Source of the DNA: a virus | Lineage: Duplodnaviria > Heunggongvirae > Uroviricota > Caudoviricetes | Strand: one strand, 5' to 3' | Length of the DNA: 5,844 nucleotides | Virus record (IMG/VR): IMGVR_UViG_2713896791_000002 | Shown here: positions 1 through 5,844 of the stretch, one piece after another | How the letters are laid out: the number at the start of each line of letters is the position of its first letter | How positions within the stretch are numbered: position 1 is the stretch's first letter | Program-made: the position numbers and the translations under genes | The notes under the pieces: model-generated | Told to the model about the DNA's origin: nothing | Seen by the model: the letters and a program-made list of their open reading frames with translations, nothing else | Database searches by the model: none

Positions 1-188
1 TCGTTGTGATGCTCCCGACACAGCGGTAGCGTGAAAATATCGTGAGATTTTGTCCCCATTCCCCCCTGACCATGACCAATCAGGTGATGCGGATCGTCAG
101 CAGGCTTACCACAACACGCACACGGCTGTGTCTTCACCCAGTGCGTGTATTTCTCGTTAACCCAGCGGCGACGTTTAGGTCGTTTCAT
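1..188 (-). CDS. Partial CDS running off the left edge, with an HNH/His-Me-finger-like Cys/His motif; not in the supplied ORF track
   Basis: Manual translation of the minus strand from ATG at 188-186: MKRPKRRRWVNEKYTHWVKTQPCACCGKPADDPHHLIGHGQGGMGTKSHDIFTLPLCREHHNE..., open to position 1. The CxCCG...HH...LCxxHH pattern resembles small phage HNH-like zinc-finger nucleases. The start overlaps the end of the upstream gene by 14 nt. Confidence 0.45.
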   Translation of the reverse strand, partial: MKRPKRRRWVNEKYTHWVKTQPCACCGKPADDPHHLIGHGQGGMGTKSHDIFTLPLCREHHN

Positions 189-795
189 GAAAGATTCCGG
201 AGACTCNNNNNNNNNNNNNNNNNNNNNNNNNNNNNNNNNNNNNNNNNNNNNNNNNNGGTAGCGCGTCCGCCACCTGATTGCGGACCGCCCACCAGGATAA
301 TTCAGCCAGAGATAATTCCCGTTCCTGTGCACCACTTATTGCGTGACGTATGACGTCAATCATCCAGGCTGTCAGATTTTGTTGAGCAAGCTGCCCGAGT
401 GATTCGGATGTCTGGTCGCGCAGCTGGTTGTCGCAGTGCCAGCACAACACCATTGCGCCGGTACCATAACGGTGAATGACGGTTTCGCTGTGATGATAAT
501 CGCCGTGTGGCCACTGGCAGGATTTAATATGGCGCAACAGCCAGTCAGACAATGCACCAGCACCACCAGCAGCACGAATCACNCGTNCGTNNCTGAAAAA
601 NGGCAGCAATGTTTTGTCTTCCACNAGCGGCTGGCGAACGGCAGGAACNACCCCGGACGGCAGATTACGCATGCTTTTCGGTTCCGGCTCCACCAGTACC
701 CGGGTATTGTGGAATACCGGCATGGATTCACGACCCGGCTTAACGATCACCAGCCCGAGTTCCGGTACCAGAACAGGTCGAAGTAATACCCGCAC
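175..795 (-). CDS. Hypothetical phage protein (about 206 aa); product unknown
   Basis: Long minus-strand ORF with GTG start at 795-793, preceded by GGAGG 4 nt upstream and placed 1 nt after the TAA stop of the upstream gene (coupled arrangement). It crosses ambiguous bases (583-649) and its C-terminus crosses the 50-N gap (207-256), so length and end are uncertain. No recognisable family motif. Confidence 0.4.
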   Translation of the reverse strand: MRVLLRPVLVPELGLVIVKPGRESMPVFHNTRVLVEPEPKSMRNLPSGXVPAVRQPXVEDKTLLXFFXXXXVIRAAGGAGALSDWLLRHIKSCQWPHGDYHHSETVIHRYGTGAMVLCWHCDNQLRDQTSESLGQLAQQNLTAWMIDVIRHAISGAQERELSLAELSWWAVRNQVADALXXXXXXXXXXXXXXXXXXVSGIFHETT

Positions 796-796
796 G

Positions 797-1069
797 TTAC
801 CTCCAGATGCGTTGCTGGAATGTGCGGGACGGACGCGGCGGGCGTTCGGAATAAAGGAGCCTGACGTAGATTATCCAGTGACGGTAGTCGAGGCTAAGGG
901 CTTTCTTAAACTCATACCCACGTCTGCGGTAGTTATGAATCAGCCATTCGGCCTGTTCTTCAGTGCAGGGATCGTGCTGATACCAGTCATATTTGAATGT
1001 GTGAGAACACCGCCCTTGCCTGCTGGCAGGGGCGATATCAGAATTGTGATGTTTGGTATTGTGCGCCAT
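797..1069 (-). CDS. Hypothetical small phage protein (about 90 aa)
   Basis: ATG at 1069-1067 chosen as start (MAHNTKHH...); the track ORF extends to a non-ATG start at 1123. Stop TAA at 799-797 sits inside the SD of the next gene. Composition is protein-like; no family recognised. Confidence 0.4.
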   Translation of the reverse strand: MAHNTKHHNSDIAPASRQGRCSHTFKYDWYQHDPCTEEQAEWLIHNYRRRGYEFKKALSLDYRHWIIYVRLLYSERPPRPSRTFQQRIWR

Positions 1070-1138
1070 CGGTTTTCTCTGCTGGCGCAGCAGGTGCCAG
1101 TTGTTCAAGCTGGCGTGCGGCAATATTGTCTCTGATTT

Positions 1139-1154
1139 CTGTTGTCGTCAACAG
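1139..1154. promoter_or_regulatory. Inverted repeat CTGTTG-tcgt-CAACAG, candidate operator for the ParD (RHH) antitoxin
   Basis: Perfect 6-bp arms with a 4-bp spacer, read directly. It overlaps the putative -35 of the parDE promoter and a -35-like TTGACG on the opposite strand. RHH antitoxins typically autoregulate through such palindromes. Confidence 0.4.
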
Positions 1155-1169
1155 GCAACGTGCTATCAT
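1142..1169 (+). promoter_or_regulatory. Putative sigma70 promoter of the parDE cassette
   Basis: -35-like TTGTCG (1142-1147), 16-nt spacer, -10-like TATCAT (1164-1169), about 35 nt upstream of the parD ATG; SD GAGG 8 nt before the ATG. Both hexamers are imperfect. Confidence 0.35.
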
Positions 1170-1204
1170 CGAATGGTGTTCTATCCTACTCCGTGAGGTT
1201 TACC

Positions 1205-1462
1205 ATGCGTACAACCCAACAATTCAGCATTACATTAACTAACGAAATGGCTGACATGGTGCGCGCCCGTGTGGCTTCCGGTGCCTATGCTTCAGAAAGC
1301 GAGGTCATTCGTGAAGGGCTTCGCGCACTGAATGAGCGCGATAAAGCAATCGAAGCGTGGTTAACGCATTCAGCCGCCCCCTCTCTTGATTCTATCCGCG
1401 AAAATCCAAACAACGGACGCTCCATTTCACAGGTTCGCGCCGCGATTCGATCCGGGAAGTAA
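1205..1462 (+). CDS. parD: ParD-family antitoxin (ribbon-helix-helix), type II toxin-antitoxin system
   Basis: MRTTQQFSITLTNEMADMVRARVASGAYASESEVIREGLRALNERDKAIEAWL... matches the ParD-antitoxin pattern (N-terminal RHH strand, then the ASGxYASxSEVIREGLR helix). ATG at 1205 is preferred over the track start at 1142 because of the SD and typical length (85 aa). Lies 5 nt upstream of a ParE/RelE-like ORF. Confidence 0.8.
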   Translation: MRTTQQFSITLTNEMADMVRARVASGAYASESEVIREGLRALNERDKAIEAWLTHSAAPSLDSIRENPNNGRSISQVRAAIRSGK

Positions 1463-1467
1463 TCTGC

Positions 1468-1767
1468 ATGACATATGAAGTCATCATTACTCCTGAGGCC
1501 GAACAACAAATAATCAACCTGCACAGGTATATAACGGAGAAAGCAGGGAACGTCATTGCTGACAATTATGCCAATGCGCTTCTTGATTATCTTGATGGGT
1601 TTTCTACATTCCCGCATCGGGGCAATAAACGCGATGATATTCGCCAGGGGATGCGGGTAACTCATTTCCGCCACAGAACGATTATTGCTTTTGCCGTTGA
1701 TAGCAGAAAAGTCTTTATTGTCGGTATCTATCATGGTGGGCAAAGTTATGAAACCGATTTCTTATAA
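1468..1767 (+). CDS. parE: ParE/RelE-family toxin, type II toxin-antitoxin system
   Basis: 99-aa ORF MTYEVIITPEAEQQIINLHRYI...RTIIAFAVDSRKVFIVGIYHGGQSYE, typical ParE/RelE size and C-terminal motif, immediately downstream of parD in the canonical antitoxin-toxin order. Confidence 0.8.
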   Translation: MTYEVIITPEAEQQIINLHRYITEKAGNVIADNYANALLDYLDGFSTFPHRGNKRDDIRQGMRVTHFRHRTIIAFAVDSRKVFIVGIYHGGQSYETDFL

Positions 1768-1847
1768 ACTTTTACCCACATCATTCCGGTGTTAGAATTA
1801 ACCGTCCGCCCCCTCTCTTACTGGCGGATTCGTAGGCTATATAAATC

Positions 1848-1884
1848 AAAGATCCCGGCTCATGTTTATGTCGGGATCTTTTTT
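1848..1884. terminator. Rho-independent terminator-like hairpin, potentially bidirectional, between the convergent units
   Basis: aaa-GATCCCG-(14-nt loop)-CGGGATC-tttttt: 7-bp stem followed by T6 on the plus strand (ends parDE) and preceded by A3, so T-rich after the hairpin on the minus strand too. Lies between the parE stop (1767) and the last minus-strand ORF (1892). Confidence 0.55.
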
Positions 1885-1891
1885 CGGCGAT

Positions 1892-1975
1892 TTATCCCCA
1901 GCGGCAAATCGAATACACCACCAGCGCCACCGCCATCGCAATTCCTACCGTTGTGAATGCTTCAGGCCAGGTCAT
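1892..1975 (-). CDS. Possible 27-aa hydrophobic micro-protein ([27 protein letters not shown]); not in the ORF track
   Basis: ATG at 1975-1973 overlaps the TGA stop of the upstream 114-aa gene (ATGA); GGAGG lies 10 nt upstream; one predicted transmembrane segment; stop TAA at 1894-1892 just before the terminator hairpin. Very short, so speculative. Confidence 0.25.
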
Positions 1976-2316
1976 CGTAAAATATCCTCCACGCTTATCA
2001 GTCCGTTCCGCTCCAGATAACTCATCGCCTTATCCGGTAATTTGCAGTCTGGCTTCGCTTTCCTCAGTTGCCAGGTTAACTGCTTTACCAGCATGGTTAA
2101 CTCATCGACCAGACGCTGATATCCCACTGGTTTGTATTCATGCAATTTACCGGCTGGCTCTGCTGCCAGCGATACCAGTGCGATTTCCAGAACAGCAATA
2201 TCCATCTTATATGTGCGGATGATGTCATGGTCGATTGTGCCCGGTATGCACAGTCTCTGTGTTTCAATAGTCTCCTCTGCGTGAGCTATTAACTGCTCTC
2301 TGGTAAAAGTCGTCAT
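1972..2316 (-). CDS. Hypothetical phage protein (114 aa)
   Basis: Complete ORF whose ATG (2316-2314) overlaps the TGA stop of the HNH gene (ATGA). No recognisable domain. Confidence 0.6.
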
Positions 2317-2678
2317 GCCGTAGCCCCTTCTTGATATTTTTCAAACCAGAACACAACTGGGTCAGATTTCATTTCAACCAATCCCATACGAACCAGCGCT
2401 TTGCCTTTCCCGGACGCAAGGAATTCACGACGACCATCACTGATAATTCGCCGATAATCTTCCAGACTACTGCAATGCTTGTGCAGATTGCATGGGTGGC
2501 ATGCCGGAACCATGTTGGATATATCGTCACGTTCCTGGTGAAGCATATTTCCATCAAAACGAATGACCGGTTTTACATGGTCTGCATGCCACTTTTCGCC
2601 AAGTTCGCAGCCGCAATAAGCACAGCGACCGCCGAACTTCATGCGCAGCTCTGCACGTTGTTTTTTCGTCAGTGCCAT
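2313..2678 (-). CDS. HNH endonuclease (small, about 121 aa)
   Basis: [38 protein letters not shown]...[14 protein letters not shown]: the canonical CxxC ... HxDH ... N ... CxxC ... H HNH motif. ATG at 2678 is preferred over the track start at 2768 because it sits 1 nt after the upstream gene's TGA, with AAGGAAAG upstream. Confidence 0.85.
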
Positions 2679-2679
2679 A

Positions 2680-2898
2680 TCAGCTTTCCTTATACGGATT
2701 AATTTTATTGTGCAGTGTGCTGAACGACGCCCACACCACGTCGTTATACAATTCAATAACTGGCTCAATTATTTTCACGATAAACCAGACCAGTAATAGC
2801 GGGGGTATCGGTATCATCAACACGATAAATATAATGAGAAACAAAAATTCTGTCGCTCTACTTTTTCTCGGATATTCTTTTCTGAATAATGTAGTCAT
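2680..2898 (-). CDS. Small membrane protein (72 aa, one predicted TM helix)
   Basis: MTTLFRKEYPRKSRATEFLFLIIFIVLMIPIPPLLLVWFIVKII...: basic N-terminus followed by a roughly 25-residue hydrophobic stretch. ATG at 2898 is preceded by the conserved SD-hairpin element; stop is coupled to the HNH start. Confidence 0.6.
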   Translation of the reverse strand: MTTLFRKEYPRKSRATEFLFLIIFIVLMIPIPPLLLVWFIVKIIEPVIELYNDVVWASFSTLHNKINPYKES

Positions 2899-2930
2899 TT
2901 CTTACCGCCCTTTCAGGCGGCCTCCTGATG
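2899..2930 (-). promoter_or_regulatory. Conserved SD + GNRA-tetraloop hairpin translation-initiation element, copy A
   Basis: Minus strand: CATCAGGAGG-CCGCCU-GAAA-GGGCGG-UAAGAA-AUG. AGGAGG is followed by a 6-bp GC-rich stem (one U-G wobble) with a GAAA loop, then 6 nt to the AUG at 2898. Near-identical to copy B at 4019-4051. Confidence 0.5.
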
Positions 2931-2957
2931 TTTTGAGGGTGCAGAAATCCCTCCGGT

Positions 2958-2992
2958 TAAGGATTAAATTTTTAACTAAATTTAATTATTCA
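2958..2992 (-). repeat. AT-rich intergenic linker, copy A (partner at 4265-4322)
   Basis: Plus strand GGATTAAATTTTTAACTAAATTTAATTATTCAGG against GGATTAGATTTTATTTACAGCGCTAAATTTATTTATTCAG in copy B. Both start at the TAA stop of the upstream minus-strand gene and end at a GGAGG. Confidence 0.5.
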
Positions 2993-3621
2993 GGCGCGAT
3001 AAGCTGTTCCGCACAATCCAGCAATGCTTCTGTCGCTTCCTTAAGCGTTACTGTATCGCTATCATCCAGTCCTGCAACTTTTTCGTACCTGACAAACGCC
3101 GCGCAAAGCTCGTTAAACAACCCCGCCCGTACTTCAGCCAGGAAAGCGTCGGTGGCCGGAGTTTCAGGAATCCGTCTCCTCATCCGTTCTATTGCATGAT
3201 TGAACCCGAAATCTTCAGCAAGAGATACGTCATCCATATTGTCATTGTCGTCCTCAATATCCCGTGGTTCTGGAATTGCAGACTTTATTACCGCATTCTC
3301 CGCCGCCAGCGCCACAAGATTAGCTTTCAGCTCTGCAATTCGTTTGTTTTGGGCTTCCCGTTCATCCAGTAGTGCCAGCGCAACATTTGGATTAAAAGCA
3401 GCAATAAATTCAGCGTTTGCATAAGCCTGAACATCTGTTTCAACCAGGCAGTTAACATGACATTCTGCAATTACGCCACCGGGCTCTCCTTTCCATTTTT
3501 GACAAACAAAAACTCCTGTTATATTCCCATGCTGATTGCCCGATGTATGCCCTACGATGTAGCATCCTTTAGTTGCTTTCTCTGCTGCTTCACGCAGCGC
3601 CTGATAGTCAATCTCGCTCAT
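2986..3621 (-). CDS. Ead/Ea22-like family protein (211 aa)
   Basis: N-terminus MSEIDYQALREAAEKATKG..., central coiled-coil-like region (...REAQNKRIAELKANLVALAAENA...) and acidic stretch typical of lambdoid Ea22-like proteins. Shares its N-terminal motif with the paralog at 4649-5110. ATG overlaps the upstream stop (ATGA). Confidence 0.65.
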   Translation of the reverse strand: MSEIDYQALREAAEKATKGCYIVGHTSGNQHGNITGVFVCQKWKGEPGGVIAECHVNCLVETDVQAYANAEFIAAFNPNVALALLDEREAQNKRIAELKANLVALAAENAVIKSAIPEPRDIEDDNDNMDDVSLAEDFGFNHAIERMRRRIPETPATDAFLAEVRAGLFNELCAAFVRYEKVAGLDDSDTVTLKEATEALLDCAEQLIAPE

Positions 3622-3794
3622 TCATCGCCCCACTCATCACAATATGCTTCGACCGGATTTTTTCCTGCTTCATAATCATCACGCCATGCTTCAGCATCAG
3701 CAGCACTGCCACCACGTAACTCTGCATATTCCATTAACAGTTCATGCCATTCTTCAAAACTGACGCTGTATTTAGTTGAACCAAAATCAGCCAT
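3618..3794 (-). CDS. Small acidic hypothetical protein (58 aa); not in the ORF track
   Basis: Manual translation from ATG 3794-3792: MADFGSTKYSVSFEEWHELLMEYAELRGGSAADAEAWRDDYEAGKNPVEAYCDEWGDE, with stop TGA at 3620-3618 overlapping the Ea22-like ATG (ATGA). GAGGAAG SD about 8 nt upstream and an in-frame stop just upstream at 3818-3816. It fills an otherwise unexplained 170-nt space in a tightly packed operon. Confidence 0.45.
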   Translation of the reverse strand: MADFGSTKYSVSFEEWHELLMEYAELRGGSAADAEAWRDDYEAGKNPVEAYCDEWGDE

Positions 3795-4018
3795 TTTGTT
3801 CTTCCTCTTCGTCTTTTATTTCGTGATATGAATAATTGCAGTAGTTAAAGAAAATATCTTTTGCTTCGTCATGTATTTCATCAGGCGTCGCATCNNNNNN
3901 NNNNNNNNNNNNNNNNNNNNNNNNNNNNNNNNNNNNNNNNNNNNTCATCCACTTCGAATTCATCCTCGAAATCTCCACCGGCTATTCCCGTTTCAATAAT
4001 TATTTTAAACTTTCGCAT
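3787..4018 (-). CDS. Small acidic hypothetical protein spanning the 50-N gap (about 75 aa if the gap preserves frame)
   Basis: ATG at 4018-4016 directly after the SD-hairpin element gives MRKFKIIIETGIAGGDFEDEFEVDD...; after the gap the track frame reads ...DATPDEIHDEAKDIFFNYCNYSYHEIKDEEEEQNG. The two parts are in different frames across exactly 50 N, so the true gap length is probably not 50 or there is a frameshift. Confidence 0.4.
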
Positions 4019-4051
4019 TTAACTACCGCCCTTTCGGGCGGCCTCCTGACA
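4019..4051 (-). promoter_or_regulatory. Conserved SD + GNRA-tetraloop hairpin translation-initiation element, copy B
   Basis: Minus strand: UAA-U-GUCAGGAGG-CCGCCC-GAAA-GGGCGG-UAGUUAA-AUG. The whole 33-nt intergenic space between two small ORFs is SD, a perfect 6-bp GC stem with GAAA loop, then 7 nt to the AUG. Confidence 0.5.
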
Positions 4052-4264
4052 TTAATCGTTGTGGTAACTCATGGCTTCATTTGCAACATCAACCGGATCA
4101 ACCTCCCACCAGCAATAATTTGGTGCGTTTCCTTCAGGTGTCCACGGTTCTAATTCATTTTTTGCCGCATTCTCATCGCCAGTAATTTTAAAAATCTGCT
4201 CAGAGAATTTTCTTGCCCACTCGTTATATTTTTCCGCATTAATGGCTTTCTGTGTATTTAACAT
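4052..4264 (-). CDS. Hypothetical small phage protein (70 aa)
   Basis: ORF MLNTQKAINAEKYNEWARKFSEQIFKITGDENAAKNELEPWTPEGNAPNYCWWEVDPVDVANEAMSYHND with GGAGGT 8 nt upstream of the ATG at 4264; immediately follows the AT-rich linker copy B. Confidence 0.5.
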   Translation of the reverse strand: MLNTQKAINAEKYNEWARKFSEQIFKITGDENAAKNELEPWTPEGNAPNYCWWEVDPVDVANEAMSYHND

Positions 4265-4322
4265 AAATATACCTCCAGTTCAGGATTAGATTTTATTTAC
4301 AGCGCTAAATTTATTTATTCAG
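4265..4322 (-). repeat. AT-rich intergenic linker, copy B (partner at 2958-2992)
   Basis: See copy A. Here the linker and its GGAGG lead directly to the ATG of the 70-aa ORF. Confidence 0.5.
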
Positions 4323-4671
4323 TTCTGGATTTTGTCGCCCTGCGTATCCGCGCTTTCGCGTTACGTTCAATCTGAATTAACTTTTCTATATTTTTCCGCC
4401 TTTCCTGTTCCTCCTGGCGCAATAGCCTTACATCATCTGCCAGTCTGGTTTCTCTTTTCGCCACAGAGAGCATCCAGTCAAACGGCTCCACAACCGCACC
4501 GCAGATTTTACAGCGGACCTGGCGCTCTTTTTCGTCAACCCGAACAGAGGCGTGATGACAATATGGTCTTTCCGATGGCTCATAAAGAAAATTAACCTGA
4601 TTACGAGGGTCATCCTCTTTTACCGGAAATAAAACGATATTGCTTAACTCATCCTCTGGTTTTATTTCCAT
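4315..4671 (-). CDS. Hypothetical protein with Cys/His zinc-binding-like motif and basic coiled-coil-like C-terminus (118 aa)
   Basis: Strong SD AAGGAGAGGAG just upstream of the ATG at 4671. Motif ...YCHHASVRVDEKERQVRCKICGAVVEP..., then a Lys/Arg/Glu-rich C-terminus. Start overlaps the end of the upstream Ea22-like gene by 23 nt. Confidence 0.6.
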   Translation of the reverse strand: MEIKPEDELSNIVLFPVKEDDPRNQVNFLYEPSERPYCHHASVRVDEKERQVRCKICGAVVEPFDWMLSVAKRETRLADDVRLLRQEEQERRKNIEKLIQIERNAKARIRRATKSRTE

Positions 4672-5110
4672 GCTCCTCTCCTTTGATGCGAATGCCAGCG
4701 ACGCGTAATGCGTGTTCTAGGTCAATCAGGTAAAGCCAACTGCCATTTTCTTTAGGTATCATGACATGTCGCTCATCTGCATTTATCGGGTGTCCATATC
4801 GAAGGTCGTAGCGAGTCGGTAATTGAACTTCCCGCGCATCCAGTTCAGCAATACGCTTGCTCCCATCAGAGATAACGCCTTCGTAATACTCACGCTGCTC
4901 GTTGAGTTGTGATTTTGCTTCTTCCAGTCCATCCAGCAAACCAGCGATAATATCCGCTTCCCGATGACGGATATGACGCTTAAACGCAGCAAGAGCCGCA
5001 TCACAATCCCGTTCAGCATTTGGGCTGTCCGGGGTAGCCTGATACCACGCCAGCGTCGACTGATAGTTTTGTGCTGCCTCACGAAGCGCCTCATAGTTAA
5101 CCTCTCTCAT
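4649..5110 (-). CDS. Ead/Ea22-like family protein, second paralog (153 aa)
   Basis: N-terminus MREVNYEALREAAQNYQ... parallels MSEIDYQALREAAEKAT... of the 211-aa paralog, and both contain a KRIAEL segment. ATG at 5110 overlaps the stop of the DUF4406-like gene (ATGA); AGGAGG upstream. Confidence 0.6.
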   Translation of the reverse strand: MREVNYEALREAAQNYQSTLAWYQATPDSPNAERDCDAALAAFKRHIRHREADIIAGLLDGLEEAKSQLNEQREYYEGVISDGSKRIAELDAREVQLPTRYDLRYGHPINADERHVMIPKENGSWLYLIDLEHALRVAGIRIKGEEHGNKTRG

Positions 5111-5403
5111 CGAGCCACCTCCTGATAAATCACCGCATGCCCCAGTTTCTCCGCCAGTGCCAGCTCTGCCTTAGCGCCCGCTGACCGCTGCCAGCCATTC
5201 AGCATGTAAATCGCATCCACACAACGAATCATTGCCATGCAAATATCCATGTAGTGCGGCTGTGTCAGCCCGTCCGGAAGTACTGCCGGAGTTAAGACGG
5301 TATGCCCTTCCCGTTTCAGTTCCTCTTCCGCCTTGTGAAACGCCTCACGGTTGAAATTTTCATATCCCGTCATTGGACCGGCAATATAAACTCTCACCCT
5401 CAC
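5107..5403 (-). CDS. DUF4406-like protein (nucleoside 2-deoxyribosyltransferase-like fold), about 98 aa
   Basis: VRVRVYIAGPMTGYENFNREAFHKAEEELKREGHTVLTPAVLPDGL...DAIYMLNGWQRSAGAKAELALAEKLG: the YIAGPMTG N-terminal motif and overall pattern fit DUF4406. GTG start at 5403 is chosen because AGGAGG lies 7 nt upstream and it overlaps the upstream TGA (GTGA); the track start at 5472 would overlap the upstream gene by 70 nt. Confidence 0.65.
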   Translation of the reverse strand: MRVRVYIAGPMTGYENFNREAFHKAEEELKREGHTVLTPAVLPDGLTQPHYMDICMAMIRCVDAIYMLNGWQRSAGAKAELALAEKLGHAVIYQEVAR

Positions 5404-5792
5404 TCCATCACCTCCTGAAAGTTTCCCCGATAGAACGCCAGCACACGCTGCATAACTTCGCTCTGGCGGCACTCACGACAAATTATGTTCTGCCGTCTGT
5501 TGTAACGACGTATTTCTCCGTCAGGTAACTTTCGAATCAGTGTCGGGTCAGCAGCCTTCTCCGGTGTCTTACGCCATACGCGATACGCCTGCTCTGATGG
5601 AAATACCCCGCAACCAGAGAGCCAGACATCACCACTGGCCGCAAGCGCACCAGATAAACGACGAATAGCGGTCTTACTGACACCCGTTTTATCTGCCAGT
5701 TGTCGAAAAGTTTCTCGTCCGCTCAGGCGCACGAATTCCACAATGCGCGCCTTCACTTCTTCCCGCTCTTCTGGTGTAAATTCTTTTGCCAT
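5400..5792 (-). CDS. Putative HTH DNA-binding protein (about 130 aa)
   Basis: ATG at 5792 with GGAGG 5 nt upstream is preferred over the track's non-ATG start at 5807. Segment TFRQLADKTGVSKTAIRRLSGAL looks like a helix-turn-helix. First gene of the coupled chain visible in the window. Confidence 0.55.
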   Translation of the reverse strand: MAKEFTPEEREEVKARIVEFVRLSGRETFRQLADKTGVSKTAIRRLSGALAASGDVWLSGCGVFPSEQAYRVWRKTPEKAADPTLIRKLPDGEIRRYNRRQNIICRECRQSEVMQRVLAFYRGNFQEVME

Positions 5793-5844
5793 AAGCGCCT
5801 CCGGCAATCACTTTTCCGATACAACACGGCGGGAAGAATCAGTA

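Follow-up and report, generated by a model that had tools for sequence, protein, structure and literature searches.

A parD-parE gene pair runs on the plus strand through a minus-strand gene chain in a stretch of phage DNA of 5,844 nucleotides (the window), and a perfect inverted repeat, CTGTTG-n4-CAACAG, stands in front of it. The question raised by this locus is which DNA element controls the pair, and whether the same element also controls the leftward genes. A sequence-only reading of the window had proposed that ParD binds this repeat and represses the genes on both sides.

The window (5844 bases) was a 99.9% match to a lambdoid prophage of E. coli O26:H11 strain 11368 (NC_013361.1, 1230299-1236242, reverse strand), and at least 80% of it was matched in 124 other complete genomes. 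In RefSeq, the minus-strand chain runs from the replication genes through DUF1627, DUF977, DUF4406, Ead/Ea22, HNH and a 114-aa ORF, passes parD and parE on the opposite strand, and continues with a 90-aa ORF, DUF968, RusA and DUF1133 on to tRNA genes. This gene order places the parDE cassette in the nin-like part of the early-right operon, pointing against the operon, and the position of the pair on the plus strand inside a minus-strand chain was confirmed. The cassette was found in 328 of 5426 complete E. coli genomes, and its location was always chromosomal.

Both genes are intact. ParD scored 32.1 bits against PF03693 (cut-off 21) and 53.8 bits against TIGR02606 (cut-off 46.2), and ParE scored 40.4 bits against PF05016 (cut-off 23) with the full profile covered. 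The RefSeq names are ParD family antitoxin and RelE/ParE family toxin, and both proteins are classed as 'moron' in PHROGs. The N-terminal domain of ParD (residues 3-51) matched solved ParD chains with E values of 4e-4 to 6e-3. A sequence search of the PDB with ParE gave no match; for its AlphaFold model (pLDDT 83.7), the 23 best PDB matches were all solved ParE-type toxins (TM 0.66-0.73), and the RelE, YoeB and YafQ toxins ranked below the ParE type in this comparison (TM 0.5 or lower). The antitoxin gene comes first, with the parD stop at 1462 and the parE start at 1468 on a common strand, an order shared by 64 of 71 related loci. The pair therefore consists of a ribbon-helix-helix ParD antitoxin and a toxin from the ParE branch of the RelE/ParE fold, encoded in a closely spaced antitoxin-first operon, and the complete parD-parE pair recognized from the letters alone was borne out by the family profiles, RefSeq, the ParD chain matches and the ParE model. 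Going by family membership, ParE should be toxic by poisoning gyrase, and ParD should neutralise ParE and autorepress the operon. A PADLOC defence-system search gave no match for ParD or ParE, and a literature search found no paper on this parDE cassette. The cassette could serve to stabilise the prophage or to exclude other phages, or it may do no more than persist selfishly.

The boundaries of the cassette were read directly from two related phages. Phage vB_EcoS-689R5 has the same flanks around another insert, in the order Q, RusA, YdfU/DUF968, 90-aa ORF, hypothetical gene plus hok, small ORF and 114-aa ORF, and its homology covers window positions 257-1119 and 1891-2371. In phage ArgO145 the cassette lies elsewhere, near int; only the right flank is in common, and the homology starts from 1122. 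The joints are thus at 1119/1122 and 1890/1891, and these homology limits define a unit of 1120-1890 that includes the promoter region and the hairpin terminator. Between identical flanking genes of related phages the cassette is present in one and absent from the other, and the promoter-like site and the T-run hairpin, both of them consensus matches only, lie within it. The earlier view of the cassette as a moron is therefore supported, in agreement with the PHROGs class: its 771 bp carry promoter-like and terminator-like signals of their own. At the equivalent place, the Qin prophage of K-12 carries ydfT-ydfU-rem-hokD-relE-relB, and toxin-antitoxin modules have landed repeatedly in this slot beyond ydfU. 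Such morons are commonplace in lambdoid prophages, and PGAP and PHROGs already have names for this one. The 90-aa ORF next to the slot was considered as a Rem protein, with 'toxin to Rem' given in ON470583, yet BLASTP against K-12 Rem showed no similarity, and the ORF is taken as a positional analogue only.

Downstream of parE, the fold of 1768-1900 reached -35.5 kcal/mol (z = -2.6). The hairpin in this region was missed by the terminator scan because its loop is 14 nt long. A's and T's flank it on the two sides, so termination may work in both directions. A terminator after parE had been claimed, and a T-run hairpin is indeed present there inside the cassette boundary. The features of the locus are collected in the table.

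Table. Features of the parDE locus (positions in the window)
Feature	Position	Strand	Description
parDE cassette (moron)	1120-1890		771 bp; divergent promoter region, parD, parE, 3' UTR and terminator; from comparison with related phages
-10-like AATATT of leftward promoter	1123-1128	-	TATATT in relatives; consensus match, alignment
Inverted repeat CTGTTG-TCGT-CAACAG	1139-1154		arms 1139-1144 and 1149-1154; perfect
-35-like TTGTCG of parDE promoter	1142-1147	+	weakly constrained; consensus match
-35 TTGACG of leftward promoter	1146-1151	-	identical in 10 of 11 relatives
Extended -10 TGcTATCAT of parDE promoter	1161-1169	+	TATCAT (1164-1169) preceded by TG; consensus match
Probable ParD (or ParD-ParE) operator	1171-1191	+	predicted; window copy of TAGGATTnAATCCTA; core TGGTGTTCTATCCTA (1174-1188); full site GAATGGTGTTCTATCCTACTC
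Shine-Dalgarno-like GTGAGG	1193-1198	+	6 nt ahead of the parD ATG; GAG invariant in the alignment of enterobacterial relatives
parD	1205-1462	+	85-aa ribbon-helix-helix antitoxin; PF03693, TIGR02606; RefSeq WP_001260977.1
parE	1468-1767	+	99-aa ParE-type toxin; PF05016; RefSeq WP_000220601.1
Terminator-like hairpin AAAGATCCCG-n14-CGGGATCTTT and T run	1848-1884		between convergent parE and small ORF; hairpin 1848-1881, T run 1879-1884; putative function

The region upstream of parD was aligned among eleven enterobacterial relatives with 68-96% ParD identity. The rightward promoter-like site consists of TTGTCG, a spacer of 16 nt and TATCAT, from which transcription of parDE is predicted to start near 1175-1177. 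In the relatives TGnTA is kept, and both the TTGTCG hexamer and its distance to the -10 vary, with indels of 0-5 nt. This variable spacing indicates that the plus-strand -35 is poorly constrained, which fits an extended -10 promoter. The promoter scans give consensus matches only, and promoter-like matches in 700-2400 were not enriched (3 versus 2.2 ± 1.4 expected).

The minus-strand -35-like TTGACG named in the sequence-only reading is present and is the best conserved part of that stretch. In the window it is arranged as TTGACG (1151-1146), 18 nt and AATATT (1128-1123). The invariant part of the palindrome stretch, GTCGTCAA, corresponds to this -35 in 10 of the 11 relatives, and a TTGACG-TATATT spacing of 17-18 nt is conserved wherever isrK is present. 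In seven relatives, Rfam found isrK, the c4-a1b1 target and the C4 antisense RNA on the minus strand directly downstream of the promoter, with antirepressor genes next; in one of the relatives (L084) 7 nt separate the TATATT -10 from the start of the isrK match. These downstream RNAs and genes show that in the relatives the promoter belongs to an immI-like IsrK/C4-antirepressor operon neighbouring parDE. The same search of the window for isrK and C4 gave no match, even at E up to 10. The left joint of the cassette (1119/1122) falls at the predicted leftward start site, at the microhomology GCTGGCGTGCG that is common to both partners, and recombination there would have fused the promoter of the IsrK/C4 operon to the 5' leader of the 90-aa ORF. 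By this comparison, the TTGACG in the window is a relic or captured promoter from another module, of which only the promoter hexamers are left. The locus may serve as a documented case of an IsrK/C4-antirepressor promoter recombined onto unrelated phage genes. The E. coli copies are too alike to test constraint on the fused promoter.

What now lies in front of the leftward promoter is the 90-aa ORF, then DUF968, RusA and further genes in the direction of the late region. The leader hairpin of the 90-aa ORF also occurs in a phage without parDE, and its similarity to the relatives is restricted to the recombination microhomology. Three other interpretations of this area were rejected. A covarying hairpin left of the promoter (GCCAG/CTGGC in the window versus the relatives) was dropped, since the window hairpin belongs to the flank with the 90-aa ORF leader. 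The sequence GGTTCGAATCCCGAC left of parD in ArgO145 had suggested the remnant of an attachment site in a tRNA, but ARAGORN detected none there, and Rfam identified isrK/C4 RNA. A minus-strand ORF over the promoter (MIARCLLTTT..., with Pfam Phage_ASH in relatives) has indels that are not multiples of three, and an RNA gene occupies this place in the relatives.

The perfect inverted repeat is present as described, with its arms overlapping the two divergent -35-like hexamers. Part of it (TTG...CAA) follows from the overlap of these two back-to-back hexamers. The repeat alone is not beyond chance: a perfect 6+6 repeat occurred in 15% of dinucleotide shuffles of the 135-nt intergenic region and in 7.6% of those of the 35-nt stretch around the repeat, and the 181 nt around it contain three further repeats of 6-7 nt.

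One reading of the repeat turns to a different protein. GTTGTCGTCAAC is fairly well conserved in isrK-bearing relatives and is kept chiefly where isrK and C4 adjoin parDE, and the P1 immI promoter is under repressor control. It might then be the operator of another regulator from the IsrK/C4-antirepressor module, such as a prophage immunity repressor as at P1 immI, unrelated to ParD. We consider this unlikely. The invariant part of the stretch is the -35 hexamer TTGACG, which alone accounts for the conservation, and the variation does not preserve the symmetry. Moreover, no candidate regulator was found, and the module to be controlled is gone from the window.

The original proposal, in which ParD on 1139-1154 represses the parDE and the leftward promoters jointly, appears decidedly unlikely. 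The perfect repeat overlaps both -35-like hexamers, its half-site centres are 10 bp apart and would suit two ribbon-helix-helix dimers, and the inner GTTG-TCGT-CAAC is retained in several relatives. Against this, chance yields such a repeat in 8-15% of shuffles, and the palindrome is perfect only in the lineage of the window. Elsewhere, 2-5 of the 6 arm positions are paired (10 relatives), and the arm changes are never compensated, as in CAATAG with CTGTTG or TTATCG with CAACAC. Two Salmonella relatives lack the repeat, yet they retain the element downstream of it. The outward-facing residues of the ParD beta-strand are invariant across a family whose conserved site differs in sequence from the repeat, and the repeat scored -23 to -34 bits against the operator model built from 70 sites of that family. 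It thus has neither dyad symmetry in relatives nor resemblance to the site conserved before orthologous parD genes. The palindrome is probably in the main a by-product of overlapping, opposed -35 hexamers, with the ParD control site some 30 bases farther downstream, and the dyad at 1171-1191 takes its place as the candidate. As a worked example, it illustrates that a tidy promoter palindrome can arise from back-to-back -35 hexamers rather than from an operator.

The control site was sought in the wider family. A ParD search returned 2648 relatives, and 80 loci were fetched from widely differing bacteria (Proteobacteria, Acidobacteria and further phyla), their upstream regions were read, and about 3.2 kb was scanned per locus. 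Nearly all of the 80 loci carry a copy of the palindrome TAGGATTnAATCCTA, a dyad of the form GTAGGATTnAATCCTAC, before parD. The best match to TAGGATTNAATCCTA within the 3.2 kb lay 15-35 nt before parD in 79 of the 80 loci and was nearly always the sole match; 32 matches were perfect and 29 had one mismatch, the perfect consensus being GTAGGATTAAATCCTAC. ParE homologues made up 64 of the 71 downstream ORFs of the related loci, so the cassette travels as a unit with the dyad motif. Across the family, the resemblance to TTGACA is highest at exactly 17 nt before TAGGAT, the left half of the dyad. The left half is therefore a -10, and the element acts at the level of DNA and not as an RNA hairpin. 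On the protein side, the N-terminal strand MRTTQQFSITL is almost invariant among the ParD relatives. Within it, R2, T4, Q6 and T10 are invariant and alternate with hydrophobic residues, so they would face the DNA in the ribbon-helix-helix fold. A full-text literature search for the family dyad TAGGATTnAATCCTA did not find it. For a very large ParD subfamily, this yields a testable operator prediction, namely the dyad TAGGATTnAATCCTA with its left half serving as the -10.

When the window was scored with the model from 70 distinct sites, the sole strong match was 1171-1191 (14.8 bits), and the next unrelated site reached 2.7. The maxima of 200 shuffles averaged 4.2 ± 3.4, and one of the 200 reached 15.3. 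The right half of the window copy is perfect and the left half is a variant (TGGTGTT), giving four mismatches to the 15-nt consensus; with position disregarded, the copy is no better than three other window sites by consensus matching. Intermediate left halves (TAGTGTT) occur in ArgO145, in Izhakiella and in several alphaproteobacterial loci. Among the 11 enterobacterial relatives, the segment of this element, GAATAGTGTTCAATCCTACTC, is the best conserved upstream block. At 10 nt upstream of the element, this enterobacterial lineage has a new extended -10, TGcTATCAT (1161-1169), which would place the element at about +1 to +13 of the predicted transcript. The variant left half breaks the symmetry, and binding could be weaker or otherwise arranged here. 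Two further comparisons were set aside: the closer E. coli variants (88-95% identical) are too alike to discriminate between the two candidate sites, and a scan of viral contigs with the operator variant returned mostly near-identical E. coli copies and chance matches without parD.

It is very improbable that 1171-1191 is instead a promoter or leader feature, either a -10 plus discriminator or a transcript-stabilising 5' stem-loop of the mRNA, for although the left half of the dyad is the -10 in most of the family and the window element lies within the predicted 5' leader, a -10 leaves the conservation of the right half AATCCTA, as strong as that of the left, and the dyad symmetry unexplained (the information content is 1.1-1.8 bits on both halves), most loci would start transcription inside the right half, so that no RNA hairpin is possible, and the dyad co-occurs with this ParD across phyla, the cassette being the only shared factor.

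The operator is thus most likely the family-conserved pseudo-palindrome at 1171-1191, over the predicted start site. Its presence in 79 of 80 loci, overlapping the -10 and the start site, suggests that ParD, with or without ParE, may autorepress the operon from there. In the proposed mechanism, parDE would be transcribed against the flow of the early-right operon from its own promoter, relying mainly on the extended -10 (1161-1169), and the transcript would end at the hairpin terminator (1848-1884). The C-terminal part of ParD would neutralise ParE, and its N-terminal ribbon-helix-helix domain would repress the operon. A pair of ParD dimers bound at 1171-1191, perhaps with ParE as a bridge between them, would obstruct RNA polymerase. 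As a whole, we regard it as likely that the unit at 1120-1890 forms an autonomous type II toxin-antitoxin moron of the ParD/ParE kind, carried by a lambdoid E. coli O26:H11 prophage in its nin-like region, with its operator most likely at 1171-1191 and a leftward promoter that is a relic.

The claim that ParD also represses the leftward genes is not supported. The likely ParD site is located about 20 bp beyond the leftward -35 and should not occlude it at this distance; ParD is therefore unlikely to exert a direct co-repression, and the leftward promoter is explained by the IsrK/C4 operon. With 2 bp common to the two -35 hexamers, the rightward and leftward promoters should compete, and RNA polymerase can probably occupy only one of them at a time. 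That the tightness with which ParD-ParE shuts the rightward promoter sets the level of a constitutive leftward transcript in the lysogen, and in this way couples toxin-antitoxin status to late-region expression or induction of the prophage, is a thought to which we give very little credence.

The operator of V. cholerae parDE2 was footprinted from -21 to +13, a range that takes in the -10 and the start site, and has three GGTA motifs, to which ParD and ParE bind as a 6:2 complex (PMC10776004). That system (PDB 7R5A) likewise has a ribbon-helix-helix ParD, a ParE-fold toxin and the antitoxin gene first; its ParD and ParE gave weak sequence or fold matches to the window proteins, and the position predicted for 1171-1191 is comparable to that of its operator. 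In contrast to parDE2, there is here a single dyad of 15-17 bp, TAGGATTnAATCCTA, to which a few relatives add a further, direct half-site, and the N-terminal strand of ParD (MRTTQQFSITL) is different.

The ParD N-terminal domain and the ParE model also match Caulobacter ParDE1 (3KXE), Mesorhizobium ParDE3 (5CEG/6X0A), M. tuberculosis ParDE1 (8C24) and P. aeruginosa ParDE (6XRW), with a ParE sequence identity of merely 10-24%. Among lambdoid phages, the relBE-hokD genes of K-12 Qin and the hok gene of vB_EcoS-689R5 occupy the same slot as parDE, which directly follows the DUF968 (ydfU) gene and a small ORF in the nin-like region. The toxins are different, Qin RelE being an RNase and Hok a type I membrane toxin, and these modules lie on the strand of the phage operon, whereas parDE is opposed to it. 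To our knowledge, no reported operator of the solved pairs from Caulobacter, Mesorhizobium, M. tuberculosis and P. aeruginosa resembles the dyad described here.

The PaaR2-PaaA2-ParE2 system has three components, with the separate regulator PaaR2 and an antitoxin that is not of the ribbon-helix-helix type. It shares with the present cassette a ParE-fold toxin (TM about 0.7) and a home in a lambdoid prophage of pathogenic E. coli (O157:H7 CP-933P, PDB 5CZF/5CW7); unlike that system, ParD of the window has its own DNA-binding domain. On the leftward side, the nearest known systems are IsrK of Salmonella Gifsy-1 and the C4 antisense RNA of the P1/P7 immI region; the window keeps the -35 and a -10-like hexamer of the promoter from which the relatives express such RNAs. 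In contrast to the relatives, it is without the RNAs and the antirepressor, and the promoter faces the 90-aa ORF and DUF968.

The segment of the window at 1122-1481 was the sole matching stretch in at least 47 phage records, with 80-90% identity. The putative promoter, the probable operator and parD were retained in many Stx2a-converting phages (PA2, VT2phi_272, F765, phi349 and others). In these phages parE was cut off after about 7 codons, and the unrelated DNA in its place codes for a lipoprotein-like ORF and a HigA-like HTH ORF. The divergence of this orphan ParD was found in the C-terminal, toxin-binding part. The orphan ParD and HigA of phi346/phi349 were reported, and left unexplained, in a 2025 paper (PMC12502783).

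In the Yersinia relatives, parE is in decay. An operator-like element was still kept upstream of both the parD with a split parE (related loci L086/L087) and the parD standing alone (L093).

The probable operator dyad itself also varied among the related loci. An additional direct half-site, located 10 bp upstream in some Acidobacteriaceae loci, suggests that more than two ParD dimers could align along one face of the helix. In one Erwinia locus both halves of the dyad were changed together, which hints at selection on the dyad symmetry itself.

Features in the window and in related parD loci (L-numbers), each locus in its own coordinates
Feature	Locus	Coordinates	Strand	Remark
Orphan parD	L002	3085-3342 and downstream		Stx2a_JNE122398
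Split parE	L086/L087	2764-3053		pieces of 42 aa and 57 aa
Solitary parD	L093	2501-2758		Y. enterocolitica
Extra half-site TAGGATTnnnTAGGATTnnATCCTG	L029/L030; L056	1461-1485; 1458-1482		Acidobacteriaceae
Symmetric dyad variant TATGATTAAATCATA	L043	1462-1476		Erwinia
VapBC directly upstream and Fic downstream of cassette	L092	1776-3587		Salmonella
Phage_ASH-matching ORFs over isrK/C4	L084; L086; L001	2192-2445; 2221-2445; 3812-3994	minus
Unannotated 27-codon hydrophobic ORF	window	1892-1975	minus
26-nt near-repeat, CCGCCCTTTCAGGCGGCCTCCTGA and CCGCCCTTTCGGGCGGCCTCCTGA	window	2903-2928 and 4024-4049
N runs	window	207-256; 3895-3944
Scattered single N's	window	583-650

Further toxin-antitoxin modules were gathered near the parDE cassette in relatives. 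hok/sok was located within 1.5 kb of the cassette in four loci (L084, L088, L092 and L095), where the sok matches scored 88-104 bits (Rfam). The Pfam family Phage_ASH (PF10554), which was matched by ORFs overlapping the isrK/C4 antisense RNA genes, may be partly founded on a translated RNA gene.

The 27-codon ORF terminates precisely where the cassette has its right joint, and its ATG overlaps the stop codon of the 114-aa right-flank ORF (ATGA). No match to it was observed in PHROG; vB_EcoS-689R5, a phage with the same cassette flanks, has an annotated ORF in the corresponding place.

The N stretches, which break up a DUF968-like ORF and a small ORF, are masked or unread sequence rather than biology. 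Read on the minus strand, the 26-nt near-repeat consists of a hairpin and a Shine-Dalgarno-like GGAGG, and its two copies each locate immediately upstream of a minus-strand ORF start.

Follow-up and report, generated by a model that had tools for sequence, protein, structure and literature searches.

The two spacers at 2903-2993 and 4024-4322, on the minus strand of the window (the whole 5,844-nt stretch of viral DNA that was analyzed), are most probably copies of one conserved intercistronic cassette, which lambdoid prophages of E. coli and Shigella carry in their accessory-gene arrays and whose neighboring genes are reassorted by recombination; the probability of this reading was put at about three in four. 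On the mRNA strand, the short form of the element opens with CTGAATAA and an AT-rich linker; AATCCTTAACCGGAGG and a spacer of 23 nt come next, followed by AGGAGG, a GAAA-loop hairpin of 7 bp, and 6-11 nt leading to an ATG. The long form is the same element with a 70-aa gene (phrog_4659) replacing the 23-nt spacer. Within the element, a 61-nt core extends from AATCC through the hairpin and comprises AATCCTTAACCGGAGG, which includes a first Shine-Dalgarno sequence (SD1), the 23-nt spacer, AGGAGG (SD2) and the 7-bp GAAA-loop hairpin. For most upstream families, CTGAATAA marks the start of the shared block, and it often gives the upstream gene its last codons and stop. The element extends from the stop codon of the upstream gene to a point 6-11 nt short of the following ATG.

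Two copies of the element in the window

On the minus strand, alignable sequence was found after the stops of the Ead/Ea22-like 211-aa gene (2986-3621; PF13935, E 3.5e-39), upstream of copy A, and of the 118-aa gene (4315-4671), which lies upstream of the element more often than any other gene. The copy A sequence is CTGAATAATTAAATTTAG-T-TA-AAAATTTAATCCTTAACCGGAGGGAT and the copy B sequence is CTGAATAAATAAATTTAGCGCTGTAAATAAAATCTAATCCTGAACTGGAGGTAT. Their local alignment gave a score of 50, compared with 15.5 ± 2.6 (sd) and a maximum of 27 for a background of 2,000 dinucleotide shuffles, none of which reached 50, and no other place in the window scored as high. The linker reported after both genes in the initial annotation was thereby confirmed, and its similarity proved to be far above that expected of AT-rich sequence. 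The linker is indeed short and AT-rich, and the prophage region of the window contains only two copies of the element, as a mere local duplication or a chance likeness in AT-rich DNA, with no wider meaning, would have it; but the alignment score lies ∼13 sd over the shuffles and thousands of copies occur in other genomes between unrelated flanks, and this reading is already refuted, with practically no probability left to it.

Copy A (2903-2993), a short form, runs from CTGAATAA (2986-2993), which overlaps the last codons and the stop (TAA, 2986-2988) of the Ea22-like gene, to GGGCGGTA. CTGAATAA and the AT-rich linker together occupy 2966-2993, followed by the left core AATCCTTAACCGGAGG (2950-2965), with an SD1 (GGAGG, 2950-2954) that, in the short form, has no gene to serve. 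The spacer GATTTCTGCACCCTCAAAACATC (2927-2949) stands in place of the 70-aa gene; it separates the GGAGG at 2950-2954 from the AGGAGG at 2921-2926 by 23 nt, which corrects the distance of 18 nt given originally. SD2 and the hairpin (2904-2926) consist of AGGAGG (2921-2926) and CCGCCU-GAAA-GGGCGG (2905-2920), with 6 nt to the ATG (2896-2898) of the DUF4014 gene (2680-2898), putatively served by this SD-hairpin.

Copy B (4024-4322), a long form, contains CTGAATAA (4315-4322), the AT-rich linker and the left core AATCCTGAACTGGAGG (4272-4287) within 4272-4322, then the 70-aa gene (4052-4264), the optional insert of the element, and finally SD2 with the hairpin (4025-4047). In this copy, 7 nt separate SD1 (4272-4276) from the ATG that begins the 70-aa gene, and SD2 (AGGAGG, 4042-4047) and stem-loop (CCGCCC-GAAA-GGGCGG, 4026-4041) are followed by 7 nt to the ATG (4016-4018) of the DUF7167 gene (3787-4018). 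The latter is putatively served by SD-hairpin B and is interrupted in the window by a 50-N scaffold placeholder. The order described earlier for this copy, namely linker, 70-aa ORF, SD-hairpin and next ORF, was thus found to be accurate.

The SD-hairpin constitutes a 26-nt direct repeat (2903-2928 and 4024-4049, 96% identical), which brackets a 1,096-nt segment (2929-4023, minus strand) in which lie the DUF7167 gene, a 58-aa ORF, the Ea22-like 211-aa gene, and the linker and spacer of copy A. The linker and SD-hairpin motifs are found in three spacers (of 87, 50, and 33 nt), which are the sole real intergenic gaps, the rest of the gene train overlapping or abutting. An HNH gene is located two genes downstream of copy A. 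The 70-aa protein matched no Pfam or NCBIfam family, and no informative Pfam, PHROG or NCBIfam match was obtained for the 70-aa, 118-aa, 58-aa, and 114-aa proteins.

Distribution of the element and reassortment of its flanks

The short form was detected at 1,941 places in 1,604 of the 5,426 complete E. coli genomes (∼30%) and the long form in 636 of them, and more than 120 IMG/VR contigs were found per motif; these locus counts are samples in which related loci are not independent, and the first scan demanded the exact hairpin. Among the species representatives, the element was confined to E. coli and Shigella. Five of the eight species-representative matches were ordinary terminators of unrelated bacteria and were discarded. 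A seventh real copy was observed on a Collinsella MAG scaffold, which is probably mis-binned. Prophages of O26, O103, O145, and O45 strains and Stx2a phages are among the hosts of the element, which was also present in Rac-like phages, mEp460 and ArgO145-type Stx2a phages, and a BLAST search against 50,697 phage records matched 19 of them. The hairpin sequence was found in no searchable paper, and a literature search on the gene family names yielded nothing relevant. The motif occurs in many gene contexts and in both early operons, and its absence from gene boundaries in related phages, which would have spoken against a boundary sequence, was not what the survey gave: hundreds of related prophages carry it there.

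At the IMG/VR loci, 140 instances of the short-form unit were distributed over 74 haplotypes, and conservation reached 90% or more in most columns. Its flanks comprised at least 11 upstream and at least 14 downstream gene families, of which 38 combinations were occupied. The identity of the 61-nt core was 93.8% across 1,371 sampled pairs in which neither 300-nt flank was related. When the polymorphic sites were subjected to the four-gamete test, all four gametes were present in 153 of 378 pairs. Moreover, sites 1-35 were linked to the upstream family and sites from 100 onward to the downstream family, while sites 57-87 were linked to neither. The polymorphisms in CTGAATAA and the AT-rich linker were tied to the upstream gene family (U 0.7-1.0), and the left core contained no common polymorphism. 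Accordingly, the initial emphasis on the AT-rich linker held in that a boundary element exists, but the conserved, recombining unit is the whole element of ∼100 nt, and the AT-rich part is its least conserved portion and travels with the upstream gene.

The element was found in two states, with a bimodal distance between linker and hairpin of 23 nt (72 cases) or 217-224 nt (25 cases). In all 80 gene-anchored loci, the 70-aa gene was situated within the element, flanked by the linker and the SD-hairpin. One locus (L002) is an orthologue of locus B of the window on both flanks and is without the 70-aa gene, and four pairs of upstream and downstream families occur in both states; the gene-sized indel that had been proposed is therefore real. 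SD1 was mutated in ∼10-13% of the short forms and in none of the 80 long forms. The suggestion that the genes lying between linker and hairpin be catalogued led to a real slot, but to one gene family only and never a variety, given that nothing other than the 70-aa gene family was found in the slot in the hairpin-, linker- or gene-anchored samples. The 23-nt spacer was also considered as a remnant of the 70-aa gene, and this was rejected: the spacer halves matched the 5' and 3' ends of the gene no better than shuffles did, 78% and 93% of the shuffles scoring at least as high.

A second gene-sized polymorphism was found between the two copies. Two loci (L109 and L193) that are otherwise 99-100% identical to the window lack exactly 1,096 nt between the two hairpin repeats; they align to 4750-4024 and 2928-2500 of the window, and the alignments overlap by the 26-nt repeat. 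Two nested presence/absence polymorphisms are thus bounded by the element. Together, the 38 family combinations, the break in linkage within the element and the presence or absence of the 1,096-nt segment supply the recombinant junctions that had been sought. The earlier view of a short conserved boundary sequence mediating module exchange gains support from these data, refined by the reassorted flanks and by the location of the exchange points within the core.

The core is the sole near-identical DNA between otherwise unrelated neighboring genes, and homologous crossovers therefore fall inside it. Such crossovers would reassort the upstream and downstream genes and toggle the 70-aa gene, and those between two copies in one genome would delete or insert the intervening DNA. 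They may be made on this short homology by phage recombinases of the Red/RecET type or by those of the host; lambda Red recombines diverged sequences efficiently (PMC2327257). Homologous exchange accounts for the reshuffling of genes already beside the element, not for the first arrival of new families.

An active or targeted mobile cassette would account for part of the same pattern, whether as the site of a dedicated recombinase, as the target of HNH homing with co-conversion of the flanks, or as a mover by mini-circles like those of the T4-type PeSLs. Near-identical prophages either carry or lack the three-gene segment between the direct repeats, and its excision would yield a circle as the reciprocal product; the HNH gene lies close to copy A, and the element turns up in many gene contexts and in both early operons. 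Nevertheless, the exchange points are scattered over the core and not gathered at one fixed site, the element carries no promoter or terminator, the sequence showed neither terminal inverted repeats nor target duplications, and no recombinase gene was annotated among the immediate neighbors at the two annotated loci examined. HNH-driven homing, or a free-standing homing-endonuclease cassette, was rejected on the basis that an HNH homologue occurred within 2.5 kb in only 14 of 70 contexts. A mobile cassette was accordingly regarded as very unlikely, and homologous exchange at the core is retained as the preferred reading.

The SD-hairpin unit and conservation of the core

Judging from its sequence, the element probably supplies the ribosome-binding signal of the next gene. 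Measured along the sequence, SD2 and the AUG are 22-27 nt apart across families (22 nt for copy A and 23 nt for copy B), which would be too far on linear RNA; the hairpin would shorten this path to 6-11 nt. In the long form, the 70-aa gene would be translated from SD1. The copy A hairpin has 7 bp, and the minimum free energy (MFE) of its 38-nt segment was -13.6 kcal/mol, with none of 200 shuffles as stable; that of the 39-nt segment of copy B was -15.5 kcal/mol. Both SD2 and the AUG were left unpaired in the MFE structures. The seventh pair of copy A is formed by the last G of SD2 with U2904, and this pair was kept as G-U, A-U or G-C in 71 of 74 sequences. The GGAG of SD2 was invariant in 28 haplotypes. 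At least five unrelated gene families have the stem 6-11 nt from their AUG, usually without a further SD in the interval: none was present between hairpin and AUG in the DUF4014, DUF7167, MTELTK, and MQEIK families, the exception being the MEITK family, which has its own GGAG after the stem. From this geometry, we infer that the hairpin may act as a split ribosome-binding site like that of T4 gene 38.

In the covariation analysis of the hairpin, 93.5% of the cells were paired, 11 of 168 were unpaired, 14 were U-G wobble cells and one double change was found; the result was not significant, and the shuffle control was uninformative. RNAalifold gave only weak, unvarying extra helices when a larger conserved RNA fold over the element was sought, and the Rfam covariance models gave no match at E ≤1 over 1900-5844 of the window.

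The hairpin might instead be mainly mRNA punctuation, that is, a barrier to 3' exonucleases, a 5' stabilizer after RNase E cleavage in the AU-rich linker, or a pause site or weak terminator, the element still being a recombination linker. Such a role would suit a very stable GC-rich stem-loop with an AU-rich single-stranded stretch just upstream; the identical hairpin sequence followed by a T-run is an ordinary terminator in unrelated bacteria, and the covariation does not discriminate between the possible roles. On the other hand, the stem is not followed by a U-tract in any context, the coding strand yielded no terminator-like site, and a stability element would need neither the strict AGGAGG abutting the stem nor the spacing of 6-11 nt to the AUG before unrelated genes. 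Punctuation as the main role was thus considered unlikely, a translation-initiation role being preferred.

Within one orthologous class, the pairwise difference was 1.9% in the core, against 4.1% and 11.4% at the third codon positions of the flanking genes. The core may stay conserved as the translation-initiation region of the downstream gene. However, the left core, which serves no gene in the short form, was at least as invariant as the hairpin, and this invariance is left unexplained by a translation role of SD2 and the hairpin. Part of the low diversity of the core could be due not to selection but to a single, recent origin followed by spread.

Conservation of the non-coding core beyond third codon positions would also be expected if the SD-adjacent hairpin were the operator of a phage or host RNA-binding protein that placed the downstream genes under common translational control, with the 118-aa or the 70-aa protein as candidates. 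The hairpin and its adjoining bases are nearly invariant before unrelated genes, and the 118-aa gene, by far the commonest upstream neighbor, encodes a protein whose Zn-ribbon match is weak and below threshold (21.5 bits; cut-off, 29). Yet no RNA-binding domain above threshold was detected in any neighboring protein, and the element is also found with neither candidate gene adjoining; an operator was therefore held to be highly improbable. In a broader proposal, the cassette would be more than passive shared homology and would form a self-maintaining "plug" for accessory genes: the hairpin, perhaps with the invariant left core, would be a putative operator for a phage or host factor and would bring every gene behind it under one post-transcriptional control, selection for this control would keep the homology by which prophages trade genes, and recombination between copies might release PeSL-like gene circles. 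This proposal was judged distinctly doubtful.

Comparison with known systems

Short conserved boundary sequences, or "linkers", have been proposed for lambdoid module exchange (Susskind and Botstein, 1978; Clark et al., 2001, as cited in PMC3029335). Like these, the element is a short gene-boundary sequence conserved between phages with unrelated neighboring genes, its flanks are reassorted, and the exchange points lie within the conserved sequence. Unlike them, it exists in two allelic states that differ by a gene, and its core includes the SD-plus-hairpin unit. The element was not found by BLAST in HK620, P22, lambda, HK97 or HK022. At most mosaic joints, boundary sequences are not findable, as stated in a paper on mycobacteriophage genomics, and it is for this reason that illegitimate recombination is usually invoked (PMC3029335). 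The old idea of module exchange at short boundary sequences gains a sequence-defined example, present in ∼30% of complete E. coli genomes. Since the reassorted flanks, the mapped exchange points and the two nested polymorphisms are available in a well-studied system, the model is directly testable by crosses. In addition, the element is a practical marker for the boundaries of small accessory genes.

The element resembles lambda-type nut sites in having a short GC stem with a GNRA-type loop in an early phage transcript. In a lambda-type nut site, boxA lies a few nucleotides upstream of a pentaloop boxB, near the promoter. By contrast, the element is present in several copies that lie kilobases into the operons, immediately next to an SD and a start codon. 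Identity with a nut site was rejected, as no boxA-like match was found in or near the elements and the loop is of 4 nt, not a pentaloop. The hairpin is GC-rich and of terminator strength, like an intrinsic terminator, but differs in the lack of a U-tract after it. Likewise, the 70-aa gene is comparable to a moron in being a small extra gene (function unassigned) that is present or absent, but it has no promoter or terminator of its own and is putatively expressed within the operon through SD1.

The T4-type PeSLs (Arbiol et al., 2010, PMC2839356; Comeau et al., 2014, PMC4122927) are likewise repeated intergenic stem-loop cassettes among small non-essential genes with no assigned function, and recombination between their copies also gives whole-gene insertions, deletions, and replacements. 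PeSLs consist of a strong sigma-70-like early promoter and a working terminator (PMC2839356, PMC4122927), whereas the present element has neither, lies inside an operon and resembles a translation-initiation region. No promoter-like site was found in either copy, and no terminator was found in the element on the coding strand, where UAAGAAAUG, UAGUUAAAUG and similar sequences, with no U-tract, come after the stem. The one terminator-like call was on the opposite strand and was set aside; it used a different 5-bp pairing, and its T-run was broken in most other copies.

In its geometry, the SD-hairpin unit corresponds to the split ribosome-binding sites of T4 genes 38 and 25 (Nivinskas et al., 1999; Malys and Nivinskas, 2009; PMC3014915). 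In both systems, a canonical SD lies 22-27 nt from the AUG and a stable hairpin fills the interval, which shortens the spacing from 22 to 5 nt for gene 38 and from 27 to 11 nt for gene 25 (PMC3014915), and would leave an effective spacing of 6-11 nt here. The element has no sequence relationship to the T4 sites, and its putative function is read from this geometry; in contrast to the T4 sites, its unit is portable and is found before at least five unrelated genes in temperate phages. If the hairpin works in this manner, the element would represent a portable split ribosome-binding site outside the T4 group.

Genomic setting of the accessory genes

A lambdoid prophage of E. coli O26:H11 strain 11368 matches the window with 100% identity, and so do prophages in many other O26, O103, O45 and O145 strains. 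The genes of interest are located on the minus strand and, in the O26 prophage, are flanked by replication gene P upstream and by the DUF968 and RusA genes downstream. In minus-strand order they are DUF977, DUF4406, a 153-aa Ea22/RseB-like gene, a 118-aa gene (with a weak, sub-threshold Zn-ribbon match), a 70-aa gene, DUF7167, a 58-aa gene, a 211-aa Ead/Ea22-like gene, DUF4014, HNH and a 114-aa gene. All junctions of this gene train overlap or abut, with three exceptions: 50 nt separate the 118-aa and 70-aa genes, 33 nt the 70-aa gene and DUF7167, and 87 nt the Ea22-like gene and DUF4014.

Positions 1900-4924 are 99.6% identical to the Stx2a phage ArgO145, whose copy of the block occupies the other early operon, with exo/ssb on one side and int on the other. 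Judging from this comparison, the whole gene array has moved between both early operons; the accessory block (∼3 kb) is downstream of gene P in the O26 prophage and in the early-left operon of ArgO145 (L191, record coordinates 5026-8349). A ParD/ParE toxin-antitoxin pair (1205-1767, plus strand) lies on the opposite strand directly past the gene train, and has a matching relative position in ArgO145. Through a 27-nt inverted repeat (804-830 and 3006-3032, 85% complementary), the 3'-terminal sequence of the Ea22-like gene recurs in inverted orientation beyond this cassette, which may be the scar of an older rearrangement. For NC_013361, PGAP marks the 211-aa ORF (2986-3621) as a pseudogene 'missing C-terminus' that covers window 3109-3621 only, and in RefSeq ArgO145 an identical ORF is listed as intact. 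Runs of 50 N occur at 207-256 and 3895-3944; between 583 and 650 there are single n. The length of both runs is arbitrary, as they are scaffold placeholders, and the window thus comes from a draft assembly; in NC_013361, 199 bases correspond to the first run and a single base, within the DUF7167 gene, to the second.

One element in two states

The initial annotation described an AT-rich linker recurring after the 211-aa and 118-aa genes (copies A and B, respectively). The two copies can be aligned from CTGAATAA through GGAGG with a local score of 50. Dinucleotide shuffles (n = 2,000) scored 15.5 ± 2.6 and never as high as 50; the similarity thus exceeds that of an AT-rich background. When the whole window was compared, no second region matched as well. 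Chance or purely local duplication was excluded as the source of the resemblance. Each linker leads to an SD-hairpin, that is, a Shine-Dalgarno motif abutting a GAAA-loop stem, which forms a 26-nt direct repeat (2903-2928 and 4024-4049, 96% identical). The order proposed for copy B (4024-4322, minus strand), with the 70-aa ORF between linker and SD-hairpin, was borne out, whereas the spacing in copy A (2903-2993, minus strand) measured 23 nt rather than the 18 nt reported.

IMG/VR was scanned twice, with a hairpin query and a linker-core query (at least 120 contigs each), and the loci anchored on either feature are samples among the matches listed. Among the hairpin-anchored matches listed, the upstream sequence was the copy-A spacer in ∼100 of 124 loci and the 3' end of the 70-aa gene in ∼19; the next hairpin followed the linker at 23 nt in 72 cases and at 217-224 nt in 25, and no linker lacked a hairpin. 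A catalogue of the linker-anchored new loci, among the matches listed, contained either spacer plus hairpin or the 70-aa gene after the linker, and nothing else. Loci anchored on the 70-aa protein had the linker upstream and the SD-hairpin downstream in 80 of 80 cases. These distances and contexts together indicate one element with two states.

The short form (∼100 nt) consists of CTGAATAA, the AT-rich linker, AATCCTTAACCGGAGG with the first Shine-Dalgarno motif (SD1), a 23-nt spacer, AGGAGG (SD2), the hairpin CCGCCC-GAAA-GGGCGG, TA plus 4-9 nt, and ATG. It was represented by 74 haplotypes among 140 instances, and conservation was 90% or higher in most columns; the left core is strongly conserved there, though SD1 serves no gene. 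In the long form the 70-aa gene (phrog_4659, its only annotation) takes the spacer's place, with SD1 as its predicted SD. The proposed gene slot is therefore occupied or empty at different loci, but by this single family only. The inferred gene-sized indel, either a gain or a loss of the 70-aa gene, was found directly in L002, a locus orthologous to that of copy B on both sides, which carries the short form.

Of 5,426 complete E. coli genomes, 1,604 carried the short form (1,941 places in total, at most 5 copies per genome) and 636 the long form (coverage at least 80%). Among one-genome-per-species representatives, the true element was confined to E. coli and Shigella, plus one 'Collinsella' scaffold (JAIHTM010000290.1, 3,030 bp); the remaining matches were ordinary terminators. 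On this scaffold the 118-aa gene and DUF7167 flank an element of the usual E. coli type, and the DNA is most probably a mis-binned piece of an E. coli prophage. In the phage collection searched, 19 records (ArgO145-type Stx2a phages, Rac-like phages and mEp460) contained the element, and lambda, P22 and HK620 did not. PP818812.1, labelled 'Actinobacillus phage vB_Apl-pPE4', has it at 11314-11421 (90.7% identity), and its matches to genes of the window are 93% identical. This is unexpected for a Pasteurellaceae host, and the label or host range may need correction.

Reassortment of flanking genes

When 157 distinct instances were clustered by their 300-nt flanks, 11 upstream and 14 downstream families were obtained, with 38 combinations occupied and four family pairs seen in both states; this clustering was used for the reassortment figure, since the ungapped discordant-pair count is inflated by indels. 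In 1,371 sampled pairs with both flanks unrelated, the 61-nt core (left core, spacer, SD2 and hairpin) was 93.8% identical, against 64.7% for the 45 nt of AT-rich linker. The stretch stressed initially is thus part of the element, but its least conserved portion.

All four gametes were observed at 153 of 378 pairs of common polymorphic sites within the element. Sites 1-35 predicted the upstream family (normalised information 0.7-1.0) but not the downstream one (0.2-0.35), sites 57-87 predicted neither, and sites from 100 onwards predicted the downstream family (0.65-1.0). This shift in linkage indicates exchanges within the invariant left core and within the hairpin region. The L002 linker is itself a hybrid, B-like on its 5' side and A-like on its 3' side. 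Two further loci, L109 and L193, match window 4750-4024 (99.3%) and 2928-2500 (100%). Both matches overlap by the 26-nt repeat, and the loci therefore lack exactly 1,096 nt (2929-4023), comprising DUF7167, the 58-aa gene, the Ea22-like gene and linker A. On sequence grounds, this is the product expected of an exchange between the two hairpin copies of the window, or of the reverse insertion. The same arrangement, with DUF4014 downstream, is the commonest setting of the 70-aa gene (∼69 of 80 loci).

These data support the element as a recombination joint that would reshuffle flanking genes. The original observation is confirmed and its module-boundary interpretation upheld with refinements, as the conserved unit is larger than the linker and takes in the hairpin. 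The data make an active mobile mechanism improbable: the points of exchange are dispersed through the element, promoter, terminator and terminal repeats are missing, and an HNH homologue was nearby in only 14 of 70 contexts. Red recombines diverged sequences efficiently (PMC2327257), and Red-mediated recombination would be a plausible enzymology for the exchanges.

Translation-initiation geometry and known systems

Neither a promoter-like nor a terminator-like site was detected on the element's coding strand, Rfam gave no match, and no boxA was found at the element. The right half of the element resembles a translation-initiation region of unusual geometry. All 28 hairpin haplotypes retain GGAG in SD2, and the 7-bp stem with its GAAA loop begins at the last base of SD2. 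For 38-39-nt segments (−13.6 and −15.5 kcal/mol), SD2 and AUG are unpaired in the minimum-energy fold. In five or more unrelated families of downstream genes, the AUG comes 6-11 nt after the stem, mostly without an intervening SD; the SD2-to-AUG distance is 22-27 nt linearly and 6-11 nt with the stem formed. Folding of the stem would bring SD2 near the AUG, as in a split ribosome-binding site. A role of the hairpin in mRNA stability, processing or pausing is a less probable alternative, which agrees less closely with the adjoining SD and the constant distance to the AUG.

The seventh stem pair (G-U, A-U or G-C) is kept in 71 of 74 sequences. Changes of C to T in the 5' arm, which retain a U-G pair in the mRNA sense, numbered 15 against 2 G-to-A changes in the 3' arm, counted across haplotypes that are not independent events; formal covariation of the hairpin was not significant. 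SD1 was intact in 80 of 80 long forms and mutated in about one-tenth of short forms, where no gene uses it. When instances of a single orthologous class (118-aa gene, short form, DUF7167) were compared in pairs, the non-coding core differed by 1.9%, and third codon positions of the flanking genes by 4.1% and 11.4%. Such conservation is the one argument for a protein-bound operator, which is a possible alternative to the initiation region. In the MTELTK downstream family (several IMG/VR loci), a 4-codon mini-ORF (ATGAAAAATGACTGA) often lies between hairpin and main start and overlaps the main ATG, either incidentally or with a possible effect on initiation. In L138, L168 and L180 (IMG/VR), the 3' end of the stem is the exact limit of homology and unrelated sequence without a nearby start codon follows, e.g., GGCGGCTGTTCCGCTG.

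No earlier description of the element sequence was found in the literature searched, the linkers of Clark et al. (2001) lying outside the comparison. The element is well documented, widespread and readily testable, and unsurprising in principle. It behaves as required by the proposal of short conserved boundary sequences in lambdoid phages (Susskind and Botstein, 1978; Clark et al., 2001; both as cited in PMC3029335); at most mosaic joints, such sequences are reported not to be found (PMC3029335). In T4-type phages, PeSL cassettes, which are repeated intergenic stem-loops, mediate gene shuffling (PMC2839356, PMC4122927); the element resembles them in this respect, but is missing their promoter and terminator. 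In the split ribosome-binding sites of T4, spacing is reduced from 22 to 5 nt (gene 38) and from 27 to 11 nt (gene 25), and efficient initiation requires the stem (PMC3014915). Based on sequence and predicted fold, the SD2-to-AUG geometry of the element would match that of these two genes.

Follow-up and report, generated by a model that had tools for sequence, protein, structure and literature searches.

Two genes on the minus strand of a stretch of viral DNA (5,844 nt, record IMGVR_UViG_2713896791_000002; hereafter the window) begin behind almost the same short sequence, in which a Shine-Dalgarno (SD) motif is separated from the start codon by a GC-rich inverted repeat with a GAAA loop. The arrangement raises the question of whether this sequence is a ribosome-binding site in which a folded hairpin bridges the gap between SD and AUG, a linker at which phage genomes recombine, or an RNA element with some other role. 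An earlier note, made from the letters of the window, had located two near-identical elements at 4051-4019 and 2930-2899 (-) and had proposed the first of these readings. Both elements are found there, and here we consider what their anatomy, predicted fold, conservation and genomic junctions imply about their function.

Two copies of one element in an accessory-gene operon

Positions 2600-4300 of the window are 100% identical to E. coli O26:H11 11368 and to many other STEC genomes and, by this sequence identity, the window is a lambdoid prophage of E. coli. The block had been assigned to a lambdoid ea region, which holds for the Stx phage ArgO145 (99.4% identical), where the same genes occupy the ea region, whereas in the closest genome, O26:H11 11368, they lie between replication gene P and rusA, a nin-like position. 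The minus strand carries genes for DUF977 and DUF4406 proteins, an RseB-like ORF, two small ORFs, a DUF7167 gene, a 58-aa ORF, an Ea22-like gene, a DUF4014 gene, an HNH endonuclease gene and one further ORF. A ParD/ParE toxin-antitoxin pair is found on the plus strand at 1142-1767, in the middle of this accessory-gene operon and convergent with the early transcript. Two runs of 50 Ns (207-256 and 3895-3944) are scaffold gaps that replace 199 nt and 1 nt of the O26 genome, respectively, and single Ns at 583-649 suggest a draft assembly. The window also contains a 27-nt inverted repeat (804-830 and 3006-3032, 85% complementary) that joins the DUF968-side region to the 3' end of the Ea22-like gene.

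Read in the 5' to 3' direction of the minus strand, copy A (4051-4019) consists of TGTC, AGGAGG, CCGCCC, GAAA, GGGCGG and TAGTTAA, followed by the ATG at 4018-4016. Copy B (2930-2899) consists of CATC, AGGAGG, CCGCCT, GAAA, GGGCGG and TAAGAA, followed by the ATG at 2898-2896. A repeat finder reports the shared part as a 26-nt direct repeat (4024-4049 and 2903-2928) with 25 of 26 bases identical, and the pattern common to both is TCAGGAGG-CCGCCY-GAAA-GGGCGG-TA (Table 1). When a 24-nt consensus was searched with up to three mismatches, copies A and B were its only matches in the window and 200 dinucleotide shuffles gave none. The flanks of the two copies are unrelated on either side; therefore, the repeat did not arise by segmental duplication. 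The single difference within the stem, a C in one copy and a U in the other, had been recorded correctly, but the C belongs to the copy at 4051-4019 and the U to the copy at 2930-2899, so that the labels given to the copies are reversed if copy A is the first one listed. The two downstream ORFs had been described as an acidic protein and a membrane protein unrelated to each other. This description stands, and the proteins can now be named as DUF7167 (acidic) and DUF4014 (one hydrophobic segment). The start of the DUF4014 gene is confirmed by orthologues that begin MTKI(L/F)RK.

Table 1 Coordinates of the two copies of the element, their parts and the neighbouring features in the window
Feature	Positions	Strand	Description
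Core copy A	4024..4049	-	TCAGGAGGCCGCCCGAAAGGGCGGTA; 25/26 identical to copy B
Core copy B	2903..2928	-	TCAGGAGGCCGCCTGAAAGGGCGGTA
SD AGGAGG, copy A	4042..4047	-	23 nt before ATG
SD AGGAGG, copy B	2921..2926	-	22 nt before ATG
Hairpin A (predicted)	4025..4042	-	Outer G4042-U4025 pair; 5' arm 4041-4036 CCGCCC; loop 4035-4032 GAAA; 3' arm 4031-4026 GGGCGG
Hairpin B (predicted)	2904..2921	-	5' arm 2920-2915 CCGCCU; loop 2914-2911 GAAA; 3' arm 2910-2905 GGGCGG; loop-closing pair is U-G
Spacer A	4019..4025	-	A/U-rich, 7 nt, TAGTTAA; no SD-like motif
Spacer B	2899..2904	-	6 nt, TAAGAA
DUF7167 gene	3787..4018	-	60 aa, acidic; ATG 4018-4016; interrupted in the window by the 50-N scaffold gap 3895-3944
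DUF4014 gene	2680..2898	-	72 aa, one hydrophobic segment; ATG 2898-2896
70-aa ORF (orf70; upstream context U2)	4052..4264	-	TAA stop 4054-4052, 4 nt before the SD of copy A
U1 leader	2929..2985	-	Conserved intergenic sequence after the Ea22-like gene; GGAGGG...CCCUC
Inter-repeat cassette	2929..4049	-	1,121 bp: core, DUF7167, 58-aa ORF, Ea22-like gene, U1; bounded by direct repeats

Predicted fold and the distance from SD to start codon

Folding of both regions, which had been suggested as a check on the proposed structure, predicts a stable hairpin in each that forms on its own. In ViennaRNA models, the sequence between SD and start codon folds into six GC pairs in copy A, or five plus the U-G pair in copy B, with an additional outer G-U pair and a GAAA loop. 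The minimum free energies of 51-nt segments are -16.1 kcal/mol for copy A and -14.3 kcal/mol for copy B, with -14.4 and -11.8 kcal/mol for the respective isolated 18-nt hairpins. When 99 distinct contexts of 152 nt were folded, the stem was paired with a probability of ~1.0 in nearly every one, and RNAalifold applied to 12 different junctions returns the hairpin as the sole consensus structure, with the SD and start regions unpaired. In these models, the hairpin predicted between SD and AUG is stable, local and autonomous.

As had been noted, AGGAGG lies 22-23 nt upstream of each AUG when the RNA is read linearly. Once the hairpin is folded, the effective spacing becomes 7 nt in copy A and 6 nt in copy B, in agreement with the 6-7 nt estimated earlier and equal to the 7 nt that separate TCAGGAGG from the start codon at two ordinary sites of the window. 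These ordinary sites provide an internal control: they consist of TCAGGAGG, 7 nt and ATG or GTG, while the hairpin sites consist of TCAGGAGG, the hairpin, 7 or 6 nt and ATG. Across about nine types of junction, the linear distance from SD to AUG is 22-27 nt and the distance from the hairpin to the AUG is 6-11 nt. The spacers TAGTTAA and TAAGAA contain no GGAG, GAGG or AGGA, and neither ATG has an alternative SD before it. Post-hairpin spacers at the other junctions are A/U-rich and have no SD motif, the only exception being a Q-like gene. This Q-antiterminator homologue (PF06530), which stands behind the core in some prophages (L022, L027 and similar), carries a GGAG of its own, at 7 nt from the ATG. 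DUF4014 orthologues that lack the hairpin, in 933W, epsilon34, ES18 and HK225, instead start at the same protein position behind an AGGAG or GGGGAG at a canonical distance of 5-8 nt. If the bridged motif is set aside, the DUF7167 and DUF4014 genes would be almost the only genes of the operon with no SD, and the predicted element accounts for the failure of start-codon predictors to find one before them. The A/U-rich leaders may permit SD-independent initiation, making the upstream AGGAGG dispensable, and termination-reinitiation could contribute at the site that follows orf70.

Hairpin-bridged initiation has a precedent in phage T4. The gene 38 site that the earlier note had cited is real and, when folded, has the same layout as the element (PMC3014915). 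There, the structure shortens a distance of 22 nt to 5 nt, while at T4 gene 25 it shortens 27 nt to 11 nt, and mutations that destabilise these structures reduce initiation (PMC3014915). The gene 38 start folds in our hands as UAAGGAG, AGGGGC-UUCG-GCCCUU, CUAAAU and AUG. It shares with the element the order of its parts: directly behind the SD comes a GC-rich stem of 6-8 bp closed by a stable tetraloop, and then an A/U-rich spacer of 5-7 nt that leads to the AUG. Its linear spacing of 22 nt compares with 22-23 nt in the window. However, the T4 loop is UUCG rather than GAAA and there is no sequence similarity between the two. Further, the T4 site serves one gene and is backed by mutants, whereas the element is a near-identical repeat before many unrelated genes and is known from its sequence and predicted fold. 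The gene 25 site, an 'accommodated' ribosome-binding site in the account that PMC3014915 gives of Nivinskas 1999 and Malys and Nivinskas 2009, resembles the element in the extent of shortening by a structure of ~16 nt (27 to 11 nt, compared with 22-27 to 6-11 nt at the junctions of the element). In contrast, its stem is AU-rich and weaker, and its conservation is confined to the orthologous site of T-even phages, without portability to other genes. From the anatomy of the element and by analogy with these T4 sites, we infer that ribosomes use the bridged SD.

In the mechanism we propose, the element would act as an independent unit of translation initiation within the polycistronic early mRNA transcribed from the minus strand. 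AGGAGG would pair with the anti-SD of 16S rRNA, and the adjacent 16-nt GC hairpin with its GAAA tetraloop would fold alone and be looped out, which would bring an AUG that is 22-23 nt away linearly to an effective 6-7 nt. When 1.16 Mb of DNA from related prophages was scanned generically for the order SD, hairpin and ATG, no other family of such design emerged. Therefore, the element represents one sequence family and not a general design. On an unrelated phage contig (L194, ~339-359, minus strand), AGGAGG-CCCCCC-GAAA-GGGGGG followed by 10 nt and ATG lies between two tail-like genes; judged from its sequence, this is an independent instance of the same layout with a different stem.

Other roles for a hairpin at this position

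A stable hairpin between cistrons could act on the mRNA instead of on initiation. As an element for mRNA stability or processing, it would block 3'-to-5' exonucleases after cleavage in the A/U spacer, or set differential stability of the cistrons, with the SD being incidental. Such a role is compatible with a stable GC hairpin that has no U-tract and is followed by A/U-rich single strand, which suits RNase E, and with the position of copy A directly behind the stop codon of orf70; the hairpin of contig L194, in an unrelated phage, also lies right behind a stop codon. However, cleavage in the spacer would sever the sole SD from its AUG, and a scan allowing mismatches never found the family hairpin without an abutting SD. 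Copy B is also ~65 nt past the upstream stop codon, yet a tight 6 nt from the next ATG. We regard this explanation as distinctly unlikely, and note that a stability role could coexist with a role as ribosome-binding site, as could a role as protein operator.

The loop of lambda boxB (GCCCUGAAAAAGGGC) adopts a GNRA-like fold, and the element shares with boxB a short GC stem, a GAAA-type loop and a place in lambdoid early transcripts. It might thus be bound by a phage or host protein, such as an N-like arginine-rich peptide or a translational repressor, that co-regulates the accessory genes. An identical hairpin before several genes would suit a regulon, and a position adjacent to the SD is typical of translational operators. 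We nevertheless consider an operator very improbable. The element has a true tetraloop and not the boxB pentaloop, no boxA-like sequence lies upstream, both copies are deep in the operon and far from the promoter rather than proximal to it, and the hairpin always abuts an SD and the start of an ORF. In addition, the loop is not strictly conserved and no candidate binding protein was found. A lambda-type nut site was rejected separately, on the tetraloop, the mid-operon position and the absence of a CGCTCTT-like boxA from either upstream flank; the ArgO145 stretch examined has no annotated N.

The element is also a GC-rich intergenic stem-loop, and GC hairpins with GAAA loops terminate transcription elsewhere, for example on contig L214, where the hairpin is followed by CTTTTTGTT. 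An intrinsic terminator or attenuator between cistrons is scarcely credible here, however, given that neither copy has a U-tract behind it (tails UAGUUAAAUG and UAAGAAAUG). A terminator scan, whose total was at the level of shuffled controls, did not call the hairpin on the sense strand, and the only call in the vicinity is another stem, of 5 bp, on the plus strand at 2913-2928. Two further candidates were rejected. RNase III sites need roughly 20 bp, for which a stem of 6-7 bp is far too short, and a bypass of the T4 gene 60 type would involve matched take-off and landing codons, which are absent.

Conservation, junctions and recombination

The core is widespread in E. coli. Of 5,426 complete E. 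coli genomes, 2,609 contain it by BLAST, with 4,698 matching places in all and up to 8 copies per genome, and among the matches listed no annotated feature of these genomes overlaps it. Among phage records, BLAST finds the core in 28 only, and not in lambda, P22, HK620 or 933W. It is absent from the Rac prophage of K-12, and therefore K-12 functional genomics does not apply to it. A search of the whole window against Rfam (E-value up to 1) returned only a chance miRNA match at 961-1022 and no family match for the element, and the literal core sequence was not found in the literature searched. The Pas sRNAs of EPEC and EHEC prophages were considered and rejected, being encoded in the late region and unrelated to the element.

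An exact scan of IMG/VR with AGGAGGCCGCCNGAAAGGGCGG gave at least 120 matches, and we took the junction contexts from the matches listed. Two upstream contexts are common among these: U1, which follows the Ea22-like gene, and U2, the last codons of the 70-aa ORF. Downstream of the core there are at least six gene families, as would be expected of the portable module that the earlier note had described: DUF7167, DUF4014 (three subtypes), Ea22-like, the Q-antiterminator homologue (PF06530), a family with an MQDIKE start and a 43-aa ORF. The Ea22-like family behind the core (MTELTK or MAELTK start) is named by its N-terminus only and has no Pfam hit. All four combinations of U1 or U2 with DUF7167 or DUF4014 occur, and when different junctions are compared, homology extends no more than 2 nt beyond the 26-nt core in either direction. 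A single core is present on contig L122, and the 400 nt on its two sides match the window at 99% and 100% identity, upstream with the flank of copy A and downstream with that of copy B. Therefore, L122 is the window minus exactly the 1,121 bp between the repeats. Recombinant junctions and the L122 deletion make recombination, which had been listed as an alternative in the form of a linker, the best-documented property of the element, and this property is compatible with a ribosome-binding site. From these sequence comparisons, the element is a recombination junction at a mosaic boundary, and the crossovers appear to lie inside the core, not merely beside it.

Additional observations bear on the neighbourhood of these junctions. 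One further upstream context, on contig L038, was rejected as a ribosome-binding site: at 11454-11475, an exact 22-nt core lies within the coding sequence (QAQEAARKGGNE) of a P2-like small terminase gene (gpM). The Klebsiella phage ST15-OXA48phi14.1 likewise has a 24-nt match (15678-15701, 91.7% identical) inside its small terminase gene. These terminase-gene matches may reflect either coincidence or shared origin. In the window, the HNH endonuclease gene (2313-2678) directly adjoins the DUF4014 gene, an adjacency also found in phage HK225, and in epsilon34 an HNH endonuclease gene lies ~1.3 kb upstream in the same ea block. HK225 and epsilon34 are both without the core, and a free-standing nuclease could add to local mosaicism.

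The two upstream contexts differ in the predicted accessibility of the SD. U1 provides about 65 nt between the stop codon of the Ea22-like gene and the core, and its GGAGGG...CCCUC sequence is predicted either to form a 5-bp hairpin with itself or to pair, through CCCUC, with the SD of copy B. In these models the probability that the SD is unpaired is ~0.2-0.6 behind U1, compared with mostly 0.64-0.83 behind orf70 (one outlier at 0.2). The SD behind U1 is thus predicted to be partly sequestered by CCCUC, and U1 may constitute an SD/anti-SD arrangement. A second motif, TAATCCTKAACYGGAGG, is common to two sites on the minus strand, 2952-2966 and 4274-4288 (TAATCCTTAACCGGA and TAATCCTGAACTGGA). 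The copy at 4288-4274 forms the ribosome-binding site for the 70-aa ORF, with GGAGG, 8 nt and the ATG at 4264. The copy at 2966-2952 lies within U1, has no start codon downstream and resembles a stranded ribosome-binding site fused upstream of core copy B. In copy A only, at 4023-4052 (-), the stop codon of orf70 shares bases with an ATG (TAATG). A mini-ORF of 9 codons (MSGGRPKGR, then stop) begins at this ATG, crosses the SD and hairpin and ends at a TAG 4 nt before the DUF7167 ATG. The U1 context has ACA where copy A has the ATG of the mini-ORF, and most junctions retain TAA or TAG directly 3' of the hairpin.

The conservation of the core was assessed in an unbiased sample, anchored outside the core, of 138 copies representing 22 haplotypes. 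Of 23 columns, 13 vary, yet no haplotype departs from GGAG. Covariation in related prophages, another check proposed earlier, was no better than in controls: 91.6% of cells are paired in the 22 haplotypes and 91.5% in shuffles, with one double change, among copies too alike to give the comparison much power. A search of 185,579 species genomes for the U1 anchor located it in no species other than E. coli and Shigella, apart from three MAG contigs, two of which (L125 and L129) share the anchor 19-mer alone, and therefore there is no cross-species divergence from which to measure covariation. The earlier note had taken the U-G wobble in copy B to argue for selection on structure. This argument does not hold, as the difference is one C-to-T transition, which is the commonest type of mutation, and A also occurs at that position.

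Uncompensated breaks in the stem, which had been named as evidence against a selected structure, do occur, at low frequency. In a scan of all IMG/VR for changes at the stem G, an A.C mismatch is found in 25 copies and the compensated A-U pair in 7 copies of the same lineage, with folding energies of -9.0 and -12.9 kcal/mol for the A.C and A-U forms, respectively; one series from G-C through A.C to A-U is seen. Breaks of the closing pair and one doubly mismatched haplotype also occur, and the 138-copy sample includes the non-GNRA loops GGCA (4 copies), UAAA (1 copy) and AAAA (2 copies). The arms of the stem differ in the changes they carry. C-to-U changes in the 5' arm each reach about 14% of copies (19 of 138) and are wobble-compatible only in the sense RNA. 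In contrast, a pair-breaking change at the partner G in the 3' arm (column 19) is found in no family copy in all IMG/VR, and the next 3'-arm position (column 18) is changed in five IMG/VR copies, all of one doubly mismatched haplotype. This asymmetry is suggestive of purifying selection on an RNA stem in the sense strand, although it derives from very few mutational events and is not significant, and a transcription-linked C-to-T bias could contribute to it.

These patterns also bear on whether the 26 bp might be kept only as a crossover point, with the hairpin and AGGAGG having no translation role and the genes being started through A/U-rich leaders or coupling. Such a pure boundary linker would explain the recombinant arrangements and the precise deletion derivative on record, the lack of significant covariation, the persistence of variants with broken stems and altered loops, and a core that is near-identical everywhere, as homogenisation by recombination predicts. 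However, a linker could do without a perfect GC stem, a stable tetraloop and a consensus SD, and it would not lead one to expect an invariant GGAG in a core where most columns vary, nor high-frequency stem variants that are all wobble-compatible, and in the sense RNA only. It would also leave the downstream genes almost alone in the operon in lacking an SD, whereas their hairpin-less orthologues have one. We consider a pure linker unlikely. The explanation that we favour, and which we judge to have a little better than an even chance of being correct, is that the element is a hairpin-bridged ribosome-binding site of the T4 gene 38 type that is also a conserved recombination boundary, the latter because it is identical before many genes.

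The same 26 bp before different accessory genes would offer a short identity for crossover by a phage or host recombinase, and would mark the boundary at which the lambdoid prophages of E. coli acquire, lose and swap cassettes. Short conserved boundary sequences in lambdoid phages were discussed by Susskind and Botstein and, for HK620, by Clark et al. 2001, both as cited in PMC3029335. As that citing paper describes them, they are like the element in being short conserved blocks at gene boundaries with non-homologous modules on either side and recombinants seen; the element differs in having an evident RNA-level design. A more specific and tentative proposal, which we think could be correct but would not presume to be, is that the 26-bp unit is the joint of cassette exchange by homologous recombination. 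Each accessory gene would then carry, or land behind, a structure-insulated ribosome-binding site, the hairpin would keep SD and AUG free in any context, and cassettes recombined by Red or RecET would be expressed at once.

The element is a new case within two known kinds, the bridged ribosome-binding site and the boundary sequence, and not a new kind. If ribosomes do use the bridged SD, it would be the first such site outside the T-even phages in the literature searched, and also the first that is portable and present in multiple copies, a natural design for a context-independent ribosome-binding site. Lambdoid mosaicism is shaped by conserved boundary sequences that have long been debated, and the element would also be a concrete example of these, defined at the level of sequence, for which precise recombinants are already present in databases. 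If the 26-bp unit is indeed a joint for cassette exchange, translation design and genome mosaicism would be joined in a single element that is present in about half of complete E. coli genomes.

Follow-up and report, generated by a model that had tools for sequence, protein, structure and literature searches.

DNPH1 (Rcl) is a 2'-deoxynucleoside 5'-monophosphate N-glycosidase that acts on hmdUMP, and MilB and BcmB are CMP (hydroxymethyl-CMP) N-glycosidases in which a Ser-x5-Glu pair works on a nucleoside 5'-monophosphate. The nucleoside 2-deoxyribosyltransferases (NDTs, PF05014) belong to the same fold superfamily and have nucleosides as their substrates. In DNPH1, the nucleophile is E104 and the phosphate is bound by S98 and S128', while the pair in MilB is S97 and E103 (PMC10603095). 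A phage-encoded PF05014 NDT that prefers dA has been described from dZ phages (bioRxiv 10.1101/2025.10.22.683976). Lambda ren is described in the literature by a genetic phenotype, resistance to Rex exclusion. We use profile searches, predicted structures and surveys of related loci to place two adjacent prophage genes among these systems and to ask what links the two genes.

Both genes lie in what we call the window, the whole 5,844-nucleotide stretch of viral DNA that was analysed, and positions 5107-5792 are the exact span of their two minus-strand coding sequences, according to both the open reading frame calls and our own reading of the sequence. The window matches NC_013361 at 99.9% identity and represents a lambdoid prophage, Rac/Qin-like, from E. 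coli O26:H11. The gene order in NC_013361 runs P, DUF1627, DUF977, DUF4406, an Ead/Ea22-like gene and then on to RusA and the Q region, and phage Rac-SA53 has the identical order. Both genes are already known: RefSeq carries identical coding sequences with identical boundaries in NC_013361 (WP_001040234.1 and WP_001266133.1) under the DUF977 and DUF4406 family names. They are consecutive genes of a rightward early (pR-type) operon, just downstream of the replication genes (an O-like DUF1376 gene, P and DUF1627), and an earlier note on this DNA, which had assigned them to a phage early region, is borne out by this order, the operon being the early-right one of a lambdoid prophage. The DUF4406 gene itself sits in a highly mosaic accessory stretch that extends from the replication genes to Q, with toxin-antitoxin and HNH genes adjoining.

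Table 1. Genes, overlaps and ribosome-binding signals at and around positions 5107-5792 of the window.
Feature	Position	Strand	Details	Evidence
DUF977 / lambda Ren-like gene	5400..5792	-	ATG at 5792, TGA stop at 5402-5400, 130 aa	ORF and translation
DUF4406 gene	5107..5403	-	GTG start at 5403-5401, 98 aa	Translation
GTGA overlap, DUF977 stop and DUF4406 start	5400..5403 (5403-5400)	-		Sequence read; RefSeq boundaries identical
Shine-Dalgarno AGGAGG of DUF4406 gene	5411..5416	-	7 nt upstream of GTG	Sequence read
Second AGGAGG	5118..5123	-	7 nt before ATG of next gene (4649..5110)	
ATGA start/stop overlap, DUF4406 / Ead/Ea22-like gene (4649..5110)	5107..5110	-		Sequence read
GGAGG ribosome-binding site of DUF977	5798..5802	-	5 nt before ATG	Sequence read

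Reading the sequence (Table 1) confirms the coordinates, the GTGA overlap of the two genes and the AGGAGG just upstream, all of which the earlier note had described. The 9-mer CAGGAGGTG occurs at only two sites in the window, one at the AGGAGG of 5411..5416 and the other at 5116-5124. The first AGGAGG lies within the final DUF977 codons (Q-E-V), and the AGGAGG at 5118..5123 lies within the final codons of the DUF4406 gene, again Q-E-V. Both junctions of the DUF4406 gene are built alike: an AGGAGG, 7 nt, and then GTGA on the DUF977 side or ATGA on the side of the 4649..5110 gene. At the other end, the stop codon of the upstream DUF1627 gene is at 5810-5808. The overlap and Shine-Dalgarno sequence between DUF977 and DUF4406 are real but not special, as tight packing runs throughout the operon. 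They would be expected to couple expression of the two genes translationally; because the packing style is common to the whole operon, the overlap is no sign of a joint protein function. No promoter-like or terminator-like site was found on the minus strand over 5107-5844 and no Rfam match anywhere in the window, and thus nothing points to separate regulation or to an RNA element.

The upstream protein, originally put forward simply as an HTH protein, is a winged-helix homologue of lambda Ren; Pfam, AF2 and Foldseek all uphold the winged helix and the comparison with Ren refines it. Pfam matches residues 1-126 to all of DUF977 (PF06163, model positions 1-134 of 134) at 1.7e-41, with 141.9 bits against a cutoff of 22.1, and also gives weak matches to HTH families. 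PHROG 142, named 'Ren-like exclusion protein', matches at 3e-43, BLASTP against lambda Ren (NP_040633) gives 3e-9, and hhalign pairs the protein with Ren residues 6-93 at a probability of 95% (E 3.6e-8). The N-terminal winged helix covers about residues 7-64 and is modelled by AF2 at pLDDT >90; the C-terminal half of the model is of low confidence, and the protein has a conserved C-terminal motif, PDGEIRRY...NIICRECRxSxxMQRVLAFY. A Foldseek search with this model returned weak, generic winged-helix matches and none at E < 0.001, and NCBIfam and PADLOC gave no meaningful match for either the DUF977 or the DUF4406 protein. Seeing DUF977 as the Ren family connects ren, a lambda gene that is poorly understood, with a prophage family of wide occurrence.

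The downstream protein matches DUF4406 (PF14359) over nearly the entire model (residues 4-93, model positions 2-91 of 91) at 2.3e-37, or 127.7 bits against a cutoff of 22, and PHROG 355, labelled 'nucleoside 2-deoxyribosyltransferase', at 1.4e-47. The family is very large, with 18,615 cluster representatives (50% identity) at E <= 1e-3. When the AF2 model (pLDDT 90) is compared with the PDB by Foldseek, the top 24 matches are all NDT, DNPH1 or MilB, with TMq from 0.62 to 0.76: the best is the T. brucei NDT (E 1.5e-5, TMq 0.75), and the other top matches include the Leishmania and Chroococcidiopsis NDTs, human DNPH1, MilB and BcmB. The weaker matches include a viral TIR protein and a TIR-domain chain of SPARTA (8u72_B). 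In searches of PDB sequences, phmmer with the single protein gave a chance match only (3ndn, E 0.6) and a narrow DUF4406 profile did little better, while a broad profile of 73 members reached the T. brucei NDT (2a0k) at 2.2e-4 and was the only profile to reach an NDT significantly. Judged from its predicted structure, the DUF4406 protein has a flavodoxin-like alpha/beta fold and is a minimal member of the NDT/DNPH1-fold N-(deoxy)ribosyltransferase superfamily. The earlier note had assigned it to DUF4406 with an NDT fold and had named placement outside the family or loss of the catalytic residues as refutation; the profile searches place the protein inside the family and the catalytic Glu is kept, and on both counts the assignment stands. 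A full-text literature search for DUF4406, PF14359, DUF977, LygF and lambdoid deoxyribosyltransferase found no functional study. The name 'LygF' is a locus name only, inherited from annotation.

How much of the known active site is retained in so small a protein? We take residue equivalences from the HMM alignment of the 73-member profile with 2a0k, not from superposed coordinates, and count conservation over the same 73 diverse members, which are about 41-62% identical to the window protein. Y6 aligns with the Tyr of YIAGP on beta1 of the T. brucei NDT (the column is Tyr in 66/73 and Phe in 7/73), E80 with the Glu of 'GTAFEVG', and S74 with the NDT Asp six residues before that Glu. S74 is conserved in 73/73 and E80 in 71/73; S74, Y51, G9, F22 and P43 are invariant. 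E80 is the only conserved acidic residue, the remaining Asp positions being kept in 29/73 (D53), 39/73 (D44) and 49/73 (D63, which is probably structural). Y51 lies near the position aligned with the general acid Asp (Asp72 of NDT, D80 of DNPH1), and no conserved counterpart of DNPH1 E55/H56 is present among the 73 members. The sixth residue after Y6 is T/S12 and not Arg as in MilB. In the AF2 model, the protein ends at residue 98, directly after the last strand and without a helical extension, about 30-60 residues short of the ends of NDT, DNPH1 and MilB; because it ends early, it is without the segment from which the adjacent active site receives Ser128' (in DNPH1) or other residues. The Ser-x5-Glu spacing is equal in DUF4406 (S74/E80), DNPH1 (S98/E104) and MilB (S97/E103). 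In these aligned residues, the active-site signature of DUF4406 resembles that of the nucleotide N-glycosidases DNPH1 and MilB more closely than that of true NDTs.

Since the beta1 Tyr (Y6) and E80 are kept and the invariant S74 is as in DNPH1 and MilB, we infer a (d)NMP N-glycosidase, its enzymatic activity, phosphate-bearing substrate and biological role being predictions. E80 would be the site of a covalent (deoxy)ribosyl-enzyme intermediate, as in NDTs, DNPH1 and MilB, and S74 would be the counterpart of the Ser that binds the 5'-phosphate in DNPH1 and MilB. The enzyme would have as its substrate a (deoxy)nucleoside 5'-monophosphate, or a closely related phosphorylated riboside, whose N-glycosidic bond it would cut, and it may act during phage replication so that a particular nucleotide is removed from, or recycled in, the pool. 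The earlier note had raised an effect on nucleotide pools as a hypothesis, and it keeps that standing. To this whole reading, an early-operon Ren-like gene beside an unlinked DUF4406 (d)NMP N-glycosidase with a role in phage replication, we give roughly an even chance.

Relatives of DUF4406 carry fusions and have neighbours that bear on its substrate. The fusions include DUF4406+DUF6378 proteins in Planctomycetota and, at one locus (L159), DUF4406 joined to a nucleotide pyrophosphohydrolase-like domain (phrog_671 at 4e-33, with a weak match to DR2231), and the relatives in BFVD carry the names of dATP/dGTP diphosphohydrolase or hydrolase fusions. The product of an NTP pyrophosphatase is an NMP, the substrate that such a glycosidase would use. 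No PDB sequence matches the C-terminal DUF6378 of these Planctomycetota proteins, and it is therefore from the PHROG and BFVD names that its putative pyrophosphatase nature is taken. Apart from one DUF551, no second Pfam domain was found in the longer relatives (150 best representatives), which are thus uninformative on function. Across species, the neighbours of DUF4406 are genes of replication, recombination and DNA modification: RusA, C5 and N6 methylases, DnaB and lambda P.

A different substrate would be an NAD-related or signalling riboside, such as NMN, NAD+ or ADP-ribose-derived immune signals, with the DUF4406 protein acting on it as a glycohydrolase, or holding it as a non-catalytic binder, in counter-defence or host takeover. 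A site with a nucleophile Glu but no conserved general acid would suit substrates whose leaving group, like nicotinamide, is a good one, the TIR chain and viral TIR protein do occur among the weaker fold matches, the NDT-like effector of Retron-Eco1 reportedly hydrolyses NAD+, and the gene has a mosaic accessory position beside toxin-antitoxin and HNH genes. Against this, NDT, DNPH1 and MilB, and not TIR domains or cyclases, head the fold matches, the fusion partners that recur are (d)NTP pyrophosphatase-like domains, no PADLOC defence model was matched and no support was found in the literature. We consider this reading unlikely.

The protein could instead be a true NDT that swaps bases between deoxynucleosides and so reshapes salvage pools in infection. 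This is the name that PHROG 355 and many automatic annotations carry, the T. brucei and Leishmania NDTs are the closest solved structures, and a dA-preferring phage PF05014 NDT has been reported from dZ phages. The window protein, however, scores 14.2 bits against PF05014, below the gathering cutoff of 28.8; an invariant Ser takes the place of the NDT Asp, and DNPH1 and MilB, whose substrates are 5'-phosphates, likewise have Ser there; the protein lacks the C-terminal part of NDTs; and the NTP-pyrophosphatase-like fusion domains yield nucleotides, not nucleosides. A true NDT is on these grounds unlikely.

One could also picture so small a protein (98 aa), with no conserved general acid and no C-terminal active-site segment, as a leftover of the fold that has no catalytic role and serves as a small scaffold or decoy. 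We find this quite improbable, as the family is very large, and the invariant residues together with the near-invariant E80 are hard to explain, at 41-62% identity, without a ligand-binding or catalytic site.

The question remains whether the two genes work together as a functional couple, the earlier note having described the HTH protein as coupled to the DUF4406-like one. A scan of viral contigs with the narrow DUF4406 profile recovered near-identical E. coli prophage loci only, and the diverse loci were therefore taken from a scan of genome contigs. The DUF977-DUF4406 arrangement is identical in 62/80 of the E. coli-type viral loci, another HTH gene is inserted between the two in 17/80, and the pair is present at >=80% of its length in 480/5,426 complete E. 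coli genomes (about 9%). Beyond this group, a DUF977-like gene stands next to DUF4406 in only 4/80 cross-species genome loci, the upstream neighbours being otherwise diverse; and even among E. coli prophages, one (L164) has DUF977 without DUF4406 and another (L165) has DUF4406 without DUF977. The functional couple is not supported by these data, which restrict the linkage to lambdoid prophages of the E. coli type and show it nearly absent across species. DUF977 and DUF4406 are neighbours by position, not partners, and their adjacency is ordinary lambdoid operon packing. A conserved HTH-enzyme module was accordingly rejected on the linkage data. The more specific proposal of a two-component module, in which, for example, the Ren-like winged helix regulates or targets the enzyme for exclusion or anti-exclusion, could appeal to stoichiometric co-expression from the 4-nt overlap with its Shine-Dalgarno sequence and to the constancy and frequency of the pair within E. 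coli, but it is highly improbable, being largely refuted by independent assortment (the 4/80 loci with their diverse neighbours, the intervening HTH genes, the prophages with one gene alone) and by the same overlap design joining DUF4406 to the next, unrelated gene.

As it stands, the DUF977-DUF4406 pair is routine and of low to moderate interest. The DUF4406 proteins are small, occur in phage replication and nin-type modules and keep a DNPH1/MilB-like Ser-Glu core, and finding their substrate would give a function to thousands of phage genes and could bring to light an activity that sanitises the nucleotide pool or serves competition or counter-defence. That no general acid is conserved is a hint of a substrate whose leaving group is good. 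A bolder form of the nucleotide N-glycosidase reading, which we hold to be rather unlikely, is that the DUF4406 proteins are minimal nucleotide N-glycosidases forming a separate and very large class carried by phages, built on a Ser-x5-Glu core without a general acid or a subunit-swapped C-terminal segment, and that they destroy one particular nucleotide. Candidate substrates would be a modified dNMP (compare DNPH1 and hmdUMP), the hypermodified precursor of a competitor phage, a cationic or NAD-derived riboside, or an immune signal. If true, replication modules would contain a nucleotide-pool weapon or a counter-defence enzyme.

Set beside lambda, the Ren-like protein shares the C-terminal ECRQSxxMxRVLAxY motif with Ren, lambda ren is called 'Ren-like exclusion protein' in the phage record, the same name as PHROG 142, and replication gene P is upstream of both. 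The differences are that the DUF977 protein has 130 aa against 96 aa in Ren, with an inserted segment of ~30 residues, that Ren itself reaches no Pfam family, and that the O26:H11 prophage has a DUF1627 gene between P and the Ren-like gene, whereas lambda has no DUF4406 gene and ren is followed by ninB.

For the DUF4406 protein, NDTs (T. brucei 2a0k, Leishmania 6qai, Lactobacillus 1s2l) are the closest in solved structure and provide its only significant sequence-profile link to the PDB, and the YIAGP motif and nucleophile Glu are common to both; NDTs differ in the Asp at the position of the invariant Ser, in acting on nucleosides and in having about 50-60 extra C-terminal residues. MilB and BcmB (4jem, 4ohr, 4jen) have the same fold (TMq 0.70-0.76). 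MilB, however, is about 50 residues longer, comes from antibiotic biosynthesis clusters and not from phages, and binds the phosphate by R23, six residues after the beta1 aromatic, where DUF4406 has T/S12-G13; the conserved N18-R19 of DUF4406 is further along than the R23 position. DNPH1 (8qhr, 8qhq, 9da6, 4fyi; Foldseek TMq about 0.73) is only about 20% identical in sequence, has about 130-175 aa, and has a general acid D80, E55/H56, a shielding loop and a partner Ser128' that find no conserved counterpart in DUF4406, while the fold, the beta1 Tyr, the nucleophile Glu and the Ser six residues before it are found in both.

We find that the interval 5107-5792, which the earlier note had picked out without giving a strand, consists of exactly two coding sequences on the minus strand, and that the GTGA overlap and the AGGAGG just upstream which it had read are both present in the sequence. 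In E. coli O26:H11 str. 11368, RefSeq sets identical boundaries for the upstream product (WP_001040234.1, 'DUF977 family protein') and the downstream one (WP_001266133.1, 'DUF4406 domain-containing protein'). What the note described is correct, yet it is an ordinary feature, both genes being annotated already under DUF977 and DUF4406; what our analysis adds is confined to the Ren homology of the DUF977 gene, a nucleotide-type active-site signature in DUF4406 and the independent assortment of the two genes. The start/stop overlap design is not peculiar to this pair: DUF4406 and the next gene are joined in the same way (AGGAGG, 7 nt, ATGA overlap). Minus strand 5107-5844 contains no promoter-like or terminator-like site, and Rfam gives zero matches in the window.

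Features of the gene pair and its surroundings (window positions unless a locus is named)
Feature	Position	Strand	Remarks
DUF977 gene	ATG at 5792, TGA at 5402-5400	minus	130 aa
GGAGG before DUF977 ATG	5802-5798	minus	5-nt spacing
DUF4406 gene	GTG start 5403-5401, end 5107	minus	98 aa
GTGA	5403-5400	minus	start of DUF4406 and stop of DUF977 in one tetranucleotide
AGGAGG before DUF4406 GTG	5416-5411	minus	7-nt spacing
Gene after DUF4406	4649-5110	minus	N-terminus Ead/Ea22-like: Pfam 6.2e-11, PHROG 250 1.5e-41
118-aa protein gene	4315-4671	minus	strong match to PHROG 1621 (unknown function)
Second Ead/Ea22-like gene	2986-3621		
ParD antitoxin / ParE toxin pair	1142-1462 and 1468-1767	plus	Pfam 2.3e-7 and 4.5e-10
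DUF1627 gene	L002:17908-18633; stop codon at window 5808-5810		between replication protein P and Ren-like gene; immediately upstream of where the window ends on the right

The 9-mer CAGGAGGTG occurs on the minus strand at 5409-5417 and 5116-5124, with just two copies in the window (0.02 expected) and likewise just two across L002, a 30-kb RefSeq prophage stretch. Each copy supplies the terminal Q-E-V codons of a gene (DUF977; DUF4406) and also the SD 7 nt ahead of the next overlapping start codon. These identical direct repeats, 293 bp apart, flank the DUF4406 cassette and may mark a mosaic or recombination joint.

The upstream protein, which the earlier note took for an HTH protein, is one: Pfam gives DUF977 at 1.7e-41 with several weak HTH families ranking behind, and AF2 builds a confident three-helix-plus-wing domain from residues 7-64 (pLDDT above 90) and a poorly defined C-terminal half. 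Foldseek returns only generic winged-helix regulators (E about 1e-2), and DUF977 was assigned to winged-helix folds in an earlier paper too (PMC2686095). The protein matches PHROG 142 'Ren-like exclusion protein' at 3e-43 and lambda Ren itself by direct BLASTP at 3e-9, and hhalign of a 22-sequence DUF977 profile covers residues 6-93 of the 96-aa Ren (probability 95%, E 3.6e-8). Ren is described in one preprint as 'likely involved in DNA replication', with two-hybrid contacts to Rex proteins (10.1101/2021.04.19.439022).

For the downstream protein, the proposed DUF4406-like identity and nucleoside 2-deoxyribosyltransferase (NDT)-type fold are borne out by profile and structure alike. Pfam gives DUF4406 at 2.3e-37, followed by sub-threshold DUF1937, DUF7768 and Nuc_deoxyrib_tr, and PHROG 355 matches at 1.4e-47; the family comprises 18,615 representatives of 50%-identity clusters at E <= 1e-3 and 7,187 at <= 1e-10. 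The AF2 model is a four-stranded alpha/beta domain (pLDDT 90, pTM 0.83) whose best Foldseek matches in the PDB are without exception members of the N-(deoxy)ribosyltransferase superfamily: T. brucei NDT 2a0k (E 1.5e-5, TMq 0.75), the NDTs of Leishmania and Chroococcidiopsis, DNPH1 of human and rat, MilB and BcmB.

The catalytic residues, which the earlier note had named as a check, can be read from a profile of 73 diverse members, which finds 2a0k by sequence at 2.2e-4. In this alignment Y6 pairs with the Tyr of YIAGP and E80 with the Glu of 'GTAFEVG', while S74 takes the place of the Asp that stands six residues before this Glu. G9, F22, P43, Y51 and S74 are invariant in 73/73 members, E80 is kept in 71, and residue 6 is Tyr in 66 and Phe in the remaining 7. 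DNPH1 uses E104 as nucleophile and D80 as general acid, and binds phosphate through S98 together with S128' of the partner subunit, while MilB keeps S97 together with E103 (PMC10603095). The DUF4406 signature is therefore S-x5-E, as in nucleoside 5'-monophosphate enzymes, in contrast to the D-x5-E of nucleoside transferases. By the conservation counts no acidic residue other than E80 is universally conserved, and thus there is no obvious general acid. Unlike DNPH1 and the NDTs, whose C-terminal region completes the neighbouring active site, DUF4406 stops directly after the last strand and lacks such a region.

Fusion partners bear indirectly on the substrate. Planctomycetota homologues (loci L139, L141, L142, L147, L149, L155, L161) carry a C-terminal DUF6378 fused to DUF4406, and in one proteobacterial MAG (L159:3503-4297) the domain joined to DUF4406 matches PHROG 671 'nucleotide pyrophosphohydrolase' (4e-33) and, weakly, MazG-like DR2231. 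DUF4406 segments also lie inside PHROG 12019 ('MazG-like pyrophosphatase') and PHROG 15484 ('hydrolase'), and BFVD structural neighbours include 'dATP/dGTP diphosphohydrolase N-terminal domain-containing' proteins and mycobacteriophage 'hydrolase' fusions. Because the product of an NTP pyrophosphatase is the exact monophosphate for DNPH1-like cleavage, a nucleotide substrate is supported. The DUF6378 part matches PHROGs 474 and 1167, whose label 'phosphofructokinase' looks mistaken.

We give about an even chance to a joint reading in which the Ren-like product would be an early, replication-associated winged-helix protein and DUF4406 a minimal N-glycosidase, with E80 as putative nucleophile on a 5'-phosphorylated (deoxy)riboside, whose activity may trim or sanitise the nucleotide pool during phage replication; the effect on nucleotide pools or modified bases proposed in the earlier note is still hypothesis. 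A counter-defence role as a glycohydrolase or binder of an NAD-related compound or a signal would suit the lack of a general acid and the position in mosaic accessory DNA, but is unlikely given the pyrophosphatase-type fusions and the lack of defence-model matches. A true nucleoside deoxyribosyltransferase, for all the fold matches, is improbable beside the S-x5-E signature, and a non-catalytic remnant, set between the absent general acid and the near-universal E80, has a slim chance.

The earlier note had also coupled the two genes. In 62/80 E. coli-type viral contigs the DUF977 stop overlaps the DUF4406 start; in 17/80 the two are separated by another HTH ORF, some 105-134 aa long. Across 80 species-level loci (Enterobacterales, Vibrio, Shewanella, Aeromonas, Thalassospira, Janthinobacterium, Planctomycetota, Chloroflexota and others) only 4 have a DUF977-like ORF near DUF4406, 3 of them confirmed by Pfam scan. 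Two E. coli prophage loci carry one gene of the pair and lack the other: DUF1627-DUF977-DUF551 (L164) has no DUF4406, and DUF1627-'DNA-binding protein'-DUF4406 (L165) has no DUF977. From these counts and loci the coupling is translational and positional, as the overlap and SD indicate; lambdoid mosaics typically show such coupling, which gives no indication of joint function. The 4/80 linkage, the single-gene loci and the 17/80 insertions speak against a conserved two-gene unit, and an obligate Ren-like-DUF4406 module is accordingly very improbable. Among complete E. coli genomes the pair is present at at least 80% of its length in 480/5,426 and some part of it in 1,007.

The other HTH ORF (L031, L037, L040-L043, L048, L051, L055, L060, L061, L068, L070, L073, L075, L076, L080; about 3600-4004 in most), annotated 'DNA-binding protein', has the motif ...AEILILRQCAGTM.V.SIG.L.GR...AVRTKARELG... 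and takes DUF977's place immediately ahead of DUF4406, overlapping its start, also in E. coli JNE151685 (L165:1783-2064). Among the 73 upstream neighbours taken from the 80 species-level loci, the families that recur are RusA (6), C5 DNA methylase (4), DUF977 (3), DnaB (2), lambda P and N6/N4 methylase, all prophage replication, recombination or DNA-modification genes. Enterobacterial-type DUF4406 also appears on contigs assigned to a Collinsella sp. MAG (L084, JAIHTM010000290.1; 93% identity to the window protein, DUF977 upstream), an Actinomycetes MAG (L094) and Chryseobacterium sp. 18061 (L097), which points to artefacts of binning or contamination in these assemblies.

A prophage carried by numerous EHEC genomes, of O26 and other types, matches the window at 99.9% identity. 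With its flanks, the genes follow one another on the minus strand as DicA/DicC-type immunity region, YdaT, DUF1376 (O-like) replication protein, replication protein P, DUF1627, DUF977, DUF4406, Ead/Ea22-like and several small genes, HNH, ParDE (opposite strand), DUF968, RusA, DUF1133, and the late-regulator and lysis region. DUF977 and DUF4406 therefore belong to the rightward early operon, in a mosaic stretch equivalent to the lambda ren/nin region. Several neighbours deserve comment. The RefSeq name of the 4649-5110 product, 'sigma-E factor regulatory protein RseB domain-containing protein', is probably misleading (marginal MucB_RseB match, 23.3 bits vs cutoff 22.3). The 4315-4671 gene starts with a 23-nt overlap with the preceding gene, and its product weakly resembles a zinc ribbon (TFIIB-type Zn_Ribbon_TF, 1.6e-4, under the Pfam cutoff). 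The DUF1627 protein matches the AlkZ-like DNA glycosylase family weakly, below threshold (2.6e-4, 21.2 bits vs cutoff 25.9). The ParD/ParE pair is inserted in the accessory region of the early operon against its orientation; RefSeq places the parD start further in, giving an 85-aa product. Two 50-N runs (207-256, 3895-3944) and several isolated N between 583 and 649 break ORFs 175-795 (DUF968/HNH-like) and 3787-3978, and look like masking of the supplied window, since the alignment with the RefSeq record runs straight through them.

In phage Rac-SA53 the local order ydaW/DUF1627, 'LygF'/DUF977, 'rac19'/DUF4406, ead is as in the window and its flank. With lambda, the DUF977 protein shares the C-terminal ECRQSxxMxRVLAxY motif of Ren. 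Lambda ren directly follows P; in this prophage the DUF1627 gene stands between P and the Ren-like gene.
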